Made by a program: the position numbers and the translations under genes | Notes under the pieces: generated by a model | Told to the model about the DNA's origin: nothing | Seen by the model: the letters and a program-made list of their open reading frames with translations, nothing else | Databases searched by the model: none | NCBI GenBank assembly: GCA_020532545.1 | Contig: JAJBAW010000006.1 | Coordinates: forward strand, 1,025-65,024 | From: Candidatus Cloacimonadota bacterium | GTDB lineage: Bacteria > Cloacimonadota > Cloacimonadia > Cloacimonadales > Cloacimonadaceae | Direction of reading: 5' to 3' | Length of the DNA: 64,000 nucleotides | Shown here: positions 1 to 64,000 of the stretch, one piece after another | How positions within the stretch are numbered: position 1 is the stretch's first letter | How the letters are laid out: every line of letters starts with the position of its first letter

Positions 1-174
1 ATCCCCTTGCAGGAAGGCGGCAAAAGCTCTGGTCATGCCACAACCGGGGCAGGATTTGTGGGTAATGGCTTTGTAAATGCAGAGATTATGGCCATGGCCA
101 ATGCTTTCTGCCGGAATGGCAATCAAGCATACCGCAAGTACCAAGATCCCCGCCCAGAAGAGCAAAAAGAGCAA
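1..174 (-). CDS. DUF2752-like membrane protein, N-terminal part (gene runs off the left edge)
   Basis: Not in the ORF track because it is open-ended. The minus-strand frame from TTG (172-174) reads MLFLLFWAGILVLAVCLIAIPAESIGHGHNLCIYKAITHKSCPGCGMTRAFAAFLQGD. I recognise C-x8-CPGCGxTRA as the DUF2752 signature. It lies immediately downstream of a TM2-domain gene. Confidence 0.5.
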   Translation of the reverse strand, partial: MLFLLFWAGILVLAVCLIAIPAESIGHGHNLCIYKAITHKSCPGCGMTRAFAAFLQGD

Positions 175-181
175 AAGCTCC

Positions 182-595
182 CTATTGTTTGTAGAGCGGA
201 TATCCTTGTGCATCGGTATAACTGCCTGTAATGATGGTGATTAGATCTATCAGTGCCCAGATGCCACAGCCACCGCCAGTCAAAAGCTGCACCACACCTA
301 TGCCCGTGTGACCGGTATAAAAGCGATGAATGCCAAAGCCACCTAAAAAGATGCACAATAAAAGCGTGGTAAGCCAATCTTTTTGTTCGAAATTTATGCG
401 TTCCTGCTGCATAGCAGATTGCGGTTGAAAGGAAGAAGGCAAGGCAGAGCCACAACCGGTACAGACTATAGCAGTTCCGACTACGCTGTTGCCACAATTT
501 GCGCAAAACTTTCTGTGGATTCTGGGACTCGCTCCACATTTCATACAAGCCACTGCATTGGCATCTACCGGACTGCCACAATTCGTACAATACAT
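182..595 (-). CDS. TM2 domain membrane protein with N-terminal zinc-ribbon repeats
   Basis: 137 aa. It has three CxxC...CxxC zinc-ribbon-like repeats (YCTNCG, FCANCG, VCTGCG). These are followed by the TM2 core ([42 protein letters not shown]). Confidence 0.8.
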
Positions 596-818
596 TCAGG
601 TCTCCTTATTTTGCCGGACTATTGGAGCAAAGTTCTCTGATCTTTACTGATTCTTTTTGCTCTCGCAATTCACTAATGAAAGCTTTGCCCGAATGTCAAG
701 CATTTTCTTCATTTTGTGGTTCATCAGGGTGAAAGTCGGATGCCACAAAACGATTTTGTGCTTGACAAATTTAACGACTTATTAGCCTGCTTTTGTTTAA
801 GCATCAAGGAGTTAAAAA

Positions 819-1514
819 ATGAAGATATCAAAATCGATCAAACTGGAACGCAGCATGCGGTATGTATTCATCGCGCTATCGGCAATTGCGGTAATCTACA
901 ATCTGTTTACCCGCCAATGGGAAGTACTTTTATCAGCCATATTCACCCTCATTCTGTTTATCCTGCCTTCGCTTTTGGCGAAGCGTTCGAAGATCAAGAT
1001 TCCGGCGGCATTTCAGATTATAGTCCTGCTCTTCATTTTTGCTTCCATGTATCTGGGCGAAATCCATGGCTATTTTTACCGCTATGCCTGGTGGGACACC
1101 ATGCTGCACGCAAACTCCGCCATCATGCTGGCCTACATCGGCTTCCTTTTGATCTTTACTCTGAATAGGGACAAGCGCATGCATGTGCATCTCAGCCCTT
1201 TTTTCATGGCTTTATTCAGCTTCTGCTTTGCCTTGGCTGTGGGCAGTATGTGGGAAATCTTTGAATTTGGCGCGGATGTCATCTTTGGCGCAAATATGCA
1301 AAAAGCCAGAGGTTTGGAAGAGATTTATGGCGTATTTGATACGCGCCTGGGAGTGATAGACACCATGCGGGATCTCATTGTGGACGCCATCGGTGCCTTG
1401 ATCGTATCTGTGACCGGCTACATCCACATGACTCTTCGCAAGGATGCAAATTCAGCATTTTGGGCTATGCAAAAGGAGTTCGTCGAAACTAACCCCGATC
1501 TATTCGACAAATAA
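819..1514 (+). CDS. polytopic membrane protein (tentatively YjdF/DUF2238-like)
   Basis: 231 aa with about 6 hydrophobic segments and RBS AAGGAG 8 nt upstream. The motifs WDTMLHA and IDTMRDLIVDAIGAL resemble DUF2238. The family call is from memory only. Confidence 0.7.
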   Translation: MKISKSIKLERSMRYVFIALSAIAVIYNLFTRQWEVLLSAIFTLILFILPSLLAKRSKIKIPAAFQIIVLLFIFASMYLGEIHGYFYRYAWWDTMLHANSAIMLAYIGFLLIFTLNRDKRMHVHLSPFFMALFSFCFALAVGSMWEIFEFGADVIFGANMQKARGLEEIYGVFDTRLGVIDTMRDLIVDAIGALIVSVTGYIHMTLRKDANSAFWAMQKEFVETNPDLFDK

Positions 1515-1625
1515 GACAGCAAGCTGGCTACCGACTGTCAAAGCGCTGTTCAGCTCTGCATCTAAGATTTGCTTTTTAGAGCTCTTTCGATATCATATCT
1601 TATAGATAGACATTAGAGGTGTAAA

Positions 1626-3848
1626 ATGCAATTACAGATAGGAATAGATGGTATGCACTGCGCTTCTTGCAGTGCCAATGTAGAAAAAAGTGTTTCCGGC
1701 CTCCCTGGAGTCTCCAAGGTGCACGTGAATCTGGCTTTGGAAGAAGCCATGGTGGAATTTGACGACGGCAAGCTGGATCAGGAAGAGATCTTTGAGAGTA
1801 TCACAGCCTTGGGCTTCAAGGTGCGTGAGACCTTGCATCTGGGTGAAGATGAGCAGATTGCGAAGATGCACATTGCCCGCAAGCGCATGAATTTTAGCTG
1901 GATTATCACCGCCATCGTCATGGTTTTGATGCTCCCGCATATGCTGCCCCACGCGGTTTTTGGGGGACAGATATTTGGGCATCAGATCGATGCCTGGCTG
2001 ATGTTTAGCCTCTCGCTGGTGGCCATGCTCTTTCCAGCCCGTGAGGTCTATACCTCTGCCTGGAAATCTCTGCGTGCCCGGGCGGCGAATATGGAAGTAC
2101 TGATCGCTATGGGCACCATCGCCTCGATCGTGGTTACCCCGCTTTCGTTGGTGGTGGAAGGCATCCTCGCCCATCAATTTGCCGGCATCGCCGCCATGAT
2201 TATCTCCTTTTACCTCACCGGACGCTATCTGGAAAGCAAAGCCCGGGGCAAAGCCAGCGAAGCCTTACGCAAATTAGTCTCTCTGGGTGCCAAAACCGCT
2301 CTGCTGCTGGTAGATGGCGAAGAAGTGGAGACGCCTGTTCACCGGATCAAAAGCGGCGATATCTTCATCGTAAAACCAGGTACCAAAGTACCCACCGACG
2401 GCGTGATCGTAAGCGGCACCAGCTCTTTGGACGAATCCATTGCCACCGGAGAATCCCTGCCCGTCACTCGCTCTGCAGGTGAAAATGTCTTGGGCGCCAC
2501 CATCAATCTGGAAGGCTATTTTCAGGCCAAAGCCACCAAAGTAGGCAGCGAAACCTTTTTGGCCCAGGTAATCAAGATGGTAAGCGATGCCCAACACTCC
2601 AAGGTGCCCATCCAGCTTTTAGCGGATAAAGTCATCGCGATCTTTGTGCCCGTAGTCATAGTTCTGGCCTTTGTGGTCTTCTTCTCCTGGCTGATCTTTC
2701 CTGGCTTTATGGCTGCAGTGGCGGCTTTTATCACCACTTTCATTCCGCTTTCTTTGCCCGCTGAGGGATTGGCCGCTGCACTGATGGCCACGATCGCCAC
2801 TTTGGTGATTGCCTGTCCCTGCGCACTTGGTTTGGCCACGCCCACCGCTTTGATGGTAGGCTCTGGCATAGGAGCCACAAATGGCATCCTGATCCGCAGT
2901 GGAGAAGCCTTGCAACGCATGAAAGACGTGGATACCATACTTTTCGACAAAACCGGAACCCTCACCCATGGCAAACCGGAACTGATCAAGATCCAGAGCC
3001 TGAAAGGCACGGATGCTGAGAACCTCAGCCTGGCGCACAGTCTGGAATCGCTCAGCGAACACCCTCTGGCTCTTGCCATCAAAAACGCCGCTCAGAAGCG
3101 CGGAATCCAGGCCTTGCCCACCGCAGAATTTCAGTCCAGTACCGGACGTGGCATCAGCGCTACTATCGAGGGGAAAAAGTATATGATGGGCAGCCTGAAC
3201 TGGATGACTGAACAGGGTTTAACAGCGCCAGACCAGCCTGCAGATCAGGATCTGGCCTATGCCGGCAAGATATATCTGGCTGATAGCACTGGAGTTCTGG
3301 CCGCGTTCTATGTGGCCGATACCATCAAAGCAGAAGCTTTTGAGATCGTGCAAACCTTATCCAAACAAGGGCTCAAACTCATTATGATGAGCGGCGATAA
3401 TCAAGAAACCGCAGAGGCTATTGCCAAAAGCTGTGGCATCACCGAGGTAATGGCCAGTGTGCTCCCGGGTGAAAAAGCGCAAAAAGTCAAGGACTTACAG
3501 ACCCAGGGACGAGTAGTGGCCATGATCGGAGACGGGATCAACGATGCTCCCGCTCTCAAACAAGCAGATATCGGCATCGCCATGGGCATGGGCACAGATA
3601 TCGCCATCGAAGCCGCTGATATCACCATTTTAAGAGGAGATCTGAAGCTCATCCCTCTGGCCCTCAGGCTCTCGAAACAGACCTTTGCCAAGATTCGGCA
3701 AAACCTGTTTTGGGCCTTCTTTTACAACCTCGTTGCCATACCTCTGGCAGCGTTTGGGGTGCTGCATCCCGTGATCGCAGAGATGGCCATGGCGCTCAGC
3801 TCCGTCACGGTGGTTACCAATGCCAATCTGCTGAGGCGCAAGTTTTAG
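1626..3848 (+). CDS. copA: copper-translocating P1B-type ATPase
   Basis: 740 aa. It carries the HMA motif GMHCASCS, the CPC motif (IACPCALGLATP), the phosphorylation site FDKTGTLT and the hinge GDGINDAP. RBS AGAGGTG lies upstream. Confidence 0.95.
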   Translation: MQLQIGIDGMHCASCSANVEKSVSGLPGVSKVHVNLALEEAMVEFDDGKLDQEEIFESITALGFKVRETLHLGEDEQIAKMHIARKRMNFSWIITAIVMVLMLPHMLPHAVFGGQIFGHQIDAWLMFSLSLVAMLFPAREVYTSAWKSLRARAANMEVLIAMGTIASIVVTPLSLVVEGILAHQFAGIAAMIISFYLTGRYLESKARGKASEALRKLVSLGAKTALLLVDGEEVETPVHRIKSGDIFIVKPGTKVPTDGVIVSGTSSLDESIATGESLPVTRSAGENVLGATINLEGYFQAKATKVGSETFLAQVIKMVSDAQHSKVPIQLLADKVIAIFVPVVIVLAFVVFFSWLIFPGFMAAVAAFITTFIPLSLPAEGLAAALMATIATLVIACPCALGLATPTALMVGSGIGATNGILIRSGEALQRMKDVDTILFDKTGTLTHGKPELIKIQSLKGTDAENLSLAHSLESLSEHPLALAIKNAAQKRGIQALPTAEFQSSTGRGISATIEGKKYMMGSLNWMTEQGLTAPDQPADQDLAYAGKIYLADSTGVLAAFYVADTIKAEAFEIVQTLSKQGLKLIMMSGDNQETAEAIAKSCGITEVMASVLPGEKAQKVKDLQTQGRVVAMIGDGINDAPALKQADIGIAMGMGTDIAIEAADITILRGDLKLIPLALRLSKQTFAKIRQNLFWAFFYNLVAIPLAAFGVLHPVIAEMAMALSSVTVVTNANLLRRKF

Positions 3849-4020
3849 AGTGTTGAGGGAATCTCTCACAGATCAAGGTAGGATTCGATGCGTCTCGCGT
3901 CGAACAAGGCCGAAGGTCTTGATAAAAAGGCTACAGGTCTGCTAATAAGGGAGCAGGTTCCGTGCTCTGCAGGCGAGACGCCTGCTATCCAGCAACGCCT
4001 CCCGCACTATCCCTCATACT

Positions 4021-4067
4021 CTTTATCCGTGTCAATCTGTGTGATCTGTGAGATCTGTGTGAGACAC
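4021..4067 (+). repeat. ATCCG-phased repeat family B, degenerate copy
   Basis: ctttatccgtgtcaatctgtgtgatctgtgagatctgtgtgagacac aligns base-for-base with 40840-40885, with about 12 mismatches counted by hand. Confidence 0.6.
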
Positions 4068-4130
4068 TTTACACAAGTGCTATAGCTAACGCACGCACCG
4101 TCTGAAGACAGCGTTACCCACACAAAAGGA

Positions 4131-4158
4131 AAGGGCGTGATCACTCACGCCCTTTTTC
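4131..4158. terminator. bidirectional intrinsic terminator between convergent copA and the M3 peptidase gene
   Basis: The stem is aagggcgtga / tcacgccctt (10 bp) with loop tcac. It has a T-run on the plus side and an A-run just upstream, which reads as a T-run on the minus strand. Confidence 0.7.
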
Positions 4159-4171
4159 ATTAGCTATTTAT

Positions 4172-6253
4172 TTATAAGAGGCCATCGCGTTTCAGCAAGG
4201 CATCGGCATCCAGGGCTCGTCCCCTAAAGGCTTCAAAGAGCTCATCAGGAGCGAAGGCATTACCTCTGGAGAGGATGAACTTTCGGAAGTTCTGCGCAGT
4301 TTCCTGATCGAAAATCCCGTGTTCTTTAAAGGCACTCCAGGCATCGGCATCCAAGGCTTCCGCCCATTTATAGGAGTAATATCCCGCAGCATAGCCTCCG
4401 GCAAAGATATGCGCAAAAGCGCAGGAGCTATTCGTGCCGGGAACAGGCGGGAGCAGCGTGAAACGTTCATTGGATTTCTTTTCAAAGGCATCCACATCCT
4501 CGATTTTGGCGGGATCCGCAAGATGCCAGTCAAAATCCAGATTGGCATAGCGCAATTGGCCGATATTGCCGGTGCCAGCATTGAAGTTCTTGGCTGCGAT
4601 CACTTTGTCCAGCAGCTCTTTGGGCAGAGGCTCACCGGTCTGGTAATGGCGGGCAAAAAGATTCAGCGCTTCTTCTTCCAAGAGCCAGTTTTCCATGATC
4701 TGGCTGGGCAATTCCACAAAATCCCAGAGCACGGATGTGCCTGACAAAGCATGATAATAGCCATCTGCCAATAAGGAATGCAGGGCATGACCAAATTCGT
4801 GGAACACAGTCCTGGCTTCATCCATGCGCAGCAGCGAAGGGGTCTTGTCTGTGGAAGGAGTAAGGCTGCCCACTATCATCACTTGCGGTCTCCACATGCC
4901 ATCGGCATACATGCCCTGGCCGTGCAGAGAGGTCTTCCAGGCGCCACCGCGTTTGGTATCGCGAGGGAAAAGATCGATGTAAAGCAGGCCCAGGTAGCTG
5001 CCATCGCCATCATGGGCTTCCCAGGTGGTCACATCTTCATGATACACAGGCACATCGTGCACCTGTTTCATGGTGATGCCATAGATCTTATTGACTACAG
5101 TAAAGAGGCCGTTGATCACGTCTTCCACCTTGAACCAGGGTCTGAGCTCTTCCGGATCAAAGTCAAAAAGCTTTTCTTTGAGTTTGTTGCTATAATAGCC
5201 CCAATCCCAGCTCTGTAGCTCATTGATGCCATCCATTTCCTGGGCCAGTTTGGCCACGGCATCGCGCTCAGCCTGGGCGGCAGGATAGGCTACTTCATAG
5301 ATGCGGTCCAAAAAGTCCCGGGCGATCGGAACCGAGCCGGCCATGCGATCTTCCAGGACATACTCTGCGTGATTGGCATAGCCCAAAAGCAGAGCCCGCT
5401 CTTTTCTGAGTTCCAGGGTGCGTTTGATCAAATCCTGGTTGTCCCATTCGTCTTTGAAAGCGCGGGAAGAATAGGCTGTGGAGATCTTCTTGCGAGTCTC
5501 CCTGTTTTTGCAATAGGTGAGCAGCGGGGTCACACTGGAAGGTTGCAAACTGAAGCTCCAGCCGCTTTCCTTGCCCTTTCTTTTGGCCAGAAACGCTGCC
5601 GCTTCCAAAGCGCCTTCCGGGATGCCTTCCACGTCTTTGGGGTCTGTGGTGTACAGCTCAAAGGAGTTTGTGGCATTCAGCACGTTGTCGCTAAAGCGGG
5701 GAGAAAGCTGAGCGCTTTCCATGGCGATTTCGGTAAAGCGTTTCTTGTCTTCAGCTTTCAACATGGCACCGCCACGGATGAAGCTCTTATATTTGCGTTC
5801 GATCAGGCGATAGCGTTCGGCTTTCTTGAGTGCATCTTTATCGCTGAAGTCTTTGGGAACCGTGGGTTTGGGCTTGCCCTGTACTTCGGCTTCATATACC
5901 GCTTTCACCCGTTCAAAGATCTTGGGATCGGTGGCAATGCTGGAGCCAAATTCTGCCAGCATGGACGAGATTTTCGGCGCCAAAGCCTTAAATTCGGCAT
6001 CGGAATGGGCGCTTAAGAGATTAAAGTACACTGTGGTAGCATAGTCCAGTTCCACGCCGTCGTTATCCAGCGGCAGGATGGTGTTTTCGAAAGTGGGGGC
6101 TGCGGGGTTGTTTTTCAGTGCCTCTACCTCCGCTCTTGCAATCTTCAGCCCTTCTTCAATGGCTGGCATGAAGTGTTCCAGTTTGATTTCATCAAAGGGA
6201 ATAGCCTTCAGACGATGGGTGTTCTCTTTGCGTAATAAGGGGTTAACTTGCAT
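4172..6253 (-). CDS. M3 family zinc metallopeptidase (peptidyl-dipeptidase Dcp / oligopeptidase A-like)
   Basis: 693 aa with the HExxH motif in the context TVFHEFGHALH. The length is typical of the M3 family. RBS AAGGAGAGG lies upstream. Confidence 0.9.
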   Translation of the reverse strand: MQVNPLLRKENTHRLKAIPFDEIKLEHFMPAIEEGLKIARAEVEALKNNPAAPTFENTILPLDNDGVELDYATTVYFNLLSAHSDAEFKALAPKISSMLAEFGSSIATDPKIFERVKAVYEAEVQGKPKPTVPKDFSDKDALKKAERYRLIERKYKSFIRGGAMLKAEDKKRFTEIAMESAQLSPRFSDNVLNATNSFELYTTDPKDVEGIPEGALEAAAFLAKRKGKESGWSFSLQPSSVTPLLTYCKNRETRKKISTAYSSRAFKDEWDNQDLIKRTLELRKERALLLGYANHAEYVLEDRMAGSVPIARDFLDRIYEVAYPAAQAERDAVAKLAQEMDGINELQSWDWGYYSNKLKEKLFDFDPEELRPWFKVEDVINGLFTVVNKIYGITMKQVHDVPVYHEDVTTWEAHDGDGSYLGLLYIDLFPRDTKRGGAWKTSLHGQGMYADGMWRPQVMIVGSLTPSTDKTPSLLRMDEARTVFHEFGHALHSLLADGYYHALSGTSVLWDFVELPSQIMENWLLEEEALNLFARHYQTGEPLPKELLDKVIAAKNFNAGTGNIGQLRYANLDFDWHLADPAKIEDVDAFEKKSNERFTLLPPVPGTNSSCAFAHIFAGGYAAGYYSYKWAEALDADAWSAFKEHGIFDQETAQNFRKFILSRGNAFAPDELFEAFRGRALDADALLKRDGLL

Positions 6254-6290
6254 TTCCTCTCCTTTATTCTGTTAATATTAGTTTACAGAC

Positions 6291-6319
6291 AAGATATATC
6301 AATACAGCTTTTTAGTCAA
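6291..6319 (-). promoter_or_regulatory. candidate sigma70-type promoter for the M3 peptidase gene
   Basis: On the minus strand a TTGACT box is followed after 15-17 nt by TATATC/TATCTT, about 35-40 nt upstream of the ATG at 6253. Confidence 0.35.
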
Positions 6320-6350
6320 TAATTATCCTCACTTGGGCTGTTCATTTTGC

Positions 6351-8855
6351 TTATTCTGCCTCTTTTTTGATGAGTTCTGCCAGGATTGCTCTGGCGTGAG
6401 ACTTCGCTCCTTCTCCCTGTTCGGCGACTGGCCCTACGCAGGATGGGCAGCCTGCTTCACAGGCGCAGTGGTCGATCTGCTCCAGTGCGGCTTGAAAGAG
6501 CTGATCCTGGATCTCATAGAGTTTCTTGCACAGGCCGATGCCTCCGGGGACTTTGTCGTAAAGTGCGATTACCGGATCGCCATTGGCGAGCTTTGATTCC
6601 GGTTCAAAATGCAGCCCCAGATCCCCGGGATCGCACATCACAAAGAAGCCGGCCAGATTGCTGAGCAGATAGGCCAGGCCCGAAAGCCCGCTTTGGATGC
6701 GCACCTGCTGTTCGGCCAGATGGTGGCAGCGGGGACAGAGAGTGATGAGATTCTCCGGCTGATTGGCTTCCTGGCTGGAGCCAAACTTCCTGAAAGGAAT
6801 GCGGTGATGCACATCCCAAGCCCGGTCATCCTCAGGGGCCTGACAATTGACACAACGGTAGTTATCCCGTCGGCGAATCTCCTGGCTAATGCGCTTCCAG
6901 TCTTTACCATAATCATTCACATCGCTATTCCAGAGCCCCTGCTCACGGATCTTCTCGATCATGGGATGAGAAAAAGAGAGCCACCAGGCCATGGTATCCA
7001 GCTCCTGCATAGGCAGATCCAGTTCCTGAATGCCCAAAACTTCCATGCTGCCAAACTTGATCTTCTTAAATCCTGTGATCTGGCACTGCACCAGCACCCT
7101 GCCAAAATGCTTCTTACCCCAGTGATATTCATGGATGCGCCTGAGCTTGGTAAGGATCAGATCCGTCTCCCGCAGGGCTTGAGTGTAATAATCCGCCTGA
7201 ATCTCCTGAAGCAGCACCAGTTTCTTCTCCAGATCGAGCTCTTTCACGATCCAGGTCTCCCCCAAATGCAGGTAGATGGCATTGGGATGGGTCATCCACA
7301 AGGCGCTTGCCTCATCCACGTAGCCAATGCACTCACCTTCTGCCATGATGGGGAACTGATTGGAGGCATTGCGCAGAGACACTTCCGCCGCAGGATATTC
7401 ACCCACGATGCCCAGGTATTTGCTGCCCGCTTTGCGAATGCGGCCTTCATCCAGCAAAACCTGCAGATAGCCGGAGAGTTCGATAAAGCTCATGTTGCCA
7501 AAGTCTTCGCCTTCCTTCAATGAAAGCTCGCTGATGGCGCAGAGCAGCTCCTGAAGCAAAATCTCAGTATTGTTCGGATCAATCAAGGCCTGTTCGGGAT
7601 TGTTTCCCCAGAGGTATTCAGGATGCTGGCAGATGTACTGATCCAGGGGATTGCTGGCTGCTACCAATATGGACAAAGCGGTATTAGCCTTGCGTCCGGC
7701 CCGGCCAGCCTCTTGCCGCACAGAGGATATCGTTCCGGGATAAGAGTTGATCAGCGCCACATCCAGGCCGCCGATATCGATGCCGAGTTCCAGAGCATTG
7801 GTACTGATGATCAGCTTTAGCTGGCCCTCACGGAGTTTCTTTTCGATCTCGCGCCGATCTTGAGCCAGATAGCCGCTGCGATAGGAGGCGATTTTGTCCC
7901 GAAACTGCTTCGGAGTATGCAAAAGCAGCATTTCCACACTGCGCCGCGAAGCGCTGAACAGAATGCTCTGCAGAGGGTAGTGGAGCAGCATTTTGGCCAG
8001 AGCCCCGCTTTCTGCACTGCTACTGCGCCGGATCCCCAAATTCCTGTTTTCCAGCGGAGGATTGATGATAAGGTTGATCCTTTTGCCCATCGGTGAGCCG
8101 TCACTATCGATCAGAATCACCTCTTCGCCAATTAGTTCCTGCGCCAGCTCCTGAGCATTGGCCAGAGTAGCTGAAGTGCAGATGAATACAGGCTTCTGCT
8201 GATAGAGCCGGCAGATGCGCTTCAGCCTGCGGATCACATTGGCAAAGTGCGAACCAAAGACCCCGCGATAGTAGTGAACTTCATCTATCACCACGTATTG
8301 CAGGCGGGCAAAGAATGTCATCCAGAGGCTGTGATTGGGGAGTATGCCCACATGCAGCATATCGGGATTGCTGAAGACGATATTGGCCTGTTTGCGGATG
8401 CGGCTTCTGTCCTGAGCAGGGGTATCGCCATCATAGATTGCGTTGTAGATTTTCTCCCCATTTTTGGCAGTCAGAGCGGCGCAGAGTTCGGTCATTTTCT
8501 GCGTTTGATCCTGAGCCAAAGCCTTGGTGGGATAGAGCAAAAGTACCCGGGCTTTGGGGTCCAGGATGAGGCTGTTCAAAATGGGCAATTGATAGCATAG
8601 ACTCTTACCACTGGCCACACCGCTGCTGATCACAACATTTTCTCTTTGCAAAATACACCTGATAGCCTCGGCCTGATGTGAATAAAGCTGGGAAATGCCC
8701 TGATCTTTCAAAACATCAATCAAGAGTGGATTTAGTAGAGCCGGAAAGTCCGCATACACAGGCTCTCGCGCTGGTGCGATATTGGTGGATACGATGGTCT
8801 CGCGATGCCTTTTATCGCGCTGCAGACGCTCTACAAAATCATTGATAGCTTGCAT
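6351..8855 (-). CDS. SF2 DEAD/DEAH-type helicase with an inserted HNH nuclease motif and a C-terminal DUF1998/MrfA-type zinc ribbon
   Basis: 834 aa. The helicase motifs are I SGVASGKS, II DEVH, III SAT and VI QEAGRAGR. The HNH signature is RCVNC...DVHHRIPF...NLITLCPRCHH. The C-terminal Cys cluster is HCACEAGCPSC. Confidence 0.85.
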   Translation of the reverse strand: MQAINDFVERLQRDKRHRETIVSTNIAPAREPVYADFPALLNPLLIDVLKDQGISQLYSHQAEAIRCILQRENVVISSGVASGKSLCYQLPILNSLILDPKARVLLLYPTKALAQDQTQKMTELCAALTAKNGEKIYNAIYDGDTPAQDRSRIRKQANIVFSNPDMLHVGILPNHSLWMTFFARLQYVVIDEVHYYRGVFGSHFANVIRRLKRICRLYQQKPVFICTSATLANAQELAQELIGEEVILIDSDGSPMGKRINLIINPPLENRNLGIRRSSSAESGALAKMLLHYPLQSILFSASRRSVEMLLLHTPKQFRDKIASYRSGYLAQDRREIEKKLREGQLKLIISTNALELGIDIGGLDVALINSYPGTISSVRQEAGRAGRKANTALSILVAASNPLDQYICQHPEYLWGNNPEQALIDPNNTEILLQELLCAISELSLKEGEDFGNMSFIELSGYLQVLLDEGRIRKAGSKYLGIVGEYPAAEVSLRNASNQFPIMAEGECIGYVDEASALWMTHPNAIYLHLGETWIVKELDLEKKLVLLQEIQADYYTQALRETDLILTKLRRIHEYHWGKKHFGRVLVQCQITGFKKIKFGSMEVLGIQELDLPMQELDTMAWWLSFSHPMIEKIREQGLWNSDVNDYGKDWKRISQEIRRRDNYRCVNCQAPEDDRAWDVHHRIPFRKFGSSQEANQPENLITLCPRCHHLAEQQVRIQSGLSGLAYLLSNLAGFFVMCDPGDLGLHFEPESKLANGDPVIALYDKVPGGIGLCKKLYEIQDQLFQAALEQIDHCACEAGCPSCVGPVAEQGEGAKSHARAILAELIKKEAE

Positions 8856-10544
8856 TTAGGGCAGGACTATCTGCCGGAATGTATGTTGCTTGCCATCCTG
8901 CTTTAGCCTTAGAATATAGATGCCGGGAATCAATCTAAGCTGGGCGGAATTAAAATCTTTGATTCCCTCGTATGAGGCTATCTTCTGCCCCTTGAGGTTA
9001 TAGATCTTCAGGTCAAAATATGCCTGACTTTTCAGCGAAAAATCCCCTTGAGCCGGGTTTGGATAAGGTCTCAATGCCGAAGGAACTTGATCTTGAACGT
9101 CCAGATGTCCCCCGATGCCATGCACTTTGATGTCATCTACAAACAAGGCAAAAGCATCCAAAGACACTGCATTTAAAGCCAGATAGACATCTTGTCCCGC
9201 ATAAGCGCCCAGGTCAAACTCGTAATCTGTCCAACTGGCGGGGAGGCTGAGCCAATTCTCTGCGTGCAACAGACTGAAAGACTGAGGATTGCTATCGCTC
9301 ACAGAGATCAAGACCCGCAAACGCTCCAAACCATAAGCTGCAGTAAAGCTGCGAGCTGTAAATTCGAGCGTGCCGGAATTCCCCAGATGCAGATTTGGGA
9401 AAATCAGCCAGTCGTTATTAGGAGGGGTCATGGCGCTGGAAGACATCAGCAGCTTGGCCCCCGTAGGCACAGAAATATCCGCGAGAGGAGGAGTGGTCTG
9501 CAAGGGGGCAAAGACCAGCCAGCCCAAGACATTACCCTCAGAGGGGAAGTCCAGATTATCCCAGCTCCAGGTAGGCGAGCCATCCAGATCCAGATTTTGA
9601 AAGCCGGGAATCTGCTGCGTGAAAGAAGGGCAATTCTCAAAACTCTCAAACAGGATGATCTCCGAGCCATCCAGCGGCACTGTGATGCTGAAAAAATTGG
9701 AGTGAGGAGAGAGCAGACCGCCCGGATAGCGAGCTTGCACGCTGTATATATAGGTCTGTCCGGCGTTTATGTTCGTGTCGTTATAGGCAGTGGAGGTAGT
9801 TTCAGAGATTATCTGGCTGTCTTTGTGCAGTAGATAGGCCTCAGGACTGCCTTCCACAGGCGCTTCCCAGAACAGCCGAACAGCTTGATCCGCATAATAG
9901 GCATAGAGATTTCGGGGAGCATCATCGTACTCCGTCCCGCCAAAATGCAGCCTGAGATTCGCCAGATATTGCTTGTAATTGATAGTGTCAGGCGGGTTTT
10001 CCGGGTCCGGATTGATGCTCATGCTCTGAAAGTTCAGTGCACGGATACCGGCCATTTCCCGGCAAAAGAAATCGTCGCTGGAAGAGCCACTACCATCGGT
10101 ATTTTCATCCACAGCCAGGATCAGATTGCTGAGCCCATCATAGAGAAAACCTTGCTGCAAGGGGATGGTGAGCCAGCCGCTACCCGGCAGAGAATTGTCA
10201 AACCAATCCTGAGACAGACTGCCATTAAAGACCAGGCTCAGCTCGCCTGCAGGAACCCAATTCTGCATGAAATTCAGAGAGCTATGTCCCAGATAGATCT
10301 TCCAGTCCTTATTGCCCGCAAAAAAGAGATTGCTCTGCACGTTATATTGAAAGCCCAAATGCGTGATCTCACCAGCTATACCGATCTCCGAGGCATAAAA
10401 AAGCTGCTGGGTATAGCTGAAACGCGCCAGCGGCTCTATCGGCAGCCCTTGATGCAAGATATTGCCCGTGCCGATACTGACCATCTGCGCATTCAAAACG
10501 CATAAAGACATGAAAATGAGGGCAAGGACCAGACGGCGAATCAT
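8856..10544 (-). CDS. secreted protein with a T9SS C-terminal sorting domain
   Basis: 562 aa with signal peptide MIRRLVLALIFMSLCVLNA. The C-terminus (PYPNPAQGDFSL...IYNLKGQKI...GIYILRLKQDGKQHTFRQIVLP) matches the T9SS type A sorting-domain pattern. The N-terminal ~150 aa module is shared with 35865-39614. Confidence 0.85.
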   Translation of the reverse strand: MIRRLVLALIFMSLCVLNAQMVSIGTGNILHQGLPIEPLARFSYTQQLFYASEIGIAGEITHLGFQYNVQSNLFFAGNKDWKIYLGHSSLNFMQNWVPAGELSLVFNGSLSQDWFDNSLPGSGWLTIPLQQGFLYDGLSNLILAVDENTDGSGSSSDDFFCREMAGIRALNFQSMSINPDPENPPDTINYKQYLANLRLHFGGTEYDDAPRNLYAYYADQAVRLFWEAPVEGSPEAYLLHKDSQIISETTSTAYNDTNINAGQTYIYSVQARYPGGLLSPHSNFFSITVPLDGSEIILFESFENCPSFTQQIPGFQNLDLDGSPTWSWDNLDFPSEGNVLGWLVFAPLQTTPPLADISVPTGAKLLMSSSAMTPPNNDWLIFPNLHLGNSGTLEFTARSFTAAYGLERLRVLISVSDSNPQSFSLLHAENWLSLPASWTDYEFDLGAYAGQDVYLALNAVSLDAFALFVDDIKVHGIGGHLDVQDQVPSALRPYPNPAQGDFSLKSQAYFDLKIYNLKGQKIASYEGIKDFNSAQLRLIPGIYILRLKQDGKQHTFRQIVLP

Positions 10545-10865
10545 GGTTTCACCTCTTTCTGACAGGCTTTCTGCAGATTCATGGATTCCTCCGCGATATT
10601 ATTCTTTTATGGTTATTTTCCAATATCTACAGTGCGGCTAAGAGGATTGAATCTGTCAAGCAAAAAAATGGGAGAATACCTGAAAGTTACTTTTTTGGTT
10701 GACAAAAAGGGAGGTGATTATAAAAAGAGTGGGAAGATGATTATCTTTTGGAAGTGTACGGTTTAGTAGTTCAGGATATATTCTGAATTACTACATGATG
10801 TTAATAACAGCTATAGTGCCTAAACACAAAATTGACAGAATAGTAACTAATATTGAGGTTTTGAC

Positions 10866-11807
10866 ATGAATCAAATAGACTTAATAGATTATTTAGCTAT
10901 TACTTATGGTGATGTGCATGATATCACTCCGGTTCAAACTGGATTTCAGACTCATTACTCGCACCCTAGTGGCTCATTGATCCAAGGGAATTCTTTTGAC
11001 TGGCTAAAGTCTATACCAGAGAACTCAGTCGATATGGTATTTGCTGACCCTCCATATAACATTAAAAAGGCATATTGGGATAACTTTGTTAGCCAGGAAG
11101 TGTATATTCAATGGTCTTTAAAGTGGATATCTGAATGCGCAAGAGTATTGAAGGAAACGGGATCGTTATATATATGTGGCTTCTCAGAAATACTTGCAGA
11201 TCTAAAACACCCTGCAAGCAAACACTTCAAGCACTGTAGATGGCTAATCTGGTATTATAGAAACAAAGCAAACCTAGGAAACGACTGGGGTAGAGCACAT
11301 GAAAGCATACTTCATTTCCGTCATAGCAACAAATTCACTATGAATATAGATTATGCGAGAATTCCATATAGCGCTCATACTTTGAGGTATCCAGAACACC
11401 CTCAAGCTATAACAAGTGCATATGGTAATGGAAAAAACCGTGATCGAGGAAAAGAATGGACACCACATCCTCTTGGCGCAAAACCTAAAGATGTGATTGA
11501 AATACCAACGACATGTAATGGAATGGGAGAAAAAACACCACATCCAACACAAAAACCAGAGGAATTATTACGTAAGCTTATCTTTGCCTCGACCAACAAA
11601 TCCGACCTTGTATTAGATCCATTCTCAGGGTCAGGTACTACCCTAGTGGTAGCTGAGCAGCTAGGAAGAAGATGGATTGGTTGTGATCTTGATGCAGAGT
11701 ATAATTCGTGGGCTATTCAAAGGATTGAGAAAGTCATCAGGAGAAGTGAACTCGACTGGGTTGAATTCGATAGAAACAACTATTTAAGAAGGGAATCAAT
11801 AAGATGA
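10866..11807 (+). CDS. site-specific DNA methyltransferase, beta-class (N6-adenine or N4-cytosine)
   Basis: 313 aa. Motif IV DPPY (VFADPPYNI) precedes motif I (LDPFSGSGTT), which is the beta permutation. The stop overlaps the downstream start (ATGA). Confidence 0.9.
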   Translation: MNQIDLIDYLAITYGDVHDITPVQTGFQTHYSHPSGSLIQGNSFDWLKSIPENSVDMVFADPPYNIKKAYWDNFVSQEVYIQWSLKWISECARVLKETGSLYICGFSEILADLKHPASKHFKHCRWLIWYYRNKANLGNDWGRAHESILHFRHSNKFTMNIDYARIPYSAHTLRYPEHPQAITSAYGNGKNRDRGKEWTPHPLGAKPKDVIEIPTTCNGMGEKTPHPTQKPEELLRKLIFASTNKSDLVLDPFSGSGTTLVVAEQLGRRWIGCDLDAEYNSWAIQRIEKVIRRSELDWVEFDRNNYLRRESIR

Positions 11808-12751
11808 ATATCAAAAAATTACTATCCATTTCAACCGATAAAGGTAACTTTAAGACACTATACAACTTCATAGAATTCACACTTAAGTACCTTGATTTTA
11901 TCAGCAATAATCTCCAGGCTAGGATTGTATCGCAAAATGAAACGCAATATCAGTTTTTCCAATATTCCAAAGAAGGCCATTTCAACATCACAAGACCGAT
12001 TAACACTGAACTTATGTATGATTTAGCATCATTCGAGACTAATGTAAAGATATTTCAAGAGATATTGTCTAGCCTACCGAGCGATTCTCCCCATCCTCAA
12101 GCCCATAGAATGATTTTTAACAGGGCGGTTTACACTATTCAACAAAGTATTGGCGCTTCTCTTGACGCATTGTCCTCAAAAGAAACAAATCAAGCTAGAA
12201 AGATACATGGAGATTTATTCGAACGATTTGTGCGAATCCTTTTTCGGAGCATTGATATAAGCTGCGTTTCTGGTATTATTAACGTACCGATTAAGGACAG
12301 CGAAGAGCGAAAATTATTTGATACTAAGTACCAACATGATTTGATAATAACAAAGGATGAGAAAACTAAAATAATTGGGTCAGTTAAGACTTCAAGCAAG
12401 GATAGAATCGATAAAGTCTTCATGGATAAGTTTATGTATTGGAAGCTAACCGATACATACATACCTCACATTGCTGTTTTCTTGAATGACGTTCAAAGGA
12501 AAAAGACCAGTAAACCGAATCAGTACGGAGTTAGCTCAACTTTCTTGCCCGGACACTTCAAAGCATATGCATTGAAACTAACTCCCTTAGATGGCGTATA
12601 TTACTGCGACATACGTCCAAACATGATAGATGATCCTTTTCTTGCATCTCAAATATCAACATTAGATAGATTATTCTTCAATGATGTATGGGTATTTTTG
12701 AGCGCCGAGAATCCAGGTGCTGAAGGCATTAAGATTAAACCACGTGATTAG
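11804..12751 (+). CDS. putative type II restriction endonuclease (PD-(D/E)XK-like), partner of the methyltransferase
   Basis: 315 aa, translationally coupled to the MTase by a 4-nt overlap, and AT-rich. The candidate core is YQHDLIIT...GSVKTSSKDR. The K-[TS]-S-x-K-[DE]-R motif is common in type IIP enzymes. No specific family was recognised. Confidence 0.6.
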   Translation: MNIKKLLSISTDKGNFKTLYNFIEFTLKYLDFISNNLQARIVSQNETQYQFFQYSKEGHFNITRPINTELMYDLASFETNVKIFQEILSSLPSDSPHPQAHRMIFNRAVYTIQQSIGASLDALSSKETNQARKIHGDLFERFVRILFRSIDISCVSGIINVPIKDSEERKLFDTKYQHDLIITKDEKTKIIGSVKTSSKDRIDKVFMDKFMYWKLTDTYIPHIAVFLNDVQRKKTSKPNQYGVSSTFLPGHFKAYALKLTPLDGVYYCDIRPNMIDDPFLASQISTLDRLFFNDVWVFLSAENPGAEGIKIKPRD

Positions 12752-13168
12752 GTTGTAGTATGGTTTATGCTAGTTATCTCTAAATTTAGCGAATAATCAA
12801 ACAAAACATGGAAGCAGATGTGGCCGTTTCCAGCCTAATCTTTGAGAAAAGCAGATCGAGACCCCAGTCGAGCAACTGGATTCGCTTGTGTCTCATGTCG
12901 AGAAGTCAGCAGCACTTGAAAAATAAGCAGCTTTCAAATCCGTATTATCCAGGCACAATATCTGCAAAGCGAGAACGGGAAGCTATTTTAGACAAGTCCT
13001 GAATATGTGGGTTGTAGGGGTTTTGGGCGAAAACCCAAGTCCTGCATATGAATGATGATGATAGAACACAGATCGGGCGGTTCGTGTGAGTCTTTTTCAT
13101 CCTACTTTTTTCATCCAACGGATAAACCAGCATTCTTGGGTTCTGGACTTTCTCATTTGAACCACTTG

Positions 13169-13239
13169 ATCACATCTTTATCTACCCTTAATCAAGCGTT
13201 AATTGTTAACGCTTGATTAAGGGTAGATAAAGATGTGAT
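13169..13239. repeat. perfect 34-bp inverted repeat with a 3-nt spacer
   Basis: The left arm is 13169-13202 (atcacatctttatctacccttaatcaagcgttaa) and the spacer is ttg. The right arm (13206-13239) is its exact reverse complement. Confidence 0.95.
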
Positions 13240-13888
13240 TGATGCCTTCGGGAGAGGGAGAAAGGATCAAATGCATATTGTGCTCCAAGGCAACACTTTC
13301 TTGCACCACTATCTAACTTGACTGAAAACACATTTTCGCCAGCGGACCATGAAAGGCGTTGGAGTTCAATCCGGCTTCGATTATTTCAGTGTTAGCGTTA
13401 ATAACAGGCCGGAATGGACTTCAACAGCCGTCGGCAAGGTTTTCCATTGCTATTGCCGCTTGAAGTCCAAAGTGCCGCTAAGATTATGGTAAATAGATAG
13501 TTATCTTAGGCACTTTGAACTCCAAGACTCACAGCTTCATGTAAGGGACACAGGAACATTTACTTTTACTTCGATGTAATCATCATCCATGGATAGTAGG
13601 AAGGATGCCTCGCCCACTTTTTAGACTATTGAATCAGCTAAGTTATTGGAAAATAATGTATATCCTGAACAGCATCTATCTTTCCCAAAAAAGTGCTTGA
13701 CCAAATTAGCCAAGATTAAAAACATTGCGATATCTACTTTTTTTTACATAGCTGGTGAGTAAAATGACCGATATATTCTGCTCATAAGATATGTGAGACT
13801 GTTGCTTAGAACATAGCCCAAGCCATGAGACCCAAGAGATATTTAGAATACAGTGATAGAATAAATAACGAGATCCAAGGAGTCCACC

Positions 13889-15067
13889 ATGAGAAAGTTA
13901 CTCTTCATCCTCATCCCTTTACTGCTGGCGATAGGATTATCTGCGGTAGAGCTTGACCTTAGCGGAGAATACCGGGCCCGGGTAGCCAGGCGCGATGATG
14001 CCCTCCAAAACGATGAAACGCTCTTTGACAACCGGCTGAGCATTGCTCTTGATACCCAATTTCTTGAGAATCTAAAGCTTAGACTGGCCACAGAAATCAG
14101 TGATACTCAGTGGAGCAAGGATGGGCGTGGAGGTATCGGTCTTGGCAAATACATCCGCATCAGGGAAGCTTACCTGGATTACCTGATTCCCGGCATCGAT
14201 AGCAGAGCACGAGCAGGCCAGCTTTATTGGAAAGATCAGATGAGTTTCATCATGGATGATAGCTTTCCCGGGGCCATGCTCAGTAATGACTTTGGGGAGC
14301 ACTTCCATACCGAATTGATTTGGATGCACTTAAACGGAAACAAAGATTCAATCTATGATGAGGGCAATGCTTTTGTGCTTCACGCCAGGGCGGACAAGCA
14401 TAGTCCGATCGGAGTTTATCTGTTCTATGGAAACTATCCAAAGCCGGATATCCAGAATATTACCCTTATGCCTTATGCCAGCTTCGGCATAGGTGTGCTG
14501 AGCCTGGATGCAGCCGCATACCTGGGTAAACAGAATAAGGGTATGGATGATCTTGCTCTGGGTTTGGCAGCCAAAGCAAAGCTGGATGTGAATGCCTTTG
14601 AACTGGGCCTGGACTTCCTGGCAGGCTCTGCAGACAGCCATACCACCATCAGCTCCAGGTATCAGAACGGCTTGTATATTAATGGAAATGGCAAATACCA
14701 TGATGGGCTCAATCTGTATTGGGATAACTTTTTTAATAATGAAAACATAGATATCTTTTCCAGCACCGTGCTAAACACCAAAATCCCGCTTGGCCAAAAT
14801 CTCAAGTTCTTTGCGGCAGCAGGTGCTCAGGTCCTTTTTGCCATGAATTCGGATTGGACATGGGGAAATTCTATTTTAAAAGTAACCGTAGGCTCGGAAG
14901 TGAATGCAGGATTCGAATGCACTGTGATCCCTGATCTTCTTCACATACAGGTCTATGGCGCTATTAGTGATGCTACTAAAGATGAGGTGTTTATTTTTGG
15001 TCAAGTGATTCCTGGAACTGAACTCAAAAACTACGCTGTGGGCAGCACTTTGCAGATAAGATTTTGA
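13889..15067 (+). CDS. putative outer-membrane beta-barrel protein (porin-like)
   Basis: 392 aa with signal peptide MRKLLFILIPLLLAIGLSA and an alternating-strand composition. The C-terminus is ...STLQIRF. RBS AAGGAG lies upstream. Confidence 0.7.
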   Translation: MRKLLFILIPLLLAIGLSAVELDLSGEYRARVARRDDALQNDETLFDNRLSIALDTQFLENLKLRLATEISDTQWSKDGRGGIGLGKYIRIREAYLDYLIPGIDSRARAGQLYWKDQMSFIMDDSFPGAMLSNDFGEHFHTELIWMHLNGNKDSIYDEGNAFVLHARADKHSPIGVYLFYGNYPKPDIQNITLMPYASFGIGVLSLDAAAYLGKQNKGMDDLALGLAAKAKLDVNAFELGLDFLAGSADSHTTISSRYQNGLYINGNGKYHDGLNLYWDNFFNNENIDIFSSTVLNTKIPLGQNLKFFAAAGAQVLFAMNSDWTWGNSILKVTVGSEVNAGFECTVIPDLLHIQVYGAISDATKDEVFIFGQVIPGTELKNYAVGSTLQIRF

Positions 15068-15305
15068 CGCTCTGTCCTTGTGCGTCCTATCTTACTGGCT
15101 ACAGTCGCTTTTTCAGAGCATATTGCGTGTGAGGCTTTGGCACTTAAAAAGCAAATTGAAGGCAGAAGCTGGCGATGACCACTGAGAGTGGCCAGTTATT
15201 TATGGTTTGGGCAAGGGTGAGGGGACAGAAGAGCTTTACAACAGAGCTGTGGCTGGAGGATACAGGCACCGCAGGTCCCGCCGCAAGGTAAAACTCTCAT
15301 GGCAC

Positions 15306-15333
15306 TTGACAGAATTGTCGTTATATTTATTAT
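15306..15333 (+). promoter_or_regulatory. candidate sigma70-type promoter upstream of hisS
   Basis: TTGACA (15306-15311), a 16-nt spacer and TATTAT (15328-15333), about 30 nt before the GTG start. Confidence 0.4.
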
Positions 15334-15364
15334 GTAAGTAAAACAAATAGGGAGCTTAAAGATA

Positions 15365-16645
15365 GTGAATCGCGTCATAGGCATCCATCAGTTCATGCCG
15401 GATAAGGTATGGAAATGGAAGTTATTAGAGCAGAAGATAGCCCAGGTCTTATCCTTGCACGATTATCAGGAGATTCGTCTGTCTGTTTTGCAGGATTATG
15501 CTGTGATCCACGAAGGCATCACCGCTCTCATGCAGCAGGATGAAGCCACTATTGCTGCCGAAGGTATCGTCAATCTTTCCCAGTCCAATGGCAATCTAAG
15601 TTTACTTACTTTGCGTCCTGAGGGAACCATCAGCGTCTTGCATCACACTGCGCAGATTATCAAGGACAACGAAGTTCACCGCTTTTATTATATCGGGCCC
15701 ATGTTTCGCAAGGGCAAAGAGAATATCCCCACCGAATTTCATCAATTGGGCGTAGAGCTTTTGGGCAGTGAAAGTGTGATTTCCGAAAACGAGGTAATCT
15801 CCCTGGGCATCAAGATCTGTCAGCAATTGGGCCTCAAGGATGTGAGTCTGCAGCTCAATAGCTTTGGCTGTCAGGATTGCCGTGTGCAGTTTTTTGAAGA
15901 CATGCGCGTGTATCTGAAAGAACATGAGACCGAGCTTTGTGCCGCCTGCTTCAAAAAGCTCTATACCAATCCCTTTACAGATGCAGACTGTGGCGATGCT
16001 GCCTGTGCGAAGGCGATCGCCGATGGACCCAAGATCATGGACTATCTGTGTCCGAATTGCAGCCGAAACTTTGCCAGAGTGAAAAAGATTCAGGCTAATT
16101 TAGCCCATCAATACACGATAAATCCCAAGCTGTTCAAGAATTATGCCTATTACAATGAAACTGTGTTTGACTTTGTAATCAAGAAAAACGGGATTGAGCA
16201 AGTGATCGGAGGCGGTGGACGTTACGACTATCTATCGCGGATGATTACAGGGAAAAACATCCCGGCCGTGGGCTTTTATCTGAATATGGACAGCATCTTT
16301 GAGACCATGGACCGGCGCGGGCTTTTTACCCCATTAGACAAGGACTTCAGCGTCTATATCGCTACCCAAAGCGAAGATCTGGAAATGATGCTCCTGCAGA
16401 TCGCCCAGGAATTACACGAAAATGACATAAAAACTGTGCTGAGCACAGATAAACACAGCATCACCGAGGATGTAGCCCTGGCCGCCAAGGCACAGTGCGA
16501 AGTGATGCTGGTGATCCGGGATGAAAATGTGCGTGAAGGCAAGATCCTCATGCGCAATCTGAGCAAAGAACATCAGGATTACATCAAACTGGACGGAATC
16601 ATAGACGCCATCCTCTTGGCTCGCAAATCTTTGAACAAAGAATAA
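15365..16645 (+). CDS. hisS: histidine--tRNA ligase (divergent motif 2)
   Basis: 426 aa with a GTG start. Class II HisRS features are present: LRPEGT, FR...EFHQLGVELLG, GGGGRYD...PAVGF, and a C-terminal anticodon-binding-like domain. The GRYR part of motif 2 is not conserved. Confidence 0.7.
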   Translation: MNRVIGIHQFMPDKVWKWKLLEQKIAQVLSLHDYQEIRLSVLQDYAVIHEGITALMQQDEATIAAEGIVNLSQSNGNLSLLTLRPEGTISVLHHTAQIIKDNEVHRFYYIGPMFRKGKENIPTEFHQLGVELLGSESVISENEVISLGIKICQQLGLKDVSLQLNSFGCQDCRVQFFEDMRVYLKEHETELCAACFKKLYTNPFTDADCGDAACAKAIADGPKIMDYLCPNCSRNFARVKKIQANLAHQYTINPKLFKNYAYYNETVFDFVIKKNGIEQVIGGGGRYDYLSRMITGKNIPAVGFYLNMDSIFETMDRRGLFTPLDKDFSVYIATQSEDLEMMLLQIAQELHENDIKTVLSTDKHSITEDVALAAKAQCEVMLVIRDENVREGKILMRNLSKEHQDYIKLDGIIDAILLARKSLNKE

Positions 16646-16656
16646 AGGAGAATATC

Positions 16657-17028
16657 ATGAAATCAATCGCAACTCACCTCGCACCTGCTGCCATCGGTCC
16701 TTATTCACAGGCAATTCTAATGAACGACACCCTTTTTATCAGCGGACAACTGGGCATCGACCCCGGCACCGGAAACATGGCTGAAGGCTTTGAAGCTCAA
16801 GCTAATCTGGTCTTTCAACACATCAGAGCCATCCTCGAAGCCGCAGGCATGGGCATGTCCCATGTGGTAAAAGCCAGCGTTTTTCTCAATGATATGAACG
16901 ATTTTGGCCAATTAAACGAGATTTATGGCCGCCAATTCAGCGCTCCCTTTCCCGCCAGAGAAGCCATCCAGGTGGCCCGCCTGCCCAAAGATGGGCTGGT
17001 AGAAATCTCTGTGATCGCGATGAGGTAA
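16657..17028 (+). CDS. ridA: RidA/YjgF family reactive-intermediate deaminase
   Basis: 123 aa with APAAIGPYSQAI...SGQLG...KASVFLNDMNDF...PAREAIQVARLP, which is typical of the YjgF/RidA family. Confidence 0.9.
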   Translation: MKSIATHLAPAAIGPYSQAILMNDTLFISGQLGIDPGTGNMAEGFEAQANLVFQHIRAILEAAGMGMSHVVKASVFLNDMNDFGQLNEIYGRQFSAPFPAREAIQVARLPKDGLVEISVIAMR

Positions 17029-17032
17029 CCCC

Positions 17033-17581
17033 TTGAGCATCACTACCAAAGGCGGGGACAAAGGCCAGACTTCCTTGTACACCGGAGACAGGATTTCCAA
17101 GAGCGACCCCCGTGTGGAAGCATACGGCACCTTGGATGAGCTTGATGCCTTCATCGGCGAAGCCAAACACCATATAAGTGAATACCCAGAAGGCTACAAA
17201 CAGCTTATCGAAATCCAAAACCGGCTGTACCGGGTGATGGGAGAGCTCGCCACACCAGATGGCTCATACCCCATACCTTTGTGCGAGAGCGAAGTAGAGG
17301 AGATCACGGCCAATATTCATCACTACGAAGAAAAGCTGAATCTCAAAGGCTTCGTGATCCCCGGAGCCTGTCTTGCCAGCGCCAGATTGGACATCTGCAG
17401 GACTGTAGCCAGAAGGGCTGAACGCAGAGTGACCGCCCTGGCTATGAATACCGAAGTATCCCCGTTTTTGCAGAAATACGTGAATCGGCTGTCTGACTTT
17501 TTTTTCATCCTGGCACGGCATATCGAAAACGAAAAAGGCGTCTTGACCTATAAGATAAAACCCCAGAAGGGCTGTGAATAG
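17033..17581 (+). CDS. PduO-type ATP:cob(I)alamin adenosyltransferase
   Basis: 182 aa with a TTG start. The N-terminus TKGGDKGQTSL...RVEAYGTLDELDAFIG is the PduO-type signature. Confidence 0.85.
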   Translation: MSITTKGGDKGQTSLYTGDRISKSDPRVEAYGTLDELDAFIGEAKHHISEYPEGYKQLIEIQNRLYRVMGELATPDGSYPIPLCESEVEEITANIHHYEEKLNLKGFVIPGACLASARLDICRTVARRAERRVTALAMNTEVSPFLQKYVNRLSDFFFILARHIENEKGVLTYKIKPQKGCE

Positions 17582-17627
17582 CTGAGGCTGCAGGCAAGGA
17601 AATATTGAACAATAAAAGGAGAAAACA

Positions 17628-18371
17628 ATGTATAAAATAGTGTTATTGAGACACGGCGAAAGCGCCTGGAACAAAGCCAACCGCTTTACCGGCTGGACCG
17701 ATGTGGACCTTTCTGAAAAGGGCATCATCGAAGCCAAAGAAGCCGGTAGAAGGCTCAAAGAGGCAGGCTTTACTTTTGATGAGGCCTACACTTCCGTGCT
17801 CAAACGAGGAATCCGCACTCTCTGGCTGGCCCTGGACGAGATGGATCTGATGCACATTCCCATCCGTCACGATTGGCGTTTGAACGAACGTCATTATGGA
17901 GCCTTGCAGGGTTTGAATAAAGCAGATACAGCCAAGAAATACGGCGAAGACCAAGTCCTGATCTGGCGTCGCAGCTTCGATGTACCGCCTCCTGCTCTTA
18001 CCAAAGACGATGAACGATATCCGGGCAAAGACCCCCGTTATGCCAATCTGGAAGAAGCACAAATCCCCCTGGGGGAATCTCTGAAAGATACCGTGGCGCG
18101 CACCATGCCCTTCTGGAATGAAGTGATCATTCCCAGATTGGTGGCAGGACGCAAAATGGTGATCTCAGCCCATGGCAACAGCCTCAGAGCCATAGTGAAG
18201 AATCTGGATCACATCTCTGATGAAGATATCCTGAGCCTGAATATCCCCACCGGTATCCCCCTGATCTATGAATTCGATGCCGAGCTAAATGCAACCAAGA
18301 GCTACTATCTGGCGGATCCAGATGAAGTAAAAGCGGCGGCAAACAAGGTAGCAAACCAAGCCAAAGGCTGA
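17628..18371 (+). CDS. gpmA: 2,3-bisphosphoglycerate-dependent phosphoglycerate mutase
   Basis: 247 aa with LRHGES (nucleophilic His), RLNERHYG (catalytic Glu), AHGNSLR and the C-terminal tail ...[14 protein letters not shown]. Confidence 0.95.
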
Positions 18372-18519
18372 TGAGCCCCGCAAGCTATAAGATAAATTGG
18401 CAGCCTGTTTTTTTTTGACAGTCTGCCAATTTTTACTATTAGCATAGACAAGACCTCAAAGCACTGCGGATAAATGACCTAACAAGGCTTAACAGATAAA
18501 GACATAGGAAAGGGGAACA

Positions 18520-19212
18520 ATGTATAAGATAGTATTACTCAGGCACGGTGAAAGCGCCTGGAACGATGCCAATCGCTTTACCGGCTGGAGCGATGTAGAC
18601 CTTACTGCAAAAGGCATACAAGAAGCCAAAGAAGCCGGCAGAAGGCTGAAAGAAGCTGGCTTTAGCTTTGATGAAGCCTTCAGCTCCGTGCTCAAACGAG
18701 CCATCCGCACTCTCTGGCTGGTGCTGGATGAGATGGACCTGATGTACATCCCCATCCGCAAGGACTGGCATCTGAATGGCCGGCATTATGGCGCTCTGGA
18801 AGGCTTGAATAAAGCGGAAATGGCCGAGATATACGGCGAAGAGCAAGTTCTGGCCTGGCGACGTAGCTTTGATATCGCGCCTCCGCCTCTCACAAAAGAC
18901 GATGAACGGTACCCGGGCCATGATCCCCGTTATGCCAATCTGGAAGAAAGCCAGATTCCGCTGGGAGAATCTCTGAAAGATACCATGGCGCGCACCCTGC
19001 CCTTCTGGAATGAAGTAATAATCCCCAGACTGGTGGCGGGACGCAGAATGGTGATCTCTGCCCATGGCAACTGCTTGCGCTCGATTGTGAAAAACCTGGA
19101 CCAGATCTCTGATGATGACATCGCGGACCTTAATATCCCTACGGGCATCCCTCTGGTCTATGAATTTGATGCCGAATTGAAGGCGACAAAGCATTACTAT
19201 CTAACTGATTAG
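18520..19212 (+). CDS. gpmA paralogue (histidine phosphatase superfamily) lacking the catalytic Glu and the C-terminal tail
   Basis: 230 aa. 76 of the first 90 residues are identical to the upstream gpmA (hand count). The motif is HLNGRHYG (GGC at 18778-18780) instead of RLNERHYG. The protein ends ...KHYYLTD without the tail. Confidence 0.85.
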
Positions 19213-19293
19213 CTCGGGATAAGCACAGCCGCGAGTAAGGCGCACAATCAAGTCCAAACTTGAACCGCCGTGTTTCAGGGTTTAAGCGCTGCC

Positions 19294-19422
19294 CTCTCCC
19301 ATTTGATGTCGTGGAGATGACGTGGAGATAGCAGGAATAAATCCTCTTATCTCCACGTCATCTTCACGACAAGCTATCCGGCTGGATATCTGCAAGTCAC
19401 AGGCTGGGAAGGGCAAAGAAAC
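19294..19422 (+). repeat. hairpin repeat family A, copy 1
   Basis: The left arm 19308-19330 pairs with the right arm 19348-19370 (22 Watson-Crick pairs plus 1 G-T), with a 17-nt loop gcaggaataaatcctct. A conserved 5' lead cccatttg and a 3' box gctgggaagggcaaagaaac flank it. Confidence 0.85.
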
Positions 19423-19607
19423 AAGATCGGCCTATACTGGAAAATGGGGGCAGGCTTGAGCGAGGAATACCTTGACAGAAAGGTCTTTTATCATTTTCTT
19501 GCAATATCAGATATAGTTTATCCAGCTTGGCTGAATTATCAGCAATCCCTGTTTATCAACGATTTTACGATCAGATAGCTCAATCAATTGAAAGAAAAGA
19601 GATTAAT

Positions 19608-20762
19608 ATGAAGAATGAATTTAGCCTAAACGAGCCCTTGCAAAACAAGATCCGAGAACTTTGCCAGTCTGTGGACGGCCCCTTTTATGTTTACGATACT
19701 GCTCATATTGTGCAGAATTGCCGCAGTTTCATGGACATCTCTTATGCCAATAAATCCATCCATTTTGCCCTGATGGCAAACGCCCAAACCCGCTTTCTGC
19801 GCATCATCAAAGACGCTGGACTGGGGGTTTTTGTGAACTCCGTGCTTCATCTGGAACTCGTGCTTTCTCTTGGCTTTAGCGGAGAAGATATCGTCTATGC
19901 AGCCTCCGCGATGGACATTGCCACCATGCGTAAAGCACAGGCCTGTGGCTGTCTGGTCATCCTGGATTCGATGAGTCAATTCCGGCTCTGGCACTCCCTT
20001 TTCCCCGAAAGCACAGCCGGCATCAGATGCAATATCGGCAGCCGGGTAGTGCCCAGGAACACGCTCGCAGGATATTTCATCGGCAAAGAAAGCCGTTTGG
20101 GGCTCACAATGGAAGAAGTGGCAGAGCTCAGCGGCCATCCCGCCATCTCAGGACTGCATTCCTATCTGGGCACGGATATTCTTGATATTGAGTACTTTAT
20201 GGAGTGCTACACCAGAATCACGGAACTGGCTGGCATGTTTCCAGAGCTAAAATTCCTGGATTTTGGAGGTGGATTTGGTTTGGGAGGGGATCTCTCGAAA
20301 AAACTGGATCTGCAGGCTTACGGAGCACAAGTAACAAGTCTAATGGACAAGCTATCTGCCCAAGTTGGCAGGTCGATCAAGCTGCTTTTGGAGCCAGGCA
20401 GGATCATCGGTGGTGCGGCGGGTTACTTCGTCTGCCGGGTCACGGATATCAAAGAACGGGAAGGACTGCGCTTGATCGGCGTGAATGCTTCCGTAGCTCA
20501 GTTTCCCAGACCGCTCTTCTACCCAGATAGCGCTTTTCATCCGGTGACTCTGCTCCAGCAAAACCCAGCCTCTAAGGATGAGCAGTATATGTCAAGTATC
20601 TATGGCTGTTCCACTTACTCCCGGGATTTCCTGGCGCGTGAGGTCCTGCTGCCCCGGGCAGAAATGGGTGACGTCGTGGTCTTGGGCTATGCAGGCTCTT
20701 ACAGCGCAGGTGCTTACACTCATTTTCTGGGCTTCCCAGAGGCGGATGAATACTATCTATGA
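19608..20762 (+). CDS. fold-type III PLP decarboxylase homologue (Orn/DAP/Arg decarboxylase family) lacking the PLP-binding Lys
   Basis: 384 aa from ATG 19608; the ORF-track TTG at 19527 is probably an over-extension. Family motifs are PFYVYD, LDFGGGFG, LEPGR and GAY. The canonical YA[VA]KAN is FALMAN here (Met codon 19773-19775). Confidence 0.75.
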   Translation: MKNEFSLNEPLQNKIRELCQSVDGPFYVYDTAHIVQNCRSFMDISYANKSIHFALMANAQTRFLRIIKDAGLGVFVNSVLHLELVLSLGFSGEDIVYAASAMDIATMRKAQACGCLVILDSMSQFRLWHSLFPESTAGIRCNIGSRVVPRNTLAGYFIGKESRLGLTMEEVAELSGHPAISGLHSYLGTDILDIEYFMECYTRITELAGMFPELKFLDFGGGFGLGGDLSKKLDLQAYGAQVTSLMDKLSAQVGRSIKLLLEPGRIIGGAAGYFVCRVTDIKEREGLRLIGVNASVAQFPRPLFYPDSAFHPVTLLQQNPASKDEQYMSSIYGCSTYSRDFLAREVLLPRAEMGDVVVLGYAGSYSAGAYTHFLGFPEADEYYL

Positions 20763-21847
20763 AGATCTGTCCGGTAAGCACGGCCAAGGATTTGCGCAGC
20801 TTTTTCGTTATCTCAAAAGAGGTATATCAAGACAATCCGTTTTACCGGGCTACCGAAACTGACCTCGTCCGCAAGCTGGTCAAAGGCCGCACCGTCTTTC
20901 ATAGCCATGCCTCGGTGAAACCCTATCTTATCACAAAAGGTGGGAAACCGTTCGGACGCTTTGCTCTGATTCAGGACCGTAAACTGCCGGACTATGTACA
21001 GATAGCCTTTTTTGAAGCGCTGCCGGGTTTGCCGAATTTGGCGGAGCAGATTTTGAGCCAGGTACGCCTTGCTGAACCTCAAGGCCGGAAGTTTGTGATC
21101 GGACTGAGCGGGCATCTGAATTACAGTGCCGGCATGCTGCTCAATCATTTTGACCAGGCTCCGGTCTTTGGTTTGCCCTATACTCCGGCTTATTATCCCG
21201 ATTATTTCAGCCAGTTTCAGCTTCGAACCATGCTCTCCTACCGCTTTCCCAGCCAGCCGTTTTACGAATTTATGCAAGACTCGGATCAGGCTCCCGATCT
21301 GGGAGGCATTACTGTGCGCACACTCAACAAAAGCAGGTTCAAAGAGGAGATCGGGATTTATACTGCGCTCAACAATGCCTGTTTTGCGCAGCATCCCTTT
21401 TGGGCAGACCGCACGGTGGAAGAGGACTTGGAACTGTTCAATCCTTTCCGTCCGCTGCTCAGGGAAGAGTATTTTCTGTTTGCCGAATATCGGGGTAAAC
21501 CCATCGGTTTTTTGCTCTGGTATCCTGATTTCAATGAACTGGTACAGGGGCAGGAGCAGCTCAATCCGCTGCATATCATCAAACATAGACTACGTGACCC
21601 CATCACTACTTTTCGCCTCACGCAGATCGCCGTTTTACCAGAACACAGGATCAGCAAAGCTACTTTGGCACTGATTTTGCAGATGATTCCACCCATTAAG
21701 AAAGCCGGATATCAATTTGGAGAGGGCGGATTCATCTTTGAGGATAACAGCCCCTGTCTAAATATGACGGCCAAATTCCTGCAAAGAGGTACGGGTAATA
21801 TCCTGGAGCCTTACCGGCGTTACGGGATGTTTGAGGGTGAGCTGTAA
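20759..21847 (+). CDS. GNAT-like acyltransferase-fold protein, unassigned family (paralogue 1)
   Basis: 362 aa with an ATGA overlap with the upstream gene. The C-terminal LTQIAVLPEHR...ATLALILQM resembles GNAT motif A. It is homologous along its full length to 21852-22943. Confidence 0.6.
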   Translation: MKICPVSTAKDLRSFFVISKEVYQDNPFYRATETDLVRKLVKGRTVFHSHASVKPYLITKGGKPFGRFALIQDRKLPDYVQIAFFEALPGLPNLAEQILSQVRLAEPQGRKFVIGLSGHLNYSAGMLLNHFDQAPVFGLPYTPAYYPDYFSQFQLRTMLSYRFPSQPFYEFMQDSDQAPDLGGITVRTLNKSRFKEEIGIYTALNNACFAQHPFWADRTVEEDLELFNPFRPLLREEYFLFAEYRGKPIGFLLWYPDFNELVQGQEQLNPLHIIKHRLRDPITTFRLTQIAVLPEHRISKATLALILQMIPPIKKAGYQFGEGGFIFEDNSPCLNMTAKFLQRGTGNILEPYRRYGMFEGEL

Positions 21848-21851
21848 AATC

Positions 21852-22943
21852 ATGTCGACAAAGCTAATACCTGTGCAAACTCCCGCTGAACTGGACGCTT
21901 TTTATCGTCTGGGACAAGAGGTCTATGCCGATTATCCTTTGTACCGCTGTGGCTATGGCGATATTCTGCCTTTGCTGGTGGAAGGCCGCTCTCCCTTTTG
22001 TGAACATGCCGATGTAACACCATATCTGATCATGAGATCAGGTCATCCGGCCGGACGCTTTGCTTTTGTTCATGACCGCAATCTGCCGGATTATGCCCAG
22101 ATCGCCTTTTTTGAAGCTCTGCCTGATATAGAGAATCTGGCAGAGCTAATCCTGAAGACAGCAAAACAGCATTATCCCCTCTGCAGCCGGCTGGTGGTGG
22201 GGCTCAATGGCCATGTGAATTACGGAGCTGGCTTTTTACTCAGCAGATTTGATGAAGTTCCGATTTTTGAGCTGCCCTATACCCCGGCTTATTACCGTGA
22301 TTACTTTGCAGATCTCACCGAAAGACAGATGCACACCTTTCGTTACCCGATGCAGGAGTTTTATGCCTGGGGAGAAAGGATGAGAGATCGTGCGAACCTT
22401 AAGGGCATTACGGTCCGCGGCCTTGATCCAAAGCACTTTGAGCGAGACATCGGGGTCTATACGGAGCTGAACAACGCCTGTTTTACCGAGCATCCCTATT
22501 GGTCAAACCGCAGTCTGGCAGAAGATTTAGAGCTCTTTCGTCCTCTGGAAGCTTTTTTGCACAAGGATAATCTTTTGTTTGCCGAATATCAGGGAAAAGC
22601 GGTAGGATTCCTCTTTTGGTTGCCGGACCTCAATGAGTTGCTGGATGGGCAGGAGACGCCAGGAGAAAAGCAACTAGAGAAATACCAAAGTGGCTTTAAG
22701 TTTGAGCAATACAGATTTCACGAAATAGCTGTGGTTCCGGGATTTAGAGGACCGGCGACTCTGGCTTTGTTTCTGGCTATGCTGGTATCTGTAAAGAAAA
22801 TGGGCTGTGTTTACGGCGAGGGAGGGATTATCTTTGCGGACAATCTGGCCAGTATAAACATGACTAAGCGTTATTATCAGAGAGTCTTTGGCTGTCTGCC
22901 TGAACCCTGGCGACGCCTGGCTGTTTATGAGGCTAAGTTATGA
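21852..22943 (+). CDS. GNAT-like acyltransferase-fold protein, unassigned family (paralogue 2)
   Basis: 363 aa from ATG 21852. It shares LPDY[VA]QIAFFEALP, GL[SN]GH[LV]NY and LPYTPAYY with paralogue 1. Its motif A-like segment is HEIAVVPGFRGPATLALFLAM. Confidence 0.6.
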   Translation: MSTKLIPVQTPAELDAFYRLGQEVYADYPLYRCGYGDILPLLVEGRSPFCEHADVTPYLIMRSGHPAGRFAFVHDRNLPDYAQIAFFEALPDIENLAELILKTAKQHYPLCSRLVVGLNGHVNYGAGFLLSRFDEVPIFELPYTPAYYRDYFADLTERQMHTFRYPMQEFYAWGERMRDRANLKGITVRGLDPKHFERDIGVYTELNNACFTEHPYWSNRSLAEDLELFRPLEAFLHKDNLLFAEYQGKAVGFLFWLPDLNELLDGQETPGEKQLEKYQSGFKFEQYRFHEIAVVPGFRGPATLALFLAMLVSVKKMGCVYGEGGIIFADNLASINMTKRYYQRVFGCLPEPWRRLAVYEAKL

Positions 22944-23953
22944 GCCTGAAACTCATGAAAGTGGACAGCGCTAGTGAACTACCTCCAGAGTGGGATATCC
23001 TTGCAGATGAATACTATCAGACCCAGGAGTTTCTGCTGCATGCCGAGCGCTACAATCCCTGTGCGCAGAGATACTATCTGTTCTATCGAGAGGGAACTTT
23101 TGTAGCCGGATTGGTCGTTTATACCTTGACTATTAATGTCTTTACCTATTCCATTTTGAAGATCCCTTTCTCCATGAATGTAGCCGGGATTCCCTGCTCC
23201 GTGTCTGCCAGCGGATTTATCGGGGATGAAGAACTTTTTGCCTTCGTTTTCGATCTGCTAAAGCCTCTGGAAAAAGGATTTTTGACGGTCTTGAATTTGG
23301 ACTTCGCTCCGCAAATAAAGGATGTGATGATCGGTCATACTCTGCCTACGATCACACTGCAAAACGGATTCAAGTGCTGGGACGATTATCTAGATTCTCT
23401 CAGATCAGATTACCGCAGGCGCTTCAGCCGGATTTCGGCAGCCTTTTCCGGCGTCAGAACTGTGGCAGGTGATTGCTCGCTTTATTCTGAAGACATGCAC
23501 CTGCTCTATCTGGAGGTGCTGGCTCACACGAAAGGCAAGCTGGAAACGCTCTCCTCCGCTTTTTTCAGGAACTTACCCCAGGCTTTCAGATTGACTGCCT
23601 ATTATGAGCAGGAAAGGCTACTGGGCTGGTATATTTCCACAGCCTATCAGGATCGATTCTACTTCTTTCTGGGTGGCTTTGATTATCAGGCAAATCCGAA
23701 ATATCAGACCTATTTTAATCTCTTGTATGAGCTGCTCAGAGAAGGCCTTGAAGATCGCTGTGCAGTTCTGGATTTTGGGCAAACTGCCGAAGTCCCAAAG
23801 CTGCGTCTGGGCGCTAAAATAAGCCCCAAATGGATGCTGGGCTATCATTCTAATTTCTTGATCCGAAAGCTGCTGATAACAGCCAGAGGGATCCTGGAAT
23901 ATGCCTCCGTCTTCCCCGAAACCCACACTTTCACCGAAAATAAGGAACAATAA
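22940..23953 (+). CDS. FemAB/BioF2-like GNAT acyltransferase (Acetyltransf_6-like)
   Basis: 337 aa with an ATGA overlap upstream. The C-terminal FLGGFDYQANPKYQTYFNLLYELLREG...VLDFGQT is typical of the FemAB-like/CelD-like family, as I recall it. Confidence 0.55.
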   Translation: MSLKLMKVDSASELPPEWDILADEYYQTQEFLLHAERYNPCAQRYYLFYREGTFVAGLVVYTLTINVFTYSILKIPFSMNVAGIPCSVSASGFIGDEELFAFVFDLLKPLEKGFLTVLNLDFAPQIKDVMIGHTLPTITLQNGFKCWDDYLDSLRSDYRRRFSRISAAFSGVRTVAGDCSLYSEDMHLLYLEVLAHTKGKLETLSSAFFRNLPQAFRLTAYYEQERLLGWYISTAYQDRFYFFLGGFDYQANPKYQTYFNLLYELLREGLEDRCAVLDFGQTAEVPKLRLGAKISPKWMLGYHSNFLIRKLLITARGILEYASVFPETHTFTENKEQ

Positions 23954-25324
23954 ATGAAAATACTTTTTGTACGTCCCCGGCCTTCACCAGAAACTATTGG
24001 CCTGCAACATGTAATGCTGGTGGAGCCCCTGGAACTAGAAGTCCTGGCAACCTTGGTGGGAACTGGCGATATCCCCGTTATTATCGATATGGTTTTGGAA
24101 AAACTGCCTCTCACCCACTTTCTGATGCTGGAAAGACCTGATGTCTTCTGTGTAACAGGCTACATTACCAATGTCCCTGAAATGAAGTCCTATTGCCGCA
24201 AGGCCAAAAAGCTGCTGCCGCAGGTGATTACGATCGTGGGAGGCGTTCATTGCGAGGTCTGTCCCCAGGATTTGGATGATGAATATATAGATTTCCGCAT
24301 GGTCCGAAATGCCGTGACGGCCTTCCCGCGGTTGCTTGAGCATCTCAAAGGCAAAGGAGAATTGCCCGCTGAAGCGCTGAAATATCAGCAAAGCCATCAC
24401 CCGGAAGCCCTGCCTCCCTTTGACTTCAGCTTTCCTTTGCCAGACAGGAGCTTAACCAGGCAGTACAGAGATAAGTACTTTTACATCTTTCACGATAAAG
24501 TCGCTCTGCTGAAAACCTCTTTCGGCTGTCCTTATAGCTGCACTTTCTGTTTTTGCCGCGCGATTACCCGTGATCGTTACTATGAAAGACCGCTCGCTGA
24601 GGTCATCCAAGAGATCAAACTGATCCAGGAAAGAAACATCTATATCGTGGATGATGATTTCCTTTCTAGCAGGAGCCGGGTGCAGGATTTTATCTCCGCA
24701 ATCCGCACTGCCAGACTGGATAAGCAATATCTGCTCTATGGCAGGGCAGATTTCATCGCCGAAAATCCCGATCTGATGAAGGAATTTGCCGAGCTTGGCC
24801 TCAAGACCGTGATTGTGGGTTTTGAATCTTTTACCGATGAGGAACTGGATCAATACCACAAAGGCATCAGCGCCGAGACCAACGCCAAAGCCATGAAGAT
24901 TCTGAATCAGTACAAGATCGACTGTTTTGCCACGATCATCGTTTCCCCGGAATGGGGCAAGGCCGATTTTGAGCATTGCCGCAAGTCCCTGCTGGCGCTG
25001 GGTATTCATTATGTGAATTTGCAGCCTTTGACGCCCCTTCCGGGCACGGAAATGACTGCCCCGCGTGAAGATCTACTTTTCCCCTACAGCGATTATCACA
25101 AATGGGATCTGGCCCATATCGCCATCCAACCCTCGCAGATGACTGTGCCGGATTTTTACCGGGCTATTTTAAAGCTTTACAAAGCGGTGCTCTATCAACC
25201 CCCTGCTGTTATGAAATATCTGCGTTCATACAGCCCGGCTATGCTGATGAAGATGCTCACAGGCGTCTATCACGTGCAAAAGCAATATCTAAAGAGGATC
25301 CGGGAGGCCAGCAAAGATGCCTAA
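23954..25324 (+). CDS. B12-binding-domain radical SAM enzyme
   Basis: 456 aa, starting directly after the upstream stop. It has an N-terminal Rossmann-like B12-binding region and the CX3CX2C cluster motif GCPYSCTFC. Confidence 0.85.
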   Translation: MKILFVRPRPSPETIGLQHVMLVEPLELEVLATLVGTGDIPVIIDMVLEKLPLTHFLMLERPDVFCVTGYITNVPEMKSYCRKAKKLLPQVITIVGGVHCEVCPQDLDDEYIDFRMVRNAVTAFPRLLEHLKGKGELPAEALKYQQSHHPEALPPFDFSFPLPDRSLTRQYRDKYFYIFHDKVALLKTSFGCPYSCTFCFCRAITRDRYYERPLAEVIQEIKLIQERNIYIVDDDFLSSRSRVQDFISAIRTARLDKQYLLYGRADFIAENPDLMKEFAELGLKTVIVGFESFTDEELDQYHKGISAETNAKAMKILNQYKIDCFATIIVSPEWGKADFEHCRKSLLALGIHYVNLQPLTPLPGTEMTAPREDLLFPYSDYHKWDLAHIAIQPSQMTVPDFYRAILKLYKAVLYQPPAVMKYLRSYSPAMLMKMLTGVYHVQKQYLKRIREASKDA

Positions 25325-26639
25325 GATACTATTCATTCAGCCCACTCAATACGGGGCAGACGGCAAACTCTGCAAACAAAAGAAGATTTTTCTGCCGGGG
25401 CTGGTTTTCCCCTTATTGGCAGCCATGACCCCTGCTCATTGGGAGATCGAAGTCATCATCGAAGTAGTAGATAACGTTGATTATGACAGTGATGCAGACC
25501 TCATCGCCATCGGCACGATGGGCTACGCGATGTTCAGAGGCATGGAGATCGCCGATGAATTCCGCAAACGCGGCAAAACTGTCGTTATGGGCGGCTACAT
25601 GGCCTCCATGGTGGCAGAGGAAAGCCTCAAACACGCAGATTCTCTGGTTCTGGGCGATGCGGAAATTTCCTATCCCCTGATGTTGAGGGATTTTGAGGAG
25701 AAAAGCAAACTGGAGCGGATTTATGACCATCCTATCAGCAAATTGGCGGATCTGCCCGTCCCGCGTTATGATCTTTTGACCTCCAAACCCATCGGAAACA
25801 TGCTGCCTGTTCAAGCTGGCAGAGGTTGCCCCAATACCTGCAGTTTCTGTTCGGTAGCCTGCATGTACAAGGGCAGATACCTCTTTAGACCAGTACCGGA
25901 AGTCATCCGTGACATCAAAGCTGTACGTGCCCTGGGCTACAAACAGTTTTACCTGATCGACGACAATCTCGTTTCCAATGAGACCTACCTGCGGGAACTC
26001 TGCCGTGAGATCGAGCCTTTGGGCCTGAAGTGGTCCACTCAGTGCGCTCTGGAAATTGGGGACAAGCCCGAGCTTTTGGCACTGGTGAAACGATCCGGAG
26101 CCCAGATCATGAGCTTCGGGATCGAAAGCATCACCCAAGCCGGTCTGGATAAACTCAATAAAGGCTGGCTCAATGTCGATGATCACAAAAAACGGATTGC
26201 GGCCATCACCAAAGCCGGTATCATGGTGAGCAGCGAGATGATCATCGGCACAGATAGCGACACAGAGCAGAGCATCAAAGCCACTTACGATTTCATCTGG
26301 GAGACGCGTATTCCTCTGCCCCGTTTTTACATCCTGACCCCCACCCCCGGAACAGATCTGTATGAAGAATTCCTTGCGGAAGACAGATTGATCAGCACCG
26401 ATTGGAAAATGTACGACGGCACCGTCTGCGTCTATAAACCTGTCAATCTCAGCCCCGAAAGACTCACCGAGCTCTTCTGGGAGCTCTACAAAAGAGTCTA
26501 TTCCTGGAAAAGCATCCTGCACAGGACGCTCCTAAACCCGGCTATCTGGAAGTCCCCACGCCTTTATCTATTTGCTTTTGTGGTGAACCTGCATTATCGT
26601 AGCTATGTAAAAAAGGGTAATCCTCCCAACATATTGTAG
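25317..26639 (+). CDS. B12-binding-domain radical SAM enzyme (second, distinct)
   Basis: 440 aa with an 8-nt overlap with the upstream gene. It has an N-terminal B12-binding-like region and the CX3CX2C motif GCPNTCSFC. Confidence 0.85.
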   Translation: MPKILFIQPTQYGADGKLCKQKKIFLPGLVFPLLAAMTPAHWEIEVIIEVVDNVDYDSDADLIAIGTMGYAMFRGMEIADEFRKRGKTVVMGGYMASMVAEESLKHADSLVLGDAEISYPLMLRDFEEKSKLERIYDHPISKLADLPVPRYDLLTSKPIGNMLPVQAGRGCPNTCSFCSVACMYKGRYLFRPVPEVIRDIKAVRALGYKQFYLIDDNLVSNETYLRELCREIEPLGLKWSTQCALEIGDKPELLALVKRSGAQIMSFGIESITQAGLDKLNKGWLNVDDHKKRIAAITKAGIMVSSEMIIGTDSDTEQSIKATYDFIWETRIPLPRFYILTPTPGTDLYEEFLAEDRLISTDWKMYDGTVCVYKPVNLSPERLTELFWELYKRVYSWKSILHRTLLNPAIWKSPRLYLFAFVVNLHYRSYVKKGNPPNIL

Positions 26640-26711
26640 TCTGTGGTCTTTTTCCCTTGACTAATATCCACATATATAGATAGTGGTTAAAAAAAGACAA
26701 GGAGTCTTACC

Positions 26712-26882
26712 ATGGCAGTAAAGATCGATAAAGATACCTGCATAGGCTGCGGTGCCTGCGTGGATGTATGTCCCGTAAGCGCGCTTTCGATGGAAAATGA
26801 CAAAGCTGTTTGTGATGCTGATGCTTGCATAGATTGCGGCGCCTGCATCGCCACTTGCCCAGTTTCGGCAATCAGCGAATAA
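26712..26882 (+). CDS. 2x[4Fe-4S] dicluster ferredoxin (56 aa)
   Basis: Below the ORF-track size cut-off. The translation is MAVKIDKDTCIGCGACVDVCPVSALSMENDKAVCDADACIDCGACIATCPVSAISE, with two CxxCxxCxxxCP motifs. RBS AAGGAG lies 8 nt upstream. Confidence 0.85.
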   Translation: MAVKIDKDTCIGCGACVDVCPVSALSMENDKAVCDADACIDCGACIATCPVSAISE

Positions 26883-26909
26883 TATAACCAAACAACCAAT
26901 AAGATTGTG

Positions 26910-26945
26910 GGTGGAGGTGGCAACTACAGCCAGCTCCACCTTTTT
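26910..26945 (+). terminator. intrinsic terminator after the ferredoxin gene
   Basis: The stem is ggtggag / ctccacc, with an extra inner pairing tggc/gcca, followed by tttttctt. Confidence 0.55.
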
Positions 26946-26977
26946 CTTATCATCCTATTAATAACAGGGAGCTCAAG

Positions 26978-29539
26978 ATGAAGCACTATACTTTACTTAT
27001 TCTGTTTGTCCTCACGCTCTGGACCCTTACAGCCCTAGAGGTCAGCGGCGCACAATCCGGCACCTGGACTCCAGATAACAATCCTTATCAAATCGTGGGT
27101 GATATCACCGTTCCAGCAAATTCCGTGCTTACCATCCAGCCCGGAGTGATTGTTCAGGCCATGGGAAACTTCCAAATCAATACCGAAGGCAGCATCCAGG
27201 CTGTGGGCACTGAAACAGACAGCATTTTCTTTATGAATGCCCAGACTCCTCCTACCGCCACCTGGAAAGGCCTTCGCCTGGATAGTCAAGCTACACTCAG
27301 CAATTTCAAATACTGCTATGTTGAGTATGCGACTGATGGCATAAGCGCTGTGGATGCTCCCGTGGAGATCAGCTACTGCCGTTTTAACCGCAACAAATGT
27401 GGCTTAAAGCTTTACGGGATAGGAAATCTTGATCCTGCAGTAATGAACGTACATCATAACCTGGTAGAATACTCTATCAACAACGGCATTCTGATCCCGC
27501 AAAACAGCAATGCCTGGATACATCATAACGAAGTGCGCTTCAACGGCACCGGCACCCAGTATTATGGTGCCATTCAACTTTCGAATCAGTCCGCCAACGG
27601 ACAGAACAACCCCATCATCGAGCATAACAATGTACATCATAACTTCAAACAAGGCATCACAGCCTGGGACGTGACCGGGGGATCGGCTATCAACCCCATC
27701 ATCAGATTCAACCATATCGAAGCCAACCTCACCGGCATCTATCTTTTGTACGCCAGCGGGATCGTGCACGATAACCTGATTATCAACAACTTCATCGCCG
27801 GCGATATGAATAGCGGAGCAGGAATGATGATCGGCGGAGCTACTTCAGTGCCTCATATAGCGCGCAATACCCTTACCGGTAACTACACAGGGTTTTACAT
27901 CACCGCAAACGCCATGCCGGTACTGGGAGATTTATCCGAAAACCATGCCTGGGCCTTTGGTGAAAACATCATCCGTGACAATATCGATGCTACCAATGTC
28001 CTGAACTCCGTGGTTTGCGACGCCTATCCCCTCAACACAAATACCATCAAGGCAGAAAACAACGATTGGGGAGCATATACCGCAGCAGAAATCGCCATCG
28101 GCATCAGAGATCAGAACGACAATCCGGCTTTGCCCACGGTGGATTTTGAGCCCTGGTTTGCAGAGCAGACGCCTCTGACAATATCCGGCTCATATAGCTG
28201 GAACATGGATGATTACGCAGTGCTGGCGCCCGGTGAATTGCAAGTGCTCCTGGTGGCCGCAGACAGCCGCGAAATCCTGGAAACACATGTCCTGCAGAGC
28301 AATCCCTTTTCCTTCGAAACTGAGGTGACGGAGCCTTTCTTTGCGTTGATCTCTGCTGTGGATGAGACAAGAGAGATTTGGGCTGCTGCAGGCGGTTTAC
28401 AGAATTGCACAACATTCGATCCTGCAGATGCCGCAGACATCGCTGTGGGCGTGATCCACATCGCTGCCTGGCAGCACTATGATATGGAAACCAAAGGCGA
28501 AACCGAGCTCATTGAAGGCTACGAAATGTGGCCGGTGTATTATAGCTTCCTGATCTTCCCTTACGATAGAGTGGACTACTTCTATGATGAAGGTGATAGC
28601 CGCTATATCTACAAACATGAATATAACGATGGCGAAGAGTGGCATACAGTCAATTTGGGGCTCCATCAACACTATGCCAAAATTGCCAATATTGAATATG
28701 CCGACCAGTGGGCGCAGACTTGCGTTGAAAACGGCCAGATCACACAAAACATGGTAATGTGTTTGATCGATGACAATGGCCGCAAGCTGATTAAAACATC
28801 GTCATTAAGCGATGATATCCTGAAAAGCCAACGCTTTACAGATTTGAATAGTGATCTGATCTATCTTTATGATGGACAGGGATTTTCTGATCGTTATCTG
28901 GAAGTGCTGCAGGAAGATGACAACACCTGGATCAAATATCACAAACCCAATATCACTCATCCGCATGAGTTGTCTCTCAGAGTAGGGCATCAGTATCCCG
29001 AACAGGCTTTCGCCATGCACTTTTGGTGGCAGGCACCAGCGTATGAGGCTTCTGCTTACAACGCTTATCGCCTCTACATGCAGCACACCGGTCATGAAGC
29101 TCAGTTGATTGCTACCGTTACTTTTGCATACGGTCCAGTGCATTACGAGGATTTCCTTACCGGCTCTGGCCCAGTGGAATTTTGGGTAGTAGCCACCGAT
29201 GGCACTATCGAATCTGCGCCCAGCAATGTCATTAATTTCGAATTCCCCATCAGTAATGAAGACCTGGTGCAAACGCCCCAGCTCAATATCTATCCCAATC
29301 CCGTGAGATTGGGCCAAGGCAATACTTTGAAGATAGAAACCAAAGGCCTTTTGGAGCCTTGCCTCAAGATTTACAATATCCGCGGTCAGCAGATCTTCAG
29401 CCAGAAACAAGCCACCAAAGACTTTGAATGGCCGGGGCAGGATCGCACAGGGCAAACCGTGGGCAGTGGCATCTATATGCTGCGTCTGGAAAGCAGCAAC
29501 CAGGCTCCCATCAATCGCAAGATAATGGTTATCAAATAG
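26978..29539 (+). CDS. secreted right-handed beta-helix repeat protein with a T9SS C-terminal sorting domain
   Basis: 853 aa with a signal peptide. It has repeated HHN/NN-turn beta-helix repeats (HHNLVEYSINNGI, HHNEVRFNGTG, HNNVHHNFKQGI). The C-terminus is IYPNPV...IYNIRGQQI...GIYMLRLESS...KIMVIK. Confidence 0.85.
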   Translation: MKHYTLLILFVLTLWTLTALEVSGAQSGTWTPDNNPYQIVGDITVPANSVLTIQPGVIVQAMGNFQINTEGSIQAVGTETDSIFFMNAQTPPTATWKGLRLDSQATLSNFKYCYVEYATDGISAVDAPVEISYCRFNRNKCGLKLYGIGNLDPAVMNVHHNLVEYSINNGILIPQNSNAWIHHNEVRFNGTGTQYYGAIQLSNQSANGQNNPIIEHNNVHHNFKQGITAWDVTGGSAINPIIRFNHIEANLTGIYLLYASGIVHDNLIINNFIAGDMNSGAGMMIGGATSVPHIARNTLTGNYTGFYITANAMPVLGDLSENHAWAFGENIIRDNIDATNVLNSVVCDAYPLNTNTIKAENNDWGAYTAAEIAIGIRDQNDNPALPTVDFEPWFAEQTPLTISGSYSWNMDDYAVLAPGELQVLLVAADSREILETHVLQSNPFSFETEVTEPFFALISAVDETREIWAAAGGLQNCTTFDPADAADIAVGVIHIAAWQHYDMETKGETELIEGYEMWPVYYSFLIFPYDRVDYFYDEGDSRYIYKHEYNDGEEWHTVNLGLHQHYAKIANIEYADQWAQTCVENGQITQNMVMCLIDDNGRKLIKTSSLSDDILKSQRFTDLNSDLIYLYDGQGFSDRYLEVLQEDDNTWIKYHKPNITHPHELSLRVGHQYPEQAFAMHFWWQAPAYEASAYNAYRLYMQHTGHEAQLIATVTFAYGPVHYEDFLTGSGPVEFWVVATDGTIESAPSNVINFEFPISNEDLVQTPQLNIYPNPVRLGQGNTLKIETKGLLEPCLKIYNIRGQQIFSQKQATKDFEWPGQDRTGQTVGSGIYMLRLESSNQAPINRKIMVIK

Positions 29540-29547
29540 GAGATATA

Positions 29548-29988
29548 ATGAGCAAAGCAGAACTCGCCAAACAACGATACGAATCAGGATATAATTGTGC
29601 ACAGAGCGTATTCTCTGTATTCGCCGAGGATTTCGGCATGTCTCTAGAAGCCGCATTGAGGCTGTCCTCACCTTTTGGCGGCGGCATGAAGATGGCCGGT
29701 CCCTGTGGTGCGCTTACCGGAGCCTTGATGGCCTTGGGTCTGGCCCATGGATATTCAGAAACTGACGAAGAGAAAAGAGCCGAAAGCGACAGAGTGACCT
29801 TGTTGTTTCTCAAGCGTTGGAAAGTAGAGATCGGCCCCGTAGATTGCAAGACCATCCTGGGCTATGATGTGACAGACCCTGTGCAAAAAGAGGCAGCTAT
29901 AGCGGCTGGCGGATCTGGCCAGGTCTGTTCCAATTGCATCACCGAAGGTGTGGAAATCCTGGTCAGATTGCTTAAAGAACTTGCTTAA
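29548..29988 (+). CDS. C_GCAxxG_C_C family redox-active protein
   Basis: 146 aa from ATG 29548; the ORF-track start at 29428 overlaps the previous gene. The motifs are YNCAQSV and CGALTGALMALG. Confidence 0.8.
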   Translation: MSKAELAKQRYESGYNCAQSVFSVFAEDFGMSLEAALRLSSPFGGGMKMAGPCGALTGALMALGLAHGYSETDEEKRAESDRVTLLFLKRWKVEIGPVDCKTILGYDVTDPVQKEAAIAAGGSGQVCSNCITEGVEILVRLLKELA

Positions 29989-30074
29989 ATATATATAATG
30001 CACTATCTTATCTGGACAGTTTCATAGCTGCCTAGAAGGACTGTGCGACAATAACAAAAATCACAAAGGAGTAA

Positions 30075-31358
<1,284 letters not shown>

Positions 31359-31377
31359 ACAAGTCTTGCTAGATAAT

Positions 31378-31413
31378 CCGCCTCTTGCATCCTTGTGAGA
31401 GGCGGTTTTCTTT
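31378..31413 (+). terminator. intrinsic terminator after eno
   Basis: The stem is ccgcctct / agaggcgg (8 bp) with a 12-nt loop, followed by ttttcttt. Confidence 0.7.
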
Positions 31414-31462
31414 GCCTTCATAAGCGCAGAAACGGCTTTCTCAGACTGGAATTCGCATTAAT

Positions 31463-31590
31463 CTTCCCCATTCGTTGTCGTAGAGATGGCGTGGAGATAG
31501 TAGGGAATAATCCTGCTATCTCCACGTCATCTCTACGGTAGCCTATGCAGGAAGAACGCTGGAACTTGCGTGCTGGGAAGGCAAAATAAC
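31463..31590 (+). repeat. hairpin repeat family A, copy 2
   Basis: The left arm 31477-31499 pairs with the right arm 31517-31539. It has the same 5' lead ccccattcg and the 3' box gctgggaaggcaaaataac. It carries a compensatory A-T pair where copy 1 has G-C. Confidence 0.85.
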
Positions 31591-31698
31591 GCAATAATCT
31601 GCTTCTGATAAAAAACGGGGAATGTCTGTTGCTCTGATTCCTTGACAAATAAGCCCTCCTCAAAAATGCTCCAACCAAAAGCAAACGAAGGATATTGT

Positions 31699-33159
31699 AT
31701 GAAAAAGCTCTTACTTGATTTGTCGAATCTGGGTGCTCTATTTAGAGAAGCCCTTCCCGAAGAGAAGGTTGCTGCTGCCCAGACCTCTTTTTTGAAGCAG
31801 GTCTCAGAGAAAATGCACGCCTTTTACAGGGGCAAGATGCAGACCCTGCCCAAGGCCGGCATCTATGGCTTCAATTGGTTCAACGTCTGGTACACACCTG
31901 GCGTATCCAAGGTTTCCACCACCATTCGGGATCATCCTGATGCCTCTTACCGGCTTTCGAACCGGGGGAATCTGGTGGCGGTGGTTTCCGATAGCACCAG
32001 AGTTCTGGGGGATGGAGATTGCTCTCCTGCCGGTGGCCTGGGCGTGATGGAAGGCAAGGCTATGCTGATGAAGTATTTAGGTGCTTGTGATGCTATCGCA
32101 TTATGCGTGGATAATCGGAACGCTGAGGGCAAACCCGATGCCCAAAAACTCATAGATTTTGTGAAGATGCTGCAGCCCAGCGTGGGCGCTGTGAATCTAG
32201 AAGATATCTCCCAGCCGAATTGCTACCGCGTCCTGGATGAACTGCGCGAAAGCTGCGATATCCCCATCTGGCACGACGACGCTCAAGGCACTGCCTGCGT
32301 GACTCTTGCCGGTGTGATTAACGCTCTGAAACTCACTAACCGCAAGATTGGTGGCACCCGGGTCGTGCTCTATGGCTGCGGCGCTGCCAATAGCACCATC
32401 GCCAGTTTCCTCTTGCAAAGCGGCCTCGATCCCGATAAGCTGATTATCTTTGACAGCAAGGGCGGGCTGCATCTTGACCGTCAGGATATTCGCGATAATA
32501 AAGACAAATACAGGCAGTGGGCTTTGGCCGAAAAGACCAATCCTGGAAAGCTGAACACCATGGAAGAAGCCATGCAGGGAGCCGATCTCCTCATCGCTCT
32601 TTCCACTCCCGGACCAGGCACGATTCTGCCGGAATGGATCCGCCTCATGGCCAGGGATGCGATCGTTTTTGCCTGTGCCAATCCTGTTCCGGAGATCTAT
32701 CCTTATGATGCGCACAAAGCCGGAGCTCTCATCGTAGCCACCGGACGGGGCGATTTCCCGAATCAGGTGAATAACTCGGTCGGATTCCCCGGCATCCTGA
32801 AAGGCGTGCTCATGGTTCAAGCCCGTAAGATCTCTGATGGCATGGCTATAGCAGCGGCGCATTCTCTGGCGGATTTTGCCGAAAAAAGAGGCATCAATGC
32901 CCAAAGCATCATTCCCACCATGGATGAAACCGAAGTCTTTGCCCAAGTGGCTGCGGATGTAGCAGTACAAGCGATGAAAGAAGGCCTGGCCCGGGTGCAG
33001 ATGACTCACCAGGAAGTTTATGAGCAGGCTCTGAAGGAAATCACCGAAACCCGCGCCTTGTGCCAGTCTATGATGGATTCGGGACACATCCAGACACCAC
33101 CCCAAGAGCTACTCCAAGAGGCATTTGAAGCTTGTTTAGCCGAATCAAAGAGCTCCTGA
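31699..33159 (+). CDS. NAD(P)-dependent malic enzyme (short bacterial type, no PTA domain)
   Basis: 486 aa from ATG 31699. The motifs are YTPGVS, GNLVAVVSDSTRVLGDGD, VMEGKAMLMK and a Rossmann GCGAAN. Confidence 0.9.
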   Translation: MKKLLLDLSNLGALFREALPEEKVAAAQTSFLKQVSEKMHAFYRGKMQTLPKAGIYGFNWFNVWYTPGVSKVSTTIRDHPDASYRLSNRGNLVAVVSDSTRVLGDGDCSPAGGLGVMEGKAMLMKYLGACDAIALCVDNRNAEGKPDAQKLIDFVKMLQPSVGAVNLEDISQPNCYRVLDELRESCDIPIWHDDAQGTACVTLAGVINALKLTNRKIGGTRVVLYGCGAANSTIASFLLQSGLDPDKLIIFDSKGGLHLDRQDIRDNKDKYRQWALAEKTNPGKLNTMEEAMQGADLLIALSTPGPGTILPEWIRLMARDAIVFACANPVPEIYPYDAHKAGALIVATGRGDFPNQVNNSVGFPGILKGVLMVQARKISDGMAIAAAHSLADFAEKRGINAQSIIPTMDETEVFAQVAADVAVQAMKEGLARVQMTHQEVYEQALKEITETRALCQSMMDSGHIQTPPQELLQEAFEACLAESKSS

Positions 33160-34034
33160 ACCGCCAGAAATCACCGCGCTACAAGAGCCTGAGCTATATA
33201 GCCAAAGCGCTGTTTACGCTGCTGCTCCTGTATCTGATCTTCAGGCGCATCGATCTGGCTGCGGCTGTGCAAAGTGCTGCCAAGCTTTCTCTGCTCAGCA
33301 TTATAGCCGTATTTTCCATAACTGTCTTGCGGCACTATATTCAATGTAACAACTGGCGCCATGCCCTGCATCTGAATGCCGGCTACATCTGTGACCCTAG
33401 GCAGGTGCGCGATTCCTATCTTTTGGCTTTGCCGCTGCGGTTTGTGCTTCCGGGCGGCCACGGTGCCTTTGCCAAGATCTTTTACCTGAAAAATACCAGC
33501 ATTTTAGCCTCCTTTGTCGCCACCAGCGCCGAACGGCTGTTCATGAGCTGGGCAACCTGGACTTTTGCCGCCATCGCCGCCTTTTTCTTCTTTCCGGATC
33601 TCAGTATAATCCTGCGGCTTTTGTTCATCCTCATCGCCGCTTTTTTGCCGCTATGGACCGTTTTCATCATGAAGATGAACTCCTCCCTCAGACCCCATCT
33701 TCCGGCTTATGCGGTGCGGGCTCCCAAAATGATGCTTTTGCAGATCGCCAATACCCTGCTTATGTTCCTGCAATATTATATCATTCTGAATCAATTGGGG
33801 GCGATTTCAGCGATCGATACCTGGCTGGGCATGGGACTCACCAATCTCTCGAATTCCATCCCCATCACGATCTCTGGTTTGGGGCTCCGGGAAGGCTTTG
33901 CCATCCATTTCCTGCAGGCCTTTGATTTCAGCTCAGAACAGGCCGTGGCAGCCACGCTCAGCCTCTTCATATTCCATGATGTCATCCCGGCTTTGATCGG
34001 TGCGGTGGTGCTTTTCAGAACAAAACGCATATAG
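33132..34034 (+). CDS. polytopic membrane protein, UPF0104/flippase-like (LPG-synthase TM-region-like)
   Basis: 300 aa with a TTG start overlapping the malic enzyme 3' end and about 8 hydrophobic segments. The family call is tentative. Confidence 0.55.
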   Translation: MFSRIKELLNRQKSPRYKSLSYIAKALFTLLLLYLIFRRIDLAAAVQSAAKLSLLSIIAVFSITVLRHYIQCNNWRHALHLNAGYICDPRQVRDSYLLALPLRFVLPGGHGAFAKIFYLKNTSILASFVATSAERLFMSWATWTFAAIAAFFFFPDLSIILRLLFILIAAFLPLWTVFIMKMNSSLRPHLPAYAVRAPKMMLLQIANTLLMFLQYYIILNQLGAISAIDTWLGMGLTNLSNSIPITISGLGLREGFAIHFLQAFDFSSEQAVAATLSLFIFHDVIPALIGAVVLFRTKRI

Positions 34035-34122
34035 GCCAGTTCTTTCGCTTAATTGCATTTGCTGATTCTCAAATTCAGATTAACTTTTATACATAAGCCC
34101 AAATACTGCCAAGGAGGCCAAA

Positions 34123-35793
34123 ATGCTTTCTGATATTGAAATCGGACAACTTACTAAACTTAAACCCATCGATGAGATAGCCGGGAAAATAGGACTGAGT
34201 CCGCAAGACCTGGATCACTATGGTGAATACAAGGCAAAAATCCGCTATTCCGCTCTTTTTGCCAACGAAAATAACCCCCCTGGGAAACTAATTCTCGTTT
34301 CTGCCATCACCCCCACTCCCGCCGGAGAAGGTAAAACCACTGTCGCTATCGGACTCTCCCAAGCGATCAACAGGATCGGCAAAAAGTCCATAGTCGCCAT
34401 CCGCGAACCCTCTTTGGGCCCTGTGTTTGGCATCAAAGGTGGAGCCGCAGGAGGTGGCTGGTCTCAGGTGCTGCCCATGGAAGATATCAACCTGCATTTT
34501 ACCGGTGACTTCCATGCCATCACCGCTGCCAATAATACCCTGGCTGCTCTGGTGGACAATCATATTTACTTTGATAATGAACTAGGGTTAGACCCCCGCC
34601 GCATCACCTGGAAAAGGGTGGTGGATGTGAACGATCGTATGCTGCGGGACATTGTGATCGGCCTTGGTGGACGCAAACAGGGCTTCCCCAGAGAAGACGG
34701 CTTTGACATCACTGCAGCCAGTGAGATTATGGCAATCTTGTGTCTCTCCAACAATATGGATGAACTCAAAGAGCGCATCGGCAATATCACGGTAGGGCTT
34801 TCCTATACCGGAGAGCCGGTAAAGGTGCATCAATTGGGCTTTGAAGGCGCCATCACCGCTCTGCTCAAAGATGCCTTGAAACCCAATATCGTGCAAACCA
34901 CAGAAAATACCCCAGCCTTTGTGCATGGCGGGCCTTTTGCCAATATCGCCCAGGGTGCCAATAGCATCCTCGCTACCAAAACTGCCCTGCGTCTTTCAGA
35001 CTATGTAGTTACGGAAGCAGGCTTTGGTTTTGATTTGGGCGCCGAAAAGTTCTTTGATCTGGTCTGTAAGTATGGCGGTTTCTGCGTGAATGCCGTGGTG
35101 TTGGTAGCCACAGTACGGGCGCTGAAAATCCATGGCGGAGTGAGAGTAAGAGATCTAGCAGAGCCAAACCCCAAAGCAGTGAAAGATGGCCTCGTGAATC
35201 TCGCCAAGCATCTGGAAAACATCAGAAAGTTTGGTGTGAAATCCGTGGTCGCTGTTAATAAATTCCACACCGATACCGAAGAAGAGCTCAAGATCGTAGA
35301 AGACTTTGTGAAAGAATCCGGTTTTGACGTGAGCACAGTGGAGTATTTCACCAAAGGCAGCGAAGGCGGTCTGGACCTGGCTGAAAAGGTCGTAAAACTG
35401 GTGGAACATGATACCTGCCAATCGCACGGATTGTACGATTGGAACTCTTCCGTGGAAGACAAAATATTTAAAGTTGCCTCCGAAATCTATGGAGCTGAGG
35501 CGGTTGACTACACCCTCGATGCCAAAGCTGACCTGAAGAGCATCAATAAGTTCGGCTTTGATAAACTGCCGATCTGTATTGCCAAAACCCAAAAATCGCT
35601 ATCCGATAATCCCGATCTGATCGGCCGACCCAAGGACTTTTTGGTCACAGTCCGCAAGATTGTAGTCGCCAGTGGTGCGGGTTTCCTGATTCCCATCACC
35701 GGAGAAATCATGCGCATGCCCGGACTGCCTAAAAAGCCCAGTGCCAGTAACATCAGTGTGGGACACGATGGAGAGATCTCCGGTCTGCTCTAA
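34123..35793 (+). CDS. fhs: formate--tetrahydrofolate ligase
   Basis: 556 aa with the canonical FTHFS sequence (TPTPAGEGKTT...EPSLGPVFGIKGGAAGGG). Confidence 0.97.
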   Translation: MLSDIEIGQLTKLKPIDEIAGKIGLSPQDLDHYGEYKAKIRYSALFANENNPPGKLILVSAITPTPAGEGKTTVAIGLSQAINRIGKKSIVAIREPSLGPVFGIKGGAAGGGWSQVLPMEDINLHFTGDFHAITAANNTLAALVDNHIYFDNELGLDPRRITWKRVVDVNDRMLRDIVIGLGGRKQGFPREDGFDITAASEIMAILCLSNNMDELKERIGNITVGLSYTGEPVKVHQLGFEGAITALLKDALKPNIVQTTENTPAFVHGGPFANIAQGANSILATKTALRLSDYVVTEAGFGFDLGAEKFFDLVCKYGGFCVNAVVLVATVRALKIHGGVRVRDLAEPNPKAVKDGLVNLAKHLENIRKFGVKSVVAVNKFHTDTEEELKIVEDFVKESGFDVSTVEYFTKGSEGGLDLAEKVVKLVEHDTCQSHGLYDWNSSVEDKIFKVASEIYGAEAVDYTLDAKADLKSINKFGFDKLPICIAKTQKSLSDNPDLIGRPKDFLVTVRKIVVASGAGFLIPITGEIMRMPGLPKKPSASNISVGHDGEISGLL

Positions 35794-35812
35794 TCCTAAA
35801 ATCTATAATCCA

Positions 35813-35846
35813 AGAAAGGCGGGAACCATTCCCGCCTTTCTATTTT
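35813..35846. terminator. bidirectional terminator between convergent fhs and the large secreted-protein gene
   Basis: The stem is agaaaggcggga / tcccgcctttct (12 bp) with loop accat, followed by attttaa. Confidence 0.7.
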
Positions 35847-35864
35847 AACCTAATGATCTTGTGT

Positions 35865-38800
35865 TTATTTGGAAAGCACTACTTTGCGCGTGGAAGTTTT
35901 GCCTGCACTATCCATGCGGATCAGGTAAACTCCGCTGGGCAGTTTGAGATTCTGCTGATCGCTGCCATCCCATTGCAGCAGGAACTTTCCTTTGTCCCTG
36001 CTCCCGCTAAACAGAGTCTTCACCAATTGCCCACGGGCATTATAGATCTGCACTGTGGTTTGCCCACCCTTCTGCATCCCGCAAGTGATATTGACTATTG
36101 GGTTAAAGGGATTGGGGTAAGCGCTGTTGATGCCTTGAATCAAGGGAACTTCGGGGGTGGGAGCATCCGTAAAAGTCACCTTGATGTGGATGGGGCCATG
36201 ATAGTCACTTTGACCATTCAAATCGACATTCTCCAGCCAGTAATAATAGGTGCCCTCTTCGTAAATCTCTTTATCGGTAGCTATATACATCTTCATTTGG
36301 GAAGTATTTGTAGCCGGAATAAAGTGATTCAGCATTTGGGCAGTTTCTAATAAGTTCTCCGTGTTGCGGTAAATCCGGAAGCCGCTGACATTGGTTTCGG
36401 ATTGGGTTACCCACTGCAGTTTAACTTGATTGAAAGAATGTAGTGCTACGGTAAAGGAAGACAATTCCACAGGCAAAGTGCCCCCGTCGCCACGACCGAT
36501 GGTATAGGTAGCGCCAGCTCTATCGCTTTTGGTGCTGGCATTAAAAGCAGCAAAGCTTAGGGTTATCGACCGCTGGGCTCCCAGAACGTTGACAGCACTT
36601 GTTTGGTATTTGATGTCGTCAATGTAAACTGCTGCTTCAAGGGAACTCCAATCGAAGTAGCCATCATCGGTCTCATTCCAGTAAAAGGTAACAGTCTTGC
36701 TGCCTGTGTATGATCCGGAAATCACCCACTGGCGGTCAATGCGTTCGGGCTGCAAGGAAGGAGTTGTCATGGCTATCGACCAGCCGGAGATGATATTTCC
36801 GGTTTCAGGGAAATCCACGTGGTTCAAGGATTCGGAGTGATATCCGTCCACATTCGAGGCTCCGGAGATGGTGCCTGAAGTTTGGGTGAGCGTACCGGTA
36901 ACTACTGTGGCATCTGGAATGGTAACTCCAGCAGGGTTGTTTATGATCAGGTTTTTGACTTCTTGTGGAAATCCAGTGCCTGCCACCTGAGGAATGCTGC
37001 CATTGAACTCAATTGTGGAGTTTGCGCCGCTAGAGTTTGCTCCGGCAGAAAAGGCCAGTACGCCGGTAAGGGTCAAATTGCCGTTAATAACCAGGTCTGT
37101 TTCGGGACCGTCTTTTACAGTAAGGGTGATTCCCGCGGGAACGATGAGCTTTCCGCCGCTTTGGATCGTTACTTGATCTGCATCCACGCTGCTGCCCAGG
37201 GTCACGGTATCTGTGTCCATCACAGTGATGGATGAGGAGTTTCCGCTACGGGGAGCTTCTGAGGCCGCATTCCAGGTGGAGAGATCCGTGGAATATTCCC
37301 AGGTGGAAAGAGCGTCCCAATTTCCATCTGTCACCACGCTGCGGTAATGATATTCCTCAATAGAGACAATGAAGGGATCGTCCCGGCCACAAAGGCTTCT
37401 GTCGTAGGTCCTGCCTGCCGAATCCGTGGCGCGGATGGTGTATTGCAGGGATACCCCCACACCGGGAGCAGGGATGTCCACGCTCCAGGTATTGCCGGAG
37501 ACAAGGCTCAGCGGAACGGTAACCCAGGCTGTGCTTATGGAGTTGCTATCGTTCTTATAACGGTAGGACACATAAGTACCGGAAGCCTCCACCAAACTTG
37601 TGGGGGTGATATCAGCATCAATGGATACCGTACCGTTTGCATTGGCACTGCGCACAGGAATATGGTGCACAAAAAGCATGTTTTCATCAAACTTGGTGTT
37701 CACCCGGCAGTGAAAGGCATCGTCGGAAAGCCAGGCGCTATTGCTGATGTTGTTGTAATAACCTTGTACTTCGTAGCCGGGCATGGCGTTCTGGTAAGCT
37801 GCAATGGCTGCTGTGTCGTAGCTGGAGGCGGTGGAATTCCACTGCGGAACGTAAATCTTCTTGTTGAAGATGAAGGAATTGGCATAGGGCTCGTTAGCAG
37901 AGCTCTGATTAAAGCGGAATATCCGATAGGGGGTGCCGTAACTGGAGGTTTTGGACTGCCAGACGGCAACAGTTGCTTCCAAAGCAGCGTAGTTGGCATG
38001 GTTCGATGGCACGCGTGCGATCATGACTTTGTCCACATCCAGCAGCTTGGCATGGCAATCGATGTGATCGATGCTGGAATTGGCGAGCGGATCTGCATAC
38101 ATGATGTATTCTGTGACGCCAAGATATTGTTCAACCAAGTCCTCAATCTGGGACAGAGTATAGTTGTATTCAGTCACCTGAGAGTTCTGGATACCGTCGT
38201 TCTCCGTCTGGATCATTGTGGTGGACATCATCTTGCCATGACCGTCGGTCATTATATTTCCACCGGTGGCAACCAGGGGCATAGAGGAGTAGTTGATGCC
38301 AAAATAGTTGTCCAAAACAGAGTTTACAGCGTCGTCGTAAGATCGGTTACGATTGTAACGGAAATCCACAATGCCCATCTCGCCATTGGCATCGAAGATC
38401 GTCAAGGGGCCGTAATCGCGGGTCCAGTATGTATCCACACCATTACGGGCAATGTAGTTTACGTTGCTCATGTTTACACCGTTGGAGGCAAGCAGATTGC
38501 TAGCCGTTCTCTGGTTGCCGGAGGTTCCCAGCACATAGACTTTGCCACGGTTCGAGAGGTCCGCTATCATGGAATAAGGTAGGCCAAATCTGCCAGTATA
38601 GGCGATGATGACTCCTTCCCCTTGCTCCCATTCTGCCACAAAACGTGGAGTGGATGCAGGAGGGATCGGTGCCAGAGTCCGGGCACTGGTTGTCACGCCG
38701 GTTGAATATGCTATGGTCTGGGTACCATTGTTTCCCACGGACCATAACTTGTAGTAATACATAGTATCTTCATCTAAAGGAGTATGGCTGAAGCTGCTGC

Positions 38801-39614
38801 CATTGCCGTTGTAAATCACCATTCCACCGCCTGGGATGGGGCTGCCAACAGCATAGCTGGTCCCGTACGCCGGGTTGCCGAAAGTGTTTGTGCTGCTATA
38901 GGCTATCACCACACTGTTCTGCGCGGCATTGTGAATCCAGGAGAGCTTGATTTGGGATGCACTGATAGCGGTAGCCGTCACACTGGTGGGATCGGCTATC
39001 ACATCCATTTCGAACCGGATCTGGCTGAGGGTACCGGTTCTGGTCCCGGCTCCGGGTGAGACCGGATTGATATTATTATTTCCGTTCACGTACAAGCCAG
39101 TATTCGGTCCGCTTGAATTGCCACTCCAGTTACCTGCCACATTGGCCTTTCCGCTTGTGTTTTCATCTACGGCAACCACCAGGTTGTCGATATTGTTATA
39201 GTAAAATGGGGTCTCGAAGGTAGCTACAACCCATCTGGCATTCAACGAATACCAGGTAGGCATATTTACTGTGCCAGTAAATACTTTAGTGAGATTATCT
39301 ACCGTCACCCAATCATTATTGTTATCAAAACTGGCCTTAGTAGTATGCCCTATATACAGGTCCCAAGAGTTGCTATTGGCATATCCACCTGCACCACCCT
39401 GATGCCAAAAACTTATGGATTTGATCCACCCGGGCTGGTTTATATCGTCCTGGATGTAGATCTGCTGTGAATAACTATAGTTGCTGTTGGCCTGTATCGG
39501 CAGGACGGTCGTTATGATATTCCCATCGCCTACCGTGACAGTAATCGCCCACGAAGCAGTAAATGCTATCAGGAGCAGGCACAGTGTCATTATCGCTTTA
39601 AGCGGTTTTCTCAT
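35865..39614 (-). CDS. 1249-aa secreted multidomain protein with an agmatine deiminase/Porphyromonas-type peptidylarginine deiminase-family domain and a T9SS sorting domain
   Basis: It has a signal peptide. The guanidino-modifying enzyme motifs are YWTRDYGP, ATGGNIMTDGHG, DHIDCHAKLLD and AFHCRVNT (candidate catalytic Cys). The C-terminus is NSAYPNPFNP...IYNARGQLV...GVYLIRMDSAGKTSTRKVVLSK. Confidence 0.8.
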   Translation of the reverse strand: MRKPLKAIMTLCLLLIAFTASWAITVTVGDGNIITTVLPIQANSNYSYSQQIYIQDDINQPGWIKSISFWHQGGAGGYANSNSWDLYIGHTTKASFDNNNDWVTVDNLTKVFTGTVNMPTWYSLNARWVVATFETPFYYNNIDNLVVAVDENTSGKANVAGNWSGNSSGPNTGLYVNGNNNINPVSPGAGTRTGTLSQIRFEMDVIADPTSVTATAISASQIKLSWIHNAAQNSVVIAYSSTNTFGNPAYGTSYAVGSPIPGGGMVIYNGNGSSFSHTPLDEDTMYYYKLWSVGNNGTQTIAYSTGVTTSARTLAPIPPASTPRFVAEWEQGEGVIIAYTGRFGLPYSMIADLSNRGKVYVLGTSGNQRTASNLLASNGVNMSNVNYIARNGVDTYWTRDYGPLTIFDANGEMGIVDFRYNRNRSYDDAVNSVLDNYFGINYSSMPLVATGGNIMTDGHGKMMSTTMIQTENDGIQNSQVTEYNYTLSQIEDLVEQYLGVTEYIMYADPLANSSIDHIDCHAKLLDVDKVMIARVPSNHANYAALEATVAVWQSKTSSYGTPYRIFRFNQSSANEPYANSFIFNKKIYVPQWNSTASSYDTAAIAAYQNAMPGYEVQGYYNNISNSAWLSDDAFHCRVNTKFDENMLFVHHIPVRSANANGTVSIDADITPTSLVEASGTYVSYRYKNDSNSISTAWVTVPLSLVSGNTWSVDIPAPGVGVSLQYTIRATDSAGRTYDRSLCGRDDPFIVSIEEYHYRSVVTDGNWDALSTWEYSTDLSTWNAASEAPRSGNSSSITVMDTDTVTLGSSVDADQVTIQSGGKLIVPAGITLTVKDGPETDLVINGNLTLTGVLAFSAGANSSGANSTIEFNGSIPQVAGTGFPQEVKNLIINNPAGVTIPDATVVTGTLTQTSGTISGASNVDGYHSESLNHVDFPETGNIISGWSIAMTTPSLQPERIDRQWVISGSYTGSKTVTFYWNETDDGYFDWSSLEAAVYIDDIKYQTSAVNVLGAQRSITLSFAAFNASTKSDRAGATYTIGRGDGGTLPVELSSFTVALHSFNQVKLQWVTQSETNVSGFRIYRNTENLLETAQMLNHFIPATNTSQMKMYIATDKEIYEEGTYYYWLENVDLNGQSDYHGPIHIKVTFTDAPTPEVPLIQGINSAYPNPFNPIVNITCGMQKGGQTTVQIYNARGQLVKTLFSGSRDKGKFLLQWDGSDQQNLKLPSGVYLIRMDSAGKTSTRKVVLSK

Positions 39615-40075
39615 TGTATATTACCTCTGTATTATATTCAATATTTTTAAAGTTTATGCGTTTACTATTGGGCCATTCCCCACAGATGTTCAGGGCTCGG
39701 CAATTCAGTTCCAACTGTTAGTGATTATTCCCAGTAAATGTCCTTCATGTTTTTTATAATGTTGGCTGCAGTTTGGTATTAATCACCAGCTCAGCCGAGC
39801 CTCTTTTTCCATATAGGCATTCATCGTCAAGTTAAATCCCATATCTGCAAGATATATTTCAGCTCTTAGCTAGCTATAGACAGGGTTTTAGGAAGATTCG
39901 CGCATTGTTTGCAGGAACTTATGTGTTTTTGAGATCACCAACAAAACTATGGTTCTAAGGAGGAGCTTAAGGTCTCCCAATTCTGCTTTGCATATAATCA
40001 CAAGCAAATGTGTACCAAACAGAGTCTGGCACTCAGTCAAAACTCCCGCTCCTAAAGCCAGATTCCCATAAAACT

Positions 40076-40100
40076 AAAAAAGGCGGGGATCAATCCCGCC
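40076..40100 (-). terminator. intrinsic terminator after 40127-40753
   Basis: On the minus strand there is a GC stem (ggcggg / cccgcc, 6 bp, 7-nt loop) followed by TTTTTT. Confidence 0.65.
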
Positions 40101-40126
40101 CTACGCTATTATCAATGTTATTATGC

Positions 40127-40753
40127 TTATACCTCGATCCCCTGATCCCGCAATGCACACAGATACTGAATCACGTTTTCAGACCAGAGCTTGCCCACCG
40201 GACTATCCTCATAGGCCTGGAAGCTTTGCAGGAGGAGCACTCTGCTGGCCATATCGGTATCGAATTCCAAGGCCTCCATCTCTTTTTTCAGAGGGGCAAT
40301 CTTACGTTGATAAGTGCCGCTGTCTATTTCGCCGGATTTTAGGTTACGCTTGAACGCCTTGAGATCCTCAGCAATAGCATCCATACGCTGTTTTTTACTC
40401 ACCGCCACAGGATCCAGATGCTCTGCATAATGTGCAGCTTTCTCAAACTCCGCCAGGGTAGCCAGCAATTCCGCCTTGTGTTCCTCCACATAAAGGCAAA
40501 ATCTGTAAAGATCGTCCAGGATCTCTGCGGCTTTGGCAGCTCCGGCAGGGCCTGAATAGTTGCGAAACTGCCGCAGGGGAATCGGGACATTGCCGGAGCT
40601 TTGGCTAATCCCTTGATAGGGACTGGTGATGCTGATGGCGATCTCTCCTGAATTGCGCTCCAGGATTTTGCCGGTCACGATTACTGTGCCAATTTCGACT
40701 TCTATATGGTCATCTTCAATTTTGAGCTTCGAAAGATCGGGTGTATTGTTCAT
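40127..40753 (-). CDS. hypothetical protein (no family recognised)
   Basis: 208 aa from the second ATG (40753), which has GGAGGA 5 nt upstream; the ORF-track start is 40765. The C-terminal half is predicted helical/coiled. It lies downstream of the PARG-like gene. Confidence 0.6.
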   Translation of the reverse strand: MNNTPDLSKLKIEDDHIEVEIGTVIVTGKILERNSGEIAISITSPYQGISQSSGNVPIPLRQFRNYSGPAGAAKAAEILDDLYRFCLYVEEHKAELLATLAEFEKAAHYAEHLDPVAVSKKQRMDAIAEDLKAFKRNLKSGEIDSGTYQRKIAPLKKEMEALEFDTDMASRVLLLQSFQAYEDSPVGKLWSENVIQYLCALRDQGIEV

Positions 40754-40804
40754 GGGTTCCTCCATAGATTGTCTTAAAATTCAGTGCTGTTGCAAAAGAT
40801 CTCG

Positions 40805-40831
40805 CGCAGATCACGCAGATTACGCAGATTA
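40805..40831 (+). repeat. 3 x 9-nt tandem repeat CGCAGAT(C/T)A
   Basis: The units are cgcagatca, cgcagatta and cgcagatta, read directly. They lie immediately 5' of family B copy 40840-40885. Confidence 0.9.
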
Positions 40832-40839
40832 TTGGTTTT

Positions 40840-40885
40840 CTTTATCCGGGTAAATCCGTCTGATCCGCAATATCCGTGTGACTAT
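40840..40885 (+). repeat. ATCCG-phased repeat family B, reference copy
   Basis: The sequence is ctttATCCGggtaaATCCGtctgATCCGcaatATCCGtgtgactat, with four ATCCG words at 9-10 nt spacing. Confidence 0.8.
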
Positions 40886-40921
40886 TTTCTTACCAACTCT
40901 TTGACCAGCGCGCAGTGTTAT

Positions 40922-41887
40922 CTAATTAAATTCCAGTTGGAAGGGCAGCAGATTGCCTTGAGGATTATGCCGCGAGTGGCCATGACTAACTCCCAAGATG
41001 GCAAATACGACCAGCTTGAAAGCGCGCATAAATTCTGCTTCAGCCAAGACCTCACCAAAGAGCCGGGCTACGTGCTCCGGTGGATTCTGAAAAGCCCCGC
41101 AACCAAACGCACTCAGCACCAAAGCATCGTGGGAGTGGGCCAGCCCGATCCTGAGAATGGCGCGGATCTTCTCTTTGGCGGGCTCTATCTCCGGCATTGC
41201 CAGCTCCAACACCCCAGCTCTGCTTACGAGATCTGGATATGCAATGGCCGCCACGGTGATCAGATGCAGAGGATAGAGCTTATCCAATAAATAGTAACCC
41301 GTCTTTTCAGAAGATCTGAAGACACAGAGATCCGGAGAGTAAATGCCGCCGGATTCCTCCGGAATGGGATAGCTGAACTGACGATTGCGCTCAACCCGAT
41401 AGCGCGAAGCTGCATCCACAAACTGGAGCAGTGAGGTGAAGGCTGTGGACCTGCGGAAGATATTCTCCTCCTGCGTGCCGATGCCCTGTTCTACTAAGCC
41501 ACCGGGGATGTAGCTATCCGCCATATTCAGAACGGCCGGGCAATAGCCGGCAAGCTCAAGCAATCTGGCAGTTTCCAGGCAATCTGCCCCGATCGTAAAG
41601 ACCTCGGTATCAAAGCCCGGATTGAGCAGAGGTTTTTCAAGAACGCGGGTATCCGGATAAAACGTCGTAGAAGCCTGAGCTCTGCTGATAGCCTCATTAT
41701 CCAGAAGCACGGTCTTTCCACCGGCAGATCTATAGGCAGCAGCCTGCACAATCTCGATTGTGTTCGCATACACATCCCTCCGCAGCGAATCGCAAATACC
41801 ATGATCGTGTGAAGAGTCGTGAAAACCTTGTAACCATGAGCGATGATCCCAGTCTGGTGCTTGGGCAATAAGATTTGTTGATGGCAT
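40922..41887 (-). CDS. bacterial-type PARG-like macrodomain protein (TIGR02452/DUF2263-like)
   Basis: 321 aa. The segment VLNMADSYIPGGLVEQGIGTQEENIFRRS matches the bacterial PARG signature GG-x6-8-QEE. RBS AAGGAGAGG lies upstream. Confidence 0.7.
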   Translation of the reverse strand: MPSTNLIAQAPDWDHRSWLQGFHDSSHDHGICDSLRRDVYANTIEIVQAAAYRSAGGKTVLLDNEAISRAQASTTFYPDTRVLEKPLLNPGFDTEVFTIGADCLETARLLELAGYCPAVLNMADSYIPGGLVEQGIGTQEENIFRRSTAFTSLLQFVDAASRYRVERNRQFSYPIPEESGGIYSPDLCVFRSSEKTGYYLLDKLYPLHLITVAAIAYPDLVSRAGVLELAMPEIEPAKEKIRAILRIGLAHSHDALVLSAFGCGAFQNPPEHVARLFGEVLAEAEFMRAFKLVVFAILGVSHGHSRHNPQGNLLPFQLEFN

Positions 41888-42014
41888 TATTCCTCTCCTT
41901 TCGTTTAAAGCCTTAGTGATATTATAAACAGAAATGCAAAAAAGTGGAGAACATTTCTTGTATCTCTTACGATATCTCTGAAATCAAACGATTCCGGACC
42001 TCTGTCCAGACTGC

Positions 42015-42104
42015 TCTACCCCATTTGTTGTCGTGTAGATGACGTGGAGATAGCAGGAATAATTACTCTTATCTCCACGTCATATTCACCATGACGAATG
42101 GGGG
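42015..42104 (+). repeat. hairpin repeat family A, copy 3
   Basis: The inner 14-bp stem is perfect (42039-42052 with 42070-42083) and the outer stem is degenerate. An extra outer pairing joins ccccatt (42019-42025) and aatgggg (42098-42104). Confidence 0.8.
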
Positions 42105-42358
42105 AGGCTTCAGCAGCTTATGGGATGGGCTATCTGAAATAGCGCGCCTACAGCACACTTTTTTAATGCAGGCTGGGCTGAAGCGGAGTCTTGTTTTACT
42201 CCAAAACCCGAAATAACCCTCCGATTCAAGAATTATCTTGACAGAAGCATCCTCACATTTTAGCGTATTTCCTGTATGTAAAAAGACCTTATATCTATGT
42301 AAATGAACAGGATCGTTAGATCAATGGCCGACATAATAGCCACAAAAAAGGAACAGAT

Positions 42359-43450
42359 ATGAATACTTACCGCATAGAGTCATTCAGTAAGAGCGCCCTG
42401 CGCGAGCTGAGCGCAGAGCCCGGCTTCTGGAAGGATCCATCGCTCCCCTTTGGGCGGATCAGATTGCAGCAGTATCTAGCCAATCCCTATGCCGACGAGG
42501 ATGATATCTTATGGCTTTTCACCAGATCGGAGGAGGGAATCATCGCTTATTTGGGCATGGTGCAGGATTATGTTTTGCTGAAGGGACAGCGGCAAAAGAT
42601 CAATTGGATCACCAGCCAGTGGGTGCATCCCGGCCATAGAGGCACAGGCCTGGGCGATGAACAGCTCAAAAAGGCCCGGGAATGTAATGCACATTTCGCC
42701 GGCAATTCAGGCACTCCCATCTCGCTAGGCAGGGCGATGAAATACCATGACATGCGGAAATACACCGAGCGGGCGCGCAGCTTTTATCTGTGCAATCTCA
42801 ATGCCTCCATCCTGCAAGATTTTGGCTACTTGAAGCCCGTGGTGAAAGCTATCTTACCCCTGGGACAGGCCATCCTGGGCGCAATCTATAAGTTTAAACT
42901 ACGCTCTTGGCTCAAGCGCCGGCAGCCTTGCCAGCTGAGGATCGAGTATCTGAATCAACCGGACTCCGAATCTCTTGCTTTCTTACAGGAGTTTTGGGCA
43001 GAAGATTTTGCCCTGCACAGCCCCGAGTCTTTTGAATGGCGGTGCAATAACCTGGTCCATACCCCTCGTCTGAAAGGAATCCAGGCTGCGCGCAAGACCT
43101 ACTTTGGCAATCTGGGCTACTCGCATCAGACATTTAATCTGAAACTGCTGTATGAGGGCAAGATGATCGGCTATCTGAATCTCGTGATCAGCGATAAAGT
43201 ACTGAAACTGCCCTATTTCTATCTGGACAGCGGCTATACTGAGCAGTTTATGAGCTTTCTGGGCACAGTGGTCTTACACAATGAAATTCAGGCAATCTAC
43301 AGCCAGCATCCGGGCTTTAACTCTCTGATGCAAGAGCAGCGCTTTCCCCGTTTTTACACGAAGTCCTACCCGATGCCGGTGCTGATCTCCGCTGCTTTGG
43401 AAGGGCTGGAGCCAGGCAAAGTGGTGCAGGATGGCGATGGTGCCTTTTAA
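42359..43450 (+). CDS. GNAT family N-acetyltransferase (large, two-lobed)
   Basis: 363 aa with the motif A-like segment QWVHPGHRGTGLGDEQLKKA. Confidence 0.65.
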   Translation: MNTYRIESFSKSALRELSAEPGFWKDPSLPFGRIRLQQYLANPYADEDDILWLFTRSEEGIIAYLGMVQDYVLLKGQRQKINWITSQWVHPGHRGTGLGDEQLKKARECNAHFAGNSGTPISLGRAMKYHDMRKYTERARSFYLCNLNASILQDFGYLKPVVKAILPLGQAILGAIYKFKLRSWLKRRQPCQLRIEYLNQPDSESLAFLQEFWAEDFALHSPESFEWRCNNLVHTPRLKGIQAARKTYFGNLGYSHQTFNLKLLYEGKMIGYLNLVISDKVLKLPYFYLDSGYTEQFMSFLGTVVLHNEIQAIYSQHPGFNSLMQEQRFPRFYTKSYPMPVLISAALEGLEPGKVVQDGDGAF

Positions 43451-44381
43451 ATCTTTCAGCCTGTTCCCGCTCCGGGGCTCGCATTTGGTGCTTTACTATC
43501 ACCGGGTGGGCGATGGTGGAGCCGAATTTTATCCGGGGGGAATAAAGAGCGCAGAGCTCTTGCAAGCGATACAAGGCCTTCTGGAGCTGGGTTTTCGTTT
43601 TTGTTCCCTGAGCGAAGCCTATGGAAAAGCTGGATCAAAAAAGGAGTTTACCATCAGCCTCACCAGTGATGACGGCCTGGCCTCAAATCACGAAATCGTG
43701 CTACCCATAGCAAAGAAATACGGCATCCCTCTCACCCTGTTTGTGATTGGCAAATGCCTGGACAATCAGGCCTTAGCCTGGAATCATAAACTCATCCAGA
43801 TCCGCAGGCACAGCAGTGAAGAAACATTGCAATCTGCACTCTCAAATCTGGGTTCCCGCTTTCAGATCAGTGAGGAAGGCAGCCTCAGCCAAAGGATTTT
43901 CAGCGTGGCAGATAGCCAAAAAGACGAATTTGTGGACCTGCTCTGGGACAGCTTTTGCCCCGAGACGCAAAACGAATTTCTGCAACGTACTCAGCCCTTT
44001 TTAAGCGCAGCGCAGATGCAGGATTTACAGGACAACGGAGCCGAATTCGCCCTGCACAGCCACAGCCATGCCGATTTCAGCCGGCTCAGCTATCCTCAGA
44101 TACTGAATGAGCTTAGGGCAAATCAGGCGCTGTTGGCAGATTATGTCCGGCAACCAGTCCCCTTCTTTGCCTTCCCCTATGGGCGTGAATGCAAAGGAGA
44201 TTTGATCCCGAAGCTTTGTCGTGATGCCGGGCTAAAAGCCGCTCTGGGTTTCCGCTACCGTATATCTGACAATCGCAGGCAAAACGCTCTCTGGCAAAGG
44301 CTTCCCCTGGAATCAGCCCACGCCTTGAGCCTGGAACAACTGCTTTTGCGTCCGCTGGCCAGAGTTCTGAAACCCCGCTAA
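43431..44381 (+). CDS. polysaccharide deacetylase (NodB homology domain)
   Basis: 316 aa with TSDDG (the NodB Asp-Asp motif) and HSHSHAD (the His motif). It overlaps the upstream gene by 20 nt. Confidence 0.75.
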   Translation: MAMVPFKSFSLFPLRGSHLVLYYHRVGDGGAEFYPGGIKSAELLQAIQGLLELGFRFCSLSEAYGKAGSKKEFTISLTSDDGLASNHEIVLPIAKKYGIPLTLFVIGKCLDNQALAWNHKLIQIRRHSSEETLQSALSNLGSRFQISEEGSLSQRIFSVADSQKDEFVDLLWDSFCPETQNEFLQRTQPFLSAAQMQDLQDNGAEFALHSHSHADFSRLSYPQILNELRANQALLADYVRQPVPFFAFPYGRECKGDLIPKLCRDAGLKAALGFRYRISDNRRQNALWQRLPLESAHALSLEQLLLRPLARVLKPR

Positions 44382-44477
44382 AGCCACAGACTACAGAAAG
44401 TTCTTGACAACAACAGCCCCTGTAGAATCTTTATAGTTCAGCTTTTATAAAAATAGTCGTCAAGGAGAAATGCTAAG

Positions 44478-46010
44478 ATGTTAAAGACTTCAATCGCTCC
44501 GGATGGGAAAGAATTTCATCTCCCCACCGAAGAAGAAAATGAAAAGGAACGTAAACTTTTAGTTAAAATCACTAAAGAAGAGCGCGCCAAAGGCAGAAAG
44601 ATTGTTGCCGTACAAGGCCTGGGCTTTGTAGGCTGCGTAATGGCCGCTGTGGTGGCAGATGCCACCGATAAAGACGGCAATCCTATTTATTATGTTCATG
44701 GACACCAACGTCCCTCCAAACGTTCGTTCTGGAAGGTTCCGGTAATCAATTCCGGCGTGACCCCGGTGAATTCTTCCGATCCGGAAGTACCGGAGATTTT
44801 TCAGCGCACTGTGGTGGAAAAGAAGAACTTACGCGCCACCAGTGTAGATAGTGTCTATAGCCTGGTGGATGTGGTGGTAGTTGATATTCAGCTCGATGCC
44901 ACGAAACCAGCCTTTGGCGAAGCCGAAAAAGGCTATTGCGATATCACTGCTTTCAGAGAAGGCATCCGCATGTTGGGCAAGAACATCAATCCCGAAACTC
45001 TGGTATTGGTGGAGACCACCGTGCCCCCGGGAACCTGCGAAAAAATAGTCAAGCCCATACTGGAAGAAGAATTTACCAAACGCGGTATCGATATTGCGCA
45101 AAATCCGCCCTTGGTCGCACACTCTTATGAACGGGTGATGCCCGGCTCGAAGTATGTCTCTTCCATCCGCGATTTCTGGCGGGTATTCTCCGGAGTAAAC
45201 CAAAAGAGTATCGATCTCTGCCGTGAATTCCTCAGCAATGTGCTGAACGTGGAGAAATTCCCCCTTACCCAGCTAGACAGCACAAACGCCTCCGAGCTTT
45301 CCAAGACCATGGAAAATAGCTATCGGGCTACCAATATTGCCCTTACTTTGGAATGGGCGCGTTTTGCCGAGCAGATCGGAGTGGATATCTTCAAAGTCCG
45401 CGATGCGATCCGCAAACGCAAAGGCACACATGACAATATGCTACGCCCCTCTTTGGGAGTGGGTGGATACTGCCTTACCAAGGATCCCGTGCTCGCAAAC
45501 TGGGCCATGAGCGCTCTCTTTGACCTTCCCGGTCAGCTCTCGGTGGCCATCAACAGCGTAAATATCAACGATACCATGCCCCTGCATACCATAGACATCA
45601 TCAAAAAGGAATTCGATGAGATCAAGAATCTCAAAATCACCTTATTGGGCGTTAGCTATCTGGAAAATGTAGGTGATACGCGTCACAGCCCCTCCAAGAC
45701 CCTGGTGGAATTTTTGCGTAAAGATCTGGCCCGCGTTCGGGCTCACGATCCTTATGTGGAGCATTGGGACGAACTGGAAGAGGTAACGGTGGAAAAAGAC
45801 CTGGCGGCTACTCTGGAAGGCGCCCAAGTGGTGATCCTGGCCGTGGGACACGATCAATACAAGAAGCTGGAGCCCAAAGAATTGGTCGATATGTGCAAGA
45901 CTCGTCCGCTCATCGTCGATTGCTCAAACTTCCTGGATGACACCAAAATCAATAAATACAAAGGCTTGGGCTGCAAAGTCCGCGGCGTGGGTAAAGGCCA
46001 CATCGTATAA
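44478..46010 (+). CDS. nucleotide-sugar dehydrogenase (UDP-glucose/GDP-mannose dehydrogenase family)
   Basis: 510 aa with the Rossmann segment VAVQGLGFVGCVMA and the catalytic-Cys region GVGGYCLTKDP. RBS AAGGAG lies upstream. Confidence 0.85.
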   Translation: MLKTSIAPDGKEFHLPTEEENEKERKLLVKITKEERAKGRKIVAVQGLGFVGCVMAAVVADATDKDGNPIYYVHGHQRPSKRSFWKVPVINSGVTPVNSSDPEVPEIFQRTVVEKKNLRATSVDSVYSLVDVVVVDIQLDATKPAFGEAEKGYCDITAFREGIRMLGKNINPETLVLVETTVPPGTCEKIVKPILEEEFTKRGIDIAQNPPLVAHSYERVMPGSKYVSSIRDFWRVFSGVNQKSIDLCREFLSNVLNVEKFPLTQLDSTNASELSKTMENSYRATNIALTLEWARFAEQIGVDIFKVRDAIRKRKGTHDNMLRPSLGVGGYCLTKDPVLANWAMSALFDLPGQLSVAINSVNINDTMPLHTIDIIKKEFDEIKNLKITLLGVSYLENVGDTRHSPSKTLVEFLRKDLARVRAHDPYVEHWDELEEVTVEKDLAATLEGAQVVILAVGHDQYKKLEPKELVDMCKTRPLIVDCSNFLDDTKINKYKGLGCKVRGVGKGHIV

Positions 46011-46039
46011 AAACCCAAGTTTGCAATAGATATGAATAT

Positions 46040-46067
46040 GGGGCGAGGAAACTTCGCCCCTTTTTTT
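46040..46067 (+). terminator. intrinsic terminator after the nucleotide-sugar dehydrogenase gene
   Basis: The stem is ggggcga / tcgcccc (7 bp) with a 7-nt loop, followed by T7. Confidence 0.75.
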
Positions 46068-46077
46068 GAGGTGCAAG

Positions 46078-47253
46078 ATGGATATGAATGATGACCGGCA
46101 ATGGTGCTCTATAGAGCTCAAAGAGCTTCTGCGCGAAAGCCTGAGCCGCATGATCAAGGGCGAGTTTTCCTCCCATGCGGACGATCCCGTATTCATCACC
46201 CGGCAAAGCTATCCCATGTTTACCAAGGTCGATAATCTGCCGCTGTATCCAGAGTCGATCCCGGAGCTTGTTTCATCCTGGGCCAAGTTTGATCCTGCTC
46301 AAAAATTTATGCCAGAGGACATTCTGGTGCTGGATCTGGAAACCTCCGGCTTGGGCAGAGGCCGGACAGTAGGCATCATGATCGGCCTGGGCTATTATGA
46401 AGGCGGAAAGTTCTATGTGGAACAGATCTTCTTGCCCGATTTTGATGCAGAAGAAAACAGCTTTGATCGTCTGCGCGAGCTCTGTGAAACCCGCTCTTTA
46501 TTGATCACCTTCAACGGCAAAACCTTCGATGTGCCCGTGCTGGAATCCCGTTTGCTCTATCACCAGATCTGGCTGAATATCAGAGAGATGCAGCATCTGG
46601 ACTTACTGCACATCGCCAGACGGCTGTGGAAACGTAAATTGCCTTCCTGCGCCCTGGAAACCATCGAATACTACGTTTTGGGACACATCCGCGATCAGGC
46701 CCTGGATCTGCCTGGATGCGACATCCCTCAGGCCTACTTTAACTATCTTGCCACCGGTGAAACCGAACTGATCAGACGCATCTTTGTGCATAATCAGGAC
46801 GACATTCTGCATACGGCGGCGCTTTTCACCTTGATCTGTGATAGCTGTAACTATCCACCGGCCACAGGCTTGGATCCCCGCATCGATTATCATGCCCTGG
46901 CCCGGTTGTATCTCAGCCAAGAGCAGCCAGACATGGCCAAGCGCATCCTGCTTGATATGCTATCCCAAGGTATGGTGGACCCTGAGGCGCTCAACGAACT
47001 AGGCACCATTTACAAGAGAGAAAAAGACATCGAACAGGCTCTGGCCAGCTATCAAATTGCCGCAGAGCTCGAGCATCCTCCTTCCATGTTGGAATGCGCG
47101 AAAATCCTGGAGAGACAAAAGGATTTTGCTGTGGCCTTGAGCTTGAGCCAAAGAGTTCTGAGCTTGGAAGAAGGGCGCTATATGAGGGATTCCAAGCTGA
47201 TCTTCGAAGTACAAAAGCGCATAAACAGGCTGCAGAGAAAGCTGGCTAAATGA
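46078..47253 (+). CDS. RNase H-fold (YprB/DEDD exonuclease-like) protein with C-terminal TPR/Sel1-like repeats
   Basis: 391 aa from ATG 46078; the TTG at 46066 lies inside the terminator T-run. The motifs are LVLDLETSGL, FNGKTFDVPVLE and HNQDDIL, followed by helical repeats. Confidence 0.7.
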   Translation: MDMNDDRQWCSIELKELLRESLSRMIKGEFSSHADDPVFITRQSYPMFTKVDNLPLYPESIPELVSSWAKFDPAQKFMPEDILVLDLETSGLGRGRTVGIMIGLGYYEGGKFYVEQIFLPDFDAEENSFDRLRELCETRSLLITFNGKTFDVPVLESRLLYHQIWLNIREMQHLDLLHIARRLWKRKLPSCALETIEYYVLGHIRDQALDLPGCDIPQAYFNYLATGETELIRRIFVHNQDDILHTAALFTLICDSCNYPPATGLDPRIDYHALARLYLSQEQPDMAKRILLDMLSQGMVDPEALNELGTIYKREKDIEQALASYQIAAELEHPPSMLECAKILERQKDFAVALSLSQRVLSLEEGRYMRDSKLIFEVQKRINRLQRKLAK

Positions 47254-47362
47254 TAGAGAATGGTTACACGGATATCGCTTCCCAGTTGGATAGAAAGCCA
47301 TAAAGCTCTGGTAATTTGATCTTAAGAGTAATCTAACAAACTAGCTGCGCTGCTGCCCCCTC

Positions 47363-48802
47363 CTATTTGCAGAACTTGGCAAGATTGCTAATAATCTGGA
47401 TCCGATGATCGGTATCCGGGTGCTCCGCGGAGGGCACTTCCACCAATACAGCAATTCCCTGTTTGATCTCCCTGCAATCGATCTCCTTTTTAATAAAGGG
47501 CTTCCAGTCTTTGGGAATCTTGTTCAAAAGGATGGGGCTCACTCCATAGGAGAATTGCATGCCCCGACAAGCAGCTAGATCCAGGCTCACTGCCAGGATC
47601 CAGACCGCGGGCTTGAATCTGGAGATCATCCGGGCTGTGTGTCCGGAAACCGTCTGAGCGATCAGCAGCTCCGGCTTCAATTTCTCTACTGTGTAAGCTA
47701 CGTTTGCGGCTATGATATCTGTGATTTGAGGAGTGTCGATCCCATCCGTTGCGGGCTGTGCGTGGTTGATTCCGGCCTCGTTTTTATGTGTTTCGGTATA
47801 TGCTGCTATTTTGGCCAGGGTGAGGATCGCATCGATGGGGTATTTCCCGATCGCGGATTCCTCAGAGAGCATCAGGCAATCGGTACCATCAAGCACAGCG
47901 TTTGCCACATCTGTAGCTTCGGCACGGGTGGGGCGGGGATTCCGCACCATTGATTCCAGCATTTGCGTGGCTGTGATCACCGGTTTGCCCCAGAGATTGG
48001 CCTTCGCGATCAAGCTTTTTTGCACTATTGCCAGACGCTCGATGGGGATCTCCACGCCCAGATCTCCCCGGGCGATCATCATCCCATCCGTTTCCTTTAG
48101 GATGGCGTCGATCTTTCCCAGAGCGCCCGAACGCTCCATTTTGGCGATAATAAAGGGATCAAAGCCAAGCTCATGGGCGGCTTTTCTCACTGCCAGGATG
48201 TCCTGGGGGCCATTCACAAAGGACTGGCTAATGGCATCCACTCCACTTTCCAGAGCCGCGCGCAAACACTCAGCATCCCTATCTGTGAAGGCACTGATGC
48301 CCAAATCCGTATCAGGTAGATTGAGCCCTTTGTTCGAGCGCAATTCTCCCCCCACCACGATCTCGCAAAAGATCTCTTCACCCTTTACATCTGTCACCCT
48401 GAGCTGGATCAAGCCATCACTCAGGAAGATGATGTCCCAAGGGCGCACCACCTTGGGTAGCAGGGGAAGGCTGACGGAAACTTTGGTCCAGTCACCGATT
48501 ATCTCTTTTGTAGTGAGGATGATCTGATCCTTGGGGTGCAAGATGATGGATTCCTGTTTGAGCAAGCCTATGCGAATCTTGGGACCCGGCAAATCCGCCA
48601 TGATCGTGATATCTACTCCGGCATTCCGCGCCGCTGTGCGCAGTCTTTTGACCACCTTGTCATGATGTTCAAAATCCCCATGTGCGTAATTTAACCTGGC
48701 GATATTCATACCGGCCTCTATCATTTGGGTCAACATTTTTGTGGAATCCGTGGCCGGTCCTATCGTACACACGATCTTGGTCTTATTATCATAAATACTC
48801 AT
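47363..48802 (-). CDS. pyk: pyruvate kinase
   Basis: 479 aa with the canonical sequence (KIVCTIGPA...MIARGDLGVEIP...MLESM). Confidence 0.96.
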   Translation of the reverse strand: MSIYDNKTKIVCTIGPATDSTKMLTQMIEAGMNIARLNYAHGDFEHHDKVVKRLRTAARNAGVDITIMADLPGPKIRIGLLKQESIILHPKDQIILTTKEIIGDWTKVSVSLPLLPKVVRPWDIIFLSDGLIQLRVTDVKGEEIFCEIVVGGELRSNKGLNLPDTDLGISAFTDRDAECLRAALESGVDAISQSFVNGPQDILAVRKAAHELGFDPFIIAKMERSGALGKIDAILKETDGMMIARGDLGVEIPIERLAIVQKSLIAKANLWGKPVITATQMLESMVRNPRPTRAEATDVANAVLDGTDCLMLSEESAIGKYPIDAILTLAKIAAYTETHKNEAGINHAQPATDGIDTPQITDIIAANVAYTVEKLKPELLIAQTVSGHTARMISRFKPAVWILAVSLDLAACRGMQFSYGVSPILLNKIPKDWKPFIKKEIDCREIKQGIAVLVEVPSAEHPDTDHRIQIISNLAKFCK

Positions 48803-48969
48803 TATTCCTCCTCGGAGACTACTGCCATATATCAGCTATCACAAGATTTTGTCAAGTTCTTTTGCTGCAGATTTTTGTCCACCCTCGACACGAGACGTAT
48901 CGAATCCAGCCGTAACGCTGTATTCAGACGGCCGCTCAGCATCAGTTGGTGCGTGCTTCAAACAAAGGC

Positions 48970-49007
48970 ATAGTCACACGGATGGGAGGGATCGAACGGA
49001 TTTACCC
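48970..49007 (-). repeat. ATCCG-phased repeat family B, inverted copy
   Basis: The reverse complement gggtaaatccgttcgatccctcccatccgtgtgactat matches 40848-40885 at 31 of 38 positions (hand count). Confidence 0.8.
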
Positions 49008-49055
49008 AGATTACATCTGTCAGTTTACCTGATAAGAGCTAAGCTATCAAGTCGT

Positions 49056-49079
49056 CAAAACCTTAAAACTCTAAAATTA
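49056..49079 (+). repeat. 8-nt A-tract microsatellite (family C)
   Basis: The units are tcaaaacc, ttaaaact and ctaaaatt, immediately upstream of the tRNA promoter. Confidence 0.6.
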
Positions 49080-49089
49080 AACAATCCGC

Positions 49090-49118
49090 TTGACAAAAAA
49101 GCCCCTCTGAATTCTAAA
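49090..49118 (+). promoter_or_regulatory. candidate promoter for tRNA-CAT
   Basis: TTGACA (49090-49095) is followed by a C-rich spacer aaaaagcccctctgaat and then tctaaa. The tRNA 5' end lies about 20 nt downstream. Confidence 0.4.
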
Positions 49119-49136
49119 GAACCATAGATAGTGATG

Positions 49137-49212
49137 GGGCCTATAGCTCAGCTGGTAGAGCTTCCGGCTCATAACCGGATGGTTGGGGGTTCGAGTCCCT
49201 CTGGGCCCACCA
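49137..49212 (+). tRNA. tRNA with CAT anticodon (elongator Met, or Ile2 if lysidine-modified)
   Basis: The cloverleaf was folded by hand. The acceptor is gggccta/tgggccc, the D arm gctc/gagc, and the anticodon stem tccgg/ccgga with loop cTCATAa. The T arm is ggggg-ttcgagt-ccctc, and CCA is encoded. G1-C72 and a non-GGG anticodon stem argue against an initiator. Confidence 0.9.
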
Positions 49213-49266
49213 CTTTTTTCTTTTCATTTTCTTGTCTTGCCTTATCTTATAACTTAAGGAATGATT

Positions 49267-50214
49267 ATGAAATATATCCAGATCACAGTTCTGCTCCTGA
49301 TGCTAATGTCAGCTCTGGGAGCTACCAAATACGCAGGAGAGATCTTCAGCTTTAGCCCTGGCGTGGCGAATCAGGCCATGGGCGCTACCGGGCTGAGCTA
49401 CACAGTGTCGCCTGCGGCGGGATGGTGGAATCCGGCACTTTTGGCGCACGATTCCATGCGCGGGATAGAGCTGATGCGTAGCGAGCACTTTGAGGGCTTA
49501 CTCAGCCAAAATCAGCTTTCACTCAGCCTGGGCAATGCTATTTCTCTGAATATCAATCATCTGGCCATAGATAAAATCAAGCTTACCAAACTCGAAAACG
49601 AGGACGAAATACTCAGCAACGACAACCGCCCTTATGTGTGGAAAACCGTTACGAATCAGGATGTGATCGTGTCTGCCAGCTTCGCCCGTCCCCTGTCCGA
49701 ACGCATCTTTGTGGGCATCTCGCCCAAATTTGCCTACCGGGATCTTGCAGAGCACAGCGGTTATGGCTTTGGCGCTGATCTGGGCGCACTTTGGACATCC
49801 GGCAACCATCTGGCGGTAGGCCTGAATCTGAGAGATTTCTTTGGCACTCAAATCCTCTGGGAAAGTGGCGAACATGAGATTGCCCTGCCCAATCTGGATC
49901 TGGAAGCATCCTATGGCTTTGAGCTTTTAAAATATGAGATCCCCGTGCTGCTCGCCCTGCGAGCCCAGGCCTTTCCCGAAGAACGTGGAGAGGCCTCAAA
50001 CCTCAGCAGTTCTGGCTTTAGCGCTGATCTGCATGCGGGGCTGATGCTGCAGATTATCCCCCAATTGAGCCTGATGACAGGCTACGATGTGGATAGCTTT
50101 ACCGCTGGTCTCGGTCTGAATATCAAGTCCCTGGGGATAAATTATGCCTTCAAAGCCAAAGCTTATGACAGCCTGGGCTACACTCAGAAGATATCCCTCG
50201 GTTATTCATGGTAA
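49267..50214 (+). CDS. PorV/PorQ-family outer-membrane beta-barrel (T9SS-associated)
   Basis: 315 aa from the second ATG. It has a signal peptide, the N-terminal motif PGVANQAMGATGLS...NPALLA typical of the PorV/PorQ family, and the C-terminus ...ISLGYSW. Confidence 0.65.
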   Translation: MKYIQITVLLLMLMSALGATKYAGEIFSFSPGVANQAMGATGLSYTVSPAAGWWNPALLAHDSMRGIELMRSEHFEGLLSQNQLSLSLGNAISLNINHLAIDKIKLTKLENEDEILSNDNRPYVWKTVTNQDVIVSASFARPLSERIFVGISPKFAYRDLAEHSGYGFGADLGALWTSGNHLAVGLNLRDFFGTQILWESGEHEIALPNLDLEASYGFELLKYEIPVLLALRAQAFPEERGEASNLSSSGFSADLHAGLMLQIIPQLSLMTGYDVDSFTAGLGLNIKSLGINYAFKAKAYDSLGYTQKISLGYSW

Positions 50215-51356
50215 AAAAAATAGCCCTTCTGGGCGCGACAGGCTCAATCGGAACTTCCTTTTTTGAGGTTTTTGCTGAGCAGAAAGATCGGCTGCAACTC
50301 TCTTTTGTAGCGGCACATCAGAGCTATCAGAAGCTTTGCCCTCCGGCAATGAGGCACGGTGTAGAGATGGCCGTTTTGACCGGCATCACAGATCTATCCG
50401 AACAAAAGCACATTCGGCAGAGTTTCCCCCAGCTCAAGCTCTACTTTGGCGAAGATGAACTCATCCGCCTCCTGGAGAATGAGGACTACGATATCGGGCT
50501 CAATGCTATTGGCGGTTCCAGCGGTATAGAGGCTACATTCGCCATTTTGAAGCGTGGCAAGAAGCTGGCTCTGGCCAATAAAGAATCCCTGGTCATGGGC
50601 GGTCACCTCGTACAAAAACTGAAACAGCCCGGACAGATCATCCCTGTGGATAGTGAACATTCGGCGATCTTTCAGGCTCTGGGACAGCATCCCTTGTCCG
50701 AGGTCAAAAAGCTGATCATCACCGCTTCTGGCGGGGCTTTCCGCACTTTGCCTCTGGATGAATTTGCCTCTATCACTCCGGCTATGGCCTTGAAACACCC
50801 CAATTGGGATATGGGCGCGAAAGTCACTTTGGACAGCGCCACCATGTTCAATAAAGCCCTGGAAGTGATGGAAGCGCATTGGCTCTTTGATCTGCCCTAC
50901 GATCGGATCGAAGCAGTGATTCATCCCCAGTCCGTGATTCACTCTTTGGTGCAGTTTATTGATGGATCGTTACTTGCGCAGCTTAGCTCTCCGGACATGA
51001 AGCTCCCCATCCTGTATGCTCTTAGCTATCCAGAGCGCTGGAGCTCAGAGCTGGTGCAGACCGATCTGCTCTCCCATAATAATCTTAGTTTTCAGGCTTT
51101 GGAATCTGCGCGTTATCCCTTATATTATTTAGGACTTCAAGTGGCCCAGGCTGGCGGTATCATGCCCACCATCATGAATGCCGCCGCTGAGGCCGCTATG
51201 CAGCTTTTTCTTGCCGGGACCATCCGCTTTACCGATATTCATCCGCTGGTGGAGCGCACTATCCAGGCTGCAGAGCAGATTCCTGATCCTGATCTTGCCA
51301 CCATAATAGCCTGCAACAAAGATACTTTTGCCAAGACACTGGCTCTGTATGCTTAA
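50208..51356 (+). CDS. dxr: 1-deoxy-D-xylulose 5-phosphate reductoisomerase
   Basis: 382 aa with LGATGSIGTS, LANKESLV, DSEHSAIFQ and NKALEVMEA. Confidence 0.95.
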   Translation: MVKKIALLGATGSIGTSFFEVFAEQKDRLQLSFVAAHQSYQKLCPPAMRHGVEMAVLTGITDLSEQKHIRQSFPQLKLYFGEDELIRLLENEDYDIGLNAIGGSSGIEATFAILKRGKKLALANKESLVMGGHLVQKLKQPGQIIPVDSEHSAIFQALGQHPLSEVKKLIITASGGAFRTLPLDEFASITPAMALKHPNWDMGAKVTLDSATMFNKALEVMEAHWLFDLPYDRIEAVIHPQSVIHSLVQFIDGSLLAQLSSPDMKLPILYALSYPERWSSELVQTDLLSHNNLSFQALESARYPLYYLGLQVAQAGGIMPTIMNAAAEAAMQLFLAGTIRFTDIHPLVERTIQAAEQIPDPDLATIIACNKDTFAKTLALYA

Positions 51357-51386
51357 GCAAATAAATTACTCAAATACGGAGATAAA

Positions 51387-52412
51387 ATGAACTTCACAGA
51401 TTATGCCATTGAACAGATTTTAAGGCTCTGCAAGACCCCCAGCCCCTCTGGTTATACCAAAAAAGCTACTGAGCTTTTGCAAAAAGAACTGGTTGCACTG
51501 GGTTTTGAGCCACAGTATTCCCGCAAGGGTTCGGTATTGGCCACCCTGGGGGGAACCGGCAATCCCCTGGTTCTAGCAGCTCACGTGGATACCCTGGGCG
51601 CCATGGTGCGCTCTGTCAAAGCCAGCGGCCGCCTGCGTTTCACCAAGATTGGCGGCTATCCTGAGAACAACATCGAAAACGAAAACGTGATAGTCCATAC
51701 CCGAGATGGCAAAGAGTACACCGGAACGGTCTATATCAATGGTCCCGCGGTGCATGTTTACAGAGATTCCGGCCAAGCCAAGCGCGATGATGAAAACATG
51801 GAAATCGTGCTGGATGAGATCGTGAAAACCAAGAAAGATACCTTGGCCTTGGGCATTGCCCCGGGGGATTTTATCTCGTTGGATCCCCGCACCATCTATA
51901 CTCCCTCCGGCTTTATCAAGAGCCGCCATCTGGACGACAAAGCCAGCGCTGGAGTCCTATTGGCTCTTGCCAAACAGGTATCAGAAGGCAAGCTCAAGCT
52001 TTCACGCCAGGTCAGCATCCTCTTTACTACTTATGAGGAAGTGGGCCATGGCGCAGCTTCCGGCTTTCCAGCGGACACTGAGGAGATGATTTCTGTGGAT
52101 ATGGGCGCGGTAGGCGAAGATCTGGGCACTGATGAGTACTGTGTATCGATCTGTGCGAAAGACTCCGGCGGCCCCTATGATTGGGATGTAACCGATGCCA
52201 TGATCCATCTGGCCAAAGAGCTGAAGCTGCAATATTCTGTGGATATATATCCCTTCTACGGCTCCGATGTGGGAGCTGCACTCAGAGCAGGACACGACAT
52301 CAAATACGGGCTCATCGGCCCTGGTGTCTTCGCCTCCCATGGCTATGAACGTACCCATAAACAGGCCATTGAGAATACTTTGAAATTGCTTCAGGCCTAC
52401 GTTAAACAATGA
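51387..52412 (+). CDS. M42 family aminopeptidase
   Basis: 341 aa with AHVDTLGAMV, SRHLDDKAS and YEEVGHGA, which are typical of the M42 (FrvX/PepA-like) family. Confidence 0.85.
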   Translation: MNFTDYAIEQILRLCKTPSPSGYTKKATELLQKELVALGFEPQYSRKGSVLATLGGTGNPLVLAAHVDTLGAMVRSVKASGRLRFTKIGGYPENNIENENVIVHTRDGKEYTGTVYINGPAVHVYRDSGQAKRDDENMEIVLDEIVKTKKDTLALGIAPGDFISLDPRTIYTPSGFIKSRHLDDKASAGVLLALAKQVSEGKLKLSRQVSILFTTYEEVGHGAASGFPADTEEMISVDMGAVGEDLGTDEYCVSICAKDSGGPYDWDVTDAMIHLAKELKLQYSVDIYPFYGSDVGAALRAGHDIKYGLIGPGVFASHGYERTHKQAIENTLKLLQAYVKQ

Positions 52413-52448
52413 TTAATTGAGAGTATCAGGGCGGACTCTGTTCTGCCC

Positions 52449-52478
52449 TAAAACCCACAACGCTAAAACCTTAAAACC
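52449..52478 (+). repeat. 8-nt A-tract repeats (family C)
   Basis: ctaaaacc (52449-52456), ctaaaacc (52463-52470) and ttaaaacc (52471-52478). This is the reverse-complement sense of the GTTTTAAC repeats at 54862. Confidence 0.55.
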
Positions 52479-52558
52479 CCCTATATACAAACTGCTCACA
52501 GAACTGGAGCGGAAATTGCATGTATGTAGTATAAAATGATAAGTTATATGGAGATATT

Positions 52559-54856
52559 ATGCGAATGAGTGTGCTCGCACTTTTGCTTGCAGCCTTGATG
52601 CCGTTTGCTTTAAACGCGGTTTTGCCAAGCTGCTACCACAGTTACGCTGAGATCAGCACGATCCTTTTTGATCTGGAGGCTCAGCATCCGGATATAGCCA
52701 AAGTACATGTGATCGGATACAGCCAGGAAGAGGAAGTTCCGATCTATGCCATGCAGATTTCAGCCAATGTCCAGGGCAGTTGGCAGCGTCCCGCTCTGCT
52801 TTTTGTGGGGCAGGTGCATGCGGAAGAGATCATGGGCGTAGAGCTCACTTTGAAAAACATTGCAGAGATCCTGGAACGTAGAGATCAAGCGCCTTATGGG
52901 CTGTGGATCAATCAACTGGATACCTGGTGGGTGCCTACTCTCAATCCCGAAGGGCACAATGTGGTCACCTCCAACCTCGACACCTCTTATCGCAAGAATA
53001 AACGTGATAACAATGGAAACGGCATCTTCGACTATTCCCCTTTAGTGGGTTATGACATCGATGGCGTGGATATCAACCGCAATTTTGACTTCAACTGGGC
53101 ACATGGCGACACCCTGATGCAGCCCGGTGGCACAGAAGTTTATGACTACTACCGGGGACCCGCGCCCATGAGCGAGAGCGAAATCCAGGCCATCAAACGG
53201 CTTGCGGATGAAAAGAAGTTCATCTATAGCATCTGCTGGCACTCCTCCCGAAGCGGCAATTTCTCAGAGAAAGTGTATTACTCCTTCAATTGGAAAGATG
53301 TACGCCCCTCCCCGGATTTCATTTTTGCCAAGTCCATCGCCCAGGGCGTGGCCTCACAGATCACCAAACAAGACGGCTCCACCACCTATGAATTCTACCC
53401 CAATGCCAGCCGTCAAGGTTGCTTTCATGACTGGATGTACATGCAGTATGGCACCTTCCAACTGCTCATCGAAATGGGAACCCTCGATCTCCAGCCGGAA
53501 GAACCTTTGCTGCTGAATACTATATCCCGCTGCAAACAGGGAGTCTGGTGGCTGCTGAACCGTGCCTTGTTGTTTTCCACCGCGGTGCCTTCAAGCTCGC
53601 TTCTCACCGGCAACATCAAGGACAGCGCCACAGGAGAAGCCATCTCCGCAGAAATTATTATTCAGGAGCGTCATGCGCCCTGGTTTGTACCCCGCACCTC
53701 AGATCCTGAGACCGGACGCTTCTACAAAGCCTTACCCACAGGAACCTATACCGTGCAGACCCGCAAGAAAGGCTATTGGGACAATATCCGTAGTGGGGTA
53801 AGGGTAAACAACGGATCCTGGACCCAGCTCAATCCTGAACTGACTCCCAAGCAGCCCGCCATCCTGCAAGGTTCGGTGCGTAGCGCAGGACAGGATATCA
53901 GTGCCATTATGCTGATCAAGGATATTCAGCCGGACACCCTGATCGTGGATGGAGGCTATATCTATCACGGCTACGAGGGCGAATACACCATCGAGATTTA
54001 TGCCGAAGGCCACTATCCCTATATAGGACAGATCTATCTTAATCCAGGCACCCAGCATCACACCTTCGATCTCAGTGCAGCCGAAGTCCTCTTCTTTGAA
54101 GATTGGGAATCTGGCACCAGTGCCTGGGAGATAGAAGGTCCCTGGGTTTTGCAGAACGAACTTTCCGTCTCGGGACACGCCATCACCGATAGCTGGGGTG
54201 GACGCGGCCACTACGCTCAAAATTGCGATGTCTGGATCAAAACAGTAAACCCCATCTTCATCCCTTCCAATGGCTCACCCCTGCTGCACTTTGACTCTCA
54301 CCTTTATACCGAGTGGGATTTTGACCCCGTGACTGTGGAAGTCTCTACAGATGGCAATGAATGGACCCAGGTTTTTGTCAAATCCGGCCGTCACGATTGG
54401 TGGCAAAAGGAATATGTCAATCTTGAGGATTACTCCGGACAAAACATCTATCTGCGCTTCCGTTTGGTGGACCAAAGCATAGATGAGAAGCTTACCGATC
54501 CCGGCTGGACTCTGGACAATATCACCCTGGTCACAGGCAGTGCCACTGCCAATGACGATCAGAGCGTCCCCGGCCTGCCACAAGCTGCATTGTACCCGAA
54601 TTTCCCCAACCCCTTCAATCCCCAGACCACGATCAGATATTCTTTGGCCTTTGCCGGGGAAGTCACACTTGAGATCTTCAACCTCAAGGGTCAACGGGTA
54701 AGAAGCTATACTCCTGGTGCGCAAGCAGCGGGTAATCATGCCTTTGTCTGGAATGGCACTGATGATCAGGGACTGGGTGTGGCCAGCGGAATATATTTCT
54801 ACCGTCTGAGCTCACCGAAGTTCTCACAAAGCCGTAAAATGATTTTAATGAAGTGA
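52559..54856 (+). CDS. secreted M14 family zinc carboxypeptidase with a T9SS C-terminal sorting domain
   Basis: 765 aa with a signal peptide and the HxxE zinc motif GQVHAEE. The C-terminus is LYPNFPNPFNPQTTIRY...IFNLKGQRV...GIYFYRLSS...KMILMK. Confidence 0.85.
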   Translation: MRMSVLALLLAALMPFALNAVLPSCYHSYAEISTILFDLEAQHPDIAKVHVIGYSQEEEVPIYAMQISANVQGSWQRPALLFVGQVHAEEIMGVELTLKNIAEILERRDQAPYGLWINQLDTWWVPTLNPEGHNVVTSNLDTSYRKNKRDNNGNGIFDYSPLVGYDIDGVDINRNFDFNWAHGDTLMQPGGTEVYDYYRGPAPMSESEIQAIKRLADEKKFIYSICWHSSRSGNFSEKVYYSFNWKDVRPSPDFIFAKSIAQGVASQITKQDGSTTYEFYPNASRQGCFHDWMYMQYGTFQLLIEMGTLDLQPEEPLLLNTISRCKQGVWWLLNRALLFSTAVPSSSLLTGNIKDSATGEAISAEIIIQERHAPWFVPRTSDPETGRFYKALPTGTYTVQTRKKGYWDNIRSGVRVNNGSWTQLNPELTPKQPAILQGSVRSAGQDISAIMLIKDIQPDTLIVDGGYIYHGYEGEYTIEIYAEGHYPYIGQIYLNPGTQHHTFDLSAAEVLFFEDWESGTSAWEIEGPWVLQNELSVSGHAITDSWGGRGHYAQNCDVWIKTVNPIFIPSNGSPLLHFDSHLYTEWDFDPVTVEVSTDGNEWTQVFVKSGRHDWWQKEYVNLEDYSGQNIYLRFRLVDQSIDEKLTDPGWTLDNITLVTGSATANDDQSVPGLPQAALYPNFPNPFNPQTTIRYSLAFAGEVTLEIFNLKGQRVRSYTPGAQAAGNHAFVWNGTDDQGLGVASGIYFYRLSSPKFSQSRKMILMK

Positions 54857-54861
54857 TAAGA

Positions 54862-54893
54862 GTTTTAACGTTTTAACGTTTTAGCGTTTTAAC
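54862..54893 (+). repeat. 4 x 8-nt tandem repeat GTTTTAAC/GTTTTAGC (family C)
   Basis: The units are gttttaac, gttttaac, gttttagc and gttttaac, read directly, 6 nt after the M14 stop codon. Confidence 0.9.
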
Positions 54894-54919
54894 GACCTCC
54901 CTGATTCAGCCCACAAAAA

Positions 54920-54946
54920 TACCGGCTCTCGAACTGAGAGCCGGTA
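54920..54946. terminator. bidirectional terminator between the convergent M14 peptidase gene and frr
   Basis: The stem is taccggctctc / gagagccggta (11 bp) with loop gaact. An A-run lies upstream and a T-rich run downstream. Confidence 0.65.
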
Positions 54947-54971
54947 CTAATTTAAGGAAGCTATCTGTTGA

Positions 54972-55529
54972 TCAGACTTCCATAATCTCTTTTTCTTTGG
55001 ATTTTTCTACTTCATCGATCTTCTTGATCCATTCATCAGTGATATCCTGAATTTCTTTGAGGAATTTCACCTCATCGTCTTCGCTGATCTCGCTGTCTTT
55101 TTCCATCTTTTTCACGGAGTCATTGGCGTCTCTGCGAATGCTGCGGATCGCGATGCGGGCATCTTCACCCAGCTTTTTCAGATCACGCACGATCCCCTTG
55201 CGTTTGTCCTCTGTAAGAGGTTGAAAGGGCAGACGGATCAGGTTGCCGTCATTTTCCGGGGTGATGCCAATATTAGCGCCCAGGATGGCTTTTTCGATAT
55301 CAGCCAGGGTAGTTTTGTCCCAGGGTTGAACGACTATCGTTCGGGCTTCCGGGATCGAGATATTGCTCAGTTGTTTGATGGGGGTAGGCTGTCCATAATA
55401 GTTGATTTTGATATCATCCAGGATAGACACGCTCGCCCTTCCCGTCCGTACTCTGGAAAAATAGAGCAAGAGGGTATCAAAGGATTTCTGCATTTTCTCG
55501 TTAGTAGTATCTTTCAGTGTTTGCATCAT
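54972..55529 (-). CDS. frr: ribosome recycling factor
   Basis: 185 aa with the canonical RRF sequence (RTGRASVSILD...IRSIRRDAND). Confidence 0.96.
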   Translation of the reverse strand: MMQTLKDTTNEKMQKSFDTLLLYFSRVRTGRASVSILDDIKINYYGQPTPIKQLSNISIPEARTIVVQPWDKTTLADIEKAILGANIGITPENDGNLIRLPFQPLTEDKRKGIVRDLKKLGEDARIAIRSIRRDANDSVKKMEKDSEISEDDEVKFLKEIQDITDEWIKKIDEVEKSKEKEIMEV

Positions 55530-55540
55530 TTACCTCGGTT

Positions 55541-56269
55541 TTAGGGATGAATGTAGGTGCCGATATTGGCATCCTGCAGTGCAGCTTTCAAGTTTTGTGG
55601 CTTCAAGATGTTGAAGATCTTGATCGGCATGGAGTTTTCCGCTGCCAAAGAGAAGGCACTGAGGTCCATCACTCTGAGGCGCTGCTCCAGGCAGGTCTGA
55701 TAAGAGGCATCTTGGATAAAGGTCGCATTGGAGTCTTTCATTGGATCGGCAGTATAGAGCCCATCCACCTTGGTGGCTTTGAATACGATATCCAGCTTTA
55801 GTTCCAAAGCTCTGAGCACAGCAGCGGTATCCGTGGTAAAAAACGGATTTCCCGTGCCACCAGCCACAAAGCAGATTTTGCCTTGGGACAGGGCTGCTTG
55901 CACCTTGGGCGCACTGTAATGCACTGCTACTTTATCCAGCACAAAGCTAGAAAAGACCTGTGCATCACAGCCTTTGGAAAGCAGAATCTCGCTGAGGTAC
56001 AGCGCGTTTTGGATCGTGGCCAACATACCGATATTATCCAGAGTCACCCGGGAAAGGCTCTTATTGGTCGAACTTCCGCCCCGGAAGATATTGCCTCCGC
56101 CCAGAACTACAGCAATAGTGTAGCCCATGTTCTTCAGCTCTATCAGTTCATCGGTAAGCCGGTCGCAAACCTCATCATCAAAGCCAAAGCCGGAAGTCCC
56201 GGCCAGAATTTCGCCACTGAGTTTCAGCATCAGGCGGTTGATCTTTTCGGGTTTGAAAGTGCTTTTCAT
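55541..56269 (-). CDS. pyrH: UMP kinase
   Basis: 242 aa with LKLSGE, VVLGGGNIFRG, GGTGNPFFTTDTAA and TKVDGLYTADP. Confidence 0.96.
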   Translation of the reverse strand: MKSTFKPEKINRLMLKLSGEILAGTSGFGFDDEVCDRLTDELIELKNMGYTIAVVLGGGNIFRGGSSTNKSLSRVTLDNIGMLATIQNALYLSEILLSKGCDAQVFSSFVLDKVAVHYSAPKVQAALSQGKICFVAGGTGNPFFTTDTAAVLRALELKLDIVFKATKVDGLYTADPMKDSNATFIQDASYQTCLEQRLRVMDLSAFSLAAENSMPIKIFNILKPQNLKAALQDANIGTYIHP

Positions 56270-56286
56270 CTTAGGTTGCAGGCGGT

Positions 56287-56883
56287 TTATTCGCCTAAAG
56301 CGTAACGAACAAAGCGTGCAATCTGGATATTCTCACCAGTCTTGCTGATGGCTTCGGTAAGTAGATCTTTGACGGTTATTTTTTCGTCGCGGATGAGGCC
56401 TTGCTCCATCAATGCGTGTTCGCTGCAATATTTCCTAATGTTGCCTTCAACGATTTTTTCCACAATTTCGGGGCTCTTTTTCTCATTGATGGCTTTGTTT
56501 TTGGCAATTTCTTTTTCACGTTCGATGATTTCGGGATCGATACCTTCGGCGGTGATGGCCAAGGGGCTATTGGCTGCGATCTGCAAAGCGATCTCTTCGG
56601 CCAAAGCTTTGAATTCAGCGGTTCTGGCGACAAAGTCTGATTCGCAATTCAGCTCAAGCAATACGCCGATCTTGCCATTAAAATGGATGTAGGAATAAAT
56701 GAGTCCTTCTTTGGTGTCGCGCTGGCTTTTAGCCTCGGCTTTAGAAATTCCGCGTTCCCGCAGATACTTGATGGCGTTATCTACGTTGCCATCAGCTTCT
56801 ATCAGAGCTTTGCGGCATTCCATCATGCCTACTCCAGTTCTATCGCGCAGTTGTTTTACCATAGTTGCGGTAATATCTGCCAT
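56287..56883 (-). CDS. tsf: elongation factor Ts (short form)
   Basis: 198 aa with VKQLRDRTGVGMMECRKAL and LELNCESDFVART. Confidence 0.95.
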   Translation of the reverse strand: MADITATMVKQLRDRTGVGMMECRKALIEADGNVDNAIKYLRERGISKAEAKSQRDTKEGLIYSYIHFNGKIGVLLELNCESDFVARTAEFKALAEEIALQIAANSPLAITAEGIDPEIIEREKEIAKNKAINEKKSPEIVEKIVEGNIRKYCSEHALMEQGLIRDEKITVKDLLTEAISKTGENIQIARFVRYALGE

Positions 56884-56951
56884 TTTGTACTCCTTAGTTC
56901 TGTGGATAAATTGCTGCCTGCCGGCAGTTGCCAGCAGGCAGCAGATGATTA

Positions 56952-57845
56952 TTATTCAGTTGCGGCTGTTTCCGCTACTTTTTCTTCTTTTTCTGCAGCT
57001 ACGGGTTCTTTGGTCTTAGCTGCTACTGGTTCTTCGGTCTTAGCGGCCACAGGTTCTGCTTTTTCTGCTGCTGCGGGCTCTTTGACTTCTGCTGCTACAG
57101 TCTCTTCGGGGACAGATTCCTGCTCTTCTTTTACGACTTCAGGACCGTCTGCACCTTCGCTGGCCAGGCCCCGTCCTTCGATCACGGCATTGGCCATGAT
57201 GTCGGAAATCAGGGTGATGGCACGGGTAGCGTCATCATTTGAGGGGATTACATAGTCGATGAGATCGGGATCGCAATTCGTATCCACCATCGCTACGATG
57301 GGGATGCCCAGGATGCGCGCTTCATGGATGGCGATATCTTCATATTCGGTATCCACCACAAAGATAGCTCCAGGCAGAGCGTCCATTTCACGGATTCCGC
57401 CCAAAGAAAACTCGATCTTATCGTGCATGCGTTTCATCTTCTGTGCTTCAAGCTTGGTATAGCTGGCCAGGGTGCCATCGGCTTCGATTTCTTCGAAATA
57501 CTTCATCTTTTCGATGCTCTGACGGATGGTGGACATATTGGTCAACATCCCGCCATACCAGCGTTGGTTTACGTAAAATACACCAGACTTGGCGGCGGCA
57601 TCGACGATGGCGCTTTGAGCCTGTTTTTTGGTGCCTACGAAGAGTACGTATTCCTGACGGCTCGCCACTTCTTTGATAAATTGGTAGGCTTCATTAATAG
57701 CATCGACCGTCTGTTTGAGGTCGATGATGTGGATCCCATTGCGTTTGATGAAGATATATTTCTTCATCTTGGGGTTCCATTTGAAAGTCTGGTGACCAAA
57801 GTGGACACCGGCTTCCAGTAGTTGTTTCATAGATACAACGGACAT
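56952..57845 (-). CDS. rpsB: 30S ribosomal protein S2 with a repetitive C-terminal extension
   Basis: 297 aa with the canonical S2 core (LLEAGVHFGHQT...) plus about 60 aa of an Ala/Glu/Lys-rich tail. The tail contains 8-aa repeats EPVAAKT-like. Confidence 0.95.
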   Translation of the reverse strand: MSVVSMKQLLEAGVHFGHQTFKWNPKMKKYIFIKRNGIHIIDLKQTVDAINEAYQFIKEVASRQEYVLFVGTKKQAQSAIVDAAAKSGVFYVNQRWYGGMLTNMSTIRQSIEKMKYFEEIEADGTLASYTKLEAQKMKRMHDKIEFSLGGIREMDALPGAIFVVDTEYEDIAIHEARILGIPIVAMVDTNCDPDLIDYVIPSNDDATRAITLISDIMANAVIEGRGLASEGADGPEVVKEEQESVPEETVAAEVKEPAAAEKAEPVAAKTEEPVAAKTKEPVAAEKEEKVAETAATE

Positions 57846-58040
57846 GTGATTACTCCTAATCTACGGTTAATATTTCCAGCCAAAGGATATACGCAATTCA
57901 GAGGGAACAATATTCCCCTCACCGCCTTGCAACTCGCTTTGGTGGTTTATTTTGGCATCGCTGCCAGGTTTTGGTTTCACTTTCTTGAAAGCTTTCATTA
58001 CCATTGGAGGGGGAAAGATATCCCCCCGTAAACCAACAGA

Positions 58041-58427
58041 TTAACGCTTGGAGAATTGGAATTTCTTCCGGGCTCCAGGTTGACCGGATTTCTTACGCTC
58101 CACCATACGGGGGTCGCGAGTGAGAAATCCACGGGCTTTCAGGATGGGTCTCAGCTTCTCATCATATTCTACCAGTGCACGGGAAATGCCGTGACGAATC
58201 GCGCCAGCCTGGCCGGAAAGACCACCGCCACGAACGTTTACGTACACGTCAAAACTATCAGAAAGACCTACGGTCTGCAGCGGTTGTTCCACTACCATTT
58301 CCAGGGTTTCCCGCTGGAGGTATTTCTTCATCTGCACTTTGTTGATGATGCGTTTGCCGGTGCCGGGGGTAATACGAACCCGGGCTGTGGCAACTTTTCT
58401 TCTTCCTACGGCATCAAAATTTTGCAT
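58041..58427 (-). CDS. rpsI: 30S ribosomal protein S9
   Basis: 128 aa ending ...[10 protein letters not shown], with [19 protein letters not shown]. Confidence 0.96.
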
Positions 58428-58442
58428 ATTCTGTCTGTCTCC

Positions 58443-58871
58443 TTACAAGGTAAGTTCCACAGGCATTTGCGCGGCATGAGGATGCTCGCTACCTGTGTAA
58501 ACTTTTAGTTTTTTCATCATTGCGCGTCCCAGGGTATTCTTCGGCATCATGCCTTTTACGGCATGCTCGATAATACGCTCTGGATGCTCTTCCAATACTT
58601 TGGCATACGGGATCTCTTTCAGTCCACTGGGATATCCACTAAAAGATTTATAAACCTTTTGCAGGGCTTTGAGCCCGGTTACACGAACTTTGTCGGCATT
58701 GATCACTACTACGTAATCTCCGGTGTCCAAATTCGTTGCAAAATACGGCTTATTTTTACCACGTAAAATTGTGGCAATCTTAGAGGATAATCGACCAAGA
58801 GGCTGACCCGTAGCATCTACGACATACCAGGCTTGGATAATGTCGCTCGGGCTGGGAGTTAGGGTCTTCAT
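58443..58871 (-). CDS. rplM: 50S ribosomal protein L13
   Basis: 142 aa with WYVVDATGQPLGRLSSKIATILRGK. Confidence 0.96.
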   Translation of the reverse strand: MKTLTPSPSDIIQAWYVVDATGQPLGRLSSKIATILRGKNKPYFATNLDTGDYVVVINADKVRVTGLKALQKVYKSFSGYPSGLKEIPYAKVLEEHPERIIEHAVKGMMPKNTLGRAMMKKLKVYTGSEHPHAAQMPVELTL

Positions 58872-59020
58872 TGATTCTCCTTTTGCATTTTTATACAGTA
58901 TGCCAGATTTTTGGATATACAGATAATGTCAAGAAGAAACGGATTTAATTGAGAATTGAGGATGGAGAATGGAGAATTTTGGGGCTTTCCTGAGCTTTTC
59001 CCTATTCACTTTTCACTCTT

Positions 59021-59079
59021 CTCCCTAATGCGTTGTCGTGGAGATGACGTGGAGATAGGAGGAATAAATACTGCTATCT
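59021..59079 (+). repeat. hairpin repeat family A, copy 4 (truncated)
   Basis: The left arm gtcgtggagatgacgtggagata (59035-59057) is identical to copy 1, and the loop is ggaggaataaatactgc. The right arm breaks off after tatct. Confidence 0.75.
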
Positions 59080-59317
59080 ACAGGGGAAATGGAGGATGGG
59101 TTATTAAGGGAGGATTGAGCGATGTAGCTGAGCTGTTCTGCAGTCTACTGAGATTTTTGAGTTTTCCGGTACAAAGGGTTTTGAAATTATGGCGATTTTA
59201 TAGCTTTCTATCTGATCTAATCATCGGTTTAGTCCCCAAAAGCTAAGATGCAGGAGTAAAACAGCCTTGATGACGGTCTTGAGCGGAGTTTTATCATGCT
59301 CAGAACAAGCAAAGCAG

Positions 59318-59774
59318 TTATCTGTAATAATCATCATCTGAAACCCAAAAGTCTGCATTGGAAAAATCCTGCCACACTATATAAACCAGAATAGCGACAG
59401 CAACAACAGTTATCCCAAAACCGGTGGCAGCGTAAGTTAAATTTTTTTTTACGAGATACATCGCTGAAGGAAGATATGTAACCAGAAACATAATCTGCTC
59501 CCATTGATTGCTCCAACATAATAACTTTCTGGGGATCAGGCTGAGGATCGGAAATTGCAGCAGCCATAATACCCAAAGGGCCAAAAACCAACCCACCTAA
59601 CAGATAGGCACCTTGCCCCATTGCGTCTTTTTCCCCATCAACTGCGCCTTCCTCGAAAGTGTTTTGAGCACAGGAATCTGCCTCTATCACCTGGGGGAAG
59701 TCCTGGCAAAAAGCCACGGAGCTAAAGACCACTAAGGCAAGAGTCAATAAAACAGATTTGGACACGGGTTTCAT
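59318..59774 (-). pseudogene. small membrane/lipoprotein-like gene interrupted by a frameshift in an A9 tract
   Basis: The frame from ATG 59774 (MKPVSKSVLLTLALVVFSSVAFC...SDVSRKK) and the frame ending at 59318 (NLTYAATGFGITVVAVAILVYIVWQ...) join if the A9 run (T9 on the plus strand, 59442-59450) were A8. Confidence 0.6.
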
Positions 59775-59947
59775 ACATGACTCCCTCTCACTAACATAAT
59801 TTGGTATCAATAACATTATAATTGTTAATGAGCGAAAAGCAAGTTAGTGATTTGATATTCATCATATTGCTGGGAAATGCTCTTTGTGCTAAAAAGCATG
59901 TTTTTAAGCACAGCTGCGGACGCTGCACCTGCCCTCTTGCCATAAAT

Positions 59948-60322
59948 AATCTTCCACGGGACTTCAATAAGCCGGATTCTGTATCCCGGCGAGCCGGGAT
60001 TGATGTCTATCCCTCTGGGCCAAAACTCACGCTTTGGCTCAAGCTGCCTACCCGGAAGCGGTGTGGGCACACCATAGCTTCCCTATTTGGCATTGCACCG
60101 GATAAGGCATTCCTGGCTGCCACTGTCACCAATGGCACCGGTGGTCTCTTACACCACCATTTCACCCTTGCGGGGCACCACTAAAGTACCACGCGGTTTG
60201 TTTCTGTGGAGCTGGCTCTGCATTGCTGCAGCTTCCCGTTAGGAAGTATCCTGCCCAAGGTGTCCGGACTTTCCTCTGCGCCCTAGGGCACAGCAGACAT
60301 CTTTCGTTCCCGTGGAAGAAAC
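59948..60322 (-). ncRNA. rnpB: RNase P RNA, bacterial type A
   Basis: On the minus strand, GAGGAAAGTCCGGAC (rc of 60262-60276) and ACAGAATCCGGCTTA (rc of 59968-59982) are the P4 strands. A terminal helix pairs CTTCCACGGGA (rc of 60308-60318) with TCCCGTGGAAG (rc of 59951-59961). The ends are approximate. Confidence 0.88.
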
Positions 60323-60371
60323 TATATATTTCACACCGTAGCACTGTCTTCAGACGGTGCTACGGGCGGCG

Positions 60372-61178
60372 TTACAGATATTTTAACATATCCCGGTCGG
60401 TCACGCCAGCATAAAGTTCGATAAAGGGCTTCACCGGGCTGATTTTAATCTTGGGGAAAAATACTTCTTCCACCTGGAAAAAGCCGACAGAGGCGTTCAT
60501 TTCCACTTCGATGCGGATGGGCTTCTCCTCGCCCTTCATGATGCGTACCTTTTGGATGGCACCTGCTGAGGTGCGGTGAATATCCCCAATGCGCGCTTTC
60601 GTAGAGAGCATTGCCGGAATTCTGGCTCTGCCTTTTTCCATGTCGCTGCCATCTCCGATCAGCACCAATCCCGCCTCCAGAGAGTGGATGGTGTGGGTGG
60701 CCATGTGCCCGAAGATGCCTTCCACCGCGATGCATTTGATGGCGGCTTTGATGTGGTATTCATCTTCTTTGTGGGTAGCGGCCAAAATCTTGTCGATAAA
60801 GGGGATGGCGAGCTGGATGCTGACAAATTCATGCGAATCCCGCGCCACGCTCATGCCCATATCGTGCATTATTGAAGCCATAATCACGGCCATCAGAGAA
60901 TCGTCTGCCGTGCCCACTTTTTCTTTTTCCAGATTCATCTGAATGCCGGCTTCATTGAGCAGCTTGAACATCAGAATCGCATTCAGGGCGGCAGTGCGCA
61001 TGTGTACAGGCCCGTGATCGTTGAAGCCCAGGCGTTTGATCGACACTATATTAGCGTATTCCTGCAGGGCCTGGATTTCGGGATCGGCAAAGAGCATTTC
61101 TGCTGTTTTCAGGGCCTTACCGCTCAGGAGCTTCAGGATTTTACGCTCTAATTGTTGTTGTTTTACTGATTTATTCAT
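60372..61178 (-). CDS. HD-domain metal-dependent phosphohydrolase
   Basis: 268 aa from ATG 61178, which has AAGGAG 8 nt upstream; the ORF-track start at 61241 is an over-extension. The motifs are HGPVH...MHDMGMS (the H...HD pattern). Confidence 0.75.
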   Translation of the reverse strand: MNKSVKQQQLERKILKLLSGKALKTAEMLFADPEIQALQEYANIVSIKRLGFNDHGPVHMRTAALNAILMFKLLNEAGIQMNLEKEKVGTADDSLMAVIMASIMHDMGMSVARDSHEFVSIQLAIPFIDKILAATHKEDEYHIKAAIKCIAVEGIFGHMATHTIHSLEAGLVLIGDGSDMEKGRARIPAMLSTKARIGDIHRTSAGAIQKVRIMKGEEKPIRIEVEMNASVGFFQVEEVFFPKIKISPVKPFIELYAGVTDRDMLKYL

Positions 61179-61240
61179 GTATTTATTCTCCTTGATCTGC
61201 GGTGCCCCAACTGCACGATTGTTCTTGTGAGCTTTCCGCA

Positions 61241-62821
61241 TTAGTTTATCCCGCCTTTGGTCTCTGGAGGGATCAGCTTGAGTATTTCATCTGGTAAACC
61301 TAAGATCCTGGCGATCTTAAGTGCATTCATGGGCACAGTCCTATTGGCAGAAAGGCTGATCAGGCTATAGTCCATGGCTTTAGCCAGAGCGATGAGTCTG
61401 CTTCCCAGATCATCTTCCAGATGCTGGGCAAAGCTGCTGTCTATGCCTTTGATCTGATATTGGCTCACCATTTTGAGTTGCGCTGGAGCGCTGAAATGCG
61501 TGGCGGCGACGGTGGTGTGGATGCTTTGCACCAGATAAGTAATCACCGCTGTGGCCAAGGCTTCACCCTCACGAGGATTGGTGCCTTTGGCAAATTCATC
61601 CAAAAGAAAGAGTCCGCGTCCGCTTTGCTGTAGAGCTTTGGTAAAATCCACCACCTCTGCTCCAAAGGAAGAGAGGTTATCCGTCTGTGTGGCATGATTG
61701 TAATAAACAAAATCGTAGTGCGGCAGTGTGGCAGATTCTGCGGGCAAAGGAATGGCATATTTGAGCAAATAGGCGCATTGAGCCAGGCATTTCAGGATGC
61801 TGGTCTTGCCGCCCATATTTGGCCCGGTGATGAGATTGGCAGCGGCGCTAAAGCTGAGATCCAGCTTTTGATAAGGTCTTGCGCCTGCTTCCAGACTGAG
61901 TTGCAGAGGCAAATTGCGCGCTTGTTTCAGTTTGATCTCCTCGCCCAAACGCGGAATGCAGCAGTCGTAACGCAGGGCAAAATCTGCCAGAGCGTAGTCC
62001 CAGCCCAGCTCTTTCACAGTCTGCACGGCCTGTTCCAAAGCGGGATGATGCTCTGAAATCTGTGCTGAGAGCTGCTCTAAGACCCGGTCTTCTTCGAGGC
62101 CCAGGGCTTTATTGGTCTCGGCGATCTGCCGTTTCAGCTCGTTTGTTTCCATGTTATCGGACAAGGTAAAGCCCAGATTGGCAACGCTTTCTCTATTCAG
62201 AACGAAGAAGCCGCTGCTCTTGATCTTCAGGGTCAGATCCTGCTGCTGGCGGGCGAGGACAAATTCCTCTTTGAGCTGGGGCAGATTCAGCAGTTCTCTG
62301 GCCTCACTAAGTAGCTCATGGCGCCGGTGTTTCAGTTTCAGGCTCAGGGTTTGGCGGATGCCATCCAGCTCGGCGAGCTTGGTGCTATAGGCTGTAGAAA
62401 GTCGGAAATAAGGAATCTTGCCACCATCGGGGTCCAGGAGCTCAAAAAGATCGCCCAAATCCGGGATCTCATAGCTTAAGACCTCTTGCTGAATCATGTA
62501 GGCGCGCAGGGCTTGATAGTGCCAGACAAAGCTTTTGAGTTCGAAAATCTCGTGGATACTGAGTTTATTATTGCGATACATTGCGGGATTCAGCTCGGAA
62601 ATGTGCGCCAGCAGGCTATCCCATTTGGGGCGCTTCTCGCTCCCCAGCTTTTTTAGTAGTAAAGCTCGTCTCTGATAGGCTGCCTTGATTTCATCAATAC
62701 TAAGGCGTTGACGGCCGAGTTTATGGCGCTTCACAGCGGCGATAAAATCCGAAGGGACCTCGATCAGATCAAAGATCTGATCCAAGCCCAAAAGCCGGCT
62801 AAGCTGTTTATTCATATCCAT
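61241..62821 (-). CDS. MutS-related ATPase (MutS2-like domain V) without an Smr domain
   Basis: 526 aa from ATG 62821; the ORF-track TTG at 62866 lies in a TTGACA box. The Walker A motif is GPNMGGKTS, followed by LLDEFAKGTNP. No C-terminal Smr region is present. Confidence 0.75.
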   Translation of the reverse strand: MDMNKQLSRLLGLDQIFDLIEVPSDFIAAVKRHKLGRQRLSIDEIKAAYQRRALLLKKLGSEKRPKWDSLLAHISELNPAMYRNNKLSIHEIFELKSFVWHYQALRAYMIQQEVLSYEIPDLGDLFELLDPDGGKIPYFRLSTAYSTKLAELDGIRQTLSLKLKHRRHELLSEARELLNLPQLKEEFVLARQQQDLTLKIKSSGFFVLNRESVANLGFTLSDNMETNELKRQIAETNKALGLEEDRVLEQLSAQISEHHPALEQAVQTVKELGWDYALADFALRYDCCIPRLGEEIKLKQARNLPLQLSLEAGARPYQKLDLSFSAAANLITGPNMGGKTSILKCLAQCAYLLKYAIPLPAESATLPHYDFVYYNHATQTDNLSSFGAEVVDFTKALQQSGRGLFLLDEFAKGTNPREGEALATAVITYLVQSIHTTVAATHFSAPAQLKMVSQYQIKGIDSSFAQHLEDDLGSRLIALAKAMDYSLISLSANRTVPMNALKIARILGLPDEILKLIPPETKGGIN

Positions 62822-63342
62822 ATTTTCCTTAAAAAAACAGAATTCCGACTTGGCGATCCCTGTCAATGATTTTCTGATAGGTACAGGAATTCACCACCTT
62901 TGTTTTGACTTAAAAACGATCTTTCTTTTGTTGCTTTACCAGCTATAAGTAAGTTCATTATTAATTACCTGCCAGATGGTTATAGAGCCACTTCGGTCGT
63001 TTTTGAGTTTAAACAAAGACTACTGTGAGTAGGATAGCCTGAGATCGCAGTGTGGTGATTCTCCTGTTTAAACTCACAATTTTGATTAGAGACAAGGTAT
63101 AGCGCTGTTGAAAGAAAGTGAGATAGGGGAATATCTGTAGCAGAACAAGCAAAGCAAAATTGTAAGTCAAAACAGGAACCTGGCAGGTTCGCAGACGGGC
63201 AGGGAAAAAAAAGCCTTGTCAGAAAAGCCAATTGCTTTATCATAGTTTATCTTGCAAATTTGTAAGGACTGTCAGCCAGCTTTCGTCCATTGTTTCATAT
63301 GGGTCTTTGGCTCTGACAGCTTAGTCCCAGGGAGATAATTGA

Positions 63343-64000
63343 ATGCATCGATACATCGTTATAATCGCGCTCCTGTTCATGCTAAATCTATCCGCACAGG
63401 AAGCCCGGCCGATCAGTCTGCAGGCAGCCAAAGATATGGCTTTGCAGCAAAACCAGAACTTCCAGGGAGAAAAAGCAGCCCTGGAGGCAGCAAAATGGAA
63501 TAAGACCAGTGCTATGTCTTCCTTTTTGCCAAGTTTGAGCCTCGCCGGGACCCTTTTACATATGGATCCCGCGCGCACGATCCCCGCAGGCGGACAGAAT
63601 GTAACCCTGAACAAAGACCAGCGCTCCCTCGCTTTGAGTCTTTCGCAACCGCTTTTTATGGGTGGCAGGCTGTATCAGTCTTACAAGATCGCCTCGGCTT
63701 CTGCGCAAATGGCGAGTCTGAGCCTCGAGATGGAGGAGATTCAGCTGCAAGCTGAAGTGGAGACGAAATACTATGCGGTTTTGCAGCTCATGGACATCCT
63801 TGAGATCGCGACCAGAGAACATGAGCAGGCCGTTCAGAATATGGCTGTGGCGGATCTGAAACTTGAGACCGGCATCCTCTCGCGGGCGGATCATCTGCGC
63901 TTTCAGGCCAGTCTTGCCAATAAGGACATTGCCCTTTTGCAGGCAGAAACCGCTTACGATCTGGCACTTAGGGGTTTCATGAACTTTCTGGGAGCTGATG
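63343..64000 (+). CDS. TolC-family outer-membrane efflux protein, N-terminal part (runs off the right edge)
   Basis: Not in the ORF track because it is open-ended. The translation is MHRYIVIIALLFMLNLSAQEARPISLQAAKDMALQQNQNFQ...LSQPLFMGGRLYQSYK..., the typical OEP repeat pattern. RBS GGAGA lies upstream. Confidence 0.75.
   Translation, partial: MHRYIVIIALLFMLNLSAQEARPISLQAAKDMALQQNQNFQGEKAALEAAKWNKTSAMSSFLPSLSLAGTLLHMDPARTIPAGGQNVTLNKDQRSLALSLSQPLFMGGRLYQSYKIASASAQMASLSLEMEEIQLQAEVETKYYAVLQLMDILEIATREHEQAVQNMAVADLKLETGILSRADHLRFQASLANKDIALLQAETAYDLALRGFMNFLGAD

What the first reader, a model, noticed from the sequence alone, without database searches (positions are those of the whole stretch)
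19294..19422. Dispersed intergenic hairpin repeat family with wobble and compensatory changes consistent with an RNA element
There are four copies, all in the same (+) orientation: 19294-19422, 31463-31590, 42015-42104 and a truncated one at 59021-59079.

The core has a conserved lead CCCATT(T/C)G(A/T)TGTCGT. It then forms a 21-23 bp stem (GTCGTGGAGATGACGTGGAGATA ... TATCTCCACGTCATCTTCACGAC) around a 17-nt loop (GNAGGAATAA(A)TCCTNN). In copies 1-2 a box GCTGGGAAGG(G)CAAA follows 32-34 nt downstream.

Hand pairing gives 22 Watson-Crick pairs plus 1 G-T in copy 1. Copy 2 has a G-T at a different position, and an A-T pair where copy 1 has G-C, which is a compensatory double change. All non-Watson-Crick pairs are G-T on the + strand. 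They would be C-A on the other strand, which fits selection on a + strand RNA.

In copies 1-3 the element sits about 135-180 nt upstream of a TTGACA box, ahead of + strand genes: the rSAM operon, the malic enzyme gene and a GNAT gene.
Basis: seen in the sequence. Interest (0 to 1): 0.6.

Follow-up and report, generated by a model that had tools for sequence, protein, structure and literature searches.

The report
Promoter-seeking hairpin MITE family
The repeated hairpin is not a structured RNA but a small non-coding 'jumping gene' relic (a MITE) of Cloacimonadota bacteria, and its parent insertion sequence lands, with unusual precision, a few bases upstream of the TTGACA box of promoters.

Summary
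The four copies are real. They belong to a family of about 68 copies in this 3.0-Mb Cloacimonadota genome, all intergenic. The family occurs in only 7 of 232 genomes of the phylum.

The hairpin's pairing is actively kept: 92.5% of cells are paired and 9 pairs show double changes. The element is longer than reported, about 130-190 nt.

- **Right end:** its last ~45 nt match the right end of a 1.83-kb insertion sequence found in sister species. That IS has a 431-aa DDE transposase with the IS4-type YREK motif, terminal inverted repeat (TIR) CAGGCATTCCCCCA and a 10-bp target duplication (TSD).
- **Left end:** it is a diverged copy of the same TIR.

The element is therefore a MITE carrying a foreign hairpin.

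The IS, this MITE and two sibling MITE families end 10-16 nt upstream of a TTGACA that already exists in empty sites. Where the TSD is intact, the layout is TIR, 10-bp TSD, 3 nt, TTGACA. Six of six distinct sites of identical IS copies show this.

No Rfam family matches. Two copies lie outside RNA coverage, between a conserved terminator and promoter. Loop inversions and presence/absence differences point to DNA-level behaviour.

The RNA reading is not supported. Targeting of the -35 edge appears new.

The parts
19283..19458 (+). MITE copy 1. It comprises a degenerate left TIR (..GCTGCCCTCTCCCATTTG), the hairpin core at 19306-19372, an inner box GCTGGGAAGGGCAAA at 19403-19417, and a right terminal box AAAATGGGGGCAGGCTTG at 19441-19458.
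   Evidence: 148.7 bits. The G012 ortholog lacks the element but keeps the promoter-like segment.
19459..19477 (+). 13-nt spacer plus the TTGACA box (19472-19477) ahead of the radical-SAM operon. This is target DNA, not part of the element.
   Evidence: The homologous segment with TTGACG is present in G012 without the element.
31378..31415 (+). Intrinsic terminator of the upstream gene: a 12-bp stem plus a T run. It lies upstream of copy 2.
   Evidence: A terminator hairpin plus T run is kept at this position in most genus members whose region was recovered. RNA contigs end at 31351 and 31381.
31442..31628 (+). MITE copy 2. It comprises the left TIR-like end CAGACTGG..CTTCCCCATTCG, the hairpin core at about 31475-31541, an inner box at 31572-31585, and an IS right-end module ending AAAAACGGGGAATGTCTG at 31611-31628.
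   Evidence: (140.6 bits). The element is present in G000, G012 and G014. It is absent in G022 and in the other 9 genus members that keep this gene pair adjacent.
31629..31647 (+). 13-nt spacer plus TTGACA (31642-31647), the conserved promoter box of the malic enzyme gene. It pre-dates the element.
   Evidence: cTTGACAAATA is present in genus members both with and without the element.
42007..42136 (+). MITE copy 3, short form. The left TIR is CAGACTGCTCTACCCCATTTG, followed by the hairpin. The right end ATGGGATGGGCTATCTG stops at 42136.
   Evidence: 131.8 bits. It is orthologous to the G012 copy in L071.
42137..42243 (+). About 87 nt of later-inserted sequence (42137-42223), then the original 14-nt spacer (42224-42237) and TTGACA (42238-42243).
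   Evidence: The G012 ortholog reads GGGATGAGCAGGCTG-ATTCGAGAATTATC-TTGACA without the extra segment.
58999..59164 (+). Degenerate copy 4. The left arm is intact (59035-59057) and the right arm has been replaced. It is part of a ~490-nt segment duplicated at C60:615-758.
   Evidence: 40 bits.
10660..10704 (+). Solo right-end box GCAAAAAAATGGGAGAATACCTG, a 16-nt spacer, then TTGACA (10699-10704). There is no hairpin. It sits upstream of the restriction-modification genes.

Best explanation
[quoted passage not shown] It is a non-coding element of about 130-190 bp.

**Anatomy**
- The right end is the last ~45 nt of an IS4-like insertion sequence: ..ATCAAAATCAGGTTCGA.TAAAAAAATGGGGGAATGCCTG.
- The left end (CAGAC..CCCCATTTG) is a diverged copy of the same terminal inverted repeat, CAGGCATTCCCCCA.
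- The cargo is a roughly 30-bp imperfect palindrome unrelated to the IS.

**How it moves**
It was presumably moved in trans by the 431-aa DDE transposase of that 1.83-kb IS. The IS is present in sister species and absent from this assembly.

**Where it lands**
The IS and its MITEs integrate next to sigma-70-type -35 hexamers. The staggered cut makes a 9-10-bp duplication that ends about 3 bp upstream of TTGACA. One TIR therefore sits 10-16 bp from the hexamer, with the core promoter left intact. This is a 'safe haven' that does not break genes.

**The hairpin**
Its complementarity is kept at the DNA level, either by palindrome self-correction or by an element or host function that is still unknown. 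It is not kept as an RNA.

**Shown and inferred**
- Shown: the anatomy, the IS partner, the target duplications, the pre-existence of TTGACA at empty sites, and the fixed spacing.
- Inferred: trans-mobilisation, that the transposase (or a promoter-bound host factor) reads the hexamer, and that TTGACA is the -35 box.
For: **Family census**
- 68 copies, all intergenic.
- Present in 7 of 232 genomes of the phylum, with copy numbers from 1 to about 70.

**Mobility**
- G012 carries the element where G000 is empty, at C59:70703-70729 and C133:13574-13637.
- At the copy-2 site the element is present in 3 genus members and absent in 10 that keep the gene pair adjacent. The terminator and the TTGACAAATA promoter are kept throughout.

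**Autonomous partner**
- L124 698-2526 is bounded by inverted CAGGCATTCCCCC boxes and a perfect 10-bp duplication ATAATCAAAA.
- Its single ORF matches PF01609 (46.6 bits) and carries YKKRWSIEEVHRQMK, which is Y(2)R(3)E(6)K.
- Those features are the IS4 hallmarks given in PMC2266710.
- The G014 copy is 80% identical over 1828 nt.
- Its right end equals the MITE's 3' module.

**Sibling MITEs**
- Three sibling MITEs in G000 have perfect 9-10-bp duplications. Each reads TIR, TSD, 3 nt, TTGAC(A/C).

**Targeting**
- Identical IS copies (P0036) at 6 distinct, unmasked sites all have TTGACA 10-16 nt beyond the right TIR.
- In G011, 39 of 84 exact boxes are followed by an exact TTGACA at 10-16 nt. Each two-ended element holds two boxes.
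- The reversed-pattern control found 0 matches in all 24 genomes.
- In G000, 22 TTGACA lie within 150 nt of the hairpin model's 3' side against 5 on the 5' side. The genomic background is 0.58 per kb per strand.

**DNA-level behaviour**
- The loop is inverted in 7 of 68 copies.
Against: - No target duplication could be detected for the hairpin copies themselves: mean best match 6.79 against 6.76 in controls.
- Their left end is only about 70% like the IS TIR, and a conserved ~20 nt lies upstream of it, so the left boundary is uncertain.
- The G000 assembly (92.5% complete) holds no transposase copy.
- The hairpin core is better conserved between orthologous copies (88%) than the element's own flanks (64-66%). 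It shows double compensatory changes beyond shuffles and a G-T over A-C excess of 153 to 61. Passive decay of a dead MITE does not predict any of these, so they hint at some function of the hairpin.
- Spacing to TTGACA varies from 10 to 16 nt.
- That TTGACA is a -35 box rests on conservation, position and one case of RNA coverage, not on mapped transcription starts.
- One copy (C150:57110) is covered by metatranscriptome contigs as a 3' UTR.
Confidence: 0.8

Rival explanations
1. A structured RNA element, either a 3' UTR stabiliser or terminator or an independent small RNA. The hairpin would be selected on + strand transcripts.
For: - Pairing is kept in 92.5% of cells, with 9 pairs changed on both sides, above all or nearly all shuffles.
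- G-T pairs outnumber A-C pairs 153 to 61 on the top strand.
- In tandem gene contexts 18 copies are co-oriented and 8 are anti-oriented.
- The C150:57110 copy is covered contiguously with the adjacent gene in metatranscriptome contigs.
- The orthologous core is conserved like coding DNA.
Against: - No Rfam match. Only generic miRNA-hairpin hits appear, at 16-27 bits against 60-100 needed.
- The element ends upstream of the -35 box.
- Copy 2 lies after a conserved terminator.
- 19 copies sit in divergent promoter regions.
- RNA contigs cover the flanking genes at depth 6-21 but not copy 2 or the C27 copy.
- The copy that is transcribed is antisense to the mRNA.
- Loop inversion occurs in 7 of 68 copies.
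- Most of the G-T excess comes from 3 inherited positions. Without them the count is 70 to 48.
- No conserved promoter lies upstream.
Confidence: 0.06
2. A REPIN or REP-type element mobilised as single-stranded DNA by a RAYT (Y1) transposase.
For: - It is a long hairpin with conserved arms and a strand-asymmetric G-T excess.
- The genome encodes four Y1_Tnp/RAYT-like genes.
- No target duplication was detected for the hairpin copies.
Against: - The RAYT-like genes are flanked by other, GTAG-type REP arrays. This hairpin appears only once near them, 1.3 kb away.
- G012 has more than 30 copies but no Y1 hit.
- The arms are not themselves short palindromes.
- The element ends match a DDE-type IS that makes 10-bp duplications.
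Confidence: 0.03
3. The promoter adjacency reflects selection rather than targeting. On this reading the terminal box (AAAAATGGGGGAATGCCTG, at about -50 to -68) or the hairpin acts as a cis-regulatory or insulating module. Only insertions that place it correctly upstream of a -35 box are retained.
For: - Solo boxes without the rest of an element persist at promoters.
- Box-promoter units occur in 20 of 24 genus members.
- The hairpin core is conserved between species.
- About three quarters of hairpin copies are not next to a TTGACA.
Against: - Identical, therefore recent, IS copies already sit next to TTGACA at 6 of 6 sites.
- Where target duplications are intact they end exactly 3 nt from the hexamer. 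That is a cut-site signature which selection would not produce.
- Box counts range from 0 to 84 between sister species, unlike a conserved regulon.
Confidence: 0.12

Closest known systems
Bacterial MITEs derived from DDE insertion sequences, such as Correia elements of Neisseria and MITEAba12
   Same: - Short, non-coding, multi-copy and intergenic.
- The ends are the inverted repeats of an IS.
- The whole element can fold into a long hairpin.
- It sits next to promoters.
- Presence and absence differ between relatives.
   Different: - Here the best conserved part is an internal foreign palindrome, not the TIRs.
- The element does not bring the -35 box. It lands a fixed distance upstream of a pre-existing one.
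- No duplication is detectable for the hairpin sub-family.
IS4 family insertion sequences (IS10, IS50, IS231, IS4, IS186), as reviewed in PMC2266710
   Same: - A single ORF with the DDE_Tnp_1 domain and the Y(2)R(3)E(6)K motif.
- Target duplication of about 10 bp.
- Short TIRs.
   Different: - Scores lie far below every NCBIfam IS4 or IS701 cut-off: 48 bits against 250, and 43 bits against 115-152.
- Sources name it only 'transposase'.
- Target choice at the upstream edge of TTGACA is not among the specificities I know of for the family. The held literature showed none.
Site-directed 'safe haven' transposition: Tn7 at attTn7, IS1397/ISKpn1/ISPpu9 in REP sequences, and yeast Ty3/Ty1 and Tf1 at polymerase start sites or promoters (recalled from general knowledge)
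   Same: Integration occurs at a fixed offset from a recognised host signal, so genes are not disrupted.
   Different: - The signal here is the generic -35 hexamer of housekeeping promoters.
- That gives hundreds of possible sites per genome.
- The recognising component is unknown.
REP/REPIN elements with RAYT transposases
   Same: A dispersed intergenic hairpin whose two arms co-vary.
   Different: - There is no RAYT association.
- The arms are direct-repeat-containing, not REP palindromes.
- The ends are DDE-type.

Membership tests
MITE (non-autonomous derivative of an IS) | Small, non-coding and multi-copy | tested here: met
   About 130-190 nt. Only 4-codon ORFs can be read in the core. 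68 copies.
MITE (non-autonomous derivative of an IS) | Ends match the terminal inverted repeats of an autonomous IS | tested here: met
   The right ~45 nt are near-identical to the right end of the G014 and G012 IS. The left end CAGAC..CCCCATTTG resembles CAGGCATTCCCCCA at only about 70%.
MITE (non-autonomous derivative of an IS) | Target-site duplication flanking the element | tested here: inconclusive
   Not detectable for the hairpin copies. There is an imperfect ~11-bp repeat at the G012 L007 insertion. The parent IS and three sibling MITEs have perfect 9-10-bp duplications.
MITE (non-autonomous derivative of an IS) | Evidence of mobility, with occupied and empty orthologous sites | tested here: met
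IS4 family (for the partner IS) | DDE_Tnp_1 catalytic domain in a single ORF | tested here: met
   PF01609 scores 46.6 bits against a cut-off of 23. There is one 431-aa ORF.
IS4 family (for the partner IS) | Y(2)R(3)E(6)K motif | tested here: met
   YKKRWSIEEVHRQMK is read directly in the translation. The motif definition comes from PMC2266710.
IS4 family (for the partner IS) | Target duplication of about 10 bp | tested here: met
   ATAATCAAAA on both sides of the G012 copy.
IS4 family (for the partner IS) | Reaches a curated IS4 family model cut-off | tested here: not met
   The best NCBIfam hit is IS4_4 at 48.4 bits against a cut-off of 250. IS701 models score about the same. It is therefore a divergent IS4/IS701-superfamily member.
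REP/REPIN with RAYT | A RAYT gene flanked by the repeat | tested here: not met
   All four Y1 genes are flanked by other repeat families.
Any Rfam RNA family | Match at the gathering score | tested here: not met
Intrinsic terminator | G+C-rich stem followed by a T run | tested here: not met
   No T run follows the hairpin. The scan found only the upstream gene's own terminator.

The most novel reading that the evidence does not exclude
An IS4-like transposase, alone or through promoter-bound sigma-70/RNA polymerase, reads the -35 hexamer. It integrates the IS and its MITEs at a fixed offset: a 10-bp duplication ending about 3 bp upstream of TTGACA. That would be a bacterial promoter-targeting 'safe haven' strategy. 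Repeated hits at the same promoters would then build the stacks of different repeats seen upstream of -35 boxes in this genus. The conserved hairpin cargo could act as an insulator or roadblock between the upstream gene and the targeted promoter.
Probability: 0.55. Interest if true: 0.75.

Novelty: new variant of a known kind. Interest (0 to 1): 0.6.

Why it matters
**It corrects a tempting misreading.** Covariation and wobble pairs in a dispersed hairpin do not show an RNA when the hairpin is the cargo of a MITE.

**It exposes an unnamed transposon family.** The IS4-like family and at least three MITE families of Cloacimonadota are common in anaerobic digesters. They insert next to the -35 box of promoters with base-level regularity.

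If the targeting is intrinsic, three things follow:

- It would be a rare bacterial counterpart of promoter-directed integration in eukaryotic retroelements.
- It would be a natural way to tag or rewire promoters.
- It would be a possible tool for promoter-proximal insertion.

**It has practical consequences for these genomes.** It explains why assemblies of this genus break just upstream of promoters. It also gives a ready computational marker of promoters in an uncultured phylum.

Tried and rejected
- **Rfam:** searched at gathering and permissive thresholds. Only generic long-hairpin miRNA models matched, far below cut-off.
- **RAYT/REPIN link:** Y1 genes exist but are embedded in other REP arrays.
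- **Orphan left termini or an autonomous copy in G000:** one truncated hit at a contig end and no transposase by tblastn.
- **Target duplications for the hairpin copies:** no signal above permuted controls.
- **Orientation against GC skew,** as a proxy for replication direction and single-strand transposition: no association. Skew does not even track gene strand in these contigs, agreeing in only 45 of 81.
- **Outer stems:** RNAalifold did not predict the ones I saw by eye. They are simply the TIRs.
- **The element carrying its own -35 box:** rejected, because TTGACA and the spacer are present at empty sites.
- **Transcription evidence:**
  - Only assembled contigs without strand information were available.
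  - Two 'RNA' runs (X29, X30) have contigs of 55-78 kb and look DNA-laden, so I did not use them.
  - The sigma-70 consensus scan found no canonical promoter at copy 2, because the -10 is weak.

Full report
**1. Observation**

The 23-nt arm matches 6 times in the window with up to 3 mismatches, against 0 in 100 shuffles. A covariance model built later scores copies 1-3 at 132-149 bits and copy 4 at 40 bits.

The hand pairings, the compensatory A-T in copy 2 and the downstream box are all correct. Two details need correcting. The '17-nt loop' closes further (AGGA/TCCT) to a 5-nt loop. Conservation also runs well beyond the stated ends.

**2. Census**

The window lies in a 3.04-Mb, 154-contig genome with 48.5% G+C. 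Iterated nhmmer finds 68 loci. With my own crude gene calls, none overlaps a gene.

Many copies lie within a few hundred bases of contig ends, so the true number may be higher. An exact-pattern scan names the hosts as Candidatus Cloacimonadota MAGs.

The family occurs in 7 of 232 genomes of the phylum. Six are in one genus, with about 70, 70, 26, 21, 19 and 2 candidate copies. One is in a sister genus.

**3. Is the hairpin maintained?**

Yes. Over 35 copies from six genomes:
- 92.5% of cells pair.
- 9 of 27 pairs show changes on both sides.
- All five measures exceed 499-500 of 500 shuffles and every slid control.

That alignment is fitted to the model, so it leans towards the structure.

In the 68 G000 copies the top strand has 153 G-T against 61 A-C pairs. 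Three inherited positions supply 83 of the G-T pairs. Without them the count is 70 to 48.

Seven copies carry the loop as its reverse complement while the flanks keep their polarity. That is a DNA inversion between the arms.

Between G000 and G012, orthologous hairpin cores are 88% identical. This is like the flanking, mostly coding, DNA and far above the 64-66% of the element's own flanks.

**4. Not a known RNA, and mostly not in transcripts**

Rfam gives nothing at gathering score. Permissive search gives only generic miRNA-precursor hairpins at 16-27 bits against 60-100 needed.

Copy 2 lies after an intrinsic terminator (31378-31405 plus a T run). The terminator hairpin recurs at this position across the genus, and the TTGACAAATA box is kept in every member where the two genes are still adjacent.

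Metatranscriptome contigs from four sludge runs behave as follows:
- They cover the upstream gene up to 31351 and 31381, but not copy 2.
- They cover the L21 gene next to the C27 copy at depth 21, but not the element or the region upstream of TTGACA.
- They do cover the C150:57110 copy together with the adjacent gene, where the element is antisense in a 3' UTR.

These are unstranded assembled contigs, so absence is only weak evidence.

**5. Mobility**

G012 carries the element where G000 has an empty site:
- a 328-nt insert at C59:70703-70729;
- an insert of about 165 nt at C133:13574-13637, upstream of a tRNA promoter.

At least nine loci are shared orthologously between the two species.

At the copy-2 site, 14 of the genus genomes searched keep the two genes adjacent. 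The element is present in G000, G012 and G014, and absent in G022 and the other 10.

**6. The link to TTGACA**

In G000, 22 TTGACA boxes lie within 150 nt of the hairpin model's 3' side and point away from it. Only 5 do so on the 5' side. The intergenic background is 0.58 per kb per strand.

Distances cluster tightly. In relatives they fall at -8 to -7 nt from the model end (short form) and 29-40 nt (long form). In each case a terminal box ATGGG(G)AAKGYCTG is followed by 11-16 non-conserved nucleotides and then TTGACA. The empty sites already hold the spacer and the TTGACA, so the element does not bring the box.

**7. What the box is**

The same box plus spacer plus TTGACA occurs at 15 or more G000 promoters with no hairpin nearby. 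There it ends two other repeat families.

With 2 mismatches allowed it occurs in 20 of 24 genus members, at 0 to 69 sites per genome. The reversed-pattern control gives 0 everywhere.

Exact boxes often come as inverted pairs 223-277 bp apart. In G000 these pairs bound MITEs with perfect 9-10-bp target duplications:
- C42: GAGAGGAACA
- C10: CTTTTTATAT
- C129: CTTTCTTAA

In each, the duplication is followed by exactly 3 nt and then TTGAC(A/C).

**8. The autonomous partner**

A search for DDE_Tnp_1 finds transposase genes lying between inverted boxes in G012, G014 and G022.

The G012 copy (L124 698-2526, 1.83 kb) has the following features:
- TIR CAGGCATTCCCCC.
- One 431-aa ORF ending 8 nt before the right TIR.
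- A perfect duplication ATAATCAAAA, then CAC, then TTGACA.
- PF01609 at 46.6 bits and the motif YKKRWSIEEVHRQMK, which is Y(2)R(3)E(6)K.

With the ~10-bp duplication, these are the IS4 hallmarks given in PMC2266710. Curated IS4 and IS701 models are missed by a wide margin.

The G014 copy is 80% identical over its full length. Its last 45 nt, GATCAAAATCAGGTTCGAATAAAAAAATGGGGGAATGCCTG, are the 3' module of the long-form hairpin element.

The hairpin element's left end, CAGACTGCCCTACCCCATTTG, is a diverged left TIR. The hairpin itself has no counterpart in the IS. G000 holds no transposase copy.

**9. Is the promoter adjacency targeting?**

A 58%-identical relative of the transposase (P0036) occurs as identical protein copies on many contigs. 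At all six distinct, unmasked sites recovered, the right TIR is followed by 10-16 unrelated nucleotides and then TTGACA.

In G011, 39 of 84 exact boxes are followed by an exact TTGACA. Each two-ended element has two boxes, so most elements have one end at a hexamer.

Recent copies, different spacers and duplications that end 3 nt from the hexamer all point to site choice by the transposition machinery rather than later selection. I did not find this specificity in the held literature. Sources name the protein only 'transposase'.

**10. Verdict**

The finding is a MITE of an unnamed IS4-like insertion sequence. The hairpin is its cargo. The compensatory pattern is real, but it is most simply explained at the DNA level.

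Three things remain open: why the hairpin core is so well kept, how the hexamer is recognised, and where exactly the left boundary of the hairpin sub-family lies.

Noticed in passing
G000 contigs C42:4748-4970, C129:926-1202, C10:4199-4473, C86:80760-81036: A second MITE family of 223-277 bp, with internal GAGTCCTGTAGGGACGATATTTTAGATAGCAA repeats. It has the same TIR CAGGCATTCCCCCA. Three of the four copies (C42, C10, C129) have perfect 9-10-bp target duplications. One end of each sits next to TTGAC(A/C).
   Followed up: partly
G000 contigs C28:613-844, C73:24933-25166, C6:6906, C154:49699; also window 40805-40885: The ATCCG-phased repeats flagged elsewhere in this window belong to a third family. 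In other contigs they end in the same terminal box, 12-14 nt upstream of TTGACA.
   Followed up: partly
window 10660-10704: A solo right-end box, GCAAAAAAATGGGAGAATACCTG, then a 16-nt spacer and TTGACA, with no hairpin. It lies upstream of the restriction-modification genes.
   Followed up: partly
G000 contigs C89:21928-22572, C57:896-1540, C127:44444-45190, C23:17345-17818: Four Y1/RAYT-like transposase genes. Each is embedded in arrays of other short dispersed repeats, including GTAG-tagged REP-like palindromes such as GTAGGCGGAACGGGAGTCCGCCACTAC.
   Followed up: partly
window 42137-42223: About 87 nt of extra sequence lies between the right end of copy 3 and its original spacer. It is absent from the G012 ortholog, so it is a later insertion at the same spot.
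   Followed up: no
window 58999-59490 and G000 C60:615-1100: Copy 4 and about 490 nt of its flank are duplicated at 79% identity on another contig.
   Followed up: no
window 19213-20762 versus G012 (L022): In G012 the radical-SAM operon does not follow the second gpmA-like gene. Only a ~60-nt promoter-like segment is shared, so the operon sits at a synteny break.
   Followed up: partly
proteins P0004, P0005, P0039: Close relatives of the transposase are filed under Bacteroidales MAGs (81% identity) and Exilispira MAGs (58% identity). This could be horizontal spread or mis-binning.
   Followed up: no
G011, G015 and G012 contig starts: Many contigs in sister MAGs begin 60-240 nt upstream of a terminal box. 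The assemblies therefore break inside these repeats, just upstream of promoters.
   Followed up: no
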